This document shows positions 1 through 64,000 of a stretch of DNA of 64,000 bases, in pieces. Under the pieces are notes generated by a model. That model worked only from the letters and a program-made list of their open reading frames with translations, searched no databases and was not told the DNA's origin. Source of the stretch: Escherichia phage vB_EcoM_EC001; the sequence record MN445185.1. The stretch is one strand, 5' to 3'. Numbering within the stretch: position 1 is the stretch's first letter; each line of letters begins with the position of its first letter. Both the position numbers and the translations under genes were made by a program.

Positions 1-228
1 CTTCATCCATTTTGCAGTGATGGCATTACCTTGCTTTACAGTAAGGTTGTCAGCACCACTTAAACTGTTGTGTTGCTTCTCTACAGGTGTCTCTGTTGCA
101 TCGACAGCTGTAGGATTAATAAAGTTAACTTCGATAGGGATGACTTTAACTCGAGTGGCACCACGAGGTTTATCTTCCGCGACGATACCTATCGAGAAGA
201 TGTGCAACCCTGACTTAGATTTATTCAT
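1..228 (-). CDS. hypothetical protein, 5' part only (gene continues past window start)
   Basis: Minus-strand frame open from ATG at 226-228 to the window edge (76 codons, no stop); GAGGAGG 5 nt upstream. Absent from ORF track because truncated. Overlapping plus ORF 17..370 has no RBS. Confidence 0.45.
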   Translation of the reverse strand, partial: MNKSKSGLHIFSIGIVAEDKPRGATRVKVIPIEVNFINPTAVDATETPVEKQHNSLSGADNLTVKQGNAITAKWMK

Positions 229-408
229 ACCACCCTCCTCTCATACTACACTTTTTTACGTTTCGATCTCATCGTTTGACAATCGAGGAGTGTACGGGGG
301 TAAGGGGGTTTATGTATTGGATGCGAACATAAACGGAGGTATCCGTAGGATACCGACATCCTTTTTGTAGTTGACCTTGACTTTTAACCTAACGAGGAGT
401 GCAGTACC

Positions 409-726
409 ATGTCTTTATTTCAAACCATTAAAAGTGCATTAGAGCGTAATGATGCAGACAGTGCCTTTACTGCGTTACAGAAAGCCAGTAACGGGAAGCT
501 AGATAGCGTCTTTGCTAACAATCAAAGAATGCGCTTTTACAAAGTCGGGGAAGTAGACCAGTTCTACAACGAACTGTTTACAGGGGTAGTGCAAAGCGCG
601 GTATACGCCATGCCGACTGAACAACTAAGTCAGTTTGAAAAAGGGATGCGTTACCAGCGGTTAAGTAACGACTACTCATTACTGAATCTGGCTATCGATG
701 ACTGCGTCGTACTGGTTGTATACTAA
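409..726 (+). CDS. hypothetical protein (105 aa)
   Basis: ORF with GAGGAG 9 nt upstream of ATG; first gene after a divergent intergenic region. Confidence 0.6.
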   Translation: MSLFQTIKSALERNDADSAFTALQKASNGKLDSVFANNQRMRFYKVGEVDQFYNELFTGVVQSAVYAMPTEQLSQFEKGMRYQRLSNDYSLLNLAIDDCVVLVVY

Positions 727-846
727 GTTTTTACAGATAGATGTCATCTTAGTGAGCAATGTGTATAAACCCACAGTCGCTTAAACACCAACTGTTCTTT
801 AGTAACAGTTTTTGGTCACTTTAGTGTACTTTAAAGGAAATACCAA

Positions 847-2085
847 ATGTATAACGAATACGAATTAGTTTACCAGACACCGAAAGAAGCATTCTTTAAT
901 GCAGTAATTACTAACTCAATTGTACTGTTGGGAATGCAGTTCAATATTCGGAGTATGGCTTACAGCGACGTAACGTGGCAGGATTGTGCGTGCCTGCCAC
1001 AAAAGCTCTCAACCGTTGTCGAAAAGCGGCTGCTTGACAAAGGGGAAGTAAAGTGCCGTTTAGGCCACCACGTCTCTGACTTAGCGCCGTGGGTTGAATT
1101 AACCATGACATTCGAAGGGGATTCGCGGGTAGCTTACCTATCGGGTAATCAAAACATCGGACGCGCCATTGCTGAGGGTAACACAATGTGGGTGCACTAC
1201 ATTCTTACTCTGCTGATCGATAAACCGGTGTTCGAGTTAACACCAGACATGCCTACACTAAGCGATAGCAACTGGTGGATTGGCGGAGAGCTGAATACAG
1301 GGTTTAATGAGAAATTACAAAACTTTAATTCAGAGCGACTCGATGTTGATGCGGAAGTGTTGGTGCAGCAGTTCCCCGAATTCACTGCGTACCAAATTAC
1401 TACCGTATGGAATAGAGCGGTAAGCAAGCGCAGATTCTACACGAAAAACGCACCGCGTGAAGCAGCCAAACCTGTGGAAATTGACGAAGACACCAAGGAA
1501 GCACTGCGTGATCTAGTCACCATAGCCAATGATAGCAATATGATGTTCTGGACATCTGATGAAAACGCTAACCATTATTTCGGTGAGATGTTAGACGCCG
1601 ATGTTTGGTCAGTAATGCCGATAACAGAGCCAGGAAACCTTAAAGATTACTATAAGGTCGAAAAGGATGAGGTGGTTAATGAGAAAGTCCTCACTCTTCT
1701 TGCTGTTTTCCGCGAAGTTATCCAGTCAGAAATACTGTTAAGCATCTATAAACGTAAGACCCCGGCCAGTGAAAATGACACGGCGTGGGTATTTGACTGT
1801 CGACCGACAAATACAATATCGCCTGCGTTCTGGATACAGGTGACAGGAAAGCTGCAGCGTGTGAACAGTTATGTTGTTTCTCGCCTGCCAGATTCTGAAA
1901 TGCGCTCCGTTGCCGAACCTGCTTATTTGATGTCGGCGAAGGCGGTACAGGATGCGTGGCGTACCAACGAACTGAAACAATGGCATTACGACGCTATCAT
2001 CAAATGGGGTGTTAACAATGGCTGGAAAGAAGTGACTAAGTACGGCCGTCAACTGTTGTTTGTCGCTGATTTGCGTTTACTGTAA
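847..2085 (+). CDS. hypothetical protein (412 aa)
   Basis: Long ORF, AAAGGA upstream of ATG, followed by an intrinsic terminator; no motif recognised. Confidence 0.7.
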   Translation: MYNEYELVYQTPKEAFFNAVITNSIVLLGMQFNIRSMAYSDVTWQDCACLPQKLSTVVEKRLLDKGEVKCRLGHHVSDLAPWVELTMTFEGDSRVAYLSGNQNIGRAIAEGNTMWVHYILTLLIDKPVFELTPDMPTLSDSNWWIGGELNTGFNEKLQNFNSERLDVDAEVLVQQFPEFTAYQITTVWNRAVSKRRFYTKNAPREAAKPVEIDEDTKEALRDLVTIANDSNMMFWTSDENANHYFGEMLDADVWSVMPITEPGNLKDYYKVEKDEVVNEKVLTLLAVFREVIQSEILLSIYKRKTPASENDTAWVFDCRPTNTISPAFWIQVTGKLQRVNSYVVSRLPDSEMRSVAEPAYLMSAKAVQDAWRTNELKQWHYDAIIKWGVNNGWKEVTKYGRQLLFVADLRLL

Positions 2086-2094
2086 TCTCGTCAT

Positions 2095-2124
2095 CGGGGG
2101 TCTTGTACCCCCTTCTTATTTTTT
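2095..2124 (+). terminator. intrinsic terminator
   Basis: GGGGG-tcttgta-CCCCC then TTCTTATTTTTT, 10 nt after stop of 847..2085. Confidence 0.7.
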
Positions 2125-2145
2125 AACCGTAAAGAGTATTTAACC

Positions 2146-2727
2146 ATGCCACAACCAATTATTGAACAACATGAAATGAACTACGAAGAACTGACCCGCC
2201 GCTATCGCGTGAAAGCCCCACGGGTAGTAGAAGGTTGCGAGAAATACAAAGAAGCAGACTTCGTGGTATTCCAACGCGAAGGTGTTCCGATGATGGTGTT
2301 CGTAAAACACGTCAGCAGCGATAACGACGACCGCCTAGTGATGCTGTATAACTTGATGGCTACCGTACTAGATACCGATATTGGACTGTTACGTCGTTAT
2401 AAATCATCCTACGAACAGAAAGCGAAGGTGGTTGCTTTTGACTTACCACGCACGGTACTAGTAGATGGTTCCCGTCCGGCTATTCTTCGTTTTACGAAAA
2501 GCGAAAGCGACAGTAACCCAGCGCATATCGTTCAGCCACTAACGCTGTCGCAAGATACGTTACAGCAGAACGGCGGGATGGATTGGCTAAACGTCATGTT
2601 ACCGGGCCTAGCTGAAGGTCAGGAACTGCATCTGGTTTGCTACACCCCATCCGTTGAGCACACCTATGCGCGTTACCTTACCGAAGAACACGGTTTCCGT
2701 AACCACCGTGGTATTTACATTGCGTAA
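2146..2727 (+). CDS. hypothetical protein (193 aa)
   Basis: ORF starting 20 nt after a terminator; tightly packed with next gene. Confidence 0.65.
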   Translation: MPQPIIEQHEMNYEELTRRYRVKAPRVVEGCEKYKEADFVVFQREGVPMMVFVKHVSSDNDDRLVMLYNLMATVLDTDIGLLRRYKSSYEQKAKVVAFDLPRTVLVDGSRPAILRFTKSESDSNPAHIVQPLTLSQDTLQQNGGMDWLNVMLPGLAEGQELHLVCYTPSVEHTYARYLTEEHGFRNHRGIYIA

Positions 2728-2736
2728 GGTGAGTGT

Positions 2737-3300
2737 ATGTCCCGTTTACTAGAAATTCGAAACGATATCTGGCAAGAGCAGATCCACAACGATCCAGAGT
2801 GGGAAGGAGTTGAAAGTGATTTACCGGATAACCCCGACCAGCTGTTGGTGTTCCTTTATAGCGATAAAGCCAAACAGATCAAGGGGATATTTGAACGCAA
2901 AACGACAAGCTTGTCGACCTTACTGAGCTGCATTTGCTGTGGCATCAGTGAGCTTGATCCCAATCTATTCACCAACTATCTTGCGCGTAAAGTCCGTACA
3001 CCACTACTAGAAGTTACACTCCCGCCAGATATTCGTATCAGTAAAACTGTACCGACTGTTTTGCGTTTACAGGATGTGTCTGGTAGTAGCGACGATGGGG
3101 AAACAACGATTACTCTTTCCTCGTCAGAGAGTGAACTCGCAACCAAATCGTTTCTTAGCGAAGTCGAGGCCGGATTAAAGCAGGACGTAATCGTCTATAA
3201 TCTCGGCAGTGTGCCCATTGAGCCCATTTTACACTTCTTTGAAAGCCAAACCTGCCATCTTGTAGAAAGCTTAACATACCACTTTAAAGGAGCTTTATGA
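2737..3300 (+). CDS. hypothetical protein (187 aa)
   Basis: ORF with AAGGTGAG SD; 9-nt spacer from upstream gene. Confidence 0.65.
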   Translation: MSRLLEIRNDIWQEQIHNDPEWEGVESDLPDNPDQLLVFLYSDKAKQIKGIFERKTTSLSTLLSCICCGISELDPNLFTNYLARKVRTPLLEVTLPPDIRISKTVPTVLRLQDVSGSSDDGETTITLSSSESELATKSFLSEVEAGLKQDVIVYNLGSVPIEPILHFFESQTCHLVESLTYHFKGAL

Positions 3301-3584
3301 TGAAACTCGAAGGCTACGTTGTTACTGATAAACCTTTTGCTGAAGCCAACCTGTCGCGTTCACAGGTTGTTTATAAAGACATCGATGTGCCTGCCGAAAT
3401 CGTTAAAGCGAATCCCAGCTGGCTAATCAACCACGTTTCTTTGGAAATCACCAATCCGTTTATCAACGATCCAACCGACCCATTTGTCGACATGGGTAAT
3501 TTCCGCGATATTCTTTCCCCGCATCAATACCAGACAGTGGCACAGAAGAAAGGGAAGCTGCTCATCGAAACGTTGAGTGTGTAG
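3297..3584 (+). CDS. hypothetical protein (95 aa)
   Basis: ATGA start/stop overlap with upstream gene; AAAGGAG SD; followed by a strong terminator. Confidence 0.55.
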   Translation: MMKLEGYVVTDKPFAEANLSRSQVVYKDIDVPAEIVKANPSWLINHVSLEITNPFINDPTDPFVDMGNFRDILSPHQYQTVAQKKGKLLIETLSV

Positions 3585-3589
3585 TTTAT

Positions 3590-3630
3590 CTCCAGTAACC
3601 ACGAGGGTTACTGGAGTCCTCTTATTTTTT
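3590..3630 (+). terminator. intrinsic terminator
   Basis: 11-bp stem CTCCAGTAACC/GGTTACTGGAG, loop ACGAG, then TCCTCTTATTTTTT. Confidence 0.8.
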
Positions 3631-3663
3631 ACACTTAACTCAAATTAATTTGAGGTGTGGTAT

Positions 3664-4251
3664 ATGACAGAACGTATTTTACGACTGCAAGAGAACAGGT
3701 TAGAAGACCTGCACGTAATGCGTAGTCGCGGCTTGTTCCCAGTGGGGCTTGATGTAAGTGGGTTAATAACTTCTGCGCAGCACGGGGACAGGGTCATTAC
3801 AATGCATTCGCGTGGGAACGAAGTGGTCTCTGCGATTTTCATCGATAAGGTTATTCCGGACTCGGAAAGTGGTAAGGTAGCGGGACACATCATTTACGAA
3901 TACTTTCGCAGCATTCTATACGAGGAAAAGATAAACGTCAAAACTTTTATGGAGTACGCTAAGCGAAATAACTACATCGATGCGCGACTGATGGTCACGG
4001 AAGGCACCCCAACTATAAACGGTAAAGTCCACCATCGTTTACTTGGGGCGCAGTTGCCGAGACTGGGTGAGTTACCGACGACGATAGAGCTACACCAAAA
4101 AACAGATTGGCGACACAAAATCGAAGTGCTTCACAAGCTTTACGATTTATCGATCGTTCAAATCAAACTGGTGGACTTCACGCCTGCAAATATGCAAATC
4201 GCTAAGCGCGCATTGGGTTTTCGTATTCTTAACACAACGTTCACATTGTAA
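3664..4251 (+). CDS. hypothetical protein (195 aa)
   Basis: Track ORF 3655..4251 begins at GTG; start moved to ATG 3664 with GAGGTG SD. Confidence 0.65.
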   Translation: MTERILRLQENRLEDLHVMRSRGLFPVGLDVSGLITSAQHGDRVITMHSRGNEVVSAIFIDKVIPDSESGKVAGHIIYEYFRSILYEEKINVKTFMEYAKRNNYIDARLMVTEGTPTINGKVHHRLLGAQLPRLGELPTTIELHQKTDWRHKIEVLHKLYDLSIVQIKLVDFTPANMQIAKRALGFRILNTTFTL

Positions 4252-4282
4252 AATATCTCAGATATATATTACTTAGGTGAGA
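4252..4282 (+). promoter_or_regulatory. conserved promoter-like element, TATATTAC class
   Basis: …CTCAGATATATATTACTTAGGTGAG… right after stop of 3664..4251; near-identical copy at 62806; core matches phiKZ early-promoter element as I recall it. Confidence 0.45.
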
Positions 4283-4302
4283 GTTAAGAGATTAACTCAA
4301 CT

Positions 4303-4331
4303 GGCTACCCTCGGGTAGCCTATTCTTTTTT
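4303..4331 (+). terminator. hairpin + T-run between promoter-like motif and gene 4357 (terminator or attenuator)
   Basis: GGCTACC-ctcg-GGTAGCC then TATTCTTTTTT. Confidence 0.6.
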
Positions 4332-4356
4332 AAACCAATCGACTGTAGAGCAAAAC

Positions 4357-4758
4357 ATGACTATCAAGAAGTTCTTACAAACAGTAGTAGTTCTGGCCGC
4401 ATGTGGTATCGCAGCAACTTATGCTTTCGATAAGCCAGACGTGACTGAATACGTATCAGCGGATTCCGATTACGGTATTGCACCGAATGAAAAACCGGAA
4501 CTGATGCGTGAGGTCGAACAGTTACAAATCTACAAACTGACGGATGGTAAGAACTGCACAGGGCTGGTTATCGCTGATAAGAAACTGAAAATGTATCAGC
4601 GGTTAATCGACATATCGTGCGATCAACCAAAAGTCACCTCGGTCAGTGTATCGCCGTTGGAATTGCCAGATCTGGTTGCTGTGAGTTTTTATCACAACGA
4701 TGTGCTCGTTGGTCGCATCACCCTCAATCGTGGAGATATCAAAAATGAAATGCAATAA
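4357..4758 (+). CDS. putative lipoprotein (133 aa)
   Basis: N-terminal signal peptide with lipobox-like VLAAC-G. Confidence 0.6.
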   Translation: MTIKKFLQTVVVLAACGIAATYAFDKPDVTEYVSADSDYGIAPNEKPELMREVEQLQIYKLTDGKNCTGLVIADKKLKMYQRLIDISCDQPKVTSVSVSPLELPDLVAVSFYHNDVLVGRITLNRGDIKNEMQ

Positions 4759-5236
4759 CGTTAATCGCCACTTGGCCAAAGTGGTGCTTTTTACTGTGCT
4801 GTTGATGGCACTTGTTGTTGGGCTACGGATTTCTAAGGCACACGCTGACGAATTCAGCGGGTTCCAGGGCAGTATTAACGGCAGCATTCCAGCATATACC
4901 CGCACCATCAATCTTAATGATAAGCCGTTCTGGTGCAATGCGCGTAAGCTGCTTAAGAAACAGTGTCGTGTAGTTGACATATCCTTCAACGGTCGTGTCG
5001 CTATCGTACACCGTCCGGGCGATAAAGATTGCCCAGGTGGTTGGTGGGGTGCAGTCGACCGTCACAACGGTGACGCGTTATGGCTTATCCCTAATCGTGA
5101 TGAACTATCAGTGGAGAAAATTTGCAGCAAAGATTTCAGGGCCGGTTTTGTACAGCGACCGGATACCAAAACTCTGGCCTCCATCGCTATGTACTACGGT
5201 ATGGAAACCATCAAAACAATCGACTATTCAGAATAA
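4745..5236 (+). CDS. putative secreted protein (163 aa)
   Basis: Start moved from track ORF 4700 to ATG 4745 (GGAGA SD); predicted signal peptide ending ...SKAHA; several Cys; overlaps upstream gene by 14 nt. Confidence 0.6.
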   Translation: MKCNNVNRHLAKVVLFTVLLMALVVGLRISKAHADEFSGFQGSINGSIPAYTRTINLNDKPFWCNARKLLKKQCRVVDISFNGRVAIVHRPGDKDCPGGWWGAVDRHNGDALWLIPNRDELSVEKICSKDFRAGFVQRPDTKTLASIAMYYGMETIKTIDYSE

Positions 5237-5258
5237 CTCAAAAAATTGAGGTGCTATT

Positions 5259-5669
5259 ATGAAACATTTTTTATTACCAGTTTTACTTGCTACTCTGGCC
5301 ATTAGCTTCTTCGCTCGCGCTGGAAGTATCGAGTTACCAAAAGTTGTTAACGATCACGAATACGGCGGACAGTTCTGGTGCCAGAACTCTGACGTACAAG
5401 GCGGTAGCTGCCAGATCGTTGCGATGTCCGATAACAACCGTTACCTGTTAGTGAAAACGATGGGCGGTGTCGCATGTGGCGACCCTGAATACGGGGTTAT
5501 TAACATGGCAACCGGGCAAGCCGAATCCATGAACTACAATGATAACCAAGCCTGTAGCGGTGAAGCCGTTGCTGAGTTTACACGCGACCCAGGCGACAAT
5601 GCCCTGACGGTTATCATGTACGACCCTACGATTAAGAAAAACGTAGGCATCAATAAACTCGACTTTTAA
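5259..5669 (+). CDS. putative secreted protein (136 aa)
   Basis: GAGGTG SD; N-terminal signal peptide (MKHFLLPVLLATLAISFFARA); Cys-containing mature part. Confidence 0.65.
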   Translation: MKHFLLPVLLATLAISFFARAGSIELPKVVNDHEYGGQFWCQNSDVQGGSCQIVAMSDNNRYLLVKTMGGVACGDPEYGVINMATGQAESMNYNDNQACSGEAVAEFTRDPGDNALTVIMYDPTIKKNVGINKLDF

Positions 5670-5682
5670 GTAAGGAAACAAC

Positions 5683-6066
5683 ATGCGTGGATTTATGGGT
5701 ATTATCGCGGCGGTGTTCTTGACCGCTTCCGCTTCAGCTACAACCAGCGTAGAAGATTTACTGCCAGGCACACCGTATCAGTACAACCCGCCTTCATTCG
5801 AAGTCTGTACTGGCGACGATGGCAGATGTGAAGAAGTCAGCCGTCACGACGAGTATATCCTGGTCCACGCAAAGGGCGAAGAAACTTGTCCTGCAGGTTA
5901 CTACTTTCTGTTGAACTCAAAGGCACAAGAGATTGTGCCGGTAGAGACAATAACGTGCGACCCGACGCTTCGCGCGTCGCTCGCTTACAATACGAAAACC
6001 AAACAGCGCCTCCTGGTTATTGAACAACAAGGCGAAGTGCGTGGTTCAATAGCGCTCGACCAGTAA
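5683..6066 (+). CDS. putative secreted protein (127 aa)
   Basis: AAGGA SD; signal peptide (…AAVFLTASASA); Cys-rich mature part. Confidence 0.65.
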   Translation: MRGFMGIIAAVFLTASASATTSVEDLLPGTPYQYNPPSFEVCTGDDGRCEEVSRHDEYILVHAKGEETCPAGYYFLLNSKAQEIVPVETITCDPTLRASLAYNTKTKQRLLVIEQQGEVRGSIALDQ

Positions 6067-6095
6067 CCGAAAAGTTTTCAGACAGATGTTATAAC

Positions 6096-6168
6096 GTGAG
6101 ATGACGACCCATCTCACTTTGGCCCTGCGGTGATTTCCCCAACACTTAGCCGCAGGGTCCTTTTTAAT
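6096..6168 (+). terminator. tandem hairpins, second followed by T-run
   Basis: GTGAGAT…ATCTCAC, then CCCTGCGG-(19-nt loop)-CCGCAGGG followed by TCCTTTTT, which runs into the TTAATCGAC motif. Confidence 0.55.
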
Positions 6169-6181
6169 CGACTATTACTCG
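6164..6181 (+). promoter_or_regulatory. conserved 5'-leader motif TTAATCGAC(C/T)ATTA
   Basis: TTAATCGACTATTACTCG ending ~19 nt before ATG 6196. Confidence 0.35.
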
Positions 6182-6195
6182 TAAGGATTAAGCAA

Positions 6196-6696
6196 ATGAA
6201 CATGAACATTCTCGACGATACCCGTTCTTCTTTCTTTACTCAGATGAACGTTAACCCTGAACGTACCCGTGCTATTCTTTCTACTGGTTGGAAGTTGAAG
6301 TTGTTAGGCGAGTTAACCCTCAATCGCACCGACTGGCCAGCAGAAGCAACCGTACTGATTAACAGCATCCACAGCGAATGGTTAGATGCTGCGTTGAATG
6401 CCCCACAGCTACGTCCGTACTACCGGATGCTTCACGCGGGATATGAAGTATACCGCAAAGGTTGGTACGATGCAGCCACTTATTGCAAAACCCCTGAAGG
6501 TCGTGAAGACAACACTGTCGACCACGTATTAGTGAATAACTTCTGGGGAGACCAAATTGAGGTCTTACAACTCTCTACCGGTGACCGTATTCCGGCCTGT
6601 GAGTTATTCGAAACTAACGCACAAATGTACGAACCGTATGCAATGATTCGTGGCCATAAGGTCCCAATCATTTCCCTTATGCATATGGGGCTGTAA
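6196..6696 (+). CDS. hypothetical protein (166 aa)
   Basis: Track ORF 6130..6696 starts inside a terminator hairpin; start moved to ATG 6196 (AAGGA SD), preceded by the TTAATCGACTATTA motif. Confidence 0.65.
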   Translation: MNMNILDDTRSSFFTQMNVNPERTRAILSTGWKLKLLGELTLNRTDWPAEATVLINSIHSEWLDAALNAPQLRPYYRMLHAGYEVYRKGWYDAATYCKTPEGREDNTVDHVLVNNFWGDQIEVLQLSTGDRIPACELFETNAQMYEPYAMIRGHKVPIISLMHMGL

Positions 6697-6702
6697 ATAC
6701 GA

Positions 6703-6732
6703 GAGGTAGCCTACGGGCTACCTTCTTTTTTT
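6703..6732 (+). terminator. intrinsic terminator
   Basis: AGGTAGCC-tacg-GGCTACCT then TCTTTTTTT. Confidence 0.75.
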
Positions 6733-6750
6733 GTTGAAGAAGGATTAAAC

Positions 6751-7377
6751 ATGAACGAGATTACCCTGATTCGTTTCATCGACGATATGGTGACGTGTCA
6801 GAAAGCGAATCGTCAGGATACCAAACTGCGTATCAATCTGATGGAAGAAGAGGTAGAAGGGTTTCTGGAATACCCGCGATTGGTGAAGTGGTTTAAAGAA
6901 GCACTGCCGCGTAGCTGGGAACAGCTAGAAGCGTGGTTTGCTCTACCTATTGCAGAACGTAATCCCAATAATACGATCTTCACCGGAACTACTGCATTAG
7001 ATTTGGCTGGTTCGGTGGAGCAACCTAAACGTTTAGTTTTCTTCTACGTCAATGGCGATTCAATAATGGCTGATACAGTTAACTGGATTTCTGATGAGTT
7101 AACTGTAAACACCACATTGGTCGGTAGCGCTGCTGATGCCTGGGTTGTTGGTCAGCACCAATCGCAGCCGTACGAAGAAATCAAAACCGGTTATTTAATC
7201 CCGATATATCTCGACGGCGTGGCACCGGGTCGTAGTGCCGAACTGTTCAAATTCCTGCTTACTGAAACGTTAAAGGTTGTCGATTCTGATGCTGGTCGGG
7301 CGTGGTATGAATTAACCAAAGAGCGCACCGACAGTTTCTGGGAATCACTCGGCCACCGTAAGTTTACTCCGCAATAA
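6751..7377 (+). CDS. hypothetical protein (208 aa)
   Basis: ORF between two intrinsic terminators; GAAGGA SD. Confidence 0.65.
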   Translation: MNEITLIRFIDDMVTCQKANRQDTKLRINLMEEEVEGFLEYPRLVKWFKEALPRSWEQLEAWFALPIAERNPNNTIFTGTTALDLAGSVEQPKRLVFFYVNGDSIMADTVNWISDELTVNTTLVGSAADAWVVGQHQSQPYEEIKTGYLIPIYLDGVAPGRSAELFKFLLTETLKVVDSDAGRAWYELTKERTDSFWESLGHRKFTPQ

Positions 7378-7388
7378 CTCTCCTCTCT

Positions 7389-7420
7389 GGAACCCTTCGG
7401 GGTTCCATTTCTTCTTTTTT
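7389..7420 (+). terminator. intrinsic terminator
   Basis: GGAACCC-ttcg-GGGTTCC then ATTTCTTCTTTTTT. Confidence 0.75.
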
Positions 7421-7440
7421 ACGCATGACCTTTTGGATAT

Positions 7441-7454
7441 GAACGACTAATACT
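7441..7454 (+). promoter_or_regulatory. conserved 5'-leader motif (variant GAACGACTAATACT)
   Basis: Same spacing (~19 nt) to ATG 7474 as other copies. Confidence 0.3.
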
Positions 7455-7473
7455 TTCTCATTAGAAGGCAAAC

Positions 7474-9984
7474 ATGCTCAAGGTCGAACGTATCATTTTG
7501 AAAGGATTTACCGGCATGGGGTTACATGAAATCGAAACGTTTGATTTCACCCTCAAGTCCACCGTTACCATCATCCTCGGCGGTAACGGCTGCGGTAAAA
7601 CAAGCCTCCTATCTGTTTTTCTCCCCATAGCTCCAGCAAAATCTGAATTCCGTGAAGGTGGTTCTTACACTAACTACGCGTTAGTCGGGGACGACCGTCT
7701 TAAGTTTGAAGTCCTGCGTCGTGGGTCTTCTCTGTCTTGTAGTATCTTCAACATCACTAAAGGTGTTTCCGTCGTAGACTCGGTAAACGCCAAAGTTTAC
7801 AACTCCATGGTGGAGCAATTAACCGGAATCACCAAAGAAATCAAAGAGTTAATTAATGGTGAGACCTTATTAACTGACGCCACTACCGAAGTTCGTCGTA
7901 AATGGTTTACGTTAATGTCAGAATCTGATCTGACGTACGTTGTTGGTTGTTATCGTCGTCTGCGTAAACTCGCTTCCAGTTTAAGTGGGGCCATTGAGCA
8001 CACCGGCCGTAAAATCGGTGAGGCAAAAATGCGCGTGGTGGACGATGAAGAAGATCGTGCACGTTTGGAAGTTCGTTTGAAAGAACTGGACGTTGAGCTT
8101 CAGGAACTAAACCGCACCATTGAAGCGAGACCCGGTTTAGATAACGCCGTTTCGGTTGATAGTATCCGGAAACGCATTGCTTCGTTGCAACCGGCTGTAA
8201 AACTCATTATGGAGCGTTATGGTGTTCTGCCTTCTGACGAACTGATTAACGAGTTTCAAAGTCGTGTAGTTGCCTGGCGTGAGCAAGCTGCCTCTGCTGA
8301 AACTGAATGCAACATGTACAATAAAGAGTTGTCACAGCTACTGGATGAGGAGTCGCGTCAAGCGTATCTGATGCGCAACCATACCGGTCTAAAACAAACA
8401 ATCGACAGCTTAAAACAGGAACTGGCAACGTTCCAACAGAACTGGATGTTCCCGGCTCTGTTTGAAGGTACCCGCATCGATGTGGATAGCATTCAGAACG
8501 CGTTAAACGATGCCTGTAACTGGAATTTACCGTTGTCCATGCATCTGGACCAGTTAAAGACAACAGAGCGCCTGGGAGCGTTAGAGAAGCGTTTACAGGG
8601 TATGGATTTAACCTCTGCGGGTCTATCTGAAAAGCTGCAACGTTGTGAGAATGTGCTACACGGTTTATACCACGACCGTCAACACTTCTTAGAAACTGCA
8701 GAAGTTGATTGTCCACAGTGTAACCACCGTTTCCGTCCTGGGATTCGTAAGTCGTTACCTGAAATTGAAAAGGCCATCAACGATAATGAAGGTTGGAAGA
8801 AGCAGCTGAAAGACGAAATGGATAGTCTTTTGCGTGACCGCAAAGAGATTGAAGAGGACGTCCGTAGCTTACGTACGATTCGCGAAATCGTCATGTCGTA
8901 TTCCAATCATCCCGTTGTCGGTTTGTTTTTCCGTAAACTGCAGGAGCTGGATATCTTCACCACGGCGCGGGATCGTTACGGTGCCATTGCACGTGCCTTT
9001 ACTGAAGAGTTAGATTCGGCCATGATGTATCTGCGTCAATCGGCGAAGCTTGCAACAGCGGAACGGGAATGGCAAGAGGCTGTTGCCGCAGTAGGTAACG
9101 TTGATGGTGCGCTGAGCCAGAAAATTGAACATATCCGTTCACAACTGGATGGGGCTAACCGTCGACTGATAGAATACCGCAGACAAGCCAATGAGCTGGA
9201 ACGCGAAACCACCCAACTGCAACAAACCAAAGAAGCAATCGAACGTTTCCAAAAGGGCTACGAACATCTGGTATCGGAAATGAACATCTCCGTTAACAAC
9301 GTCGTGGTTCGCGAGTTGTTAAACCGACGCGAAGCGAAGCTCGATGCGTATACTTCCGCTCGTGAACGGTTTCGTCAAATGGAAGGGGCTATTGCACGTT
9401 TAGCGGAACTGGAAAAAGAGCAAGCTGAATTGCTTAAAGAGCATCACCATGCCAGATTGATTATCAATGCCGTCTCACCCGAAAAAGGATTATTGCGTCG
9501 TTACTTTTATGCTGCGATTACCCGCATCATGGATTTAATGAATCGGTATATCGAAATGGTGTGGGCATATCCGATGCAGGTTATTCCATGCGATCTAACC
9601 GACGGGGATTTGGATTATACTTTCCCGGTACGATTAAAAGACCATGAAGAACTGGTGCCGGATGTGAAGAAAGGTTCGAAGGCACAGCGTATTATCTTTA
9701 ACATGATGTTTCGTTTAACGGCGTATAAAGCGCTTGGTTTACAAAACTATCCTTTGTTATTGGATGAACCCTCTGAAGGCATGGATGAGGAACACAAAAA
9801 TCGACTGGTCAACTTCATTAAATCGTTGGCGTTGTCGGGAGAGTTTTCTCAATTGCTGGTCGTTTCGCATGAAGCGGAAGTTCATTCTAAACTTAACGAA
9901 GCCACCTACTGTGTCGTGGAGCCAGAAGGTGTAACGCTTCCACCGGTTTATAACGAAGGGGTAATAATCAAATATGCATCATAA
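7474..9984 (+). CDS. Rad50/SbcC-like SMC-family ATPase (836 aa)
   Basis: N-terminal Walker A GGNGCGKTS; long predicted coiled-coil; central CPQC (zinc-hook-like); C-terminal Walker B/D-loop LLLDEPSEGMD and VVSHE. Assigned by motif architecture only. Confidence 0.75.
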   Translation: MLKVERIILKGFTGMGLHEIETFDFTLKSTVTIILGGNGCGKTSLLSVFLPIAPAKSEFREGGSYTNYALVGDDRLKFEVLRRGSSLSCSIFNITKGVSVVDSVNAKVYNSMVEQLTGITKEIKELINGETLLTDATTEVRRKWFTLMSESDLTYVVGCYRRLRKLASSLSGAIEHTGRKIGEAKMRVVDDEEDRARLEVRLKELDVELQELNRTIEARPGLDNAVSVDSIRKRIASLQPAVKLIMERYGVLPSDELINEFQSRVVAWREQAASAETECNMYNKELSQLLDEESRQAYLMRNHTGLKQTIDSLKQELATFQQNWMFPALFEGTRIDVDSIQNALNDACNWNLPLSMHLDQLKTTERLGALEKRLQGMDLTSAGLSEKLQRCENVLHGLYHDRQHFLETAEVDCPQCNHRFRPGIRKSLPEIEKAINDNEGWKKQLKDEMDSLLRDRKEIEEDVRSLRTIREIVMSYSNHPVVGLFFRKLQELDIFTTARDRYGAIARAFTEELDSAMMYLRQSAKLATAEREWQEAVAAVGNVDGALSQKIEHIRSQLDGANRRLIEYRRQANELERETTQLQQTKEAIERFQKGYEHLVSEMNISVNNVVVRELLNRREAKLDAYTSARERFRQMEGAIARLAELEKEQAELLKEHHHARLIINAVSPEKGLLRRYFYAAITRIMDLMNRYIEMVWAYPMQVIPCDLTDGDLDYTFPVRLKDHEELVPDVKKGSKAQRIIFNMMFRLTAYKALGLQNYPLLLDEPSEGMDEEHKNRLVNFIKSLALSGEFSQLLVVSHEAEVHSKLNEATYCVVEPEGVTLPPVYNEGVIIKYAS

Positions 9985-10165
9985 AGGTTGGCGCTTATGG
10001 GCTTGGTGGGGTTTTCAGTTCCTTCAGTTTGTTGTGATGGTACTGTACCTCTCCTTTTGTGCAACCGTAGTGGTTATCGCTGCGGTCGTTTATTTAGCTG
10101 CTGCTCTTAAAGAACGTCTGTTCGACACGCGTTGTGAGTGGCGAGATATAGGAGAACGGACATGA
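9974..10165 (+). CDS. small membrane protein (63 aa)
   Basis: Overlaps end of upstream gene; strongly hydrophobic core with charged C-terminus; weak SD. Confidence 0.4.
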   Translation: MHHKGWRLWAWWGFQFLQFVVMVLYLSFCATVVVIAAVVYLAAALKERLFDTRCEWRDIGERT

Positions 10166-10266
10166 TTGAAGGTATCGTATTAACCGGTATTGCACTGTGG
10201 TTGATTCGTGGTGCCTGGGGTTGGATTATCCGCACGAAAGGATGGGCATTCCATGGCAAGACGTAA
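10162..10266 (+). CDS. small membrane peptide (34 aa)
   Basis: ATGA overlap with upstream ORF; AGGAG 7 nt upstream; hydrophobic MIEGIVLTGIALWLIRGAWGWII…; below ORF-track size cutoff. Confidence 0.4.
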   Translation: MIEGIVLTGIALWLIRGAWGWIIRTKGWAFHGKT

Positions 10267-10444
10267 ACCTGGTCGTTTAAAGTTTTGGGCAGTTGTGGTA
10301 ATGCACACTGTGGTGCTACTCGGTATTTTCATGTCTCGCGCTACGCCTGCCTTTTGGGGCTTAGTTGTTTTGGTGTTCTTAGAAGGGGTTTACTTCGGTA
10401 ATCTGTGGAGCAAGCCCCCCGCGTTTAAGGGACCCGGCTTATGA
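10253..10444 (+). CDS. small membrane protein (63 aa)
   Basis: ATG inside track ORF 10208..10444; basic N-terminus then two hydrophobic stretches; overlaps previous peptide by 14 nt. Confidence 0.4.
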   Translation: MARRKPGRLKFWAVVVMHTVVLLGIFMSRATPAFWGLVVLVFLEGVYFGNLWSKPPAFKGPGL

Positions 10445-10572
10445 CAGTCGTGAATAGTGTCAACGCAGCCATGATTGCAACAGGTGCGTATGATGGTGCC
10501 ACCTGGACAGACCTTGGCATTACGATTATCATCTGTGCAATCGGAGCATTTCTGGCATCATGGTTATTTTAG
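10441..10572 (+). CDS. small membrane peptide (43 aa)
   Basis: ATGA overlap with upstream ORF; hydrophobic C-terminal half. Confidence 0.4.
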   Translation: MTVVNSVNAAMIATGAYDGATWTDLGITIIICAIGAFLASWLF

Positions 10573-10667
10573 TGAAGTGGGTTGGGTGTATCATCTGTAG
10601 CCTGGTACTAGGAGCAGGCGCATACGCCCTAGGCGCAATCCTTGCATTGACGCAAGGTTGGTTTTAA
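10572..10667 (+). CDS. possible small membrane peptide (31 aa, GTG start)
   Basis: GTG overlapping upstream stop (TAGTG); hydrophobic throughout; no SD, so weak. Confidence 0.25.
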   Translation: MKWVGCIICSLVLGAGAYALGAILALTQGWF

Positions 10668-11004
10668 CAGGAGGGTAATTACGAAGTGGGAGAAGTATCA
10701 TGTAACAGTGAAACAGTCTCTGATCCCGTGGTCGTGGGTTCAGGGGCGGCCGTGCCAACCCGGCGTATCGTTCTTTCGAGCGCGGGGATGGCTATAGGGT
10801 CTTCAAAGAACCTTCTAGCAGACATCGCGGAAGTCTGCGGGCCGGATGATTTTGCAGTTTCACGTACAGTCGGGGAAGACTGGCGTGGTAATCAGAAGCG
10901 CCATGAGCGAATGTGGCGACGGAAGGTTACCTCAGCATCGCAGCGTTTTCAACGACGTTGTTGATCAAAGACACGGTTCCGATAGAGAACTGGTCTTTAC
11001 CTGC

Positions 11005-11042
11005 AGCGGTATACACCGCTTAAGTTTACCGGTAAACTTAAG
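11005..11042. repeat. 16-bp inverted repeat abutting a perfect 24-bp palindrome
   Basis: AGCGGT-atac-ACCGCT (11005-11020) overlapping by 2 nt CTTAAGTTTACC|GGTAAACTTAAG (11019-11042); no T/A-run on either side; ~70 nt upstream of ATG 11111. Confidence 0.6.
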
Positions 11043-11110
11043 AAAACACAAACGCAATTCTTCGTTACTCGCTTTCATCGCAGGTGAAAGCTCACTTAGG
11101 AATTCAGCTC

Positions 11111-11599
11111 ATGGCCGAAATTGTCATTCTTTCCTCATCCTCAGATTTAACGGAAGCACAAAATAAACAGCTGTTGGGGCTGCATTATAAATTTCTGAAC
11201 CACCAACGTACCATACTCCATATCGAAAAAGGTGAGATTCCGAACCTCACTCTGGAGAAACTGTTGGCGGGGAACCGTGCTTGTGTTGCTCTGGAAGGGG
11301 GTACCCCTGTTGGTTACTGTTTGTATCGCGTAATCGCTGGGGTTCTGAAGATTCGTACGATGTTCGTGTCTGAAATGGCACGCCGTCGTAAAACGATGAC
11401 GCAGATTTTTGATGCGCTTGATGTGAATGAACGGTTCACCAGTGCGCATGGGGGAATATACGCTTGCCAGGAAGCTGGTATTGCGTTCTTTACCGCTCGC
11501 GGTTTTGACAAGACCGTCTCTACAGACGGACAATGGCTTGAATTTAAGAAGCAGGTTCCTGCGGAAGCAGATGAACCTTTAAGGACTGCGGTAGCGTAG
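11111..11599 (+). CDS. hypothetical protein, possibly GNAT-like acetyltransferase (162 aa)
   Basis: Start moved from track ORF 11084 (GTG) to ATG 11111; C-terminal ...AGIAFFTARGFDK resembles GNAT motif B; assignment weak. Confidence 0.5.
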   Translation: MAEIVILSSSSDLTEAQNKQLLGLHYKFLNHQRTILHIEKGEIPNLTLEKLLAGNRACVALEGGTPVGYCLYRVIAGVLKIRTMFVSEMARRRKTMTQIFDALDVNERFTSAHGGIYACQEAGIAFFTARGFDKTVSTDGQWLEFKKQVPAEADEPLRTAVA

Positions 11600-11627
11600 T
11601 CCTGTTTTAGCACTCCTTACGATTATG

Positions 11628-11653
11628 CCTCACTATGAGTGGGGTATTTTTTA
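11628..11653 (+). terminator. probable intrinsic terminator
   Basis: CCTCACT-atg-AGTGGGG (one G-U) then TATTTTTTA; a second weaker hairpin spans the upstream stop codon. Confidence 0.45.
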
Positions 11654-11670
11654 CGCGAGGAGTGCTATTT

Positions 11671-11880
11671 ATGTTTCACCGTCCTGGGTTTTCAGCTTTA
11701 AACACCGATGTCTGTTGGGCTGAGTACGAACGGGCGAAGGAGTTCTTACCCGTAAATCCAAAACACATCAACGTGGGTACTATCGGGCGTGTTGCGTTTG
11801 ATGATACTCCGCTGAGTACGTGTATTAAAGCAGCGCTTGGTACGCTGCCGGCGTCTATAGTTATTGAGGAATTAAAATGA
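11671..11880 (+). CDS. hypothetical protein (69 aa)
   Basis: Start moved to ATG 11671 with GAGGAG SD 10 nt upstream. Confidence 0.5.
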   Translation: MFHRPGFSALNTDVCWAEYERAKEFLPVNPKHINVGTIGRVAFDDTPLSTCIKAALGTLPASIVIEELK

Positions 11881-12395
11881 CGGACATTCGTGTTGACATA
11901 TATGGGGAAATTCATACCACGGCCGATCGTAATCGTGTTGAATGGGCGATCATCGATAACCATCGGAAAAAACCATACGATTTTTTACTGTGTGAAGAAC
12001 TGGGGCCGTATGAATATCACACTGCAAAAGCGCAAGATAAGGCATTAAAGGAGAAGATGTACTCTATTGGGCCCATGGGGCTGGAGTTGGCTAAGAAACT
12101 CGGCATCCCTGCTATTGGGATCGATGACTGGAGCGATGCAACCTACGCTAAAGATATCAAGGATAAAAAGGGAAGGGCTGTAAACTTTAGCCGTTCTTTT
12201 TATATTCGTGAAGCTAAAATGGTTGAAAAAATTAAAAAGTATATGGCAAAAGGACGTTGTGCTGTTATGCTCGGCGACTCACACTTGCGCACCACGAAAA
12301 CCAAAGAGCTTGGTGGTGCGTCCCTTATCTGGGAAACATTTAAGGATAATCCTGAAGTGAAGTTTCACAGGAGCCCTAAACGCGAGATTGATTAA
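11877..12395 (+). CDS. hypothetical protein (172 aa)
   Basis: ATGA overlap with upstream gene; GAGGA SD. Confidence 0.6.
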   Translation: MTDIRVDIYGEIHTTADRNRVEWAIIDNHRKKPYDFLLCEELGPYEYHTAKAQDKALKEKMYSIGPMGLELAKKLGIPAIGIDDWSDATYAKDIKDKKGRAVNFSRSFYIREAKMVEKIKKYMAKGRCAVMLGDSHLRTTKTKELGGASLIWETFKDNPEVKFHRSPKREID

Positions 12396-12413
12396 ATCTA
12401 AAGGAGCATTAAA

Positions 12414-12836
12414 ATGGTTACCGCTATTCGCGAAACAAAATCACTATACGATCATTTATCAGAAGAAGAAACAGCCTTATTCTACGACCTGTTACCTGAA
12501 ACCAAAGCAAACGTTCAGTGGTGGTTACGTTTAGCGTTACGTGATAAAGTTGGGGAAACGCCGGTTAGTATTCTCGCGCACACGTTGGACATGACGCCCA
12601 TGATTGAAATCGCGATTACCCGCCCTAAATTCTGGCGGCCTGGTATGGTGCGTGAGGCGTATCTACTCCAACGCTTAGGTGTTGACCCGGAGAAGTGTTG
12701 GCGTAAGATGGACGACCATCGCTACCGTGAAGAAATTACGAATAGCCTCAACACTATGTTGGCAATGAAACGACTCGGTATCGAACACGAAGGTTTCGAG
12801 TCAGCGGTACAAACCTGGGTGAAAAGGAATAGCTAA
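12414..12836 (+). CDS. hypothetical protein (140 aa)
   Basis: AAAGGAG SD 8 nt upstream. Confidence 0.6.
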   Translation: MVTAIRETKSLYDHLSEEETALFYDLLPETKANVQWWLRLALRDKVGETPVSILAHTLDMTPMIEIAITRPKFWRPGMVREAYLLQRLGVDPEKCWRKMDDHRYREEITNSLNTMLAMKRLGIEHEGFESAVQTWVKRNS

Positions 12837-13085
12837 ATGCAAAAAACAATCATCGGAATAACAGTTAGTTCTTTCTGTGGCTTCCCTACCCCACAAACAG
12901 AACCCCAATATTTAGGCGCAGGTAAACCCGATCCGGAAGTCCGTAAGTTGCGCGAAGAAGCAAAAGCCAGAGTTCTTACTGAGCTGGAATCGTTGCTTCA
13001 GTCTCCGGTTATTTCACAATGGGGTATGGCAATAGATGTCACTAGAACTGATCGACGAGGCCGTTATCTCCCACGACCTGTTTAA
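12837..13085 (+). CDS. hypothetical protein (82 aa)
   Basis: ATG immediately after upstream stop; AAAGGA SD; 3' end overlaps the macro-domain gene by 50 nt in another frame. Confidence 0.45.
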   Translation: MQKTIIGITVSSFCGFPTPQTEPQYLGAGKPDPEVRKLREEAKARVLTELESLLQSPVISQWGMAIDVTRTDRRGRYLPRPV

Positions 13086-13536
13086 CGCGCCTGAGCGCTT
13101 CAAGGTCGTTACAGTTAACTGTGTTGGTGCAATGGGAAGGGGCATTGCTTTGGCGTGCCGAGAACGCTTCCCATCGCTTTATAATGACTATCGCCAGAAA
13201 TGTCGTAAAGAGCAAATCGTTATCGGTGAGGTCTATTGTTATCCTGAGGAAGGGGTAATACTCCTTCCTACTAAAACCCATTTTCGCTATAAATCGCAGA
13301 TTTACTATGTCACGTCCGGCATTGATGCGCTGGCGCGACTAGGGGAAGACTTAGAAGGAGGGATTGCGATACCGCCCCTAGGGATGGCTAACGGTTGGTT
13401 ACGTTACCATGAGCGATTGGAAATCTTTATACACTTACAGAAACGACTACAGCACACGGAGCAGACTTATCGATTCTATTTACCGGACACATTGCTAAGG
13501 GAAGCAGAGAAAATCATCCCAAAAAGTTTCAAATAG
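13036..13536 (+). CDS. macro-domain protein, TARG1/DarG-like (166 aa)
   Basis: Motifs in order: HDLF…VNCVGAMGRGIALACRERFP, QIYYVTSG, GIAIPPLGMANGW, resembling the TARG1/OARD1/DarG macro subfamily as I recall it. Confidence 0.6.
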   Translation: MSLELIDEAVISHDLFNAPERFKVVTVNCVGAMGRGIALACRERFPSLYNDYRQKCRKEQIVIGEVYCYPEEGVILLPTKTHFRYKSQIYYVTSGIDALARLGEDLEGGIAIPPLGMANGWLRYHERLEIFIHLQKRLQHTEQTYRFYLPDTLLREAEKIIPKSFK

Positions 13537-13551
13537 ATATTATCATCAGGG
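13520..13551 (+). promoter_or_regulatory. conserved promoter-like element (ATATTATC variant)
   Basis: CAAAAAGTTTCAAATAGATATTATCATCAGGG; shares A-tract + AGATAgATATTAyC pattern. Confidence 0.4.
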
Positions 13552-13635
13552 CACATTACAAAGGAGCACAATGCCGTCCGCGCCGTCTTCCCGGATTGGG
13601 AACGGAAAAGTATAAATCCGTTTGGAGATACATCC

Positions 13636-14358
13636 ATGTTTCGCACCATTTTATTTCTTCTGGTAGCAGTGACCACATTCAACAGCAACGCTTCTTACCA
13701 GTCCACCAGTAACAAACATCAAAAAGAATTTGTCCTTATCCAGGACCAGTTCAATGAGATTAAACCTCTCATCGTCTCTGCATCTCGAAAACAAGGCGTA
13801 CATGCCGGGATGCTTGCGACCACCATTTACCGCGAATCCCGTTTTAATAAAAACGTGGGTAAGAATAAATCGAGCAGTGCTAGTAGTGTTGTCCAAATGA
13901 CGACAGGTACTAAACGCTCCATGATACGTCTGTATGGGAAACAACTTAACATCCCAAAGAACGCAGACCTTAATAAACCGAAATATGCTGTACAGCTTGC
14001 TGCTGTTTACATGAAACACATCGAGGATCATCTGACAAAACAACTCAAACGCAAGCCGAGCACAGCCGAAATTGCATTAGGCTACCGCTTCGGTGAGAGC
14101 GCTGCTGTTGCGATGATTAAAAAGAAATCATCGGTCGGGAAACGCTGGATGGACAGCTACCGAAAAGACGCAGCATTCTACGGTGCGAAAATGACGCCAC
14201 CGAAAGCTGAAACACGTCAGCTTGCTTTTGCGAAGGAAGACCGCGACCAACGCGTCGCTGAGCTTCAGAAAATCTGGGATACGCTGTACACCAAAATATC
14301 ACCTGCGGCCGGTACACTACTGGCAAATAACACTATCATGAAAGGAGCATTGCTTTGA
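13636..14358 (+). CDS. secreted protein, possible lysozyme-like/lytic transglycosylase (240 aa)
   Basis: Signal peptide; loose SLT-like segment YRESRFNKNVG…SVVQMTTGT; preceded by a 14-codon upstream ORF. Confidence 0.55.
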   Translation: MFRTILFLLVAVTTFNSNASYQSTSNKHQKEFVLIQDQFNEIKPLIVSASRKQGVHAGMLATTIYRESRFNKNVGKNKSSSASSVVQMTTGTKRSMIRLYGKQLNIPKNADLNKPKYAVQLAAVYMKHIEDHLTKQLKRKPSTAEIALGYRFGESAAVAMIKKKSSVGKRWMDSYRKDAAFYGAKMTPPKAETRQLAFAKEDRDQRVAELQKIWDTLYTKISPAAGTLLANNTIMKGALL

Positions 14359-14948
14359 CACTCGTAACACGCCCCTGGTATCCAGGTCTTAAAACAGCCG
14401 CACAAATCACCGCCAAAGATGTCTACGAATTAATTCGCGCGGGTGCGGAACACGTTCAAACCAACCCGAACTATGTAGAGCGTCCTATCGGTGAAGTCGA
14501 TGGGGAAGCTGTCGAAGCACCGGTCTACGTTGAGTACGGCGAATGGTTCGCAGAGAACCACGGTTTCTACGACGCGTTAAACGCGGCGTTTGGTGATGAC
14601 GAAGACGAAGGTATCGAATTCGACTGGAACGTTAATCTGGCGCTGATGTGGATTTGTGGTTTACGTCCAGCAATTAACGAAACCGAAGCAGGTTTCGTGC
14701 TGACCTGGCGACAGTCGGCAGGTTACGATAAAGGTCTCGACTTCAAACAGGCGTATATGGATGTGTCGATTGCACTGCAGAAACTGTTCTTCGGCGACCG
14801 TGCTTTCTGCCAGCTCAGCTGGTTGACCATCCTGGAAAAACTGGCAACGTGTCACAAACTGTGGCGAGCAGAAGATGCCCCAGAACATCTGTTCGTGCTC
14901 GAATACGCAGTGGTACCAAACCAGCCGTTCTTTGAGGCCGAAGCGTAA
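14355..14948 (+). CDS. hypothetical protein (197 aa, TTG start)
   Basis: TTG start overlapping upstream stop (TTGA) with AAGGAG 7 nt upstream; no in-frame ATG for ~97 codons; terminator follows. Confidence 0.6.
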   Translation: MTLVTRPWYPGLKTAAQITAKDVYELIRAGAEHVQTNPNYVERPIGEVDGEAVEAPVYVEYGEWFAENHGFYDALNAAFGDDEDEGIEFDWNVNLALMWICGLRPAINETEAGFVLTWRQSAGYDKGLDFKQAYMDVSIALQKLFFGDRAFCQLSWLTILEKLATCHKLWRAEDAPEHLFVLEYAVVPNQPFFEAEA

Positions 14949-14953
14949 TTAAC

Positions 14954-14986
14954 GGTCAGACCTTCGGGTCTGACCACCTTTTATTT
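14954..14986 (+). terminator. intrinsic terminator
   Basis: GGTCAGACC-ttcg-GGTCTGACC then ACCTTTTATTT. Confidence 0.8.
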
Positions 14987-14999
14987 AATTCTTGGATGT

Positions 15000-15266
15000 G
15001 TGTTCGTGAAACGTTTAATAAATTTTCTCTACTGGATGGAGAAACGCTATAGCCACAACATTCCGATGATGTATAGTTTGTTATTCTCCACGGTAATGTT
15101 GGTAATCGGTGCGATAGTCGCGCATTTGATGGAACTCACCACTCCATGGGCGCAGCTTTTTCTCACCATCTGGATGTTGTTCTCAGGCTACCACATACGT
15201 GGTTTCATAACCCGATTCTTTCGCTGGCGTAGTACCTGGCATGTCTTTAATTCCGACCGTAACTAG
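15000..15266 (+). CDS. small membrane protein (88 aa; start uncertain)
   Basis: Hydrophobic ORF with two predicted TM segments; GTG 15000 or ATG 15036. Confidence 0.45.
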   Translation: MFVKRLINFLYWMEKRYSHNIPMMYSLLFSTVMLVIGAIVAHLMELTTPWAQLFLTIWMLFSGYHIRGFITRFFRWRSTWHVFNSDRN

Positions 15267-15326
15267 TTTTTTACAGCAGTAACTAATCATCTGAAAATAC
15301 CATTGACTTTTATAAGGACTATTAAC

Positions 15327-16460
15327 ATGAAATTTCCAATTTCCGTAATCGAAGATATGGCTCGTGTAGTACGTGACCGTGCGTATGTGCTTAGCTACGA
15401 AGGTATTCGTGCATATTCAGAAGCTCTGATTGCACAACACGTCACTGGCACCGGTGTTATCAACCCGGATCTTTACAATGCGCTGGTCGATAACAATGTG
15501 GAGGCTTATCTGCCGCTGCCGCACCTGCGTAATAAGTTGTGCCTTTCTTCTCAAACTCTTCAGTTTGATAACCTGCCACCACTGAAATATTCGCCAGATG
15601 ACCGTTGGGGAAGTATGCTGGGCATGGCTTTCCAAAATTGCCACGCGCCTTATAACTGGTCTATTCTCGTTGAAGGTGTTGATGGTGTCTGGTATGCCAT
15701 TGCACATTCTGACGAATTCTTCTTCGAGCCAGGTGAACTGATTAAACCCGTAAGTGCTCCACATGGTCGTGTTAAGGTTGGGCATTGTTACATTGAATTG
15801 ACTCATGTCCAGTGGACTATCGAAGACTGGCGTGCTGCCTCCGTTATCTTCGGTGACGGTAAACCACACTCAGTTACTTTCGAGCGTTGCGAAGCAGTGC
15901 ATGTTGAAGAGCCTGACAATGACGAAGTGGGAGATCGTTACGCGCCGCTGGAAGAGTGTCGTAACATCGCGAACATCGACTGGGTGAAAGTCTTTACGGC
16001 CAACCCCGGTTTCCGTGGTCAGACTATCAACCCCGGCGAAGTAACCTGGGAAGGTTTCGTACAACTCGCAGATAAACTCGGTTATGACGTGTGGGATTAC
16101 ACCTACAAACGTCCATACCCGAATGCGTCAGAAGATGAAGACCACGATGAAATCATTCTGGAAAACTTGGCTGATATCGAAAATGTGTTTATTGACGACG
16201 AAATCTTTGTTACCCTCGGTATCGAACGTCCAAAATCAACAGCTTATCCGGTATCGGTTGCCAGTGTGATTCAGGAACTGGGCAAAATGCAGGAGCAGAC
16301 TGTCGAAGTGAAAATCGACGAAGAGCAAATGCAGATTGTTGCGCAGGTACAGAAAACTCTGAACCTGGATAAACTGTACGCTGAAATCCGCAAGCTGCCG
16401 AAAAAGAAACGTACTGCTGCCACAATCAAAGCAATGGTCCGCGACATCATCGGCAAATAA
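15327..16460 (+). CDS. hypothetical protein (377 aa)
   Basis: Start moved from track ORF 15303 (TTG) to ATG 15327 (AAGGA SD); acidic C-terminal region; ends at a bidirectional terminator. Confidence 0.7.
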   Translation: MKFPISVIEDMARVVRDRAYVLSYEGIRAYSEALIAQHVTGTGVINPDLYNALVDNNVEAYLPLPHLRNKLCLSSQTLQFDNLPPLKYSPDDRWGSMLGMAFQNCHAPYNWSILVEGVDGVWYAIAHSDEFFFEPGELIKPVSAPHGRVKVGHCYIELTHVQWTIEDWRAASVIFGDGKPHSVTFERCEAVHVEEPDNDEVGDRYAPLEECRNIANIDWVKVFTANPGFRGQTINPGEVTWEGFVQLADKLGYDVWDYTYKRPYPNASEDEDHDEIILENLADIENVFIDDEIFVTLGIERPKSTAYPVSVASVIQELGKMQEQTVEVKIDEEQMQIVAQVQKTLNLDKLYAEIRKLPKKKRTAATIKAMVRDIIGK

Positions 16461-16479
16461 TGCGATAAAAAATAAAAGC

Positions 16480-16516
16480 CTACCTACTCCCTTGGGAGTA
16501 GGTAGTTCTTTTTTTC
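16480..16516. terminator. bidirectional intrinsic terminator between convergent genes
   Basis: 11-bp stem CTACCTACTCC/GGAGTAGGTAG, loop CTTG; T-run downstream and A-run (AAAAAATAAAAG) upstream. Confidence 0.8.
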
Positions 16517-16517
16517 T

Positions 16518-17141
16518 TTAATTTGTTAACCCGTTATCTTTCAGGATTTTCAACATCGCATCATTCAACGCCTGCAGTTCTTGATTCTGCTTAGTGAGTG
16601 TTGCAACTTGTTCTGTCAGAGGAACCTGCTCACGGATTTTGGCTTTACGCACCGCTTCCATTTGCAAGTGTTCTTCTTCCGTCACCGTCCCTTCGTAATC
16701 CATCGATGTGATGTCCACACGTGCATCGATTCCTAAACCGCGTTCTAAGATGCTTTTCAGGTCGTTCGTTAGCAGTGTGACATCGACGTATTCGGGTATT
16801 AATGCCAGGTCAATAACCACCACATTGCGTCTATAATTTAACCCGTTCAGTCCAGGATACGTCTCAATGTACGTATCAGGCAACTCGTAGACTTGACCGT
16901 CCCTCGACTTTAATGTTACAATCGAGGCTTCGACATTAGCGTCGCTGATATAGTCGTCACGAGTTAGGCCGACAGGTTTATAATACTTGTTATAAACGTC
17001 AATATTATTACGTTGGAGTTTCGGAAAGTTCTGTACCGCGTCAACACGGTAAATCACTTTATCTGGCAACGTATAAGGTGCCTTAACCTTGAACAACCCC
17101 TCAAGGTTAACCTGAGGCGTGTTAGGCAACAGTTGTGCCAT
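16518..17141 (-). CDS. hypothetical protein (207 aa)
   Basis: Minus-strand ORF with AAGGAGGG SD directly after the upstream gene's stop; ends at the bidirectional terminator. Confidence 0.65.
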   Translation of the reverse strand: MAQLLPNTPQVNLEGLFKVKAPYTLPDKVIYRVDAVQNFPKLQRNNIDVYNKYYKPVGLTRDDYISDANVEASIVTLKSRDGQVYELPDTYIETYPGLNGLNYRRNVVVIDLALIPEYVDVTLLTNDLKSILERGLGIDARVDITSMDYEGTVTEEEHLQMEAVRKAKIREQVPLTEQVATLTKQNQELQALNDAMLKILKDNGLTN

Positions 17142-17151
17142 TTAACCCTCC

Positions 17152-18531
17152 TTAGGCTTTTGGCTCTGCCGCAGGAACATCCCAAATGGCCTTACGGGCC
17201 AAGACACGATATTCCACGTTATCGAATTCGAAGACGTAGAAGTAAACGTTAGGATCAACGTCGTCTACGAGCTTCACGATATCCAACGGGGTGGAGTGCG
17301 GATGGTACTCTTCGGCTGCAATTAACGCCTGGAAGAACAGATCCAACCACTCGGTGGTTTTCTTCGACATTCTCGCAATATCCGCATTATTAGTGCCGAT
17401 TAATGCGTAGTCAGGAATTGTGTCATGCAGGGTCGTTTTGCGTGAATCGTTTTCAGGGCCAGCGATAACCACGGCGTTCAACGATTTATAGATGGACGGT
17501 AAATCCGTTACATCGGTAGTTGGAATCGAGATCGCTCCACTATTTTTTTCCGTAATGGTTTGAACAGTCCACTCCCCAAATCGGGAGATTGCTTTGACCC
17601 AGAAATCATATGGGAGAATCGGCGAGTATAATGCCGCAACATCTTCCTCATTTGGAATCCCACGAATTGACCAACCGGGAACAATTGTGAACTTGGTGGT
17701 CGTAAAGATTTCTGGGAACACTTTGACACCCAACGCCACAGTAAAACTGGAGTTTGCCAAAATGTAATCACGTAACGCTTGTTTAATCCTGCTCGGGTTA
17801 CGACCCGCGCGTCCGTAGATGATAGCCGACATCGGTATCGGTAAGGTGGAGTCAAAGTCTTCCTGGTCGTGCCAAGTATAGATGTTAGTAATCAGGCTAG
17901 TGTACGGATAACCGTCAGCTAATTCGTTAATCTTATTATGGTGATCCGGAAGGTTGAACCCTTCCATTGCCTTTTCGACTACAGATTTCACAGCCAAGAA
18001 AGTATCAACCGGTAATATCGGCATTTGGACTTCAATTTCAAATCCAGTATAGTCCTGATTGAAATCTTCATCAGCAAACCAGAGAATAATCTGGTTATTT
18101 ACATCAGACGGGTCTTCGACTTTATCTGCTGTGGTTTCAAGTTTCCAACTGACCCAACGTGGGAACCAGTTACTGTTAGTCTGAATCATCGCGCCAGACT
18201 GAACACCGCTGATGACACTATTAAATTGCCCCAACAGCAAACGCTGGAATTCAACTTCGTCGTTTCTTAAGTTGCCCAGGATAGACTGTTGGTAGATCCA
18301 TTGGGAAACAGTAAGAACGTGGTCGCTAAAGACGGCCGGGGTCTTAATAGGCAACTCGTCACGTTTAGAAGTAAAAGCAACCAGTTCCACCTGCAGATTT
18401 TCTTTAGTAAAATACTGCTTGCTTTTAGCGAACGAATATGACAGCTCAGACAACTCACCTACCGGAGCGGTGTTGCCAGGGCCATTATCAATCAGAGCCG
18501 CTATTTGAATAAAGCCTTGTAAATCATACAT
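17152..18531 (-). CDS. hypothetical protein (459 aa)
   Basis: Long minus-strand ORF; GGAGAG SD 9 nt upstream; first gene of a two-gene minus operon. Confidence 0.7.
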   Translation of the reverse strand: MYDLQGFIQIAALIDNGPGNTAPVGELSELSYSFAKSKQYFTKENLQVELVAFTSKRDELPIKTPAVFSDHVLTVSQWIYQQSILGNLRNDEVEFQRLLLGQFNSVISGVQSGAMIQTNSNWFPRWVSWKLETTADKVEDPSDVNNQIILWFADEDFNQDYTGFEIEVQMPILPVDTFLAVKSVVEKAMEGFNLPDHHNKINELADGYPYTSLITNIYTWHDQEDFDSTLPIPMSAIIYGRAGRNPSRIKQALRDYILANSSFTVALGVKVFPEIFTTTKFTIVPGWSIRGIPNEEDVAALYSPILPYDFWVKAISRFGEWTVQTITEKNSGAISIPTTDVTDLPSIYKSLNAVVIAGPENDSRKTTLHDTIPDYALIGTNNADIARMSKKTTEWLDLFFQALIAAEEYHPHSTPLDIVKLVDDVDPNVYFYVFEFDNVEYRVLARKAIWDVPAAEPKA

Positions 18532-18555
18532 AATTAAAAACTCTCCGAGGTGAGC

Positions 18556-19065
18556 ATGATAGCATCAGTTTTCAAACTGCTTCCATTCTTACAGATGCTG
18601 TGGGAAGCATTTAAACCGGGCGAGGGGGAGAAAGTAACACGAGCCGGGAAGATAGTGACACTAGTGATAGTGGCACTGGTCGCGTTCTCTGCATTTGTCT
18701 CATATGCCTATATTGTTCAATACCACACACTGGTTAGCGTCCAATCGCGTACTCAGTATCTGGAGATATCCTATAAGGAGCTAAAAGAGAAGTCCGATCA
18801 TGGCGAAGTGGAGAACAATAAGCTGTACGATCGTCTCTTCACATGCCTGGGTTCTCGATCGCCATATGATGGTACCAAATCTCCAACAGGGACAGGCACT
18901 GGGGCCGCGGTTCCGCCTGAAGAACTCAAGCCGGTAACACCACAGGCACCGTTAAATCCGTCTAGCCCGCCTGCCAAGAAACACCAGGCGGCTTCTCGCC
19001 CAGTGGGGTCGCAGGCGGCAAACGATTTCCGACAGGAGATTATCAAGACGCTTAATAATCCATGA
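18556..19065 (+). CDS. membrane-anchored protein, possible i-spanin-like (170 aa)
   Basis: Start moved to ATG 18556 (GAGGTG SD); one N-proximal TM helix, then charged/coiled segment and Pro-rich C-terminus. Confidence 0.55.
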   Translation: MIASVFKLLPFLQMLWEAFKPGEGEKVTRAGKIVTLVIVALVAFSAFVSYAYIVQYHTLVSVQSRTQYLEISYKELKEKSDHGEVENNKLYDRLFTCLGSRSPYDGTKSPTGTGTGAAVPPEELKPVTPQAPLNPSSPPAKKHQAASRPVGSQAANDFRQEIIKTLNNP

Positions 19066-19074
19066 GGAGCATAC

Positions 19075-19554
19075 ATGAAGTTATTTTTGGTGGCGATACT
19101 GGTGCTATTGTTGACAGGATGCCCTGGGGTCATCCGTCACGTAGACCCAGATTACTCCTCAACCGGAGATTGGCCTTTTCGTCCTTTAGAACACCCACCA
19201 GTATATAACGGTGGGAACAGTCCTGAGGCGAAAAAGCTGGCAGGGAAAATGTTTGTTGCGGATGTGAACGCTTATGCTTATTACGTTTATCTGTACGCTA
19301 AGTCAGTAAACAACTATGCAGAAGCTAAAGGGTGGCACACCCCGATGACCGCACCGCTTTGTGAAGAGTTTATTCGCCCCACTCTTCATGGTATACCCTC
19401 CGGGATATATCTCGACCCTGGTTCTCGTAGCCCTCAAGACATTAGTCGTGATTTGTCACGACAGATTAAGTCTCTCATTCGCAGCTATCGCGAAGACAGA
19501 GAGTCTTTTAATCGTGCCTACGAACGGCACAAAAGTAGTTGCCTTGTGCAATGA
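19075..19554 (+). CDS. putative lipoprotein, possible o-spanin-like (159 aa)
   Basis: Signal peptide with lipobox LLTGC; GAGGAG SD; terminator follows. Confidence 0.6.
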   Translation: MKLFLVAILVLLLTGCPGVIRHVDPDYSSTGDWPFRPLEHPPVYNGGNSPEAKKLAGKMFVADVNAYAYYVYLYAKSVNNYAEAKGWHTPMTAPLCEEFIRPTLHGIPSGIYLDPGSRSPQDISRDLSRQIKSLIRSYREDRESFNRAYERHKSSCLVQ

Positions 19555-19559
19555 AAACT

Positions 19560-19597
19560 CCCTCTTACCTTCGGGTAAGAGGGGATTTCCTTTTTTA
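19560..19597 (+). terminator. intrinsic terminator
   Basis: CCCTCTTACC-ttcg-GGTAAGAGGG then GATTTCCTTTTTTAC. Confidence 0.8.
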
Positions 19598-19642
19598 CGT
19601 TAATAGTCAATAGTGTGATATATAATCTCGTGGAGAGTTGAA

Positions 19643-20362
19643 ATGACCTATCCTAAAATTCTGCCTGTTTTAACGCCCACCGTTGTTGTTGGGACGGACT
19701 TAGAGACCCTGGCTTTACGTCCAGATGCCTACATCTTAACGTTGGCAAACGTGGCATTCGATGTTCCGACAATGAAAATGATCGGTTCATGTTACCACAA
19801 AATCGACCCCAATGATGCAAAAGCAAAAGAAATCTTCTACATCGATCCACAAACGGTCGGTTATTGGGAAGGTAAAGGCGACCCCGAATACGCACCGAGC
19901 GAGAAAGCACGTATTGAAGCGTTTTCTGGGACCACACCACTGCCAGAAGCACTGTGGGCGGCCAAAAAATGGTTGGATGATCTGGGCAACGTGAAAATGG
20001 TTATCACCATGCGCGGTCCCGATTTCGATGCTCCAATTCTGATGAACGCATTTGCACAGTGCGATATCCCGCCGGGCAAGTACCGCAAGTTTTCTATTTT
20101 GGACTCTGACCGGACTGCAGAACGTATTGCATATGCGTTTGGCTTGGAACCTAACTGGCACGCAGAAGCCCACCACTGGACCCGTGGCAAAGAAGCGTAC
20201 GAGCATAACGCTAACTTTGATGCTGCGAAGGAAGCGTATTCTACGGCACGCATCTATCATTTGGCCCTGGTCGCGCGTACGTACGGCTTCGAACGCATGT
20301 TAGAAGCCCACCGCGAAATGTGCACAGGTGAATACATTCCACCGCAGTTGCGAGGAGAATAA
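19643..20362 (+). CDS. DEDDh-family 3'-5' exonuclease (239 aa)
   Basis: Exo I-like VVGTDLET (D-x-E), Exo II-like GPDFDAPILMNAF, Exo III-like HNANFDAAKEAY (H-x4-D). Confidence 0.65.
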   Translation: MTYPKILPVLTPTVVVGTDLETLALRPDAYILTLANVAFDVPTMKMIGSCYHKIDPNDAKAKEIFYIDPQTVGYWEGKGDPEYAPSEKARIEAFSGTTPLPEALWAAKKWLDDLGNVKMVITMRGPDFDAPILMNAFAQCDIPPGKYRKFSILDSDRTAERIAYAFGLEPNWHAEAHHWTRGKEAYEHNANFDAAKEAYSTARIYHLALVARTYGFERMLEAHREMCTGEYIPPQLRGE

Positions 20363-21876
20363 TGAAAGACGTCGACGTAGCGGTTATTTATACCGATGGT
20401 AGTCATACTGAGTCCCCGAAAGGTTCGGGGGCTGGTATTCATGGTTATTTATTCAACAACGGAGATTTGGAAGACAGTCAGGCTTATAGCCATCCGGGTG
20501 TTTCAGAACGGATTACCACTGTTGGATACAAAAAAGTGCCGCAGGATGTGAAGTGTCCGGAGTTGCCGGACACCGTTCAATTTGTCGACGCCGTTATTCC
20601 CGTTCCGAAAGAGTTCTACTCAGATGTGGGCGAGTTAATCGCCTTCATCACGTTGTTTGAGAACGCACCCTTCCGCGCGAAGAACTATATTATCTACGTG
20701 GATGCCAGTTATGTTGTAAACACTTTTAACGAGTGGATAGACGGCTGGCATAAACGTGGTTGGGTTCGTGCTGACGGTACTCCGCTGGCGAACAAAGAAC
20801 TTATTGTTCGTATCTGGGAAATCAAACAGCAGATGAAAAAAGAAGGACGGGGTGTTAAGGTTATCAAAATCAAAGGACACTCCGGCCACTACGGTAACGA
20901 CCGGGCGGACGAATTGGCTAGAAAAGGTTCAGCTATCACAGCGACCAACGACGGCGTTCCATATCAGCCGTACTGGTCGAAGGATGAGTTGCCTGCATCC
21001 GCGGAACCCGAGCCCATCGCCGCTGGGATGAACCTTGCGGCATATCCGCCGATTTGTACGGTTAAATATTGCTATCCGTTGGTGAACGAGGACCATCCTA
21101 CTGTAAAAGTGAAAGATGAAACTTTCTATTACATGTTTGGTGGCAACCATGCAAAGAACAAGGACGACTTGGTGTTTATTGGGAAAATGATTCCTGATGC
21201 ACACTTTTCCGTAATGTTCACTAAACAACCGTGGGATAACATCTACACGATTGTAAACAACCACGCCGCCCTGGCATGGAAAGATACACCGAAGATGCGG
21301 CAGTATGATCCAATCGGCGTTGTTAACAATGAGTTCGTTAAACGTAAGAAGTTCGTTGACGTGGCAGGTGATGGATTACCAGCAGACAAGATGCATTTCA
21401 GTGGAGAAGATTCCAACGTCTGGTTCTTTGAAGACCTGGCCATCTCCAGAATGCTTCGCCCACCCTTATTGTCGTACCGTGCGCTGGATATTCGTGACGA
21501 ACTCGCTACAACGTTGCGTGATGTTCTGCATCAGGAAAAGGGTTATGTCTTAAACGATATTACCGACTTGCTATTCGACGACAAAGGTAAACCTGTCAAG
21601 GAATACTACCGCAGCGTCGATAAGTCAATAACGTTAAAGATTGACTTTCCGATGGGTAAACGACCTGTCTCGGTTATTTTGACGCGTGGTATCGATATTC
21701 CATCGCGTACGGAAATCAACCGTATTAAAGAACCGGAAGGCCGTTATTACATCGCGGTGTGTCGTCCTGAAAAATACTACATCCGTTACTTCTTAATCTA
21801 TATCGGTAAAGAGTATCATGGGTTGTGGTGTGCGTATTACGCAAACCGTCGCATACTGCGAGAAGAAGAGGTGTAA
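20362..21876 (+). CDS. RNase H (type 1) domain fused to ~310-aa C-terminal domain of unknown function (504 aa)
   Basis: N-terminal ~190 aa align by eye to E. coli RNase HI catalytic motifs: VIYTDGS, ELIAF (Glu), IIYVDASYV (Asp), WHKRGW, KIKGHSGHYGNDRADELARKG. Confidence 0.85.
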   Translation: MKDVDVAVIYTDGSHTESPKGSGAGIHGYLFNNGDLEDSQAYSHPGVSERITTVGYKKVPQDVKCPELPDTVQFVDAVIPVPKEFYSDVGELIAFITLFENAPFRAKNYIIYVDASYVVNTFNEWIDGWHKRGWVRADGTPLANKELIVRIWEIKQQMKKEGRGVKVIKIKGHSGHYGNDRADELARKGSAITATNDGVPYQPYWSKDELPASAEPEPIAAGMNLAAYPPICTVKYCYPLVNEDHPTVKVKDETFYYMFGGNHAKNKDDLVFIGKMIPDAHFSVMFTKQPWDNIYTIVNNHAALAWKDTPKMRQYDPIGVVNNEFVKRKKFVDVAGDGLPADKMHFSGEDSNVWFFEDLAISRMLRPPLLSYRALDIRDELATTLRDVLHQEKGYVLNDITDLLFDDKGKPVKEYYRSVDKSITLKIDFPMGKRPVSVILTRGIDIPSRTEINRIKEPEGRYYIAVCRPEKYYIRYFLIYIGKEYHGLWCAYYANRRILREEEV

Positions 21877-21877
21877 C

Positions 21878-22618
21878 ATGTTGCGAGTCGTGAGTGAATC
21901 GCTCACGCTCCACACACAAAGTCTGATTAACTGTGTGGAGCAATACGGATGGATGTCATGGATGGCAACGAACCGTGAGTTCGGTGCTGCGCCCATGGAA
22001 GATTACGACGTGTTGTACAAGTGGGGATTTGAAGCGGCTTGTGATGTTGTGGCAGAGCTGGTTACTGAAACAATTGCGCGTTACAATGCAAGATGTGATG
22101 AACCGATGCCTAAACAAGTCCCGCCGCAAATACCTCCGCTACCGACAATCGATCGTGAGCAGTGTCGAATCTGGACAATGGAAGAGTTGTACGACGAACA
22201 CGTTAGAATGCTGAAACCGAACGAGCTAATAACCGGTGCGTTGAACTGGTTCTTACATCGTTTCTGGACAGAGTTGGTCGATGTGGCGGGTGACGAAGAT
22301 AATTGTTCTCAGGTTATTTGGTACGATCGAGCGATGTTTCATCGCAGTCTTAAAGATCGCAGTCTCTGCAACCTGTATATTGTTGACCCGTGTGAAGACA
22401 TTGTAAGGGTGGCAGAAGGTAACTCTTATTCGGACTTGGTGATGCCTGTGGTAGAAAAACCGATGGGTATTTTCCTGCAGGGAGACGCTTGGGTTTTAAC
22501 GGATGATATCTCGGGCTACCTGCTGGACCCGGATGACATTCACTCGGACGAACCTGACACCATCGAGTATTTTCACTTTACAGAACAGGCAGCACGCTTC
22601 TTGCATCTCTTAAAGTAA
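21878..22618 (+). CDS. hypothetical protein (246 aa)
   Basis: Start moved to ATG 21878 (GAGGTG SD, 1 nt after upstream stop). Confidence 0.6.
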   Translation: MLRVVSESLTLHTQSLINCVEQYGWMSWMATNREFGAAPMEDYDVLYKWGFEAACDVVAELVTETIARYNARCDEPMPKQVPPQIPPLPTIDREQCRIWTMEELYDEHVRMLKPNELITGALNWFLHRFWTELVDVAGDEDNCSQVIWYDRAMFHRSLKDRSLCNLYIVDPCEDIVRVAEGNSYSDLVMPVVEKPMGIFLQGDAWVLTDDISGYLLDPDDIHSDEPDTIEYFHFTEQAARFLHLLK

Positions 22619-22643
22619 TCTGAGATAGATATTATCTACAGGG
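22616..22643 (+). promoter_or_regulatory. conserved promoter-like element (ATATTATC variant)
   Basis: TAATCTGAGATAGATATTATCTACAGGG, ~30 nt upstream of SD of gene 22672. Confidence 0.4.
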
Positions 22644-22671
22644 ACGTAACCTTAAGGAGAATTTATTCACG

Positions 22672-23406
22672 ATGCTTAAAGTCGAAGTGCCAGTGCTTTT
22701 AAACCTCACGCCCCAGTTCTTTGAAGCGTTGTTCGAAAAGCATTGGCCCGCGTTCGCGAAGAACGAACTAAAGGATAACCCACAGTGGTATCCTCTGCGC
22801 GATGAATTCAAGTATACAGCCATCAACGTCTGTATAGAAGTCTTCACTGCGTGGTTACAAGAGATGTACGACTGCATCAACACCGAACGGCTGTTCACGC
22901 TAGAACATGTAGAGATTAATGTTGTTGACGTCTACGAAGGTTACTCCTACGAAGAAGGCATTACTGCCACGGGGTTAAGCCAGCAAGACGTTGAAGAACA
23001 AATCTTTGCGTGGATCGAGTGGTTCACGGAAAAGTTGATGCTGGCTGATTTTGTCACGCAGGTGGAAGATGTATTCATCCCAATGTACGAGCGGTTAGCT
23101 GAGATACGTCGTAACCATCGACTGCTCGGTTACTGGTATGACACTTATACCACCTCCTCAACACTGTGGTCTTCCGCTACTGCCGCTTTTGGCATAACTG
23201 AAGGCGATTACGATGTCGTTCATTCTGGCCCTTGGCAGTACGGTTTCGGCACACTGTGGCACGAACTGACCGATGTCATGTGTCTGGACTTTTATCTCTG
23301 TGAAGGTAAGTTTTACACGGATAACTGCGTGAGCCAAATTCCGAATGGTGCGACGGTGGTGATGTGTCGCATCCGTAAAGAAGTCTCTAAGAAACTAAAC
23401 TACTGA
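22672..23406 (+). CDS. hypothetical protein (244 aa)
   Basis: TTAAGGAGA SD; preceded by an ATATTATC promoter-like motif. Confidence 0.65.
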   Translation: MLKVEVPVLLNLTPQFFEALFEKHWPAFAKNELKDNPQWYPLRDEFKYTAINVCIEVFTAWLQEMYDCINTERLFTLEHVEINVVDVYEGYSYEEGITATGLSQQDVEEQIFAWIEWFTEKLMLADFVTQVEDVFIPMYERLAEIRRNHRLLGYWYDTYTTSSTLWSSATAAFGITEGDYDVVHSGPWQYGFGTLWHELTDVMCLDFYLCEGKFYTDNCVSQIPNGATVVMCRIRKEVSKKLNY

Positions 23407-23419
23407 AGGAGTATTTAAC

Positions 23420-23791
23420 ATGACGCAAGACGAATTTGAAACACTGGTTAAACAATACTTTAAAGAAGGGACTATTCTGTACATAGTCGCACCCGAGAGC
23501 GAAAACTGGTTGACGTTATCGTCGCGGGTAACCACCCTACGCGGCCCAGTTTCTCAAGAAATAAGACAGATGGCTCGTATAGTTCGAGATACCGCCATCC
23601 AGGGCGGTAAAGTCGTCAGCTTCTCCCACCTCTCTCCGATCGGCCACTCTAACTTAGAAACCGAAGTTGATGTGGTTGCAACCGTCGGTTTCGATTTAGA
23701 CGGCTCCCCAGGCACTAGCCTTGTTGCCATTAAGAAATGGCGTGGATACGATGCGATTCCATCGCCGGGGGTTTGGCCAGCTACCAGCTAA
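23420..23791 (+). CDS. hypothetical protein (123 aa)
   Basis: GAAGGAG SD. Confidence 0.55.
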   Translation: MTQDEFETLVKQYFKEGTILYIVAPESENWLTLSSRVTTLRGPVSQEIRQMARIVRDTAIQGGKVVSFSHLSPIGHSNLETEVDVVATVGFDLDGSPGTSLVAIKKWRGYDAIPSPGVWPATS

Positions 23792-23801
23792 TGGGGGCGG
23801 T

Positions 23802-24209
23802 ATGTTAAAGGTGTATAGCGAGTCATTGATGGACTTGCAAGAGTATCTAAAGCATGTGGAAATTAACGGCAACCGAGGAATGATATACTCCATGGTTGTC
23901 GAGATTTTAATTAAAATCGTGCTTGTTTCATTCCACGTGGCAGAAAATGGCACTGCTGTACCAGGCGATGTTTATAAAGGTGTTATTAAACATCTTAGCG
24001 ACCGCTACAGTTGTTTACGTGAACCGGATATCTTTAATGAGGTGCAACGTGTTGTGTTGCTTATCCTCGACAACCGTGGAGACTTGGCGTTCAAGCTTGC
24101 GCGTGAATTGGCAGACACGTCACAGCACGGTGGACAACTGAAATATAACGTTGTGGATCTCGTAGCGTGCAGATACTGGTATACGCAGCCCGAGTTAAGT
24201 AACTTTTAA
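23802..24209 (+). CDS. hypothetical protein (135 aa)
   Basis: Start moved from track ORF 23721 to ATG 23802, just after upstream stop, G-rich SD. Confidence 0.55.
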   Translation: MLKVYSESLMDLQEYLKHVEINGNRGMIYSMVVEILIKIVLVSFHVAENGTAVPGDVYKGVIKHLSDRYSCLREPDIFNEVQRVVLLILDNRGDLAFKLARELADTSQHGGQLKYNVVDLVACRYWYTQPELSNF

Positions 24210-24219
24210 GGAGCATTAG

Positions 24220-24759
24220 ATGCAAATCGTAATTGACTTCGCTCTGTCGGAGTCGAGACGTCAGCTAGATGAAATTCTGTTAGGATTAAAACGTGACGTG
24301 GAATTTGAACTTCACGATGCGTTGGCCGTCCACGAAAATCGTTTGTCTGACGAAATAGGTTCGGGTGTAGATGTGACTATCTGTGACACTGGGGATATGG
24401 TAAATCAGCTTATTGAACGTATGTTCACGCGGCTGCGTAACATTCTGAACTATCCCCATCGTTTTGAACTGGTAGAAGGGACGGACCAAATCACCGACTT
24501 ATTGAGTGAAGCCTTTGATAAGGTCGGTGAGTCTCTGGCGGGGTTACATCAAGAGAACCTGGGCGAGACATACGTTGCTGTGGTCATTAACGGGCAATCA
24601 TCGAACGTCACGGACACGGTAACATGGTCTGATATCGTTGACCAGCCAATCATTGACAAAATCACCAAGTTGTATCGTGATGCGGAAATGAAGGTGCTGG
24701 CTATCTGTCGTCGTGAACTACTGTATCTCGGCGAGAAATATGGGAAACCTGCTGAATGA
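24220..24759 (+). CDS. hypothetical protein (179 aa)
   Basis: TTAAGGAGCA SD. Confidence 0.6.
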   Translation: MQIVIDFALSESRRQLDEILLGLKRDVEFELHDALAVHENRLSDEIGSGVDVTICDTGDMVNQLIERMFTRLRNILNYPHRFELVEGTDQITDLLSEAFDKVGESLAGLHQENLGETYVAVVINGQSSNVTDTVTWSDIVDQPIIDKITKLYRDAEMKVLAICRRELLYLGEKYGKPAE

Positions 24760-25298
24760 AAATATTCATTGATTTACTCGATGACGAATTTCGCGAAATA
24801 TTTCCAGCGGCGTTGTTCGAGTTTAAACGCAAGTGTGAAGACTATCTAATACCGAAGAATATCGATCGTCAGCACCTCGCCGGGCTTATCTCTGCGGCGT
24901 ACGTCAACATCGCGGTAAATGAAGTTCATCAACTCGCCCAGCGTATTGCGTGTTTCGAATACAACGACGAAGACATTGAAGACGGCTTCCTGCAGTCTAA
25001 GATGGGTCGCTTCTCACTCGAACTCAAGACCGATGAAGTTATTGATAAGGTCGGTAAAGCGTTTGATGAAATGAAAGACATCGAAATGATGATTAAAATG
25101 TCTGGACCGGAAGCTGGGCCGTTGAAAGAAGCGTGGGAAAATCTCAACCGCGAAGGGTATAAAAAGATGTATATGGAGGAGTTCACCACTATGCTACGTC
25201 ATCTCGAAGCGCAGATCTGGGAGCATATCGTTTCACGTCTGAAAGAAATACTGATTGTGGTCGAACCAATGCAGCCCATCACTATTGGCAATTTCTAG
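24756..25298 (+). CDS. hypothetical protein (180 aa)
   Basis: ATGA overlap with upstream gene; terminator follows. Confidence 0.6.
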   Translation: MKIFIDLLDDEFREIFPAALFEFKRKCEDYLIPKNIDRQHLAGLISAAYVNIAVNEVHQLAQRIACFEYNDEDIEDGFLQSKMGRFSLELKTDEVIDKVGKAFDEMKDIEMMIKMSGPEAGPLKEAWENLNREGYKKMYMEEFTTMLRHLEAQIWEHIVSRLKEILIVVEPMQPITIGNF

Positions 25299-25302
25299 TT
25301 AA

Positions 25303-25337
25303 ACGGACACTCTTCGGGGTGTCCGTAGTTTTATTTT
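25303..25337 (+). terminator. intrinsic terminator
   Basis: ACGGACAC-(tcttcggg)-GTGTCCGT then AGTTTTATTTT, running into the TTAATCGACCATTA motif. Confidence 0.7.
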
Positions 25338-25349
25338 AATCGACCATTA
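25336..25349 (+). promoter_or_regulatory. conserved 5'-leader motif TTAATCGACCATTA
   Basis: Directly after terminator T-run; ends 18 nt before ATG 25367. Confidence 0.35.
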
Positions 25350-25366
25350 ATCTAAAGGAGTATTAA

Positions 25367-26290
25367 ATGGACAGCTTTCTTTTTGATTTGGCAGAATCGG
25401 TAAATGTAGATGTAATCGGTATGCGCGAATCCCCGAGTAATTTCTTAAACGGTCTTACTAAAATCGACGAACGTGTGAAATCCAGAAGTGGAGATCCCGC
25501 CATCATCGAGCAATACGCAATAGCCCATTGTGGCGAGATAGGCCAGCACTTTATACCGATTGAGGCGTTCCTAAAGAACTGCTTCGCCGAAGAATGCACC
25601 GCAGACTTCCTGTCTCTTGCCTACGGCTGGCGATACGGGGGTATCCAAATGGAATTTGATCTTAATATTTTTGAACAAGTTCTACTTGGCGACGTTCTCA
25701 CTGAGATACCACGCAGCTGGATAGACAAGATTCCCGGTTGGGCCGTCTCCTTTTCAGTGTGCTATCGCGCTAAAGATATCGGTATCCAAGAAAAGACTTA
25801 CGTTTTCGGTCGGCGAATGTTTAAAGGGAAAGATTGTTTAACAATGATGATTTTTGGAAAACGTATCGAGGGGGAAACCTTTGAAATCGTGGACGTGGGT
25901 GACGGCTTTGTATCCTTGCGTGTGGCGGAAACTGGTACGCCGGCCAATGAGAAAACGTTACGCATTGTCGGCGCTACCATGTTTACATTCTCACTGATCC
26001 CGCACAACCCTACACCCGTCAAACTGAGACAATTAACTGGAAAGAAACGTATCGCCAATTACCACATTGAACCAAAATCTAAACCGACTGTCCTCTCCAC
26101 CGTAAAAGCACAAAGCGAGTATCTTGAAGAATTTGATACTGATACGGAGAAAAGAACACAAGGTAGCAGATGTGCGCATATGCGTCGTGCACACTGGTGT
26201 ACTTACTGGCTCGGTCCACGTGACGGGAATCGGACAAAGATTTTGAAATGGATACCGCCGACATTTGTCAACGGTTCTAAATGCAAATAA
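25367..26290 (+). CDS. hypothetical protein (307 aa), Cys/His-rich C-terminus
   Basis: AAAGGAG SD preceded by TTAATCGACCATTA motif; C-terminal RCAHMRRAHWC…SKCK could bind metal (speculative). Confidence 0.65.
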   Translation: MDSFLFDLAESVNVDVIGMRESPSNFLNGLTKIDERVKSRSGDPAIIEQYAIAHCGEIGQHFIPIEAFLKNCFAEECTADFLSLAYGWRYGGIQMEFDLNIFEQVLLGDVLTEIPRSWIDKIPGWAVSFSVCYRAKDIGIQEKTYVFGRRMFKGKDCLTMMIFGKRIEGETFEIVDVGDGFVSLRVAETGTPANEKTLRIVGATMFTFSLIPHNPTPVKLRQLTGKKRIANYHIEPKSKPTVLSTVKAQSEYLEEFDTDTEKRTQGSRCAHMRRAHWCTYWLGPRDGNRTKILKWIPPTFVNGSKCK

Positions 26291-26301
26291 AATAAAGCCT
26301 A

Positions 26302-26345
26302 CCCACTCCCCTTATGGGAGTGGGTAATGCTTATTTTTTTTTTAT
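26302..26345. terminator. bidirectional intrinsic terminator between convergent genes
   Basis: CCCACTCCC-cttat-GGGAGTGGG; long T-run downstream, A-run upstream; flanks nearly identical to the terminator at 16480. Confidence 0.8.
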
Positions 26346-27097
26346 TTTTTGTTTGCTTTCAGGGTCTTGAGGCGATCACCGGTTACGTTCAGGCATTCTG
26401 TCAGTTCATTAATCTGTTTCATAAACAGTCCGAACAGCTCAACCCAGTCAGCACCCATGTCAGCCATTTTCACTAACTCTGCCGCCACATTAGGATGGAC
26501 TTGTGAATTAGAGATAATGTCTACAGAGACGTTGATGCTTTCAACTGTACGGTCAATACTTTTCTGAAGTTTCTTAGTCACTTCCAGGTTCAGCGCTTTG
26601 GCACGATTAAATGCAACATCGATCTCGCCCGCGCTGTGGTAGGTCTTTTCAATCGGACGCTGGTCAATGACGTTGTTGGTATACGACTTCGCCAGTTTCT
26701 CAACCAGATCTTTTGGATTGATATTTTTCAGCGGGTAGTTCAGGTCTTTGAACTTAAACCCAATCGGCAGAGTTAACATGCCCAGGTCATGGGTCATCGC
26801 ACCGAAACGTTTATCGATGGGTGTTAAAACCCCTTCCTGAATCTTCTGGAGCACAGCCCATACAGATTCCAACCGTTCTATGTGGTCCATCACATACGTG
26901 TTGAAGCCCGGAGGTACGGGTACAAGCATTCCGGTAAAGTTTAAAAACTTCTCTTGCTGCATCCACTTGGACACATCAGACATGTCGTCATAGGTGGTCA
27001 GCGCGAGTTCCTGTTGAGAGCCGCTAAAGGCTTTAGGCAGAATCGTGGATGCTTTGGCAACAAAGCCCGACAACGCTGCAAGTGGATTAACATTCAT
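26342..27097 (-). CDS. hypothetical protein (251 aa)
   Basis: Minus-strand ORF with GAGGT SD; ends at a bidirectional terminator shared with the upstream plus gene. Confidence 0.65.
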   Translation of the reverse strand: MNVNPLAALSGFVAKASTILPKAFSGSQQELALTTYDDMSDVSKWMQQEKFLNFTGMLVPVPPGFNTYVMDHIERLESVWAVLQKIQEGVLTPIDKRFGAMTHDLGMLTLPIGFKFKDLNYPLKNINPKDLVEKLAKSYTNNVIDQRPIEKTYHSAGEIDVAFNRAKALNLEVTKKLQKSIDRTVESINVSVDIISNSQVHPNVAAELVKMADMGADWVELFGLFMKQINELTECLNVTGDRLKTLKANKK

Positions 27098-27195
27098 TCT
27101 ATCAACCTCGAATATATAAGGGATTGGGCTACATAGTAAGTCTTTTACGTATCACCCAAACCTTATGTACGAGAACTGCATAAAGGTAACATCTG

Positions 27196-27495
27196 ATGAG
27201 AATCAAATTACTGACTCGCGCTTTAACCTCTCGTATCGAACCTGAGATTTACACCACCCCGACGAAGAAGAATACCGATGGTAGTCCGATCGTGGTTGGT
27301 AAAATCCTGAACGTGACCACTCGTGCTGATGGTCAGCGCGTTCTTGAAATCGAAATCGACGAACGTAACCGTAACCGCTTCAAAAGCATTTCTAACATCA
27401 ATCCTAAGGATGACAACCAAGTCACCGAGTGGGCAGAAGTGCATTTCGAAGTTTGGCATAAACGTCGTCTGTTACTCCCACTGAAAAAACGCTAA
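27196..27495 (+). CDS. hypothetical protein (99 aa)
   Basis: ORF directly upstream of the recombinase-like gene; weak SD. Confidence 0.5.
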   Translation: MRIKLLTRALTSRIEPEIYTTPTKKNTDGSPIVVGKILNVTTRADGQRVLEIEIDERNRNRFKSISNINPKDDNQVTEWAEVHFEVWHKRRLLLPLKKR

Positions 27496-27510
27496 TTGAC
27501 GGAGCGCTAA

Positions 27511-29004
27511 ATGGCAGGTCCAGCTAAACAAGTCATGGGTGAAGTGATTCGCCCTCGTTTTAACGTATATACCATCATGGACCACGCTCTCGGTAACTAC
27601 GAGCGCGGGGAAGATGGTTTGTACTACCTCAACGGTGGTTTTGCCCACATCATGGGCTTCGCAGGTCGTGGGAACACCTTTAAGTCTACCTTATTAGACT
27701 TCTGCATTTTCATGATTCTGCAACGTTATAATGCGGCCTGGGGATCGAAATACGATACCGAAGTTACGGCAGCATTAAGTCGTCTGGAAACGGGGTATAT
27801 CTCCGCTGCGAAAGCAAACGGATTAGAAGTATCACCAACAGGCGGCGTGCTGGACCTGATCCACGAAGGTCGTTACAACATGGTTGGCTCGGATATCATG
27901 GCGGGTGAGGAGTATTACTCTGCTTATATCCGTGACGAAGTCGAAAAACGTTTCAAAGAGTACATGGCTGGTAAGGCACGCGAAACACCGTTCCCGGACC
28001 CAATCCGTCGCTCTGCGAAAAAGATTCTCGACCCGTGGTTGTACTCGATTGACTCCCTGTCCGAATGGCACACCTCTTCTCTGGAAGAGAAACATGCCAA
28101 ATCAGAAGTCGGTGATTCTGAACAGAACATCCTGAACGCCCACGATGCGTTGCAGAAATCGAACATGATGAGCCGTTGGCCGTCTGCGTTTGCGCGTGGT
28201 GGTTTCTATATGGGCTTCGTTGCTCAGTTGGCCGACGATGCGGGTAAAGCAATGGCGGCAGGTGGCCGTGGTGGACCGAAGGCGAACGGTAAACTGTTGG
28301 ACGATGCAGGCGATGATCTGAAGTTTGCGGGTATCCCGCGCCGTCAGTTGTCGTTCTTAACTAACTCCCTGCTGGTTGCAACCAAGTCTGGTGAGTTGAA
28401 GCAGGATCAGACTTACAACGCGAAGACCGGTGTAAACGAAGAGAAATACCCGACTGCGCGTTCGAAAGCAATGAATGCTTCGGTGAACGACCTGAAAGAA
28501 ATTGTTTTCACGCAGTACCGTGCGAAGGGTGGTCACACAGGCGTTAAGTTCAAAATGGTCTTCTCGCAGGAGATGGGTCTGCTTTATCACCTCTCTCTGT
28601 GGCATTACCTGAGCGACACACTGAAAGATGAATGGGGCTACAAACGTAGTGGTGCTAACTATACCCTCGATTTGCTACCTGGTACATCTTTCATGCGTAC
28701 CACGATTCGCGACATGTGTGACAGCAACCCGCGTTTGCGCCGTGCGTTGGAAATCACCGCCGCATTAGCGTACATGCAGAATAACTACCACCGACTGGAA
28801 ATGAAATACCATCTCTCACCGGCGGAGCTTTATAAAGTTATCGACGAAAAGTGGGACTGGAATGAAATTCTGGACAATACAGTGGAATACTGGATGTTCA
28901 AGGATCAGGAAGTCAAAGGTGGTAAGCGTTGCTTAACAGCAATGTCATTACTGGCGATGGCCGTGGATGGTCTGGAACCTAAGTTCTTGACTAAGAAGAA
29001 ATAA
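27511..29004 (+). CDS. UvsX/RecA-like recombinase (497 aa)
   Basis: …AHIMGFAGRGNTFKSTLLDF… parallels T4 UvsX degenerate P-loop (…ILAGPSKSFKSNFGL…) and downstream KYDTEV ~ UvsX FYDSEF; from memory of the UvsX sequence. Confidence 0.65.
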   Translation: MAGPAKQVMGEVIRPRFNVYTIMDHALGNYERGEDGLYYLNGGFAHIMGFAGRGNTFKSTLLDFCIFMILQRYNAAWGSKYDTEVTAALSRLETGYISAAKANGLEVSPTGGVLDLIHEGRYNMVGSDIMAGEEYYSAYIRDEVEKRFKEYMAGKARETPFPDPIRRSAKKILDPWLYSIDSLSEWHTSSLEEKHAKSEVGDSEQNILNAHDALQKSNMMSRWPSAFARGGFYMGFVAQLADDAGKAMAAGGRGGPKANGKLLDDAGDDLKFAGIPRRQLSFLTNSLLVATKSGELKQDQTYNAKTGVNEEKYPTARSKAMNASVNDLKEIVFTQYRAKGGHTGVKFKMVFSQEMGLLYHLSLWHYLSDTLKDEWGYKRSGANYTLDLLPGTSFMRTTIRDMCDSNPRLRRALEITAALAYMQNNYHRLEMKYHLSPAELYKVIDEKWDWNEILDNTVEYWMFKDQEVKGGKRCLTAMSLLAMAVDGLEPKFLTKKK

Positions 29005-29008
29005 GCAT

Positions 29009-29034
29009 GGGCGGGGCAACCCGCCTGTTTTTTC
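29009..29034 (+). terminator. intrinsic terminator
   Basis: GGGCGGG-gcaa-CCCGCCT then GTTTTTTCC. Confidence 0.7.
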
Positions 29035-29049
29035 CCCTGAGGATTAGCG

Positions 29050-29325
29050 ATGCGTTATCAGAAAGATATTGTAGAGCGTCTGTGTCTGGGTCTCGCTGGT
29101 ATTAGCCAGGAACTTAGCACCGCGTTCCATAACGAGTTCTCAGCACCGCGACATGCACTGTCTGAATTTAGTCATCAGGTAAATGCCCATTACGGCAACC
29201 TGATTAATGATAAACCGAAGGTTGATGCGGTCGGTGTGCCTGAACACAATGAAGATATCCCGTACTGGATTGAAGACCTGGAACGTGTGGTTCTTCCAGT
29301 GCTCCGTGAGAGGATGAAAAAATGA
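29050..29325 (+). CDS. hypothetical protein (91 aa)
   Basis: GAGGA SD; follows a terminator. Confidence 0.5.
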   Translation: MRYQKDIVERLCLGLAGISQELSTAFHNEFSAPRHALSEFSHQVNAHYGNLINDKPKVDAVGVPEHNEDIPYWIEDLERVVLPVLRERMKK

Positions 29326-29990
29326 GATTAGACCCGGCACGGCGAAAAAAAGCAGAAGCTTATGCTTTACAGTTACTGAACTTAGTTGACCCGACCGGGA
29401 TTAACGCGGAAGCTGCCAAGCGCGCTTTCTCACGAATGTCTGACGAAGAGTTCAATCGTCTGCGCGAAGGGTTGCCTGTTTACAACCCAACTGGCGGCAA
29501 GGTCAAAATTGACCATATGCGCAATATTAAAATTTGCGAAGCGATGGGACTGAGCTTGTGTCAGCGCCTGTGGCTCACGGAACCGAAAACCGGTATCCTA
29601 CAACGTACCCGTTACCCCCATTTAGTCTTCCGCCTGCCTGCACGTCGCCAGACGCAGATGCAAGAGAAGAAAATGGCGGTGGCGAAGAACGATAAAGTCC
29701 GCGATAAACTCTCAGGTCAGGTAGTAGGTCCTTCCAAAGCTTCGGGTGTTTCGTTTCCAGAAGCCTACATCATGTACTCGGATGGACACGACTCAACGCT
29801 CCAGGAGTTCCTGTGGGCGCGTGGTGGTAACGATACGTTACAACGTGCGTTCTATCAATCGCTACGGCAAACCGGTAAAGGTCGCATCAACCTGGAAGGG
29901 GCTGAGCGTACCAGTTCAAAAGCGCCGCGTACATGGTCTTCGTACTTTAAAGCAATGCACATCGGTAACAACTTAGGACGCCCGGAATGA
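29322..29990 (+). CDS. hypothetical protein (222 aa)
   Basis: ATGA overlap with upstream gene. Confidence 0.6.
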   Translation: MRLDPARRKKAEAYALQLLNLVDPTGINAEAAKRAFSRMSDEEFNRLREGLPVYNPTGGKVKIDHMRNIKICEAMGLSLCQRLWLTEPKTGILQRTRYPHLVFRLPARRQTQMQEKKMAVAKNDKVRDKLSGQVVGPSKASGVSFPEAYIMYSDGHDSTLQEFLWARGGNDTLQRAFYQSLRQTGKGRINLEGAERTSSKAPRTWSSYFKAMHIGNNLGRPE

Positions 29991-30715
29991 GATTAGGACG
30001 CCGTTTCTTAGTCGATATCGACACAATCTTCGATACACGAATTGGTTGGGCGAAAGTGTTGCAGCCTGATGTATTAGAGAAGCTTGATTTAGAAGTGTAT
30101 CGGATGCGGTTCACAGATGCGTGGGCCGAAGTGGTAGGAATTCAGGACTGGAATAAAAAGTTCGCGGAGCGTGATAAACGCGCGTTGCAGAACGCGCAGC
30201 CAACAGAAATGTTGCTTACGCTAAAGAACGAAGTACAGGCAATGTTAATGACGATACAGATGCACGCTCCTATCGAGCGACCTGTCTTAACGTTTAACCT
30301 GTGGCCATACGCTGATCTCGATGATGAAGAACGTCATGCGTTTTTGGAAGAACTGCGTTACTACTATAACGAAGTGCAAGTAGACGTCGTTGTTATTCCT
30401 CACAGCGATCTTACACCAGGGCGACTTGCTTCGGCGTGGGACGGTTGGATAATGTACGATTGGTATCCGTGGATAGAACAACACGCGAACCATTTCCAGA
30501 AACCGATTCCGGATTTTACGATTACCCGACCGAGTATGCTGACCAGCGAATTAACGGAAGAAGCAATCGCGCAAATAAAAAGAGATAAGGTGAACCCCTT
30601 TAAGGAGTCCACCCGTTTTCTTGCTCAATACGTCGGTACTGACGTAAAGGACACTGCGCTGTTTAGTCTTCGTCGTCATCAGCAGGACGACGACTCGCAA
30701 ACGCAGACGCCATGA
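29987..30715 (+). CDS. hypothetical protein (242 aa)
   Basis: ATGA overlap with upstream gene; 3' end overlaps a convergent minus ORF. Confidence 0.6.
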   Translation: MRLGRRFLVDIDTIFDTRIGWAKVLQPDVLEKLDLEVYRMRFTDAWAEVVGIQDWNKKFAERDKRALQNAQPTEMLLTLKNEVQAMLMTIQMHAPIERPVLTFNLWPYADLDDEERHAFLEELRYYYNEVQVDVVVIPHSDLTPGRLASAWDGWIMYDWYPWIEQHANHFQKPIPDFTITRPSMLTSELTEEAIAQIKRDKVNPFKESTRFLAQYVGTDVKDTALFSLRRHQQDDDSQTQTP

Positions 30716-31133
30716 TCTGGTCAACGTCAATCTTTTCGCCTACTGGTGCCAACTCACCTTCTTTCGGAGGCCGTACTGCGGCAATCTGTGGGACGGTGGG
30801 TTGGTATCCGTTATTTAAATCTTCTTCATCGTCGTGACGTTTGATACCAACGCCTGCACGAGTCATTAAGAAGCCGTTTAAACTGTTGGCCAAATCTTGA
30901 GTCGCCTCAGCGCCTTTCTCAGCAGCTTTAATTTTCCGCTTCGTCATGACCTGTTTGTCGATGCCGTTGATTAGGCGTTCGATTCGGTCGACGGCTTTTA
31001 AGTCTTTGTGTACTTCACCGTCGTTCACCATATCTGTGACGAGCTTAACGCGTAGCTGTTGTGTTTGGCGGAGAAGCGAATCTTCGTTGTCCACATCTCC
31101 GTCGAACGCTTGGTATTTCACTTCTTCGCTCAT
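30663..31133 (-). CDS. hypothetical acidic protein (156 aa)
   Basis: Minus-strand ORF with GAGGT SD; 53-nt convergent overlap with the plus gene, so one of the two 3' ends may be wrong. Confidence 0.45.
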   Translation of the reverse strand: MSEEVKYQAFDGDVDNEDSLLRQTQQLRVKLVTDMVNDGEVHKDLKAVDRIERLINGIDKQVMTKRKIKAAEKGAEATQDLANSLNGFLMTRAGVGIKRHDDEEDLNNGYQPTVPQIAAVRPPKEGELAPVGEKIDVDQIMASAFASRRPADDDED

Positions 31134-31147
31134 GGGATAACCTCATC

Positions 31148-31183
31148 TCAAAAAGAACTCAGACAGATATTATCTATCCGAGA
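31148..31183 (+). promoter_or_regulatory. conserved promoter-like element (ATATTATC variant)
   Basis: TCAAAAAGAACTCAGACAGATATTATCTATCCGAG in a divergent intergenic region; shares AAAAAGAACT with 62806 copy. Confidence 0.4.
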
Positions 31184-31209
31184 CAACATCTCATAATAGG
31201 ATAACACCT

Positions 31210-31740
31210 ATGCTTTTTAAATGGCTTTCAACACTCCTGCGTCGTAAGGCTGTAGAAGCTCGCAGACGCTCTTTGGAGGCTGAGTTTCATAAGAATACCC
31301 ATAACACCCTGCACAGAGTGATGGTGGGCTTAGAACTCATTACAGAGCCTCTGGAATATAATGGGAAAGAATACCTTCCTTTTTCATTACGTGGACAACT
31401 CGAATTACGTATTCGAGATTTTGACACGTTGGTGGAGCGATTGGAATTCTTCATTTCTGAGTATAACCGTGTATCCAGTAGCAACATTCCCAATCAACGT
31501 TGGTTAGAGTTGCCTGAGGCAATCGATAGAAAAGGAGAGAGTTCAGAACCACGATGGCTTGATCATTATTTCGGTGCATCCGATCCTGAAGTCGCGCGCG
31601 ATAAACTGCGCACAGTCTTCGCTATGTTAGAACTGTATCAGCGTGCATTTGATAAACAAACACCCGAACAGGATACGCTGTTTAATCAAACCGCACATAT
31701 CTTCCGCGAGTTAGAAGTGATAGTGGAACACTATCTCTAA
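31210..31740 (+). CDS. hypothetical protein (176 aa)
   Basis: AGGA SD; preceded by promoter-like motif AAAAAGAACTCAGACAGATATTATC. Confidence 0.6.
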   Translation: MLFKWLSTLLRRKAVEARRRSLEAEFHKNTHNTLHRVMVGLELITEPLEYNGKEYLPFSLRGQLELRIRDFDTLVERLEFFISEYNRVSSSNIPNQRWLELPEAIDRKGESSEPRWLDHYFGASDPEVARDKLRTVFAMLELYQRAFDKQTPEQDTLFNQTAHIFRELEVIVEHYL

Positions 31741-31773
31741 CTTTTAATCTATTCCCTTGTAACAAGGTGATGT

Positions 31774-32652
31774 ATGGATGATGAGAAAAAGCCGCCGCTG
31801 AATAGCACACGCGAGCAAATTTGGCACGGTACGCCACCGGCGTCAGATTCCAGCTACCCGTTAAGGAAAGCTTATTGGAATCTGGTTAAGTTGATGGGTA
31901 TTAGCGACGGGATATGGAAAGACCTTATCCGTCAACATGTCAACGACCCGGAGTATCTGAAACAGTTTCGTGACAGCAAACTGACCACGATGACCGACCG
32001 CGTTAACCGGCTGAACACCTCACTTACGGGTGGTTCGGTACGTAACCTGACAGTCGATTTTACGTGGAAACGTTTCATCGAGGGATTAGTTATCCTGGAG
32101 ATGCAAACGCTAACAGTCACCCTGCTGACTAAGCGGGGAAGCTTTGACACGAAGTGTTTTGTATTCGACAGTACGTTTGTGCGTGAGGACTTCATTAAGA
32201 ACTTACGTAATGAGAACAGGAAGAAGCGTAAAGAGCGTTTCGAGCATCCCGCATCTTACGACGTTAACGAGTATGTCGCGAACATCGACCACACTATCGA
32301 ACATGTGATGAAGCACATTCTCCTGCGTTTAATCTACAAAGTTATTCGTGGGTATAAAATCGATGGTGATAAACTGGAACGGTGGACGACGAACTACGTC
32401 AACAACCCTAAGTTGTGCCCAGGCACATCATCCAAACGTGGGGACAGACGAAACAACATGAAACAGGCGATGCGTCACACCGAGGCAATCACCTGGCGTT
32501 GGTTTCTAATAATCTTACAAGCGCTGGACGTACGTGAGTTCGAAATCACTTTCAAAGTTCGCCATCGTAGTGGTAGAGAATATGAGGTCAGCGACAACGT
32601 TCCGTTAGCGACGTATAGATTCTGGAGTTCCAATGAAACTGAACAACCTTGA
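31774..32652 (+). CDS. hypothetical protein (292 aa)
   Basis: AAGGTG SD partly inside a small hairpin (CCTTGT-AA-CAAGG). Confidence 0.6.
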   Translation: MDDEKKPPLNSTREQIWHGTPPASDSSYPLRKAYWNLVKLMGISDGIWKDLIRQHVNDPEYLKQFRDSKLTTMTDRVNRLNTSLTGGSVRNLTVDFTWKRFIEGLVILEMQTLTVTLLTKRGSFDTKCFVFDSTFVREDFIKNLRNENRKKRKERFEHPASYDVNEYVANIDHTIEHVMKHILLRLIYKVIRGYKIDGDKLERWTTNYVNNPKLCPGTSSKRGDRRNNMKQAMRHTEAITWRWFLIILQALDVREFEITFKVRHRSGREYEVSDNVPLATYRFWSSNETEQP

Positions 32653-33907
32653 TGGGATTACCAACCAGATAAGCAACACAACGGGCGCAATAGAGAACAA
32701 AGTTAACGATGTTCAAAACCGTGTCCAGTCAACGATTGGTAATGCCGAGCGCGGTATTGAAAGTGCTCAAAATTTGTACAATAACGTAACCGCCAAAGCA
32801 GGGGAAACTTTCGACAAGATCTCCAACATTGGCAACACGATAAGTGAGAAATTTGGTAACGTGTTCGGGGGTGGCGACCAAGTCACGGTAGGTGGTAAAA
32901 AGGCAGCAGGTTCAGCGGCTTCCGGAGTATCGCCGCCACAACGTGTGCCTACTTTTGCTTCCAACACGAAAGAAGCGCTGCCAGTTATCGATCCACAGAA
33001 GCGCGATGTGTCCGAACCCTTTCAGAAGGTAAACCAGGAAGGGAAAACTGCACTGAGCTATCTCTCACCGGGCGGCGCAGGTAGTCTGTTAAGTAAGGGA
33101 TGGGATACACTGACTGATCTTCGCGATAGCGCTTTAAGCGCGGTCGGGACAGATTATGCGTCAGTGAAAGCTCGCCTGGAGTCCACGATGAACATCGCGG
33201 GACAGCTTGCCAAACTGCCGGGTGAGGTACAGCGTGAAATCGGTAACTACGTCGATATGGCCAATAGCGCCAAGTGGCAAGTCACCGCACTGATTGACGA
33301 TGTTACGCACACGTTTGATAGCTTTAAGGACCTGGACGACTTCTTGTCTATCGACGGGATCATTGATAGCTTTACGGGCGGGAGTGGGAATTTCTCCTCG
33401 CTGGATATCAACACCTCGTCTGCATTGATATACGGTATGTCCACAAAGCTCAATCAATACGGTCTGCCGAATCGCATCGATCCGATGATTCAGGCTATCA
33501 CCGATCCTATTGCACAACAAGCGTTGTACGGCGAACTGATGATACAGGCTGCGGCGTCGGGTAATCTCAATTCTGTTGAGTATTACTTGCCTAAACTACA
33601 GCCAGGCCAAGGTGCTGAGATTGCAGATACTGTTATTCAGAATCTTCTGATGAACCTTAACGTTGAGCCGGGGGTGGGTTACAGCACCTACGGTCAGCGA
33701 CTGCTGACGTTGTTTAAAGCGCTTAATCCAAACTGGGATATCTCTAAAACGAATCCTGGAATGGTTGAGCTTAAGCTTTACACATACGCCAACAGTAATG
33801 CGATTCAAGCACTCCTGACCACCGAGAAACGTCCGTACGTTATCGCCGGTGGTAGTGTCCAATATCAGTCTGCCAGTACGCTGGTGCAGAGCTATTTCGC
33901 CTTGTAA
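32633..33907 (+). CDS. hypothetical protein (424 aa), Ser/Thr/Gly/Asn-rich (virion-protein-like composition)
   Basis: 20-nt overlap with upstream gene; GGAG SD; composition only, no motif. Confidence 0.65.
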   Translation: MKLNNLDGITNQISNTTGAIENKVNDVQNRVQSTIGNAERGIESAQNLYNNVTAKAGETFDKISNIGNTISEKFGNVFGGGDQVTVGGKKAAGSAASGVSPPQRVPTFASNTKEALPVIDPQKRDVSEPFQKVNQEGKTALSYLSPGGAGSLLSKGWDTLTDLRDSALSAVGTDYASVKARLESTMNIAGQLAKLPGEVQREIGNYVDMANSAKWQVTALIDDVTHTFDSFKDLDDFLSIDGIIDSFTGGSGNFSSLDINTSSALIYGMSTKLNQYGLPNRIDPMIQAITDPIAQQALYGELMIQAAASGNLNSVEYYLPKLQPGQGAEIADTVIQNLLMNLNVEPGVGYSTYGQRLLTLFKALNPNWDISKTNPGMVELKLYTYANSNAIQALLTTEKRPYVIAGGSVQYQSASTLVQSYFAL

Positions 33908-33916
33908 GGTACCTCT

Positions 33917-34768
33917 ATGTCGAAAGATGAAGGTAAGTTTTTGCGTAGTGCGTTGGAACGTCTACGTGTCGATGGTGCATCGGTGGATGCTTTGGCGGCT
34001 GCTTTTGGGTTTACGTTGCCCGCCTCGGTAGAAGCCACATATCCTGTTTTACGTCCCATCCTACCACCAGAAGAAAAGGAAGCCTTTGTACGCTATTTAC
34101 TGCGTATGGGTTACCAGAGTACCTTGGTGGATATCACGCCGTCTACAGACGGTCTGAATCACTTCAACATCTATTCGCAGGGGCGAACTGAGATAGGTCG
34201 GATGGCGAGTAACTTCTATGCTCGCCCTGGTGAGTATTTTGTTACCCCCCACGGACCTTTCCGGACGCTCGAAGGTTATTATCATTACCTGCGTATTCTG
34301 GATTACTTAATGCGTGAAATTGATAACCGCACTTTGGTGATGGAATTTGATATCATGCGACAGGCAGTGAACACCTGGCCTGATATTGAGAAGTTGCGTG
34401 CACTAGATGGCACCGACTGTATCCGGCTAGGTCGTAATCTGAAAGCGGAAATCTACGGAGGAACCAGTTATAAGCCCGGTTCATTTACCCCGGTTACAGA
34501 AAGCCGTTTTATCCATGCGCTGGTAAATAAACTCTTTATACTGTCGGTCGACGGGACATCGTTAGGTAATGTATTTGCAGAGATTCTGCGAGCACGTATC
34601 CCGCTTAAGCATTATTACATGATGCAAGGGCGTAAGATATTCCCAGCACACTGGGACTGGCTACCAAATCTGATTGAGATGATAGCTGAACATATCGATC
34701 CTGAGGACAGTACGTTTGATCGAACCGAACTTTTGAAGAAACTAGGAATCGATGATGGGACTATTTGA
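33917..34768 (+). CDS. hypothetical protein (283 aa)
   Basis: AAGG SD. Confidence 0.65.
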   Translation: MSKDEGKFLRSALERLRVDGASVDALAAAFGFTLPASVEATYPVLRPILPPEEKEAFVRYLLRMGYQSTLVDITPSTDGLNHFNIYSQGRTEIGRMASNFYARPGEYFVTPHGPFRTLEGYYHYLRILDYLMREIDNRTLVMEFDIMRQAVNTWPDIEKLRALDGTDCIRLGRNLKAEIYGGTSYKPGSFTPVTESRFIHALVNKLFILSVDGTSLGNVFAEILRARIPLKHYYMMQGRKIFPAHWDWLPNLIEMIAEHIDPEDSTFDRTELLKKLGIDDGTI

Positions 34769-35414
34769 TATTCTCAAAAACTTAGACGAGCAGCAGGAAA
34801 AAGAAGTCATTACTGTTGCGCGTGAGTCCATCTCTACGGAGAAGGAACGTGAGTATTGCATGTGGGTTAAGCCCACTGAAGAAGGTTGGCAATGGCTGTT
34901 TGGTCAGACAGGCGAAACCTTCCTGGATGTCATTATGCCGGTCCTTAACGGCAAACGTCGTGTGCGGTTGTCCACCGATAAAACTGCGGTCTTAACGTTA
35001 AAACGACAAGCATCTGATGGTCGTATCGAAGAGAACTCGGATATCGGGTTTGCCTCGGGTCTGACCTTCTACGAAGATGGCAATCTTGCACATCTCGTGC
35101 GTCGTATCAAACTCGAACCAGGTGAACTGGCAGAGCAAGGTGCGAAGCATTGGGATATCGACTTGTTCTTTAAACTGGCAGGTCACCCAGTTATCGAATC
35201 GCAGGCAGGTTTCGAAGACCTTGTCAACGAACTGCGCGACTCCACGACATTCGGCGAGTGGGTAAAAGTCGAACTGGAAGTTGAGCGATTTGAGCTGACG
35301 TCTATCAAGGACGTATTGCCGTTTGCAGTAGAAGACGCTATTCCAGGCAACCCGTCGGATGCGGAGTCCCAGTTAGTTATTTCGAACTACTGGGATAATG
35401 AAACCCGCATCTAA
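34752..35414 (+). CDS. hypothetical protein (220 aa)
   Basis: 17-nt overlap with upstream gene; terminator follows. Confidence 0.6.
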   Translation: MMGLFDILKNLDEQQEKEVITVARESISTEKEREYCMWVKPTEEGWQWLFGQTGETFLDVIMPVLNGKRRVRLSTDKTAVLTLKRQASDGRIEENSDIGFASGLTFYEDGNLAHLVRRIKLEPGELAEQGAKHWDIDLFFKLAGHPVIESQAGFEDLVNELRDSTTFGEWVKVELEVERFELTSIKDVLPFAVEDAIPGNPSDAESQLVISNYWDNETRI

Positions 35415-35420
35415 GTCGTG

Positions 35421-35455
35421 CCCTCTCCTTCGGGAGAGGGTATCTTTATTTTTTA
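35421..35455 (+). terminator. intrinsic terminator
   Basis: CCCTCTCC-ttcg-GGAGAGGG then TATCTTTATTTTTT. Confidence 0.8.
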
Positions 35456-35472
35456 TCTTAAGGAGTATGTAA

Positions 35473-35835
35473 ATGCAAATCGGCTTCTTCTTTAATCGTC
35501 ACGGAATCGTGTTTGTTTGTGGTGTTCCGGATAGTGACGGGAGACGTGTACGCACGTTAGAACTCGACGAAACATCTATGGTCGAGTGGAAAGAGAAACT
35601 TGCTCCCTTCGCAGAAGGTAAGTTTCAACTGCTGCAGCTCTACACGCAAGCTGCATCACCACGCGTTGCTTTCTCCCGACTTGGAGACGGCGAAGACACC
35701 ACACATCTGGTTATCTTCAGTGGGCAGCCTGGTCGTGTATTGAGCGAATTATTGATGGGATTCAATCCGCCTAGCAAGCCCAGGATGAATACGTACAATG
35801 TGCACGACAGTAGCCAAATTCTTATTCTTCGATAA
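35473..35835 (+). CDS. hypothetical protein (120 aa)
   Basis: TTAAGGAG SD. Confidence 0.55.
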   Translation: MQIGFFFNRHGIVFVCGVPDSDGRRVRTLELDETSMVEWKEKLAPFAEGKFQLLQLYTQAASPRVAFSRLGDGEDTTHLVIFSGQPGRVLSELLMGFNPPSKPRMNTYNVHDSSQILILR

Positions 35836-35883
35836 TTTACGGCCACGGCTGTACGTATGTAAAAGACCTCAAGGAGAACTATA

Positions 35884-36303
35884 ATGAACAATATCGCGTT
35901 TGAAAAAGGCGTTGGGTTACTTCTGAACAACACCATCGTCGCTGGCACTAATAACGCTAACTGGGAAGCGTTAGCGCAACGTCTCAAAGACAAGCCTGTG
36001 AAGATTGTGGTAACGAGCGAGCTGCCGTTAAACGGCACGATGGCGGACTGTGGTCCAATGTTTGCGGCGTTTAACATCGACTATGATTGCGGTTCCGCTT
36101 TCTTACAAAACGCCGCGTTACGTAGCCGTCTGTACAGCTGGCGTTTGCTGGGTCCGGTAAGTAAAGCCGCAGGTCAAATGGTTAACCAGGGCACACCGAT
36201 GTCGGGTGTAGAAGACCAGACTATCGCCGTTGTCGTTTCTCGCGCAACCGGCCAGCTTAACTTTGCAATCTGCTACGCGTATCAGGAGGAAGAGTATGCT
36301 TAG
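35884..36303 (+). CDS. hypothetical protein (139 aa)
   Basis: CAAGGAGA SD. Confidence 0.55.
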   Translation: MNNIAFEKGVGLLLNNTIVAGTNNANWEALAQRLKDKPVKIVVTSELPLNGTMADCGPMFAAFNIDYDCGSAFLQNAALRSRLYSWRLLGPVSKAAGQMVNQGTPMSGVEDQTIAVVVSRATGQLNFAICYAYQEEEYA

Positions 36304-37156
36304 TATTATTCAGCAGACTCAGGCGGTTGATGATTGGTACCGGCAAGCGAAGATTTACCAATACGGGACACGCGAGCAGCAGCTAGCCAAGTTCTATCGC
36401 ACATTAGGCGACGTCGCTGAAGGTGTGCAGAAGATGGACAACTTGAAAGTGGCGGCGGCCATGGGTCGCTCTCTTTGGGCGTTCGTTGGTCTGTTGCACT
36501 TCGGCAAGCACACGAACGTGGGAGATTTCGTTATTCCACTGGATGCAGCTATAAAAGACCGCACCACGGGAAACACCAAAGAGTTCCGTCTTCATAACCT
36601 TTTTGTTGTTGCCACCGAAGTGGTTGGACTCATATTGCAAGATGAGCACGAGCCCCACAGCTACGTTACCGAGCTGCATAGTTTGGCGCGACAATACCGA
36701 ATGTTGGCGCGTATCTGCGGCCTGGAATTCGGCCGTGTAATATACAACGGACATCGTGTGCTAATCAACACGAAAGGTGAAATGAACGGCATCGGGTTGT
36801 TTGTTCCCGCGTCTGATGATTTTACTGGCGATAAATTGCCTGGTTCTAGACAGATGTCTGGGCCAGCCATCTGTCTGATGTTCCAGACTGTCCTGGACAG
36901 TTGTGTCGCTACGCACCTTGCGCCCTATTGCCACCGGCCGTTTAAACGCGACGAGTTGCCGACAATCAATGCTGCACTCGCAACTACGTTAAACGAACTG
37001 CTGGACAAATATGTTCGTGACTCAGTGCGCTGGAATCGTATCCTGTTCGAACGTGTACCTGAAATAACCGCAGCCTACACAGATGGCGGTGTGAATGTGG
37101 TGATGAATGATGATCTACTTTACTTATTTGAAAGCTTAAAGAGGGATAGTATCTAA
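36296..37156 (+). CDS. hypothetical protein (286 aa)
   Basis: Start moved from track ORF 36230 to ATG 36296 (CAGGAGGA SD); stop overlaps thyA start. Confidence 0.6.
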
Positions 37157-38187
37157 TGAAGCAATACCTTGAAACGATGCAGAATATTCTGGATGAAGGG
37201 CATGTTAAAGGCGACCGTACTGGAACAGGGACGCTCTCCGTCTTTGGTCGCCAAATGCGTTTTGATTTGCGCAAAGGTTTCCCGCTAGTCACGACTAAAA
37301 AACTCCACCTGCGTTCTATTATTCACGAACTGCTGTGGTTCCTTAGTGGCGATACCAACACCAAATATCTGGAAGATAACGGCGTTACCATTTGGCGGGA
37401 GTGGCAAGATGAAAATGGGAACCTTGGCCCCCTGTATGGGGAACAGTGGAGACGTTGGAAAGATGTGAAACTGGTGCCTAAGAAAAATGCAGCTTTACTC
37501 GAGAAACTGCAAGATGCAGGATACGTGGATTATGGCGACGCGGACGACGGTTCACAAATGTTCGATGCGCGTGTACTTCTGAAAGAGCACGACCAAATCT
37601 CTAAGGTGATTGACCAACTGCGTAACGATCCTGACAGTCGCCGTATTATTGTCAGCGCATGGAATGTGGGTGAGTTGGATCAAATGGCGTTAGCTCCGTG
37701 TCATGCGTTCTTTCAGTTCTACACTCGTGAGCTGTCTATCGACGAGCGGGTGAATTGGGCAGAAGATAACGATAACGAACTCTGGTCTGATTATGTCCAC
37801 AGCACGTACGTACCCGCACCTAAGCGATTAGAGTGGTTGGATAAAGCCAACGTGCCAACCCGTATGTTGTCTTGTCAGCTGTATGCACGTTCCCAAGACT
37901 TCTTCCTGGGAACACCGTTCAACATCGCGTCTTACGCATTACTCGTGCACATGGTAGCTCAACAAGTTAACATGGTGCCAGGCGATTTCGTTTGGAGCGG
38001 CGGTGACGTGCATCTGTACTCCAACCATCTGGAGCAGGCCAAGCTGCAGCTGACGCGTGAACCTTTACCTTTGCCGAAACTGGTCATCAAACGTAAACCG
38101 GAATCTATCTTCGGTTATAAGTTCGATGATTTTGAGATCCAGGATTACGTATCACACGACCCAATTAAAGCGCCTGTCGCTATCTAA
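37156..38187 (+). CDS. thyA: thymidylate synthase (343 aa) with two insertions relative to E. coli ThyA
   Basis: Near-identical to E. coli ThyA in conserved blocks ([39 protein letters not shown] with catalytic Cys, [19 protein letters not shown]-terminal …IKAPVAI); two ~35-40 aa insertions. Confidence 0.95.
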
Positions 38188-38199
38188 ATAGGAGCGTTT

Positions 38200-38736
38200 A
38201 TGGTTGACAACGTCGTTCCATTCAAACCTAAAGTGGTGGTTGCTACGGACGAACCGCCGTTTATTCCTGTCAATGGACAGAAGATCATCGAGTTTCCAGA
38301 CGAGCATCGTGGGCAATTGCACGTTCCACAACCGGACGGGACGATGAAAGCTATCGGTTTCCCGATAGCTGAACAAGAATGGTGGACGCTTCTGGCCATC
38401 CAGATGATGTCGCGTGGTCTGGGTGTGTCTACGGAACCTGTCGTTCGCATTAATACCGACCCGTATATCCACGAACAAGGCAGTTGGATGGAACGACGTC
38501 GGACAATGGAGATGCAGATTAGCAAAGAAACGCTTTTGCAAATCGCCGAGTCCACGCCCTTTATCCTGACCTCATCTTTTAACGGGGATATGGATGAAGA
38601 CCTCTACATGCACCTTTCAGGCTTAGCAGCTGAACACCGCATTGCAGAAGAAGAGCCTATCTATACCGAAGCGATGATTATCCATCCGACTGGCTTAGAA
38701 GGTGATACCTTTAAACTGATTTGGGTGGAGCTATGA
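38200..38736 (+). CDS. hypothetical protein (178 aa)
   Basis: AGGAG SD. Confidence 0.6.
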   Translation: MVDNVVPFKPKVVVATDEPPFIPVNGQKIIEFPDEHRGQLHVPQPDGTMKAIGFPIAEQEWWTLLAIQMMSRGLGVSTEPVVRINTDPYIHEQGSWMERRRTMEMQISKETLLQIAESTPFILTSSFNGDMDEDLYMHLSGLAAEHRIAEEEPIYTEAMIIHPTGLEGDTFKLIWVEL

Positions 38737-38984
38737 CTGACCGACTCAGTAAAACAATTCGACTACCACAACAGCGTAATGTTCGCAAAGGCGATGTTTT
38801 CACGGCGGAAGAATGGGTTGCATTAAAGGCCCTGTTCCCGGACGAAACCGATTCACATGTCGTCCAAATGGCATTGAAAGAGTTTGCAAAGAACGCTCCT
38901 GAAATGCTGCTGCGTAAGAAAGAAGAAGAACTGAATATGCTCCGTAACAGCGTAGACGTTCTCTTTAAAACAATGGAGAAATAA
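38733..38984 (+). CDS. hypothetical protein (83 aa)
   Basis: Start moved from track ORF 38721 (TTG) to ATG 38733 overlapping upstream stop; GGTGGAG SD. Confidence 0.5.
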   Translation: MTDRLSKTIRLPQQRNVRKGDVFTAEEWVALKALFPDETDSHVVQMALKEFAKNAPEMLLRKKEEELNMLRNSVDVLFKTMEK

Positions 38985-38985
38985 G

Positions 38986-39753
38986 ATGATGAAACTCTTT
39001 GCGTTCTCCGATGAATTCTACACAGTGGAATTCGACGACTACGAATACGGGTTATTAGGGGCCGTCGACATGGAGGACGCTAAACGGCAGCTTCCTACTA
39101 GCGAAATAGAAATCATTGAGATTGGGGAAACTAATCTTAGTGAGATTTTGATGCTGGGGCGGCGACCACGACCTGCGGAACCTGAGCAGGAAAGAGAGCA
39201 AGCGCAAGCGATTTGTCTGGTTTATGAGCCGATAGACCCTGCAGCGATAGCGAAGGTAGTCGATACGTTACGGCCACAGATTGGCGTCGCGATTGAAAAT
39301 TATCGCTGGGCTCGTTTCTCGGGCGACACGCCGATATTTTCGAATAAGCACTGGTTGTTATGTATCAACGACGACACGATAATGGTACCGTTAACAGGGG
39401 AGAAGAATTTTGAAGATAACTTCGTCCCTGGCGAAGAGTCTGTTATCTTCGAGTATAGCCATGTCATCGGAAAGCCGAGCTTCTACCAAGTTCTGATTGA
39501 TGTCTTGACTCACGTCGGTCGAACCATCGAATACCACTACTGGGCACGCCAGGCGCGTTCTAAATGGTTCTCGTTGACGTACGTCGAAGGTTGGGAACGT
39601 GTTGTTGAAAAGATTGACGGGCGCTATGAGCAGATATGGTTCCTGAACCCGGCATTCCGTGAAGAATTACCCGCATGGGTAAAAGAAGAGGCGAGCAAGC
39701 TGACGGTTGGCTTTACTAAGCAGGGCGCGCCGTATATGGTTAACTACAAATAA
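38986..39753 (+). CDS. hypothetical protein (255 aa)
   Basis: ATG 1 nt after upstream stop; GGAG SD. Confidence 0.6.
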   Translation: MMKLFAFSDEFYTVEFDDYEYGLLGAVDMEDAKRQLPTSEIEIIEIGETNLSEILMLGRRPRPAEPEQEREQAQAICLVYEPIDPAAIAKVVDTLRPQIGVAIENYRWARFSGDTPIFSNKHWLLCINDDTIMVPLTGEKNFEDNFVPGEESVIFEYSHVIGKPSFYQVLIDVLTHVGRTIEYHYWARQARSKWFSLTYVEGWERVVEKIDGRYEQIWFLNPAFREELPAWVKEEASKLTVGFTKQGAPYMVNYK

Positions 39754-39764
39754 GGTGAAAACAG

Positions 39765-40244
39765 ATGTCTATAACTCGGATCGATTATCGTGCCGTGGTA
39801 AAAGAACTGTCCAAAGGTCTTATCGAACTGGACTCCGATGAAGCCCGTAGCTGTGGCTTTTTACCGCATATTGCACTGAGTGAGTTCCGCACTATCCGCT
39901 ATGGAGCTGGTCGTCAGAAAGGCGTTACAACACACGCTGTTGATATGTCAGCAAAGTTCCACGGCAGCGTTCTGTATCTGGTTCACAACGAAGCATTACG
40001 GAGCGAAGTGGTGGAGAAATTCCATGAAAAAGCCGCTGGGAACGGTTGGTTGACCGTACACTGTAACTACTTGCCCGAGGGTTGGAAACGCGCGACGGGT
40101 GCTGGTATATCCGGCTACGAGAAATTCGGCTTGGTTATTGTCGACGAAGCGGGTTTCTTCTTCAACAAGTTCAGTTACGATAAAATCTATCGCAGTCTGG
40201 TCGACGTAGTAACGCCAGACGTTGTGATACACCTGATTAATTAA
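39765..40244 (+). CDS. hypothetical protein, possible P-loop NTPase/nucleotide kinase (159 aa)
   Basis: AAGGTG SD; Walker-B-like LVIVDEAGFFF (resembles thymidine-kinase [VI]DE[AG]QFF) and a loose P-loop GAGRQKGVTT; tentative. Confidence 0.55.
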   Translation: MSITRIDYRAVVKELSKGLIELDSDEARSCGFLPHIALSEFRTIRYGAGRQKGVTTHAVDMSAKFHGSVLYLVHNEALRSEVVEKFHEKAAGNGWLTVHCNYLPEGWKRATGAGISGYEKFGLVIVDEAGFFFNKFSYDKIYRSLVDVVTPDVVIHLIN

Positions 40245-40256
40245 GTAGAGGAAAAT

Positions 40257-40445
40257 ATGGCTGGAGAACTCGGTCGTGGGCAAGCCACAACGTTCATGTA
40301 TCGTGATGGGTTAGGTGCGGATGTAAACATGTCTCCGGATGACGAGATGGTTATCCCTGGACTTGACCCGGACGCAGGTGTGGAAGGTGGCGTCGACCCG
40401 TCGAAAGACGACGACAACTGCACCGGTGGTGCGTGCAAGATTTAA
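40257..40445 (+). CDS. small acidic protein (62 aa)
   Basis: GAGGAAAA SD; strong terminator follows. Confidence 0.5.
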   Translation: MAGELGRGQATTFMYRDGLGADVNMSPDDEMVIPGLDPDAGVEGGVDPSKDDDNCTGGACKI

Positions 40446-40455
40446 AATACGTATT

Positions 40456-40489
40456 AGGGTGTCCATATGGACACCCTACTTATTTTTTT
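40456..40489 (+). terminator. intrinsic terminator
   Basis: AGGGTGTCC-atat-GGACACCCT then ACTTATTTTTTT. Confidence 0.8.
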
Positions 40490-40507
40490 GTTTAAGGAGC
40501 TATCAAA

Positions 40508-41449
40508 ATGGGCGAACGTTTCATTATCCAGATTCCGTATAACGTTATTGTTGAACCTAACCAGTACCTGGCACAGATTAATGAGCTTCTGGCTGGATTC
40601 TGCCAACGTCAGTTTGTTAAACCGTGGTCCTTTGAGAAACTGTACACCCTGTGCGTGAACAGTGAAACCGGTCACACTTACGTCGAAGGTAAAGTCTTCA
40701 CAGGCGACCAGCGTTTGGAAATAAATGATTTCGAAATGCCGTGGACGTTGGAAGGTGTCGAGTATCGTGGTACGGTTGATCGTCCGCGTTACGTACCTTT
40801 GTACACCATCCCACAATGTATTACTAACGTTATGGGTTGGTCTAAAGCGCGTGGTATTCTGGATAACGGCGTCTGGTATAGCCAAGCCACCAAACTCTAC
40901 GAAGAAGACGGTGAAGCGGCAACCGGTATCAGTAAAAACAAACGCCGTTACATCATGGACGGTATCGGTGATGCTCTGGTCGTGCTGGTTAACTTGATGG
41001 AACTCATTAAGTTTGACTCAACCGATATCACCACATACGTCAACGACGCACGTTCAAAGAAACCACACGCCGGGAACAGTCATTACCTGTTCCACAAAAT
41101 GCGTTTCCATCTTACTTGTGCAGTTGATTATATCTGGGATCAGGCAGGCATCGACTCAGCTAAGCAACTCGAATATAAACACTTCGAGAACAGCGACGCG
41201 GTAATGATCGAATGTCACTTCGCGCAGATGGTCGAATACGCCAATGCGCTGGCTAATGCGTACGATATGACTCTGGAACAGTGCTTCTCCTTGGCGTGGG
41301 ATGAAATCAAAGACCGTAAGGGTTTCCTGAATGCGGACGGTATCTTCGTTAAAGAAGCAGACATGACTGCTGCTGAAATCGAAGTAAACGGTTCCCTTAC
41401 TGTAAAAGATGAGGCGTTTACCGATGGCGAAGAAACTGTTCACGGTTGA
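40508..41449 (+). CDS. hypothetical protein, possible MazG-like NTP pyrophosphohydrolase domain (313 aa)
   Basis: TTAAGGAG SD; segment MDGIGDALVVLVNLMELIKFD resembles the all-alpha MazG helix pattern; tentative. Confidence 0.6.
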   Translation: MGERFIIQIPYNVIVEPNQYLAQINELLAGFCQRQFVKPWSFEKLYTLCVNSETGHTYVEGKVFTGDQRLEINDFEMPWTLEGVEYRGTVDRPRYVPLYTIPQCITNVMGWSKARGILDNGVWYSQATKLYEEDGEAATGISKNKRRYIMDGIGDALVVLVNLMELIKFDSTDITTYVNDARSKKPHAGNSHYLFHKMRFHLTCAVDYIWDQAGIDSAKQLEYKHFENSDAVMIECHFAQMVEYANALANAYDMTLEQCFSLAWDEIKDRKGFLNADGIFVKEADMTAAEIEVNGSLTVKDEAFTDGEETVHG

Positions 41450-41846
41450 TTACGATGAATACGCTGATCGTTTACTGGTCAACAATATCGTCTGGGAAGA
41501 CCACGGTCTAATGCCATGGCATCTGAAATTCCTAGCGGAGCGTTCAGAACAATGCGGTGGTTTGGAGTTCGTACTTACCGACACACCAATTCCGGTACCT
41601 CACATTGCGCCGGTAGAAAATTTGTACTTCTTCGATGCTAATGTGAAGTTATTACAGCAGGTACTCTATACGCATGATTGGCGTGGCGGTTGTCAGTTCC
41701 CAGAGAACGTTTTAAAGCTCTCTGAACGCTTCGGCACCGACATTGCGTACTGTCAAACGTTCCCAAAAGACTTGGGACGAAACAGCGTGGTGCTGTGGTA
41801 TTACCCTCCGGTAGAAGATATCGTAAAAGTGATTATCGAACGCTAA
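41424..41846 (+). CDS. hypothetical protein (140 aa)
   Basis: Start moved from track ORF 41409 to ATG 41424 (GAGGCG SD); ends at a bidirectional terminator. Confidence 0.55.
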   Translation: MAKKLFTVDYDEYADRLLVNNIVWEDHGLMPWHLKFLAERSEQCGGLEFVLTDTPIPVPHIAPVENLYFFDANVKLLQQVLYTHDWRGGCQFPENVLKLSERFGTDIAYCQTFPKDLGRNSVVLWYYPPVEDIVKVIIER

Positions 41847-41860
41847 AAAATAAAAGCAAA

Positions 41861-41900
41861 CGAGTACCCCGTTAGGGGTACTCGCATTACTTATTTTTTT
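41861..41900. terminator. bidirectional intrinsic terminator between convergent genes
   Basis: CGAGTACCCC-gtta-GGGGTACTCG; T-run downstream, AAAAAATAAAAGC upstream. Confidence 0.8.
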
Positions 41901-41902
41901 TG

Positions 41903-42454
41903 TTACGCTTGAGCCATGTCGGAAATGTCATAAACCAGACCATTCAACTCAGTAACGGTAATCAGTTTACTGATATCGACACCATCGCTCGGAACTTCGG
42001 TCAAATAAACCTCAACCGTACCTGTCCACGCCAGCGACTTTCCATTGAAACGCAGATTGTGTTTCGTGGAGGAAGTCATTGATTCTGTCGCGTAAATCTC
42101 GGTTGCGTCGATTAACCAATTGTATTTGGTTCGCAGCAAGGGAACAAGATCGGCAGCAGTCGACACGCCGGTGCCATCGACAGACAACACGACGTTCTCA
42201 AACAAATGAGCTACGTCCAATCGACGATAAGTAAGACCCATCTTACCGAACGTACCCTTCTCAATGATACCAGAAACATCAAGGTTGGTGTTCAGTCTGG
42301 TGTATTGCTCTGGGTCAGGATCGGCTGCGGTGATGTGTGCCGGGTTACCGAACGACAATTTATCGATGGTCACGCCCTTACCAGTCAGTCCAGGATTCTG
42401 AGACATGATGAGATCGTAAACCAACTCTTTTGCGGTTTTTCCAAATAAACTCAT
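41903..42454 (-). CDS. hypothetical protein (183 aa), possibly virion-associated
   Basis: Last gene of a minus-strand three-gene block; GAGGTAG SD; ends at the bidirectional terminator. Confidence 0.6.
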   Translation of the reverse strand: MSLFGKTAKELVYDLIMSQNPGLTGKGVTIDKLSFGNPAHITAADPDPEQYTRLNTNLDVSGIIEKGTFGKMGLTYRRLDVAHLFENVVLSVDGTGVSTAADLVPLLRTKYNWLIDATEIYATESMTSSTKHNLRFNGKSLAWTGTVEVYLTEVPSDGVDISKLITVTELNGLVYDISDMAQA

Positions 42455-42476
42455 AATGCGCTACCTCTGTGGTGTA

Positions 42477-44738
42477 CTATCGCGCTTGTGGTAGGAAAAT
42501 GTTCGCGATTTGTCGTGCTGGTATGATATCTAACGCGGCGTTGACGATGCTGCCCTGTGACCAGGCACTTGCCCAGTTCTGCGCCCAGATAGACGCGTTG
42601 ATTTTAGCCTGCGCGATGCCGTTGGTACGCTCGTAAAGCGTGGCAGCGCCCAACACAGACATAAATTCACTGAACTTGTTATCATCATCAAACACACCAA
42701 TATCAGTTACAATCGGCATGTACATAACACGCGACAGGTCACGAATAGTTACCTGTATATCACACGACAACGGCAGACCGTCAGCACGCCAACCTAAACC
42801 ACCTGTACCGAACTGGAGACTCAGGTTAGTTACCATGGCGTTACGCATGGAATAACGACCGCGAGAATAGCACTCCAGATAGAACGGGTGTGTAAACGAT
42901 TGTTTACCGGTTGCTAACGGACAAACTGCCGCTAACCAGAACGACAACGGGACAATCAGATCCTGGAACACATCTAAGTCGTTACCCGACCAACAGCGAA
43001 GGGGAATGCTTAGCGAGATATCGTCACCTGAGGTGTCTGAGGAGTCCCACACTTCCGGGAAGTCAATCACTGACGAGTTGTACAGCGACATAATCCCTGA
43101 TAAATGCAAGAAATCGAGTGCGCCTGTAAAGGCGGACTTCAACCCAGTAATGAGACCATCGACTGCGTCGAAACCAGTCTTACCACCAGAGAGGTTTACT
43201 TCCAAAGAACGTGCTTTCTGTGTGGCGGAGTTAACCGTGCCAGAGATTTCAGGTTCTTTGGTGGTGTTGGAGAACGAACGCCCTACGGTATCACGTCCAT
43301 CAACACGCCAAGTAATCCACTGCGAACCATTGCGTATCTCCGAAGCGATGTTCGAAGTTAACCCATCCATAGCGCCTTCTAAAATATCGATATAGTCTTT
43401 GAAGACGCTACCGACAGATTCTTTCTGGCCTTGGTCCATCCAGTTTTCAATCTTCCCAATGTCGAGATTATTCTCATCCATTGAGTTTGCTTCGGTCTGA
43501 CTTTTAGCAACCTGAGCCTGGTTCTTTTCAACCTGTGCCATACGCTCGGCAAGCTTTTTACGTTGCGCATCACCTTCGTTTTCGAAGTTTTCAGCCTTAC
43601 CCCCTTGTGACTGAGCATCCTGAATGCTGCCGTTCATCCCTGCTACCAGTTCGTCTTCTTTGTTGTCGACGTTTTCAAAACCAGCATCGTACCCTTTACC
43701 GGCTTTGGCTACGTATTCAAGGTTACGTAAAGAAACCTCGTACTGCGCAGCTTTCTCCAAATGGGTTGTTGAGTACGTCGCTTCCAGATAGAAGTTTCGC
43801 AAACGACGAGCCATGTCCTCTTCGTTACTCGACTCTTTACGAATTTTATCGATGGTTTTCGCCTGGTAGTTGGCTAATGTTTGGTAGCGGTTAATCATTC
43901 GATAGATATCGAACTCACCATCAGCTGTCCAGATTTCTGGCAGCATGGAGTACCACTCTTTGCGGTCGCCGTTGTACTTATTAGCAGTACCGCCTTTCTC
44001 AGACCCATCTACAGCATTAGCAAGCTGGAAAGTCCCTAACACACCCGTTGGCACCAATCGGCGATAAACTAACTGGGTGTTGACCATATTCTGCACAGCG
44101 CGCAGATACAAGTGCATTGTCGGTTTCACGTAGTAGTAGCGAGAAGTCTGCTTGTTCAGCACCATCTTCAACATACGTGGTGTAATTAGAATAACCGCAA
44201 AGGCAACCGTACCTACTGCGGCCCATATTGCTGCGGCGGCAACATACGTCCCCATCGCACGTAACATACCTGGGTAGTCACCTGTGCGTGCCAGATACGC
44301 TAGGTTGGAATCGTACATATTCGCGAAGAATGCAGCTACCCCGATATATCGAGGTTTACCGAAACGACAATGAAGATAAAAACTGTTTTGGTTAATAGCT
44401 TCGTAATAGAAAGTCCCTAGACGATAGGAACCACGTTGGTCTTGACCTTTAACGTACTTTGAGTACGAGCCACGACCTGCATCGGGTTGTGCAAAAGCAC
44501 CTGTTGAACTCGGATCAGCAAACATCGTAAACTGCGGCGGCGCATTTAACGCTTGCGAACCACCCATCGTGGTATCTTCAAACGAGAGCATCGCGTTAGA
44601 GTAACGACGCAAACCCAGGAAGCGCTCATCGCGCTGTGCGGTTGTACCGCCAAACAGGCCGGTTACCCATCCTGAATCTTTTAGTTGTCTTGCTTCCACG
44701 TAAAACCTCTCTGTAAGATGATTAGGGGGTGTTGCCAC
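42477..44738 (-). CDS. hypothetical protein (753 aa; GTG start, uncertain), possibly virion-associated
   Basis: Long minus ORF directly downstream of the giant gene; alternative GTG at 44699 with better-spaced GAGAGG SD; hydrophobic stretch near aa 150-185. Confidence 0.75.
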   Translation of the reverse strand: MATPPNHLTERFYVEARQLKDSGWVTGLFGGTTAQRDERFLGLRRYSNAMLSFEDTTMGGSQALNAPPQFTMFADPSSTGAFAQPDAGRGSYSKYVKGQDQRGSYRLGTFYYEAINQNSFYLHCRFGKPRYIGVAAFFANMYDSNLAYLARTGDYPGMLRAMGTYVAAAAIWAAVGTVAFAVILITPRMLKMVLNKQTSRYYYVKPTMHLYLRAVQNMVNTQLVYRRLVPTGVLGTFQLANAVDGSEKGGTANKYNGDRKEWYSMLPEIWTADGEFDIYRMINRYQTLANYQAKTIDKIRKESSNEEDMARRLRNFYLEATYSTTHLEKAAQYEVSLRNLEYVAKAGKGYDAGFENVDNKEDELVAGMNGSIQDAQSQGGKAENFENEGDAQRKKLAERMAQVEKNQAQVAKSQTEANSMDENNLDIGKIENWMDQGQKESVGSVFKDYIDILEGAMDGLTSNIASEIRNGSQWITWRVDGRDTVGRSFSNTTKEPEISGTVNSATQKARSLEVNLSGGKTGFDAVDGLITGLKSAFTGALDFLHLSGIMSLYNSSVIDFPEVWDSSDTSGDDISLSIPLRCWSGNDLDVFQDLIVPLSFWLAAVCPLATGKQSFTHPFYLECYSRGRYSMRNAMVTNLSLQFGTGGLGWRADGLPLSCDIQVTIRDLSRVMYMPIVTDIGVFDDDNKFSEFMSVLGAATLYERTNGIAQAKINASIWAQNWASAWSQGSIVNAALDIIPARQIANIFLPQAR

Positions 44739-44747
44739 CCCCTACGA

Positions 44748-47700
44748 TTAGCTTGCTTTCCGACTTACGTTTAACGACGGTGTCGGTTGGGTTATTTCCT
44801 GCCTGCGTGCAGCTGAGCCCGGAGGAGCCACATTTGCCGCTTGCTGGATACTACCACCCCGTGTGTCGTTTGCCGCTCTCGGATTTGATTTCAAAATATC
44901 ACGAATCTCTTTCAAGTAATCGCGAGACTGAATCAGTACCTTGAGCTGCTGAACATCTATCGGGTCACCATTCAGCGTTGGCGTCGATGCTGTAGCATCA
45001 GAAGTTGGGGCGGCAACTGGACGAGCTGCTGCGTTAACCTGCGCTTCCGCGCCTGCTTTCACTTTAGCAACATCCGTTGCAGACAATCCTTCTGCTGCAG
45101 CTTGCGACGCTACGGTTTCGGCTGTTGTTGAGGCATCGGATGTTCCGGAACCACCTGTAGTTGGTGTAGGTGCTGCTGGTCCTACATTACCTGCGGCGGT
45201 AGCCATTGCATCTTGTGCCGCCATGGCCCCTTTCTGCGTCAATGCGTCATCACGACGATTAGCATTATCTGCCGGCAGGTTATCTGCTGGCGACAGACTC
45301 GGATCATTAGCGGCCGGTGCACCCATTGCTGCTGCCGGGTTGGTTGGTGAATTAGGCGACAAGCCTGCAACCATATCCTTCGTCTTACTCGGATCGGCAG
45401 CGACTTCGTTGGCAGAAATTGCGCCCATACGGCGGTTCAGTTCCTGAATAACCCCATCCACGCTACGTATACGACCGTTGCTGTAGAAGACGTTGGCATT
45501 CCCTCTCAATATTGCGGATGTAATCCCAGGAGCACTCGATGCCGCCATATTCGGATTACGCTTCCATGCTTCCAGGAATTTCTTACCGCCGCCCGCACCC
45601 AGGAAGTGATACAGATAAGCCACGGCTGGAGGTGGTGCTTTACCACCCAGGTCACGCTGTGCTTGTTGGATGTTGTCACGAATGAACTGTACACCCAATA
45701 TAGCATTCGCCCACGGGTCCATCTGGTTAACACGCGGAATACCGAACTTCCGCGAATACCCCTTCATCATCCCGTCCCACGTACCGTCAATAAACTGGAA
45801 CAACCCAGACGCCGAAGCATACGGGTTTTTAGCGGTGTAGTTAAATCCGGACTCCGCCTTAGCCATTGCTAACGCCACTGCAGGTGGCACGCCCATCATG
45901 TTCGCCGCATCGGTAATCAATGCTTTGATATTCGGAACGTTCAACGCACCCTTTCTACCCAACATTTCTATCGGGTATTTTTCAGCCAGTGACTTATAAT
46001 CACCGTCTTTCACATCACTCAGGTTAATCGAAGACGAACCAGTGGTCATTGCAGCGTAGTTCCGCACACCACCAACCGCATCGACGACTTGACCCAAGTT
46101 ACCCGGCACACCACCACTCGTACCCGATGGAATGTAGCCTGAGGCGCGAGCACCGTCAGATGACAAAGAATCTCCCGAACTGATGTTCGAGTCTTCTTCA
46201 TCTTCATCGGTGACTTCCAGAGAACTGCGGTTCTTGTTACGATCCTTCCAGCGCGCACGCTTGCCATTATTTCTAATGGCTTTAATCATGTTACGCACGG
46301 CAAGGTCAGCTTCTTTTGACAACAGCTTCAGCGTTTCCAGCTCGGCTTTAATAGACGATGGGTTCGTGTTAGCCTCACCCCCTAATGGGTTGATATTCAC
46401 TTCCCACACCGACTGTCTTATACCACCTTTCAAGCTGTAGGCTGTTGACATCATCAAGCTGATTTCGTACAGGTAACCACCAGTCAGCTTCAAGTTCAGC
46501 GGATCGGCTGTTGGCAGGTAACGCTTCACCCCAACCAAATACGTCATGAATACCGGTAAGAAACGGTCAAAGAACCACCGCTTCAAACGATCTTCTTTCG
46601 GTGTACCGATAGCGTCTGGAACCATCGAGGCGATTGCTTTCTTCCAATCTCCTTTGTAGCTTGCGGTTTTCACGTCAATGTCTTTGATGACGTTCTTCTC
46701 GAATACCGTGATCAACGTGCGGGTGGCGTTATCGATGGTGGTAAAGCCGTAAGTCTTCCAACGCACCGATTCCATCGCATTCATGTCTTTCTGGTCGAGC
46801 ACCGCATTCCAGTCTACCTGAATCTGAACCTGCTCTGTTCCGTCTTCCCAACCCTCTACCTTCGCCAGATTTTTATTACGTTCGTTATCCAACTGTCCAA
46901 GTTTGTTGATAGCTTCATCAACGCCCGCGGACTTAATCCCCTCCACGGCCGGTGCCATTCCGTACTTACGTGCTTTCTTATCGTCCATTCTGGACTTGAT
47001 TGCACGCTCGACTTCATTCTGCACTTCCATAACCTCTTCACCGCTCAAGAACTCCTTCGGTGTAAAGGTTACAACGTCCCAAGCTTTCGAGAAGAAACCT
47101 TGGTTGACTTTGCGTGGGTCTGTTAACGAAGAGAACGCTTTTGCATCCTTAGTCATCTTCATTTTGTTGAAGAGAGTCAGCATGTCCTCTTTCGATACTT
47201 TCTTCGCATCGCCGACGTCAGCCAACTGGATACTGTTCGGCATTGACTTCAGTGCCGTAATCCAGCGGAGATAAATCGGAATAAAGCGCTGAAGCATAAA
47301 CGCTTGGAAGGCCAACATCTCGCCTTTTTCCTCAACGTTAATACCGAACCCTTCAGCTAGCTTCTGAACGTCTTTTCCACTTAGCCCGCGGAGACTGGCT
47401 TGGCCATCTTCCGCGTAAGACACATACTCACGCAATGCGTCTTCTAAGTAACGCGCTTTCGCCCCGTCGTCCGACGACCACTTATCGTAATCACGGAAAC
47501 CGTACTGAGCTAAACGCATCTTATCCAGGTACTGGGTATAGGTAGTCGTTGCAATCCTGTACGCGGCGTAACCAGCCGCAGCGATCGCACCACCGATAAG
47601 AATTGCCGGCCAACCCACCGCAGTCACGACGGCAGATGCCGCAGTTGCCACAGCGGACACCGCGGGTGCCGCCAAACGGGTTACTGCGAACTTACCGACA

Positions 47701-50700
47701 TTCCACGCAGCCTTACCTAAAAGACCTACTGGTTTTAACACGCCCCATTTCGTGATAGAACCGAGTATATTACCCACAGTTCCCAAGATACTGACGATGG
47801 GACCGATGATAGGTAAGCTTTTCACCATATCCCACAGACCGCCAGATTTCCCTTTGGAGCCCTGCGCTTTCTCTTTCTTCTCCTTACGTTTCTCACGCCA
47901 ACGTTTGAAGAAGTTAAGGTAATCGCGTTTTTCATCACCTTCAGGCGGCTTGTTACGTTTACCGAACTTCGCAAACATGGTGCGAATAATGCCATCGTCA
48001 CCACCTGCACGGGATACTGATTCGCGCATGGTGTTAAACCATGACATCTCTTGCAAGCCAATCATTCGGTCCAAGCGTTCGAATAACCTTGCGCCTGCAG
48101 ACTTGGCGGCATTCTTCCCTTTGTTAATAACCCTCCCTGCTGCATCACGGGCGGTCTCAAGGTCTTCCTTCGCATCGCCGTAGACTTTACGGCCAGAAAG
48201 GCCACCTTTCGCGTTCAAATGGCTGCGATAAAACTCAGCAACATCATCGTCGCGTCCAGCCAACCGACGTTCAACTTCGTAACGTGTAGCAATGTCGTGT
48301 CGTGCTCCACGATATCCATCGAGCATATCCCCAGCCCGGCCTCGGAAACCACTGAACCAACCACGCAGGCGGTCACGTCCACGACCAAAGAACGCTTTTG
48401 TTCTTGACCAACGTCCACCAAAACGTTCAGACAGTGACGCTTTCGCGCGATCATACGCCCCGCGTACTGCACGACCGATCGTACTACCGCCACCCCCGAC
48501 GCCCTTCTCCATTTCCTCTGTCCAACTTTCGTCTTCCGGATCTCCCGGTAAACGTTGGTTCAACAGTTTATAGATACGGATAAGGATGTGGTTGGTTTTC
48601 TTGCCGGTTGATGAGAAGAGACTGAAACCACCGCCCCCACCATCTTTACGGCCTTTCCACCAACGCGTCAGTGGGTTGTCGGTAATCATGTCTTTCAGAC
48701 GATCGACACCACGTTTCGCAAAACCGAGCACTTTACCCGGTAAGCTCGTTACACGGTTGAACGCTTTCTGGAGACGTGTCTTTTCTTCGCCTTCCGGAAT
48801 CTCGTTCAGCCAGTCCTTAATCTTACCAACGATGCTGCCCGCTTTCGGTGACAGGAAATCCAGGAACCTTTTCGGTAGCTTAGCCACCTTATTAAAGCCT
48901 AAGCCAATCTTACTGGCCAGACCTTGGGTCAGTGCTTGGATTTTCCCGCCTTTATAGTAGCGGAGTTTACCCGCAGCGGCTAAGTCAGCGGCTGCTAATA
49001 TCAGATTACCTGCGGAGTCAACAATATCACTCCCCAGCTTGATGTCGTCCAGCGTTTTCAGCTGAACCATTTTACCATCAATGACCTGATAGTATTCTCC
49101 AGCTTCCAGACGTGCACCTTGCAGAACAACATTACCGTGGTCATCGTAAACGTCACGGATACCCAGTAGTCCTTTACCGAAAGAGCTTACCGCTTCAAAG
49201 CCACCACGGACACTACCGCTGATAAGGCCACGCATCCGGGTTAAGAAACCAGGACCTTCTCCGCCACCCATTCCTGCGACTTTACCGCGTGCCCAGCCAC
49301 CGAACTGGTTCAGTTTATTCCAGGCACCCTTAACACCACGTTTCGCAAAGCCACCGATTCCTGCTGCGGTGTCGAACAACACACCACCCCAACGACGAAT
49401 AAGCCCATCTTCACCGATGATAATACGACGGCGTTTACCGCCACCGCTACCACCACCAGGACGAGGTGGTCCCATCTCTTCGTCACCAGAACCAGCACCC
49501 CCTGCTAACGAAGCCAGGAGAACCCCTTCTTCGTCCATACTTCTGACGTGTTCCAGAATTTTCTGGAGGGTGTCACTGTTGTTATTACCCCGAATCGCTT
49601 CGATGATGCCGTCAAAGTTATTCCGTGGCGCTTCTTCGCCGCGGTTACGTTGACTCAACAATTCAACAAAGTTAGTCGAGGTTTCACCGTAGAGAACTGC
49701 GGCTAACTGCCGAGGCGACATTCCGCGGCCTTTACCACCGCCACGTAAAGCCGGCGGCAACGACGTGTCATCGGCACCACCATTTACCCCTTGGTTCATT
49801 CGGCGCAGATAGTCGCCTAACGCCGAACCGTTTTGCAGCTTACGTTGAATCTCCTGCTCACGAGTCAACGCACGACCGCTGCGTGTCTTACCCATTGCCA
49901 AGTCATTAAACAAGGTATAGGGATCGGACAGGTCTTTATCCACGCCGAAAGTGTCACTCTTCGCGTCGTAGTTAAAGATACCCGCATCGCGCAATGCTCG
50001 CTCACCGTAAATATTCACCGCCTCGTCGATAATTGCCTGACGTTGGGTGATAGATGACTGCACTGTGGAGATTTTGCGGGCCAGCTCGTTACTTAATTCG
50101 TTGCTACCGCCGACCAAGCTATCAGAATGCCCCTGTAACGCTTCCTTAATGCGTTCTGCGGCGTTTCCTGGCATATACCGATGAAGATGCATCGGGTCTT
50201 TCAGAATCGCTTCTACGTCGAATGCGCGGCCCTGCGAGGCTCGCGACTCGATATAGTCGGCGAGATGCTGTCGATCCTTCTGCGAGAGCGTTTTGCCGCG
50301 GTCAACAAAATCCACAGTGCTGTTAATGGAATTTTGGAGACGCAGGCGTTGTTCATCGTTTGCAACCGCCTTGCGTACGCGGTTACCGACCACTTTGCGG
50401 TCTACGAAACCACGGCTGGTGATGTCATATTCCAGGTCGGCATGTTCGCCATAGCCACGACGGACAGATTTGTTAATCTCTGCCAGCCAGGCAGGAATAA
50501 CTTCAACCAGGCTAAGATATGCTTTACGGTCAAACTTCGCCGAACGGCTTAACGTTTCGCCATTACGCTCGTCAAGGAAGGCTTTCTCGCGGTTTAGCGG
50601 TTGGACAATACCGAGTTCATTCAATACCCGGAACAAATCCGCCAACGGCCCTTGCGTTTCGCCTGCGATAGCTGAGTTCGAGATAGAGGAAAGATTACCA

Positions 50701-51869
50701 AAGGTGAACGCGCCTTTCTGCAGGCGTTTCATGACCTCTGGATTTTTCTCCATCTCCTCACGAGTCCATTTCTGGAGTTTCTCGATTTGTGGGCCGAGTA
50801 GTTTCTTCGCAAGGAATCCGCTACCCCACGCAGTTGCTTTATCACGAGCATTTGTTTTGCGACGTTCAGCAGTCAACGAAGAGCTGTCGCTCATGCCGAA
50901 ATCGTCTTCAACACCCATGCCGAGAACAGACTCTAACAAACCACGACCTTCGCCAAATATACCAGAAATCTTCTTCTTGGTATTTTCGCGAATCATGTCC
51001 ATAAACCCGTCAGCATAACGCAACGGGTTCATCCATTCCGCAGCCTGGCGTTTAACGTTCGCCCAACGGACTTCTGAGAAATCTTCCTTCGCGTAATCCG
51101 GCAATGCCGTGTTCTTCACGATGGCTTCTAAAGCAGGCGTATTACGATCGAACTCCGACTGCTTCATCTTCACGATGTCTTGGATGGCAAACAGGGTACG
51201 GTATTGCAGTTCGAGTTTCTTACGCTCGATGTTTAAGAATACCCCACGGCTTAACCCGGTTAGCAGGTTAATGTCTTTCGCCATCCCAATCATGGTTTGG
51301 TGCATTGCATCCGCACGCATCTCTTTGATGCTGTCGCGGAGCTTATCCTCTACCATGCGGTCCTGCAGCTGACGTTGTTCATCGGCATCCTTTGGCACAC
51401 CTGAGAATACGTCGCCCAGTTCACGATCCATCAATGCCTGATTCGGATCGTAGTTCTGGTAATCTAACTGGTCAGATTTTGACCACTTGTCGATGCGCTT
51501 AGTAACTGCATCCGGCAAGTATTTCTTCATCGTCGGACCGAGTTGGCGCGCTTGCATCTTCAGCGTGCGCTCGGTCTTCACAAGCTCCCCTTTCGTATGG
51601 GCGTAAATGTCCTTTGCTGCAGCTGCCGCTGACTGATAGCCCTCGTATGCATCAGCTGCCGGCTTAGGCATCCCCTTGAGGATAACTTGGTCGCGTTTCC
51701 CTTCTGGCCAGATAGTTGACAACGCCGACTTCCTGGCAACATTCAGGGTACTGAGTATCGGGCTTCGTTTTTTCTCGTCTTTGGGACGGGGTGGTTCACC
51801 GAAATCATCCCAGTCGTCGAGTCTATCTAAATCGATATCATCGAAACCGTCTTTGCCTCTTTTTGCCAT
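44748..51869 (-). CDS. giant protein (2373 aa) with lytic-transglycosylase (SLT) domain; candidate virion/ejection protein
   Basis: 7.1-kb ORF; SLT active-site motif …AMAKAESGFNYTAKNPYASASGLFQF… ~375 aa from C-terminus (nt ~45500-45960); Gly/Arg-rich segments; long hydrophobic segment (…AVATAASAVVTAVGWPAILIGGAIAAAGYAAY…); Ala/Pro/Thr-rich C-terminus. Confidence 0.9.
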   Translation of the reverse strand: MAKRGKDGFDDIDLDRLDDWDDFGEPPRPKDEKKRSPILSTLNVARKSALSTIWPEGKRDQVILKGMPKPAADAYEGYQSAAAAAKDIYAHTKGELVKTERTLKMQARQLGPTMKKYLPDAVTKRIDKWSKSDQLDYQNYDPNQALMDRELGDVFSGVPKDADEQRQLQDRMVEDKLRDSIKEMRADAMHQTMIGMAKDINLLTGLSRGVFLNIERKKLELQYRTLFAIQDIVKMKQSEFDRNTPALEAIVKNTALPDYAKEDFSEVRWANVKRQAAEWMNPLRYADGFMDMIRENTKKKISGIFGEGRGLLESVLGMGVEDDFGMSDSSSLTAERRKTNARDKATAWGSGFLAKKLLGPQIEKLQKWTREEMEKNPEVMKRLQKGAFTFGNLSSISNSAIAGETQGPLADLFRVLNELGIVQPLNREKAFLDERNGETLSRSAKFDRKAYLSLVEVIPAWLAEINKSVRRGYGEHADLEYDITSRGFVDRKVVGNRVRKAVANDEQRLRLQNSINSTVDFVDRGKTLSQKDRQHLADYIESRASQGRAFDVEAILKDPMHLHRYMPGNAAERIKEALQGHSDSLVGGSNELSNELARKISTVQSSITQRQAIIDEAVNIYGERALRDAGIFNYDAKSDTFGVDKDLSDPYTLFNDLAMGKTRSGRALTREQEIQRKLQNGSALGDYLRRMNQGVNGGADDTSLPPALRGGGKGRGMSPRQLAAVLYGETSTNFVELLSQRNRGEEAPRNNFDGIIEAIRGNNNSDTLQKILEHVRSMDEEGVLLASLAGGAGSGDEEMGPPRPGGGSGGGKRRRIIIGEDGLIRRWGGVLFDTAAGIGGFAKRGVKGAWNKLNQFGGWARGKVAGMGGGEGPGFLTRMRGLISGSVRGGFEAVSSFGKGLLGIRDVYDDHGNVVLQGARLEAGEYYQVIDGKMVQLKTLDDIKLGSDIVDSAGNLILAAADLAAAGKLRYYKGGKIQALTQGLASKIGLGFNKVAKLPKRFLDFLSPKAGSIVGKIKDWLNEIPEGEEKTRLQKAFNRVTSLPGKVLGFAKRGVDRLKDMITDNPLTRWWKGRKDGGGGGFSLFSSTGKKTNHILIRIYKLLNQRLPGDPEDESWTEEMEKGVGGGGSTIGRAVRGAYDRAKASLSERFGGRWSRTKAFFGRGRDRLRGWFSGFRGRAGDMLDGYRGARHDIATRYEVERRLAGRDDDVAEFYRSHLNAKGGLSGRKVYGDAKEDLETARDAAGRVINKGKNAAKSAGARLFERLDRMIGLQEMSWFNTMRESVSRAGGDDGIIRTMFAKFGKRNKPPEGDEKRDYLNFFKRWREKRKEKKEKAQGSKGKSGGLWDMVKSLPIIGPIVSILGTVGNILGSITKWGVLKPVGLLGKAAWNVGKFAVTRLAAPAVSAVATAASAVVTAVGWPAILIGGAIAAAGYAAYRIATTTYTQYLDKMRLAQYGFRDYDKWSSDDGAKARYLEDALREYVSYAEDGQASLRGLSGKDVQKLAEGFGINVEEKGEMLAFQAFMLQRFIPIYLRWITALKSMPNSIQLADVGDAKKVSKEDMLTLFNKMKMTKDAKAFSSLTDPRKVNQGFFSKAWDVVTFTPKEFLSGEEVMEVQNEVERAIKSRMDDKKARKYGMAPAVEGIKSAGVDEAINKLGQLDNERNKNLAKVEGWEDGTEQVQIQVDWNAVLDQKDMNAMESVRWKTYGFTTIDNATRTLITVFEKNVIKDIDVKTASYKGDWKKAIASMVPDAIGTPKEDRLKRWFFDRFLPVFMTYLVGVKRYLPTADPLNLKLTGGYLYEISLMMSTAYSLKGGIRQSVWEVNINPLGGEANTNPSSIKAELETLKLLSKEADLAVRNMIKAIRNNGKRARWKDRNKNRSSLEVTDEDEEDSNISSGDSLSSDGARASGYIPSGTSGGVPGNLGQVVDAVGGVRNYAAMTTGSSSINLSDVKDGDYKSLAEKYPIEMLGRKGALNVPNIKALITDAANMMGVPPAVALAMAKAESGFNYTAKNPYASASGLFQFIDGTWDGMMKGYSRKFGIPRVNQMDPWANAILGVQFIRDNIQQAQRDLGGKAPPPAVAYLYHFLGAGGGKKFLEAWKRNPNMAASSAPGITSAILRGNANVFYSNGRIRSVDGVIQELNRRMGAISANEVAADPSKTKDMVAGLSPNSPTNPAAAMGAPAANDPSLSPADNLPADNANRRDDALTQKGAMAAQDAMATAAGNVGPAAPTPTTGGSGTSDASTTAETVASQAAAEGLSATDVAKVKAGAEAQVNAAARPVAAPTSDATASTPTLNGDPIDVQQLKVLIQSRDYLKEIRDILKSNPRAANDTRGGSIQQAANVAPPGSAARRQEITQPTPSLNVSRKAS

Positions 51870-51898
51870 AATGTTTCTTCCAATTCAGGAGCTTAAAA

Positions 51899-53512
51899 GT
51901 GAGAAAGCTAAACTGGGTTGACTTTTACTTGTTAAACGTCAACAAGTCCCTGGTGTCGCATTTAAAACCAGTTACAACAACAGACACCTTTCAGGGACTG
52001 ACGAAAAACTTTCACCCTGAAGGACTGTATTCAACCGAAATTTTTGGCCTCACAGGGAGCGAAGCACGAGACTCAACGTTCTCGTACATTGATATCAAAC
52101 TGGATATCATTTCGCCGACCGTTTGTTTGGCATTGTTCCAGCTGAAACAGCTGTACGAAGAAATCTGTTCCGGGAAGCGATTCGCTATCTGGAATGAGAA
52201 AGAAAAAGATTTCGAGCCGGCTCTGCCCAGTGATAAAGGTGCAGACACCGGCTTCAACTTCTTCCTACGCTACTACGAACAACTGACGCCAGGACGCAAC
52301 GAATCAATGCGTCGCGACGAGACAGTCGATTTCTTCAATAAGTTCCGTCCGGTCAGTCTCAGCCGCTATGTGCTGGTTCTACCTGCGGGATTACGTGATT
52401 TGGTCATTCGTCAGGATGGCCGCGACCAAGAAGAAGAGATTGGCGGACTCTACCGCCGTCTGATTTCTCTGGCACGTGCAGTCCCCGACCGCAGTACGCG
52501 AACGGAACTGACTGACCCGGTTCGCTGGAAGCTCCAACAAACCTTTAATGACATCTGGATGTACTTCTTCAACATCCAAGACGGTAAAGGTGGTTTTGCG
52601 CGTCGTAAAGTGACGTCACGTAAGTTAATGAACGGTACGCGTAACGTACTGTCTTCATTCTCAACCGGTTCCAAGGTCATGGGTCGCGAAGATGCGATTC
52701 GTCCAACGGATACCCGTATCGGTTTGTACCAAACCCTGAAGGCGTTACTGCCTGTGGCTCAATACCACATCCGTGAACGTTACCTCAGTAACATCCGGGC
52801 AGGGGATGGCAACTTATACGGCGTTAACACCAAAACACTCAAGCGTGAGTTCCTGGAAGTCTCCGGGCGGGTGTATGACCTTTTCACTACCGACGATGGC
52901 ATCGAAACACTCATCAACAGAATGGAAGCGCGCGAGCTTCGACATAAACCGCTGATGATTGATCCGGACCATTACGTGGCATTAATCTACCAAGACAAAC
53001 GCAGCTTCAAAATCTTTTACGATATTGAAGACCTGCCGGAAGGACGTGACCGTAAGCTTGTCCGCGGACTGAGCTTAGCGGAACTCCTCTATTTGTCAGG
53101 TTACGATATTTGGAATGACTACTTCTCGTTCATCACGCGTTATCCGGTTACGGGACGCGGTTCGACTTACTCCTCGACCATAAGATTGGAGACCACCACT
53201 TCTTCCCTCTATTTGCATGAACTGGAAGACGATTGGGTCACGTTAAAAGAGAAGGGTGCAATTAGCTTCCCTGATCGTACCGTGAAAACCTTTGTGGAAT
53301 CCATGGCACCACATCCATCCCGATTAGGTGGATTGGGTGGTGACTACGATGGTGACACCGGCTCAGCAAACTGCCCGATGTCAACCGAAGCGCTCGAGGA
53401 AAATCGGAAGTGGGTCAGTTCGAAAAACTACTGGTTTGCAACAGACGGCAGTTTCAAAATCAATCCGGTTAACAACGTGATTAAAAGAACGACTGCTGCG
53501 CTGTTGAAATGA
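51899..53512 (+). CDS. RNA polymerase beta-prime-like subunit, N-terminal-half type (537 aa, GTG start)
   Basis: AGGAG SD 7-8 nt before GTG. In canonical order: SYIDIKLDIISP (~GHIELAAPVAH), RRKVTSRKLMNGTRNVL (~LLGKRVDYSGRSVI), TRYPVTGRGS (~NRAPTLHRLG), GDYDGDTGSANCPMSTEAL (~NADFDGDQMAVHVPLSLEA) ~50 aa before the stop. Confidence 0.65.
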   Translation: MRKLNWVDFYLLNVNKSLVSHLKPVTTTDTFQGLTKNFHPEGLYSTEIFGLTGSEARDSTFSYIDIKLDIISPTVCLALFQLKQLYEEICSGKRFAIWNEKEKDFEPALPSDKGADTGFNFFLRYYEQLTPGRNESMRRDETVDFFNKFRPVSLSRYVLVLPAGLRDLVIRQDGRDQEEEIGGLYRRLISLARAVPDRSTRTELTDPVRWKLQQTFNDIWMYFFNIQDGKGGFARRKVTSRKLMNGTRNVLSSFSTGSKVMGREDAIRPTDTRIGLYQTLKALLPVAQYHIRERYLSNIRAGDGNLYGVNTKTLKREFLEVSGRVYDLFTTDDGIETLINRMEARELRHKPLMIDPDHYVALIYQDKRSFKIFYDIEDLPEGRDRKLVRGLSLAELLYLSGYDIWNDYFSFITRYPVTGRGSTYSSTIRLETTTSSLYLHELEDDWVTLKEKGAISFPDRTVKTFVESMAPHPSRLGGLGGDYDGDTGSANCPMSTEALEENRKWVSSKNYWFATDGSFKINPVNNVIKRTTAALLK

Positions 53513-53530
53513 TACCCATAAGGCACATGT

Positions 53531-56500
53531 ATGATTTTTCTGAAACAGTTTAACCAGCGCTTTACCGTGCGCAAGACCGATGAGTTCGGTCGTCCGCGTA
53601 TTATCCCGCTGGAGAAGCTCCAGCTCCCACGTGGTTCTATCTACCACACCATCGATTTAGACCAGGTGGTTTTAGCGCCGCCGTTAACCACACCGTGTTT
53701 TGGCCAGCTGGAAAAACCGGCGATGATTCGCCACCACTTCCAGCTGCCTGAAGACGGCATTATTGGCCACCCGCGTAAGAAACCGGTTGTTGGCCAAGAA
53801 CGTCAAATCTTCCAGTACCATCGTAACAACCGTCGTATTCGTCGCATGATTGAAGACGGCGTGGTACGTTCAGATCCGAAAGTGCTGCTCATCGAAAACT
53901 ACACCCCGATGCTGCCGCATTATTTCTACCCTGATACTCTGATGTCCTGGTACGAACGTCTGCACAACATTCAGCTGCTGATAACTAACCAGATGAAAAC
54001 TGACTCACGTGAGTACATGCGTCAGAACTACTACATCATCGAACTGGGTAACGTACTGCCTTCTTTCGATCGTTTTAAAATGACGTATAACGATCGTGTT
54101 AAAACCAAACTGGAGCGCTTTAAGGACTTTAATCTCCTGTGGTTACTGGAACTGTTCGGTTGGGCTTACGGCGATCAGCAAGCAACACTGTTTGACGGCA
54201 TGGACATGAACCAGCTGTCACGTGTGAACTTTATCTTCACGCACAACGGTGGTTTTACATCCATGAACATGGGTGTAATTGAAAGAATGCGTAAGTCTGC
54301 CGGCGGTCGTTTGACTGACGTGCAGATGGGCAGAATGTTCTACCGTACACTGACTACGGTGATGACCACACCGCCGTCTACCGACTACGAAGATGACGAG
54401 TTCGTTACACCGGAAGGGGACGAACGCGTACATCTGGGAGAGGACGACGATGTTGTTGAAGCCGTTGCCAGTAAACCGGAAGAAACCCTCGATATCGTCG
54501 ACGATGAAGCAACACAAAGCGACAACGTTGACGATATATTGAACGATCATGAGTTCGATGAGAAAGAAGATCTGGTCATCGAAGCGCCGAAAGAAGATGT
54601 CAAACCAACCACCATCGTCGTAGAACGCACCATCCCACACGATGCTGTGATTAAACAGGAAGTTGAGCGCCTGGCAGAAGCGGGCCGCGTCACCGCCAAA
54701 GCGTATCAGTTCCTGAACGAATCTTCTAAACGTTTCGTAAACTTACCCAACCCGTACAATCCTAAAGAGACGTACGGCGAAGGTCTGACCATCGATCCGA
54801 AGAAACTCGAAGTTAAAGCCGAGCCTAAGAAGATTGAACGCTTAGTTACGGATGAAGCCTGGGCGGAAAATACCACCGACCAAATCATTCGTCAGTACAA
54901 CCAGGAAATCTTCCCGAAAGATATTCTGGGGGCAGTAGCGTCATCTCAGCGTCTCGGTTTGGCGATTCACAATCACACTGTTGAGAAAGAGATTTCCGTT
55001 ACCGGGAATATCGAACACCACACGTTGCGTATTCAGCCGATTGGCGGAGAACCAACCACGGTACGTTTCTCAATTCCTGCATTAACCGAAGACGGTACTT
55101 GGGTTGCAAATGGTGTGGAATATACAATGCGTCGTCAGCGTGTTGATCTTCCTATCCGTAAAGTGTCCCACGATACTGTAGCGTTAACCACTGCCTACGG
55201 GAAGAACTTTGTCCGTCGCAGTGATAAAGTCGTCAATGATTACGGACGTTGGCTCACTAACGCGATTATTACTCGCGCGGTCGATCCAAAGAACACCGAA
55301 ATCACTGATGCAAAACTGGCGAATGTGTTCGATCCGCTGTCTAAACTGCCGCGTCAATATACCGAAGTGGCGCGTCGTGTAGCAGCGTTCAACGCAATTG
55401 GGTACCAATGGAGCTTTGACATTAAACAGAAAGCGGCATTCTTTAACGAAGGGCAACTGGCAGACGCGGACCGTGTCGAGCTGGTACCTGTGGCGAAGAA
55501 ACCGCGGAGTCATGTCATCGTCGGTATGGATAAAAACTCCCAGCTTTATCGAGTGGATAAGGATAAGACCGAACCACTGGGTACACTCGCCGAGGTCTTT
55601 GGCGTGGACACCTCTAAGGCTCCACGAGAAATGACCGAACTGTCACTGATGGGCAAATCAATCTCGCTGGGCTTTGTGTTTTCGTACTATCTCGGGTTAA
55701 CCGGGATGTTGAAACACTTTGGTATCAGTTACGAGGTTCTCTCTGTCGGACAACGTATCGATAAAGGTCAGTTCGACTCCATCATTCGTCTCCAGGATGC
55801 GAAAATTGCAATTGTCTGCGAGAACGATCAACAGAGGATGATTGTCAACGGCTTAGACCGTTACATCAAACACTTTACCACGTATACCGAGTCGGAAGTT
55901 GACCGGGAAGACATTTATCTGAACCTGTTACGCGATGCAGATGGGCTAACACCACGCTACATCAAAGAGCTGAAACTGATGCGAACCGCATTTGTTGATG
56001 ACATGCACGCGCGTATCCTCAGGAAAATGGGCGAGCCGGAAACCTTTATCGGCTTACTGGAGCGTTCTAACGAACTGCTGCAGACGGACCACACGTTACC
56101 GGAAATTAACGGTGACGAAATGATGTTCATCGGGAACCAACGTATTTCGTATCACATCTACACCGCGATGGTGCGGGCGATGCGTAACTACAACAACGCG
56201 CCTAACTCGAATCGTAAGTTTGAGTTGACGCAGGACATGGTGTGGGGTGCGATTAACTCCGACCCGTCTGTTCTGCTGGCTCCTGGCGCAAACCCGGTAC
56301 AGAACATCAAAGAAAAAGATGTTGTTACCATGGGCGGTACAGGCGGTCGTAACCGCAAAACCATGGTATACAGTACCCGTGAATTCCAACCGAGCGACCT
56401 GGGGATTATCTCCGGTAACACGGTCGATAACGGCGACGTAGGTATCACCGCCTTTGCAACAAACAATCCGCGTTACGACACCGTGGACGGCACGACCTTT

Positions 56501-57736
56501 AAAAAGGACCTCGATAAACTGAAGCCAGGTGAGGCACTGTCATTTATTGATGGCTTGGTGCCGGATACCCTGATGGACGATGCTAAGCGTCAGAACTTCG
56601 TTGGGATTCAATTCGGTTCTGCGACCAGTTGTGTTGGCGCAACCACCACACCGTATCGTACCGAGCAAGAAAAGTTCGTGGCACACCGTACTTCTGTGAA
56701 GCACGCACGCGTAATCGATAAACCAGGCAAGATTGTGGAGGTTCTTAACGACCACGTTAAAATCAAATACGACGACGGAGAGGAAGAAGCTTTCCCACTG
56801 GGCCGTTGGTTCGGTCCACACGAAGGGACTTACTACCCACACACCCTGGTAACGAAATGGAAGCGCGGAGATAAACTCCCTGCCGGTGCCGTTATCACGT
56901 ACAACGAACAACACTTTGAACCAGACATCTACGATCCAACGCAGGTCAGCTTTAAAAACGGGATACTGGCAACTGTCGCTTTGATTGAAGGGGAAGAAGT
57001 AATTGAGGACTCCAACGCCATTAGTGAGCGGTTCGCTGCTAAGGCTGAAGCCGATGTTACCAAACTCAAAGAAGTCACAATGACGTTTACCCAGAACCTG
57101 TTGGAGATGGTAAAAGAAGGGGACCACGTAGACGTGGATTCAATTCTATGCACCTTCACCGACAACCTGACCGGCGATATGAGCGGGTTCAGTAAAGAAG
57201 CAGCGGAAACGCTGCGTGAGTTAAGCTCCTTTGCACCACGCTCTGGTGTTCGTGGGTTTATCGACAAAATCGAAGTGGTTTACCACGGCGAGGTGGAAGA
57301 TATGACCCCGTCTTTGGCGGAGATGGTTCGTAAATACGACCGTATACGTCGGAAGACTGCGCTGGCTCTCAAACGTGACGAGCCGAAGGACGGTCGAGTC
57401 AACGGTGATTTTCGTGTTGAGGGGGTGCCGTTAGCGTACAATAGCCTGTGTGTCCGATTCTACATCACACACCGGGTAGAGATGGCAGCAGCGGATAAGA
57501 TGGTTATTGCTAACCAGCTGAAAACGACGGTTCAGGAAGTGATGTATGGAACCAACAAAACGGAAGACGGGCAGGAACTCGACATTATCTTTGGTCGTGA
57601 TTCCGTCGACGCACGTATCGTGGGTTCTATCATGCGCATCGGAACCACCAACGCTGTCGGGTATCGTGGTGGGGAGAATATCGGACGCATCTTAGATGGT
57701 GAAGACGTCCCAGCCTTGCCGGCTAAAATCAACTAA
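53531..57736 (+). CDS. large protein (1401 aa), possible RNA polymerase subunit partner; function unverified
   Basis: 4.2-kb ORF immediately downstream of the beta-prime-like gene; only weak resemblances (…PSDLGIISGNTVDNGDVGI…); acidic insert region. Confidence 0.8.
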   Translation: MIFLKQFNQRFTVRKTDEFGRPRIIPLEKLQLPRGSIYHTIDLDQVVLAPPLTTPCFGQLEKPAMIRHHFQLPEDGIIGHPRKKPVVGQERQIFQYHRNNRRIRRMIEDGVVRSDPKVLLIENYTPMLPHYFYPDTLMSWYERLHNIQLLITNQMKTDSREYMRQNYYIIELGNVLPSFDRFKMTYNDRVKTKLERFKDFNLLWLLELFGWAYGDQQATLFDGMDMNQLSRVNFIFTHNGGFTSMNMGVIERMRKSAGGRLTDVQMGRMFYRTLTTVMTTPPSTDYEDDEFVTPEGDERVHLGEDDDVVEAVASKPEETLDIVDDEATQSDNVDDILNDHEFDEKEDLVIEAPKEDVKPTTIVVERTIPHDAVIKQEVERLAEAGRVTAKAYQFLNESSKRFVNLPNPYNPKETYGEGLTIDPKKLEVKAEPKKIERLVTDEAWAENTTDQIIRQYNQEIFPKDILGAVASSQRLGLAIHNHTVEKEISVTGNIEHHTLRIQPIGGEPTTVRFSIPALTEDGTWVANGVEYTMRRQRVDLPIRKVSHDTVALTTAYGKNFVRRSDKVVNDYGRWLTNAIITRAVDPKNTEITDAKLANVFDPLSKLPRQYTEVARRVAAFNAIGYQWSFDIKQKAAFFNEGQLADADRVELVPVAKKPRSHVIVGMDKNSQLYRVDKDKTEPLGTLAEVFGVDTSKAPREMTELSLMGKSISLGFVFSYYLGLTGMLKHFGISYEVLSVGQRIDKGQFDSIIRLQDAKIAIVCENDQQRMIVNGLDRYIKHFTTYTESEVDREDIYLNLLRDADGLTPRYIKELKLMRTAFVDDMHARILRKMGEPETFIGLLERSNELLQTDHTLPEINGDEMMFIGNQRISYHIYTAMVRAMRNYNNAPNSNRKFELTQDMVWGAINSDPSVLLAPGANPVQNIKEKDVVTMGGTGGRNRKTMVYSTREFQPSDLGIISGNTVDNGDVGITAFATNNPRYDTVDGTTFKKDLDKLKPGEALSFIDGLVPDTLMDDAKRQNFVGIQFGSATSCVGATTTPYRTEQEKFVAHRTSVKHARVIDKPGKIVEVLNDHVKIKYDDGEEEAFPLGRWFGPHEGTYYPHTLVTKWKRGDKLPAGAVITYNEQHFEPDIYDPTQVSFKNGILATVALIEGEEVIEDSNAISERFAAKAEADVTKLKEVTMTFTQNLLEMVKEGDHVDVDSILCTFTDNLTGDMSGFSKEAAETLRELSSFAPRSGVRGFIDKIEVVYHGEVEDMTPSLAEMVRKYDRIRRKTALALKRDEPKDGRVNGDFRVEGVPLAYNSLCVRFYITHRVEMAAADKMVIANQLKTTVQEVMYGTNKTEDGQELDIIFGRDSVDARIVGSIMRIGTTNAVGYRGGENIGRILDGEDVPALPAKIN

Positions 57737-57783
57737 TGTAGGGCGGGTCGCTCCCGCCCGGTAAATAAACTCCGGAGTTAATA

Positions 57784-58077
57784 ATGGGAATTTTAGATAC
57801 GCTCAAGCAGCAGCATGGGATTCCGGTGGGCCGTAATAGCACGAATCCGGAAACGGAAGGTTATTCCCCACAGCAACGCATGAACTTTGTTGTTCTGGGC
57901 AATGCGGTTGAATTGGCCACCGAAATTATTCACGGACTGCTGAAGGGCAGCAATGGCCTGTCTGACCGCATGGGCGATCAGCGTTTGCTGAAACGAGACA
58001 TCGCTGATATGGTGGGTGCGCGCATTACTGGTCGCATCCAGGATTCCATCAGCACCAAAAACGGGGGTCAGGCATGA
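57784..58077 (+). CDS. hypothetical protein (97 aa)
   Basis: GGAG SD; preceded by a GC hairpin without T-run. Confidence 0.5.
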   Translation: MGILDTLKQQHGIPVGRNSTNPETEGYSPQQRMNFVVLGNAVELATEIIHGLLKGSNGLSDRMGDQRLLKRDIADMVGARITGRIQDSISTKNGGQA

Positions 58078-59549
58078 TCAACTTATATTCACTTAATGCT
58101 GTCACCAACGCAATGAAACTGGCGAAACAACACCAGATTCGTTTGGATGCTGACGTTGACAGTCCTGTTGGTCTACTGACAAAAGCGACTACGCAGCAGA
58201 GCGTTTTCGATACACAGATAACTGACGAAGAGTTCTTCCAGTCTCTGCCGGATATCACTGCACTGAAAACGCCGCAGTCCGGAACAGGCGAAGCGTCTGT
58301 AATCGCAGACACCGCAGCGGGTCCAGAAACGCTGAACGTCGAAGACCACGAACCAACGCTGTTTGAACTGAAGCGTATGGCTATCCAGCGTTGTCAGGGT
58401 ATGCTTGACTTTGCCCGTAACGTTATTCAGCCGTTTGTTCAACTGGTTATCCAAAACAACCAGGGTATTGAAAACCAGGCAGTTAGCGAAGAGTGGGCAC
58501 TCGTACCTGCAGGTATGGACCCGGCGCTGAACTCCCCGGTGGTACAGGCGTTAATTGATTCGGTAGAAAACCCGCTGGGTAATGGTACTACGCATCCCGC
58601 AGTTAAAGCCAACGTCCCTGCCGATATCGAACTGCCAGAAACTGGCAGCAAAGCATACGACGATCTGGTTAAAGAACTGTTGAATGCGCTGGGTTGGAAT
58701 ATCAACGAAGCCGTTCGCAACATGCTCGAAGGGAACATGCTCTCTCCGGTAAGCGACCAGGCACCACACAACCTGAAACGCAACATTCTGTTTATGCTGC
58801 TTTCTGGCTACTACCTGGAAATGCCGTGGAAAGACTCTGGTCTGAATAGCGGGCAGTGGAAAGCACAGATGCTGCCATTGCATTACAGCTATATCGGGTG
58901 GGTTTACGCCTACACCCAGAACATCGTTACCCGCATCAAGACCGGTAACATTGTCTTCGGATACGACAACGTTGAGAAGAAAGTGTATATCTGCCAGGAA
59001 GTTATGGATGACTATCTGGAAAAAGGCGGTAGCGTTGAAGCGTTACTGGGCGCTATTTACCAACTGGACGAAGGTGACACCAATGTCTCCACGCGTGTAG
59101 CTTCACTGTTGGAAAAACAGAAAGACTACATCGCTGCCTGGAGCCACCGTTCCGCGATTCAGCGTGCTAAGCTCGATAGCAATTGGGTAACACGCAATCG
59201 CCAGTCACTGAAACAAGCGTTTAACGTGGCTATCGATGCGACCGATCCTGAACTGTTCTGGCGTGGACAGGACGGTCAGGTAGCAACGCCGGAGTTCGTT
59301 AAGAAATCAACGGCAAGCTTCATCGATTCGTTCTTCACAACCGACACCACAGACATCACTGAGTTCGTTATCAAGGTCTCCGCGACTGAGGTCTTCGGTG
59401 AATACGAACTGTCCAAGCTGATGCTGGATATTCATCGTGGTATGATTGCTAACCGTCAGCCTGACGAGGTGGCGACCGACTGGATGATTAACTACGTCCT
59501 GGATTGGATTTGTGGCGGTGTGGTTATTTCTGTACCGAGCAAAGTTTAA
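58074..59549 (+). CDS. hypothetical protein (491 aa)
   Basis: ATGA overlap with upstream gene; GGGGG SD. Confidence 0.7.
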   Translation: MINLYSLNAVTNAMKLAKQHQIRLDADVDSPVGLLTKATTQQSVFDTQITDEEFFQSLPDITALKTPQSGTGEASVIADTAAGPETLNVEDHEPTLFELKRMAIQRCQGMLDFARNVIQPFVQLVIQNNQGIENQAVSEEWALVPAGMDPALNSPVVQALIDSVENPLGNGTTHPAVKANVPADIELPETGSKAYDDLVKELLNALGWNINEAVRNMLEGNMLSPVSDQAPHNLKRNILFMLLSGYYLEMPWKDSGLNSGQWKAQMLPLHYSYIGWVYAYTQNIVTRIKTGNIVFGYDNVEKKVYICQEVMDDYLEKGGSVEALLGAIYQLDEGDTNVSTRVASLLEKQKDYIAAWSHRSAIQRAKLDSNWVTRNRQSLKQAFNVAIDATDPELFWRGQDGQVATPEFVKKSTASFIDSFFTTDTTDITEFVIKVSATEVFGEYELSKLMLDIHRGMIANRQPDEVATDWMINYVLDWICGGVVISVPSKV

Positions 59550-59564
59550 TAAAGAGAGGTGGTC

Positions 59565-60287
59565 GTGAGCGCCATTGAAACAGCACGTCGTGACGCGACG
59601 AAAATTCATGCAGATTTAGTGGACCAAGGCACGGCCACCATCACCAAAGGGGGATGTTACATTTACATCCCTGTTGGCTTCGTGGCTAAAGAGCTGGCGG
59701 TAATTTCTTCGCAAGTCGAAATCGTCGGCATTTTCGCTATCTCCACTGACCGCAAAACCTACGGGGTATCGAACGTCACGACGTTCATTGAAATTACCCC
59801 GTCGGCGTTTGAGGAAATTGATGTTCAGGGTGTGCCGTATTACGAGTTCCGTTTTGACCCCGGCACGGTGGTGTTCCCCAACCGAATGCTGCAAGTGCTC
59901 TCCTCGCCAGTCTACAACATCGCTTCGTACATCTACGACTTCGGAAACCGGCCTTTCTGGTACACCGCAGTAGATGACGCTGAGCTATTGTCTGACACTA
60001 AGACGTGGAACGGCTTTACGGTCTTTAACGACCAGATCACCGCTGACTGTTATGCTGCCCACACACAGCGTAAGGTTGGCGACCCGCGGACGTATTTCCG
60101 CTACACCCTGAAAAAAGACAGCGATTTGATGAATCGGGTGCAGTTTATTCCGCTGCGTTCAGGTTCATTGAACAAAACTTCCCGGTTGGCCAAGATTGCA
60201 GATGTGGAACTGAAACAGGGTATCCGTTCTGCACTCCAGGTCGATCCGGTACGTGCAGAGCCACTCGAGGATTTGTATATGAGGTAA
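59565..60287 (+). CDS. hypothetical protein (240 aa, GTG start; alt GTG 59559)
   Basis: No in-frame ATG near 5' end; GTG 59565 has better-spaced GAGAGG SD. Confidence 0.6.
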   Translation: MSAIETARRDATKIHADLVDQGTATITKGGCYIYIPVGFVAKELAVISSQVEIVGIFAISTDRKTYGVSNVTTFIEITPSAFEEIDVQGVPYYEFRFDPGTVVFPNRMLQVLSSPVYNIASYIYDFGNRPFWYTAVDDAELLSDTKTWNGFTVFNDQITADCYAAHTQRKVGDPRTYFRYTLKKDSDLMNRVQFIPLRSGSLNKTSRLAKIADVELKQGIRSALQVDPVRAEPLEDLYMR

Positions 60288-60349
60288 CTGAGGTAGGGTT
60301 ATTGTACGTCCCCAATAACCCGCTTCGGTAATAACAACTGGGGAAACCA

Positions 60350-61153
60350 ATGGAAAACTTGTCACTACGTTATAACTGCGTGGCACTCGCTGGGGTCAAT
60401 AAAGGGGCAACGCTAAAGAAAGATGCGGACGGATATTACTACGTCCTGTTAGGTGCATTGAATATTTTCAACTCTGAGAATATTTACTACGCCTATAACG
60501 AGTCAAAACATGTCTTCGAGCGCTCTAACGTTTTCATGCGTAAAGTTTTAGCGGGGAATCTCTTCGGTGAAGAAGACCATCCGCAATACGAACAAGGCAT
60601 GAGCGAAGCCCAGTGGATCGAACGTAACGAATGGATCGAAACGCGTAACGTGTGTATGCACATTCGCGAAGTAGAAGTGAAGCCGACTGACCAGATGTGT
60701 AACGGTCTGCCGGTGATGGAAATCTGGGGTTGGATTAAACCTAACCGTGAACGTGGTCCGCTTCTGGCGGAAGCACTAGAGAACCCACATCAGAACGTGT
60801 GTTTCTCACTGCGTGCTATCGTTCGTGAAGGTCGTCTGGGTACGACAATCGTACGCCGCATCGATAAACTGGTCACCTTTGACTGGGTTATTGAAGATGG
60901 CCTGCAAATCTGTAACAAATACTCTGCGATTCAACGCGGTAGTAAAGTGGCACAGGAATCTACTCGCACTTACGTCGACCGCCCTATCAGTCGTCAAGTG
61001 TTGGAAGACATCCTGTACAATCCGACAACGACCAGCGCTGTTGCCACTGAGTCCCGTCGTGGCGCTCTCCAGCAACTCGCGCAGGAATACCTGCAGCTGG
61101 CTCCGAAAGTGTCCAATCTGCGGGTAATGGGCATGGGTGTAAGGAGCTGGTAA
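60350..61153 (+). CDS. hypothetical protein (267 aa)
   Basis: GGGGA SD. Confidence 0.65.
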   Translation: MENLSLRYNCVALAGVNKGATLKKDADGYYYVLLGALNIFNSENIYYAYNESKHVFERSNVFMRKVLAGNLFGEEDHPQYEQGMSEAQWIERNEWIETRNVCMHIREVEVKPTDQMCNGLPVMEIWGWIKPNRERGPLLAEALENPHQNVCFSLRAIVREGRLGTTIVRRIDKLVTFDWVIEDGLQICNKYSAIQRGSKVAQESTRTYVDRPISRQVLEDILYNPTTTSAVATESRRGALQQLAQEYLQLAPKVSNLRVMGMGVRSW

Positions 61154-61156
61154 AAA

Positions 61157-61786
61157 ATGGCAGAACATATCGACCCGTCATTAGAGCGGTGGTGTGAACG
61201 CCAGATGCCGCACGTCGCCAAAAAGTTGACGTTACGTAAACTGACTGAACAGCCGCTGCATTTAAGCAAGTGTAAGATACCGACGTTTTCGCCGCGTATC
61301 CCACTTTCGTGCGCGCCAGATGAAGACAAGACCGTGCCCAGAATTTGCTGCTCGGTAGATTTAGAGCGAGCGATTAAGGGTGCACGTCACAACTTCTCTG
61401 CAATCGAAATACCCACACGATTGTATCTTTACGGTTTTGATGAGCGTGATGTAGCGCAGCCTTCGGTCAACCTGACGCAGGAACCGAATCGGGCGGGTGA
61501 AGTATGGATTGTACCACACCGCATGTCGAACTGGGATATCAAACCGACTTACCTGGGCGAGATGCGGTTGTCAGAACTTCGCAACGGCGGCCATGTTTTT
61601 GTCTATCACTTAAGTTTCGGACAAGATGTGCGCCTGTCTACCAGTCAACTGCTGAAAGCCGGCGAATTTTATCGACTGATTATCAGCGTCAACTGGGAGC
61701 GCGGTGAAGTTAAGGTCTCGGAGGCGGTCGCCACTGCGCGTACTGCTTTTGATAACGCACTGAACGAATACGTCGTTTCACCGTAG
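61157..61786 (+). CDS. hypothetical protein (209 aa)
   Basis: AAGGAG upstream; 3-nt spacer from previous gene. Confidence 0.6.
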   Translation: MAEHIDPSLERWCERQMPHVAKKLTLRKLTEQPLHLSKCKIPTFSPRIPLSCAPDEDKTVPRICCSVDLERAIKGARHNFSAIEIPTRLYLYGFDERDVAQPSVNLTQEPNRAGEVWIVPHRMSNWDIKPTYLGEMRLSELRNGGHVFVYHLSFGQDVRLSTSQLLKAGEFYRLIISVNWERGEVKVSEAVATARTAFDNALNEYVVSP

Positions 61787-61841
61787 TGCTTAGTTCGTGG
61801 TCTGCAAATCACAACTAAAAACCACTACAGTAGGGGGACGC

Positions 61842-62141
61842 ATGAAGGTCGTTAACATCGCAATACCTCCGACCCTTCGTTGTTTGACGCCGGAAGAACT
61901 GAAAGCGTTAGCGATCTACGCTATCCAAGGAAAGGCTGGTAAAGAAGTGCTTGCCGAAATCTTATCGGAACGTTTTGATACAAAACGCAAGATTAATAAC
62001 ATCATCTCCGGAATCGCGTCGCTAGATATCATGGCACTCTATTGCGACATTAAAGAGGCTGGAGTGACAATCGACTATCGCCGTACTTACTTTCTACTCA
62101 CTGAGCCGTATCGTTCGAATATGGCAATAAAGCAGATGTAA
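61842..62141 (+). CDS. hypothetical protein (99 aa)
   Basis: Start moved from track ORF 61797 (GTG) to ATG 61842 with GGGGGA SD. Confidence 0.55.
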   Translation: MKVVNIAIPPTLRCLTPEELKALAIYAIQGKAGKEVLAEILSERFDTKRKINNIISGIASLDIMALYCDIKEAGVTIDYRRTYFLLTEPYRSNMAIKQM

Positions 62142-62194
62142 TTTTTTACATGACGTTGGTTTCATGTGTTGGGGAACAAAATAAGGACAAGAAG

Positions 62195-62743
62195 ATGTTT
62201 TATCTGGATAGCGATGGCGTTTTTGCACGCTGGCGTAAATACGTTTTATCCACACATTTTCCCGGAATGACGATTAAAGAGTTTAACGCACTACCTGAAC
62301 TCCGTCGCCGTAGTTTGGTTCGTTCGATGTATCAGAACGATCCTGACTTGTTTTACAAACTCGAACCAATTGAGGGTGTAGAGCGAATCCTGGAAACGGT
62401 AGATAGACTTTGCGACAGTTGGGCAATACTCACCTCTGGGTCAGAAGATCACTACGACCACCAATTGGTCGTGGATTCAAAACAACGGTGGTTCATGAAG
62501 CACTTTGGGGTACCAGCTGACAAAGTCATCGTCACCGAAAGTTCAGGGCAGAAGAAAGCTTACGCCTCGCGAGGTAATTTGCTTGTCGACGATTATGGTC
62601 GTAACTGTCGAGAATGGATTTTGCAAGGTGGCGCGGCGATATGGTCGCGAACTGAAGAACCGAACATTGATGGCATTTGCCTCCAGTGTGAAGCGTTCTA
62701 CAATGACCCGATTAGTCACTCGGGGACACTACTGCAAGTCTAA
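62195..62743 (+). CDS. HAD-superfamily phosphatase, possible 5'(3')-nucleotidase (182 aa)
   Basis: Start moved from track ORF 62150 to ATG 62195 (AAGGA SD); HAD motif I YLDSDGVF (DxDG) at N-terminus and C-terminal GNLLVDDYG. Confidence 0.6.
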   Translation: MFYLDSDGVFARWRKYVLSTHFPGMTIKEFNALPELRRRSLVRSMYQNDPDLFYKLEPIEGVERILETVDRLCDSWAILTSGSEDHYDHQLVVDSKQRWFMKHFGVPADKVIVTESSGQKKAYASRGNLLVDDYGRNCREWILQGGAAIWSRTEEPNIDGICLQCEAFYNDPISHSGTLLQV

Positions 62744-62754
62744 GCTCCACTAGG

Positions 62755-62796
62755 CTCATCCTATCTTCGGATACGGGTGAGTCTTTTTATTTTATT
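62755..62796 (+). terminator. probable intrinsic terminator
   Basis: Imperfect hairpin CTCATCCTATC-ttcg-GATACGGGTGAG then TCTTTTTATTTTATT. Confidence 0.55.
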
Positions 62797-62805
62797 AATT
62801 GCATT

Positions 62806-62839
62806 CAAAAAGAACTGAGATATATATTACTTAGGTGAG
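62806..62839 (+). promoter_or_regulatory. conserved promoter-like element, TATATTAC class
   Basis: CAAAAAGAACTGAGATATATATTACTTAGGTGAG, downstream of a terminator and ~50 nt upstream of gene 62890. Confidence 0.45.
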
Positions 62840-62856
62840 CGTTACACGTTAACGCT

Positions 62857-62870
62857 TTAATCGACCATTA
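62857..62870 (+). promoter_or_regulatory. conserved 5'-leader motif TTAATCGACCATTA
   Basis: Ends 19-20 nt before ATG 62890; ~18 nt downstream of TATATTAC element. Confidence 0.35.
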
Positions 62871-62889
62871 CCCAGAAGGAGTATTTACA

Positions 62890-63288
62890 ATGACTAACCA
62901 ACTACGCCAAGACCCGTTTGTTGCCATGATGCTTTGTGCTAAAGCCGAGAGCAACGAAGCCGATTTAATTCGTCTGTTGACTGATGACGAATACCTTATC
63001 GCTGAGCGCGATAAACGTTTAAAAGAACTCTACAAGCCAGAAACCGGTGAATCGCTCGACAATCAAGACGCCTGGAAGTTTCTTATTCTCATTGCTGATG
63101 AAAAGTGGCGAGCAGAAAATCCCATCGTCTGTGATATTACAGACCTACCGTACAAATACGGCGGACTCATCACCAGCGACCTGCATCTTAAAGCGTACTT
63201 TGATGGCGAAGCAATACAAGAGCTGCAAGATGTTCTTATTACAGCAACGAACACTTTGAGACGTTTGCGCGCTGAGCAGCTGATCTGA
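62890..63288 (+). CDS. hypothetical protein (132 aa)
   Basis: Preceded by terminator, TATATTAC motif, TTAATCGACCATTA motif and AAGGAG SD. Confidence 0.55.
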   Translation: MTNQLRQDPFVAMMLCAKAESNEADLIRLLTDDEYLIAERDKRLKELYKPETGESLDNQDAWKFLILIADEKWRAENPIVCDITDLPYKYGGLITSDLHLKAYFDGEAIQELQDVLITATNTLRRLRAEQLI

Positions 63289-63342
63289 TCTCTCAAAAAT
63301 AACGAATCGTACAAATCCTTTGACTGTGTAGGAAGGAATAAA

Positions 63343-63732
63343 ATGAAAATCGCAGAGGGGTTAGTAGATGCGTGCAGAGATCCATTTACGCTATGGGTTC
63401 TTTGTGGCTTGCGCCGAGACGATCGTTTCGGTGAGTTTGTTCGAAATCCAGATGCTTTACTAAGCTTCGTAGAAAGCGAGGAGAAGCGTTTAGAGGAGAT
63501 TAAGGAGGAAAGTAGTACCCTTACACCAGATATGGTGGTTTATAGCCGTATGACGTCACACAGGTGGCGTACGACCCATCGGCTGAAGGGAACCTCAATG
63601 AAGGAATTGATTGAAGGGTTATCAAAGGCGCTTTCGTCTGATAACATTATCTGGCCGGTGATGTATACCAACGAAGACCACTCTGATAACGTGAAGGTTA
63701 CACTGACACGTTGTTATCACACATTCTCGTAG
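63343..63732 (+). CDS. hypothetical protein (129 aa)
   Basis: AGGAAGGA SD. Confidence 0.55.
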   Translation: MKIAEGLVDACRDPFTLWVLCGLRRDDRFGEFVRNPDALLSFVESEEKRLEEIKEESSTLTPDMVVYSRMTSHRWRTTHRLKGTSMKELIEGLSKALSSDNIIWPVMYTNEDHSDNVKVTLTRCYHTFS

Positions 63733-63735
63733 TAG

Positions 63736-63749
63736 TTAATCGACCATTA
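63736..63749 (+). promoter_or_regulatory. conserved 5'-leader motif TTAATCGACCATTA
   Basis: Starts 4 nt after upstream stop; ends 18 nt before ATG 63767. Confidence 0.35.
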
Positions 63750-63766
63750 TCGTAAGGAATATTTAC

Positions 63767-64000
63767 ATGCAGGGCACTGAACTCAACAAACTTTGGGAAA
63801 AACTGGTTCGTCAATTCCGCGACTTCTATCGTTATACCGATAGTGCGCATCGCATGGATCACATCAACTCAGTTAAATCAAATGCAATTCGTATCGCGTA
63901 TATGCTTGGGCAAACCGAACACCTGAAGCTGATACTGATTGCGGTGGCAGCTCATGATATCTTCTCTACCAAAGAAGACCGTGCGTCTCACCACATCAAA
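63767..64000 (+). CDS. HD-domain phosphohydrolase, N-terminal part (gene runs past window end)
   Basis: TTAATCGACCATTA motif + AAGGA SD upstream; HD signature His (…SAHRMDH…) and …AVAAHDIFS…; truncated by window end. Confidence 0.6.
   Translation, partial: MQGTELNKLWEKLVRQFRDFYRYTDSAHRMDHINSVKSNAIRIAYMLGQTEHLKLILIAVAAHDIFSTKEDRASHHIK

What the first reader, a model, noticed from the sequence alone, without database searches (positions are those of the whole stretch)
62195..64000. HAD phosphatase and HD phosphohydrolase genes behind stacked terminator / TATATTAC / TTAATCGACCATTA signals
Region 62755-62889 carries, in order, a terminator hairpin, the TATATTAC-class element, the TTAATCGACCATTA element and an AAGGAG SD; the second element recurs before the HD gene at 63736. 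This is the clearest place to dissect what the two elements do, and the HAD/HD pair may act in nucleotide-pool manipulation or signalling-nucleotide degradation.
Basis: partly seen in the sequence, partly recalled or inferred. Interest (0 to 1): 0.4.

Follow-up and report, generated by a model that had tools for sequence, protein, structure and literature searches.

The report
Jumbo-phage early promoter and leader cassette
The stacked signals are a terminator, an early promoter of the phage's own RNA polymerase, a 5' hairpin and a conserved motif just ahead of the ribosome-binding site, all shared by a whole clade of SPN3US-like giant phages; only that last motif is unexplained.

Summary
The window is an SPN3US-like jumbo phage (Seoulvirus, 98-99% identity). 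The gene layout in the title is wrong. The HAD gene lies upstream of the stack, and two small ORFs lie between the stack and the HD gene.

- **TATATTAC** is the core of a 21-24-nt motif, tttcAGATATATATTACYTAGGTGAG. It occurs 3-7 times per genome in about 13 related jumbo phages. It fits the AT-rich early-promoter type that virion RNA polymerases of phiKZ-like phages use. A sister variant, AGATAGATATTATCT, precedes nvRNAP genes.
- **5' hairpin.** The predicted RNA starts with a hairpin whose sequence varies while its pairing is kept.
- **TTAATCGACCATTA** (core TCGACYAT) sits 4-5 nt before the Shine-Dalgarno sequence of about 10 genes per genome. It tracks the ribosome-binding site, not any one promoter type. 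It is conserved across genera and predicted to be single-stranded. My best reading is an RNA-level element of the translation-initiation region bound by a trans-acting factor. This is inferred, not shown.
- **Third motif.** TTTAC-N15-T[AG]TG resembles phiKZ middle and late promoters and precedes the HAD gene. So HAD and HD are separate transcription units.
- **Proteins.** HAD is an NT5C-type deoxyribonucleotidase. HD is a YpgQ/YedJ-like HD hydrolase.

The parts
62145..62168 (+). Bipartite promoter-like motif TTTAC-N15-TGTG upstream of the HAD gene. Predicted nvRNAP (middle/late-type) promoter, with the start site predicted at G 62168.
   Evidence: In SPN3US the motif occurs 23 times on + and 3 times on -, against a shuffle mean of 2.0 (max 7). 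Spacing peaks sharply at 15 nt. The same peak appears in 435 kb of other clade genomes. This copy is conserved upstream of the HAD gene in the five lineages compared, with a diverged spacer.
62195..62743 (+). HAD-superfamily NT5C-type 5'(3')-deoxyribonucleotidase homologue (SPN3US ACQ60_gp018).
   Evidence: Pfam PF06941 at E = 3e-8, above the cut-off. PHROG 2643, 5'-3' deoxyribonucleotidase. Closest solved chains are cdN/mdN at E about 0.008. Motifs LDSDGV, ILTSG, QKK and VDDYG are read from the translation.
62752..62797 (+). Intrinsic terminator: stem-loop 62752-62784 plus a U tract. It ends the protease-to-HAD transcription unit.
   Evidence: Free energy -18.3 kcal/mol, z = -5.6. A hairpin of different sequence sits at the same place in SPAsTU, Asesino, phiEaH2 and pEa_SNUABM_43.
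62800..62839 (+). Class A early promoter: an A/T-rich upstream stretch, then GATATATATTAC (62819-62830, including TATATTAC at 62823-62830), then the TTAGGTGAG initiation region.
   Evidence: The exact 20-mer GATATATWTTACYTAGGTGA is found in 51 loci, nearly all on about 13 jumbo-phage genomes, at 3-6 copies each. It is invariant in the orthologous alignment. It matches published descriptions of vRNAP early promoters.
62837..62857 (+). 5'-proximal leader hairpin: GAGCGTTA, loop CACGT, TAACGCTT.
   Evidence: Seen in the centroid fold. 32 of 50 class A leaders have a perfect stem of at least 6 bp at this place, against a shuffle mean of 4.9 (max 10), with 28 distinct stem sequences. 32 of 40 leaders have z below -1.5.
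62857..62870 (+). Leader element TTAATCGACCATTA (core TCGACYAT), 5 nt upstream of the SD of the 132-aa ORF.
   Evidence: Located. The core is enriched on the + strand only, and 10 of 21 sites directly precede an SD and a start codon. CGAC.A is invariant across genera. The core is predicted to be accessible.
62876..62881 (+). Shine-Dalgarno sequence AAGGAG, part of the repeated TIR AAGGAGTATTTACAATG.
   Evidence: Read. AAGGAGTAT is one of the most over-represented 9-mers in the SPN3US genome.
62890..63288 (+). 132-aa ORF of unknown function (SPN3US ACQ60_gp017). It is the first gene of the class A operon.
   Evidence: PHROG 27024, unknown function. Homologues in relatives share an N-terminal DPF motif.
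63343..63732 (+). 129-aa ORF of unknown function (SPN3US ACQ60_gp016).
   Evidence: PHROG 23206. Only weak similarity to the 132-aa ORF, E = 0.03. Absent from Asesino, phiEaH2 and ChrisDB-like genomes.
63736..63749 (+). Second copy of the leader element, 4 nt upstream of the SD AAGGAA (63754-63759) of the HD gene. It lies inside the operon, directly after the stop codon of the 129-aa ORF.
   Evidence: (T/C)CGACCATTA is conserved before the HD gene in SPAsTU, Asesino and phiEaH2.
63767..64000 (+). 5' part of the HD-domain phosphohydrolase gene (223 aa in SPN3US, ACQ60_gp015). It runs off the window.
   Evidence: Invariant H28, H63-D64, H111 and D131. Profile hit to 2pq7 at E = 9e-6. Model pLDDT 91.7, with best folds 2pq7, 2pjq, YpgQ, SE1688, YhaM and YedJ.
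4261..4350 (+). Second class A cassette in the window: promoter, hairpin GAGTTAA-GAGA-TTAACTC, a strong terminator-like hairpin, then a degenerate element CAATCGACTGTA.
6164..6177 (+). Leader element copy TTAATCGACTATTA, placed after a hairpin and before an SD and the ATG of a 166-aa ORF.
25336..25349 (+). Leader element copy directly after a terminator hairpin. It heads a 307-aa ORF that is a 1-kb insertion relative to SPN3US.

Best explanation
Region 62745-62889 is a composite terminator, early-promoter and leader cassette of an SPN3US-like jumbo phage, a group that transcribes its genome with its own two multisubunit RNA polymerases.

1. **Terminator.** The hairpin and U tract at 62752-62797 end the unit that finishes with the HAD gene. 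The structure is shown; termination is inferred.
2. **Early promoter.** TATATTAC is the core of tttcAGATATATATTACYTAGGTGAG. This is the 'class A' variant of the clade's early promoter, read by the virion RNA polymerase. The RNA would start about 5-8 nt downstream, inside TTAGGTGAG. This is inferred by analogy with phiKZ, 201phi2-1 and AR9.
3. **5' hairpin.** The first 20-25 nt of the RNA form a hairpin whose 5' arm is the conserved GAG and whose 3' arm co-varies. Conservation of the structure is shown. Its likely role is protection of the 5' end from decay, as with ompA-type 5' stem-loops; that role is inferred.
4. **Leader element.** TTAATCGACCATTA (core TCGACYAT) is a single-stranded element of the translation-initiation region. 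Within this genus it is fixed 4-5 nt upstream of the SD. It marks about 10 cistrons per genome, whether first in an operon or internal, and behind any of three promoter types. It therefore most likely acts on the mRNA. I propose it is the recognition site of a sequence-specific trans-acting factor (translational operator or activator, or a processing nuclease) that co-regulates a small early regulon. This is inferred, and the factor is unknown.
5. **HAD versus HD.** The cassette drives the 132-aa ORF, the 129-aa ORF and the HD hydrolase. The HAD gene is outside it and has its own TTTAC-N15-TGTG promoter-like motif.
For: **Identity of the phage.** The window is 98-99% identical to SPN3US-type genomes.

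**Promoter.**
- The motif lies between genes, points the same way as the genes and often follows a terminator.
- There are 6-7 class A and about 15 class B copies in SPN3US.
- Class B precedes the phiKZ gp68 homologue and genes annotated as RNA polymerase beta subunits, which I take to be nvRNAP.
- The exact 20-mer is confined, bar two small contigs, to about 13 jumbo-phage genomes and is invariant across four genera at the orthologous site.
- The literature describes early promoters of these phages as roughly 10-nt AT-rich motifs centred near -10. One study found six of them, all preceding hypothetical genes.
- Sigma-70-like sites are not enriched: 7 observed against 9.0 expected.

**Hairpin.**
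- 32 of 50 leaders have a perfect stem of at least 6 bp, against 4.9 in shuffles, with 28 different stem sequences.
- Mean z is -2.7.
- Orthologous stems differ on both arms and still pair: AGCGTTA/TAACGCT, AGATTA/TAATCT and AACTTA/TAAGTT.

**Leader element.**
- TCGACYAT occurs 21 times on + and 7 on -, against 7.2 expected. Ten + sites, and no - sites, directly precede an SD, a start codon and an ORF of at least 40 aa.
- Distance to the SD stays within 4-5 nt. Distance to the promoter ranges from 39 to 61 nt.
- The element occurs behind class A promoters, behind a class B promoter (23811), 3 nt after TTAC-N15-TATG sites (SPN3US 57144, phiEaH2 L015), and inside operons such as before HD.
- It is conserved at two orthologous sites across genera while its flanks diverge.
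- The core is predicted to be unpaired: 0.68 against 0.51 with shuffled flanks, in 31 of 35 instances.
- A separate, much more frequent motif already fits the nvRNAP promoter type. The element is therefore not needed as that promoter.
Against: - No transcript 5' ends are mapped for any phage of this clade, so the start site, the polymerase and the timing are all inferred by analogy.
- Several copies sit directly after terminator hairpins with no recognisable promoter in between (window 25336 and 6164; L037, L104, L108). That is where a promoter would be expected.
- The 3' half of the element (YATTA) resembles the ATATTA core of the early promoter.
- In Machinavirus-like relatives the motif (YYGACYATC) abuts the SD instead of lying 4-5 nt away. 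Geometry relative to the ribosome is therefore not universal.
- Nearly all genes are on the + strand, so the strand bias does not separate DNA-level from RNA-level function.
- Any efficient translation-initiation region tends to be accessible, and the 35 instances are not independent.
- No candidate binding protein or nuclease was identified.
Confidence: 0.55

Rival explanations
1. TTAATCGACCATTA is itself a promoter for a second polymerase form, set in tandem behind the early promoter and inside early operons. Selected genes, HD among them, would then stay expressed after early transcription stops, as in the AR9 'continuously expressed' class.
For: - AR9 has tandem early and late promoters, late sub-operons inside early operons, and a continuously expressed gp68 homologue.
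- Here the gp68 homologue carries a class B promoter plus the element.
- Copies directly follow terminators at window 25336 and 6164 and in L037, L104 and L108.
- The 1-kb inserted gene brings only a hairpin, the element and an SD.
- The motif is asymmetric and ends in YA, a plausible -1/+1 pair.
Against: - A different bipartite motif, TTTAC-N15-T[AG]TG, already matches the phiKZ middle and late promoter anatomy. It is twice as frequent and is itself found in tandem with class A and B promoters.
- The element lacks TATG, which phiKZ nvRNAP strictly requires.
- It is never found before structural genes.
- It keeps a fixed distance to the SD rather than to anything upstream.
- In two contexts it lies 3 nt downstream of a TATG start motif, that is, inside the transcript.
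Confidence: 0.2
2. The element is a DNA operator for a phage DNA-binding protein, for example the Cro/C1-type HTH protein whose own gene carries the cassette. The protein would block elongation from early promoters later in infection.
For: - One element-bearing gene (SPN3US 94310) encodes an HTH_3 protein.
- The window copies show a loose dyad, TTAAT-N5-ATTAA (one search reports a reverse match with 3 mismatches).
Against: - The left arm of the dyad is not conserved among copies or genera (TAAT, CAAT, TATT, TACT, TTTT). Only the asymmetric core TCGACYAT(T)A is kept.
- Copies inside operons, far from any promoter, make little sense for an operator.
- The tight link to the SD is left unexplained.
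Confidence: 0.08
3. The repeated cassette persists mainly as a recombination substrate. Like the PeSL cassettes of T4-type phages, it would mediate gain and loss of small accessory genes, and the conserved leader motif would have no regulatory role of its own.
For: - The number of small ORFs between the class A cassette and the HD gene is 0, 1 or 2 in different genera. Both junctions carry the same roughly 35-nt repeat, TCGACYATTA-SD-TATTTAC-ATG.
- The strain-specific 1-kb insertion at 25300-26300 begins with the element.
- PeSLs are described as composite terminator/promoter motifs at indel boundaries.
Against: - Recombination alone does not explain why the 8-nt core is invariant across genera while adjacent bases, hairpin sequences and spacers have diverged.
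- It also does not explain why the core shifts as a block relative to the SD in Machinavirus-like phages.
- This rival can hold alongside a regulatory role.
Confidence: 0.12
4. The TATATTAC motif is a host sigma-70 promoter (-10 box TATATT), not a phage-polymerase promoter.
For: - TATATT differs from TATAAT at one position.
- The upstream region is A/T-rich, like an UP element.
Against: - There is no conserved -35 hexamer, and the sigma-70 scan does not call the site.
- Conservation extends over more than 20 nt, including 9 nt downstream of the putative -10. This is unlike sigma-70 promoters.
- The motif is confined to this phage clade.
- Related phages transcribe independently of host polymerase.
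Confidence: 0.05

Closest known systems
Early (virion RNA polymerase) promoters of phiKZ-related jumbo phages (phiKZ, 201phi2-1, AR9)
   Same: An AT-rich, highly conserved motif of about 10 nt or more. It lies between genes, points the same way as the genes, follows terminators and occurs a few to a few dozen times per genome. It stands in front of small unknown genes and nvRNAP subunit genes.
   Different: The sequence is specific to this clade. There are two sub-variants (TATATTAC-YTAGGTGAG and AGATAGATATTATCT). Conservation runs unusually far downstream into a structured leader. No start site has been mapped here.
PeSL (promoter-early stem-loop) composite cassettes of T4-type phages
   Same: Short composite terminator / early-promoter / stem-loop units, repeated in the genome next to small accessory genes whose number varies between relatives.
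   Different: T4 PeSLs use the host sigma-70 polymerase. No conserved motif adjacent to the SD is described for them. A recombination role is only suggested here, by variable ORF number and one insertion.
Post-transcriptional regulons on T4 early mRNAs (RegA translational repressor, RegB endoribonuclease cutting GGAG in SD sequences). Cited from my own knowledge; PMC3014915 was listed but not read.
   Same: A short sequence in or next to the ribosome-binding site of a subset of early mRNAs would let one factor control many cistrons.
   Different: The motif TCGACYAT lies upstream of the SD, not on the SD or the AUG. No homologue of RegA or RegB was looked for or found. The mechanism is hypothetical.
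5'-terminal stabilising stem-loops of bacterial mRNAs (ompA type). Cited from my own knowledge: Emory, Bouvet and Belasco 1992.
   Same: A hairpin at the extreme 5' end of the transcript, with structure conserved and sequence free.
   Different: The distance from the true 5' end is unknown. Stems are short and AU-rich (-5 to -15 kcal/mol) and are often followed by U runs.
phiKZ middle and late (nvRNAP) promoters: TAC(T) near -22 and TATG at the start site
   Same: The side-finding TTTAC-N15-T[AG]TG, including the copy before the HAD gene, places TAC at -21 to -19 and T-R-T-G at -3 to +1.
   Different: In phiKZ the two features define separate classes and are weak. Here they occur together at a strict spacing. 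The leader element TCGACYAT does not fit this family.
NT5C 5'(3')-deoxyribonucleotidases (cdN/mdN) and YpgQ/YedJ-type HD phosphohydrolases
   Same: HAD matches the Pfam NT5C model and has the four HAD motifs. HD has the H..HD..D residues and an HD fold closest to 2pq7, 2pjq and YpgQ.
   Different: Sequence identity is low (about 15-18% for HD). Substrates are unknown. The two genes are adjacent but lie in different transcription units.

Membership tests
vRNAP early promoter of phiKZ-related jumbo phages | Highly conserved AT-rich motif of about 10 nt, repeated between genes and pointing the same way as the downstream genes | tested here: met
vRNAP early promoter of phiKZ-related jumbo phages | Stands in front of early operons, including genes for nvRNAP subunits | tested here: met
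   Class B stands before the gp68 homologue and before genes annotated as RNA polymerase beta subunits at 17704 and 29014. Class A stands before small unknown genes, as reported for 201phi2-1.
vRNAP early promoter of phiKZ-related jumbo phages | Motif centred near -10 of a mapped primary 5' end; transcription independent of host polymerase and of new protein synthesis | not testable with these tools
   No transcript data for this clade were found.
Intrinsic terminator | G+C-rich stem-loop followed by a U tract, at the end of a gene | tested here: met
   A hairpin is kept at the same site in four relatives with a different sequence.
phiKZ-type nvRNAP promoter (tested for TTAATCGACCATTA) | TATG overlapping the start site, all four bases required | tested here: not met
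   The element contains no T[AG]TG. A separate motif that does is enriched.
phiKZ-type nvRNAP promoter (tested for TTTAC-N15-TGTG at 62145) | TAC near -22 and T-R-T-G at -3 to +1, enriched on the coding strand at a fixed spacing | tested here: met
   Activity itself was not testable.
5'-terminal stabilising stem-loop | Conserved hairpin with free sequence | tested here: met
5'-terminal stabilising stem-loop | Hairpin begins within a few nucleotides of the real 5' end and lengthens mRNA half-life | not testable with these tools
   The start site is not mapped.
Translational operator / TIR-bound regulatory element | Sequence motif at a fixed place in the ribosome-binding region of several cistrons, single-stranded | tested here: met
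Translational operator / TIR-bound regulatory element | A cognate RNA-binding factor and an effect on translation | not testable with these tools
   None.
rRNA-complementary translational enhancer (epsilon type) | Complementarity to 16S rRNA beyond chance | tested here: not met
   Best duplex -8.2 to -8.9 kcal/mol, no better than shuffled motifs.
T4-type PeSL cassette | Composite terminator / early promoter / stem-loop repeated in the genome | tested here: met
T4-type PeSL cassette | Cassettes lie at the boundaries of insertions and deletions between relatives | tested here: inconclusive
   0, 1 or 2 ORFs lie between the repeats in different genera. One insertion starts at the element. No systematic breakpoint survey was done.
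HAD superfamily, NT5C family | Match to the family model above its curated cut-off, and the four HAD motifs | tested here: met
   Motifs read from the translation.
HD-domain phosphohydrolase | Match to the Pfam HD model | tested here: not met
   No hit at E up to 10. One homologue (P0031) carries PF01966.
HD-domain phosphohydrolase | Invariant H...HD...D metal ligands and the all-helical HD fold | tested here: met

The most novel reading that the evidence does not exclude
TCGACYAT is the address label of a previously unrecognised post-transcriptional regulon in nucleus-forming jumbo phages. A phage-encoded (or co-opted host) RNA-binding factor would read this single-stranded tag next to the ribosome-binding site of about 10 early cistrons. 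It would use the tag to time their translation, to destroy them at the early-to-middle switch, or to route these mRNAs out of the early infection vesicle or phage nucleus to ribosomes.
Probability: 0.12. Interest if true: 0.8.

Novelty: new variant of a known kind. Interest (0 to 1): 0.5.

Why it matters
- **A genetic model lacks transcription signals.** SPN3US is the genetic model for phiKZ-like giant phages, yet I found no description of its transcription signals in the held literature. A review states that middle and late promoters of these phages cannot be predicted from sequence.
- **What sequence alone gives here.** It gives a clade-wide early-promoter consensus with two variants, a structured 5' leader, a candidate nvRNAP promoter with strict spacing, and a conserved motif tied to the ribosome-binding site that fits no known class.
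- **What becomes testable.** Together these make the temporal programme directly testable with reporters and amber mutants.
- **Reusable parts.** The signals could serve as orthogonal expression parts.
- **Ordinary part.** The HAD and HD enzymes themselves are ordinary auxiliary nucleotide-metabolism candidates.

Tried and rejected
- **16S rRNA pairing.** Complementarity of the element to E. coli 16S rRNA is no better than for shuffled motifs. The sense-strand resemblance to 16S 551-567 was judged coincidental.
- **Host promoters.** Sigma-70 promoter and simple terminator scans show no enrichment. The simple scan also missed the bulged terminator at 62752.
- **Rfam.** No family matches in 62000-64000.
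- **RNAalifold.** Run on an ungapped MAFFT alignment of 40 leaders, it predicted no pairs because hairpins of different lengths were out of register. I replaced it with per-sequence stem searches and folds.
- **Strict IMG/VR pattern.** TCGACYATTA-N3-6-AAGGAG returned mostly single hits scattered over unrelated contigs, which look like chance. Only SPN3US, phiEaH2 and one uncultivated 246-kb contig had several hits.
- **Literature string searches** for the motifs found nothing relevant. Ceyssens et al. 2014 is not held, so my recollection that phiKZ early promoters contain a similar octamer is not used as evidence.
- **Paralogy** of the 132-aa and 129-aa ORFs is only weakly supported, at E = 0.03.
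- **AR9-type reading** of the element (AACA-N6-TA) was rejected. The conserved bases fall in the part that is free in AR9.
- **RNase E consensus** (RN|WUU) does not fit in register. This was checked by eye.
- **Third motif, first guess.** A spacing of 12-14 showed no enrichment. The true spacing is exactly 15.


Full report
**What the window is.** Window 60000-64000 is 98.3-99.0% identical over its full length to SPN3US-type Salmonella jumbo phages. More distant relatives, at 60-80% identity, are Erwinia jumbo phages. SPN3US is a phiKZ-related phage that carries a virion RNA polymerase (vRNAP) and a non-virion RNA polymerase (nvRNAP). I fetched the whole SPN3US genome and orthologous regions from SPAsTU, Asesino, phiEaH2 and pEa_SNUABM_43.

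**Check of the observation.** All four signals are present in the stated order.
- The terminator is a stem-loop at 62752-62784 followed by a U tract (-18.3 kcal/mol, z = -5.6).
- TATATTAC is at 62823-62830.
- TTAATCGACCATTA is at 62857-62870 and again at 63736-63749.
- AAGGAG is at 62876-62881, and the ATG at 62890.

The 14-mer has three exact copies and one single-mismatch copy in the window. Each sits 4-5 nt before an SD and an ATG. Of the four TATATTAC octamers, only 4265 and 62823 share the long flanking motif.

The gene layout in the title is wrong. HAD (62195-62743) lies upstream of the stack. Behind the stack come a 132-aa ORF, a 129-aa ORF and then HD from 63767.

**Element 1 is an early promoter.**
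- *Two related motifs.* In SPN3US, TATATTAC belongs to tttcAGATATATATTACYTAGGTGAG, which I call class A (six exact copies plus one variant). A sister motif, AGATAGATATTATCTnnGnGA, is class B, with about 15 copies. Nearly all lie between genes on the coding strand, and many follow terminators.
- *Genes served.* Class B precedes the homologue of phiKZ gp68, the sigma-like nvRNAP subunit (PDB 7ogp_B, E = 2e-6). It also precedes genes annotated as RNA polymerase beta subunits. These are genes that the injected polymerase must transcribe.
- *Distribution.* The class A 20-mer occurs in 51 IMG/VR loci. Nearly all are on about 13 jumbo-phage contigs of 107-246 kb, with 3-6 copies each. It is invariant at the orthologous site in four genera.
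- *Literature.* This matches published descriptions: phage-specific, roughly 10-nt AT-rich motifs centred near -10, 28-34 per genome in phiKZ and AR9. In 201phi2-1, six were detected, all preceding hypothetical genes.
- *Host promoters.* Sigma-70-like sites are not enriched.
- *Limit.* The start site, probably inside TTAGGTGAG, is inferred. No transcript data exist for this clade in the held library.

**The leader hairpin.** Directly after GGT, 32 of 50 distinct class A leaders have a perfect stem of at least 6 bp. Shuffles average 4.9 with a maximum of 10, and there are 28 different stem sequences. 32 of 40 leaders fold with z below -1.5. At the orthologous site the stems are AGCGTTA/TAACGCT, AGATTA/TAATCT and AACTTA/TAAGTT. 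The structure is therefore selected, not the sequence. A hairpin at the 5' end is a known mRNA stabiliser; this comes from my own knowledge of the ompA work. That role is inferred here.

**Element 2 is tied to the ribosome-binding site.**
- *Enrichment.* The core TCGACYAT occurs 21 times on the + strand of SPN3US and 7 times on the - strand, against 7.2 expected per strand. Ten + sites, and no - sites, directly precede an SD, a start codon and an ORF of at least 40 aa. In the window the figures are 8 against 2, with four before starts.
- *Promoter context.* Across 505 kb of clade loci I found 35 distinct element-bearing initiation regions. Of these, 21 lie 39-61 nt behind a class A or B promoter and 14 do not. 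Those 14 follow a terminator hairpin or the stop codon of the upstream gene.
- *Other promoter types.* The element also lies 3 nt after TTAC-N15-TATG sites (SPN3US 57144, phiEaH2 L015 and L038) and 8 nt after a class B motif at 23811.
- *Spacing.* Its distance to the SD is constant within a genus. Its distance to any promoter is not.
- *Conservation.* CGAC.A is invariant across genera at the site after HAD, and (T/C)CGACCATTA is kept before HD. Machinavirus-like phages carry YYGACYATC abutting the SD.
- *Accessibility.* The core is predicted to be unpaired more often than with shuffled flanks: 0.68 against 0.51, in 31 of 35 instances, Wilcoxon p = 6e-8. Any good initiation region would tend to show this, and the instances are related to each other.
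- *Negative checks.* It has no special complementarity to 16S rRNA and no Rfam match.
- *Genes marked.* Most are of unknown function. They include a Cro/C1-type HTH protein, the gp68 homologue and HD.

**Why I do not think element 2 is the second promoter.** While testing that rival I found a bipartite motif, TTTAC-N15-T[AG]TG.
- In SPN3US it occurs 23 times on + and 3 times on -, with a shuffle mean of 2.0 and a maximum of 7.
- Counts at neighbouring spacings are 0-3, apart from 7 at spacing 17.
- The same peak at 15 appears in 435 kb of other clade genomes: 34 sense sites against 2-11 at other spacings.
- It places TAC at -21 to -19 and T-R-T-G at -3 to +1. This combines the published phiKZ middle feature (TAC near -22) with the late feature (TATG, with G as the start).
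- It stands before thymidylate kinase, an exoribonuclease, an SMC-like gene and others. It also occurs in tandem with class A and B promoters (72637 with 72685; 94187 with 94239; 92541 with 92571; 109894 with 109923). That is the tandem arrangement AR9 uses for continuous expression.

The phage therefore already has a good candidate for its nvRNAP promoter. Element 2 lacks TRTG and never precedes structural genes. The promoter reading keeps some weight (0.2), mainly because several copies sit directly behind terminators.

**HAD and HD.**
- *HAD family.* HAD matches Pfam NT5C above its cut-off and a PHROG annotated as 5'-3' deoxyribonucleotidase. It has the four HAD motifs. Its closest solved relatives are cdN and mdN.
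- *HAD promoter.* Its own TTTAC-N15-TGTG site (62145-62168) is conserved in five lineages while the spacer diverges.
- *HD family.* HD has no Pfam hit. Its homologues, all from sequences that look like jumbo phages, keep H28, H63-D64, H111 and D131. A profile finds the HD hydrolase 2pq7 (E = 9e-6) and YedJ. A confident model (pLDDT 91.7) is closest to 2pq7, 2pjq, YpgQ, SE1688, YhaM and YedJ.
- *Layout.* The two genes are neighbours in every genome examined. A terminator and a class A promoter always lie between them. In ChrisDB-like phages that promoter drives HD directly.
- *Function.* A two-step route from dNTP to dNMP to deoxynucleoside is conceivable but untested.

**Comparison with known systems.** The promoter is a new member of the jumbo-phage early-promoter kind. 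The whole cassette works like the composite promoter/terminator PeSL units of T4-type phages. The number of small ORFs between two copies of the roughly 35-nt initiation-region repeat is 0, 1 or 2 in different genera. This would fit recombination between the repeats, but I did not survey breakpoints. The SD-linked motif has no described counterpart that I could find. The nearest functional analogies are the RegA and RegB regulons on T4 early mRNAs.

**Verdict.** The promoter-and-leader reading is supported. The pairing of HAD with HD as one unit is not. I rate novelty as a new variant of a known kind and interest at 0.5. The open question worth an experiment is what reads TCGACYAT.

Noticed in passing
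window 7418, 11650, 19594, 27144, 30515, 35836, 62145 (+ strand): Bipartite motif TTTAC-N15-T[AG]TG with a strict 15-nt spacing. It is strongly enriched on the coding strand in SPN3US and, independently, in other genomes of the clade. It is a likely nvRNAP (middle/late-type) promoter consensus, which a review says cannot be predicted from sequence for these phages.
   Followed up: partly
window 25300-26300: A 1-kb insertion relative to SPN3US, shared only with phages JN03 and vB_EcoM_Lh1B. It consists of a terminator hairpin, TTAATCGACCATTA, an SD and a 307-aa ORF (25367-26290; PHROG 6160, unknown function, no Pfam hit).
   Followed up: partly
window 13532, 22624, 31162 (+) and 31178 (-): Class B variant of the early promoter (AGATAGATATTATCT). 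The pair at 31162 and 31178 is back-to-back on opposite strands and overlaps as a near-palindrome.
   Followed up: partly
window 4261-4350: A class A promoter and 5' hairpin are followed at once by a strong terminator-like hairpin (GGCTACCCTCGGGTAGCC plus a T run), before a degenerate element and a weak SD. This could be a short early RNA or an attenuator.
   Followed up: no
window 61793-61812: The single-copy 20-mer GTTCGTGGTCTGCAAATCAC upstream of the 99-aa ORF (61842-62141) is largely conserved (two relatives differ at 1-3 bases) in SPAsTU, Asesino, phiEaH2 and pEa_SNUABM_43. Its function is unknown.
   Followed up: partly
window 62890-63732 and loci L006-L009, L131, L136: The number of small ORFs between the class A cassette and the HD gene is 2 (window, SPN3US, SPAsTU), 1 (Asesino, phiEaH2, pEa_SNUABM_43) or 0 (ChrisDB-like). 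The same roughly 35-nt initiation-region repeat sits at both junctions, which suggests gain or loss by recombination.
   Followed up: partly
L002 23886-25493 (SPN3US): A 535-aa 'hypothetical protein' is the homologue of phiKZ gp68, the sigma-like fifth subunit of nvRNAP (PDB 7ogp_B, E = 2e-6). Its very short leader carries a class B promoter and an element-like AATCGACTATTC.
   Followed up: partly
window 62831-62839 and all class A leaders: The conserved start of the predicted early RNA, (U)AGGUGAG, is complementary to the UCACCU stretch at the 3' end of 16S rRNA, so it resembles an SD. It is usually buried in the 5' hairpin. Whether this matters is unknown.
   Followed up: no
SPN3US genome (L001-L005): TATGAC(C) recurs upstream of several start codons, for example at 64444, 87749, 99613 and 158739. 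Genome-wide, TATGAC is not above the count expected by chance, though it is twice as frequent on the + strand as on the - strand. It may mark the start-site context of late transcripts.
   Followed up: no
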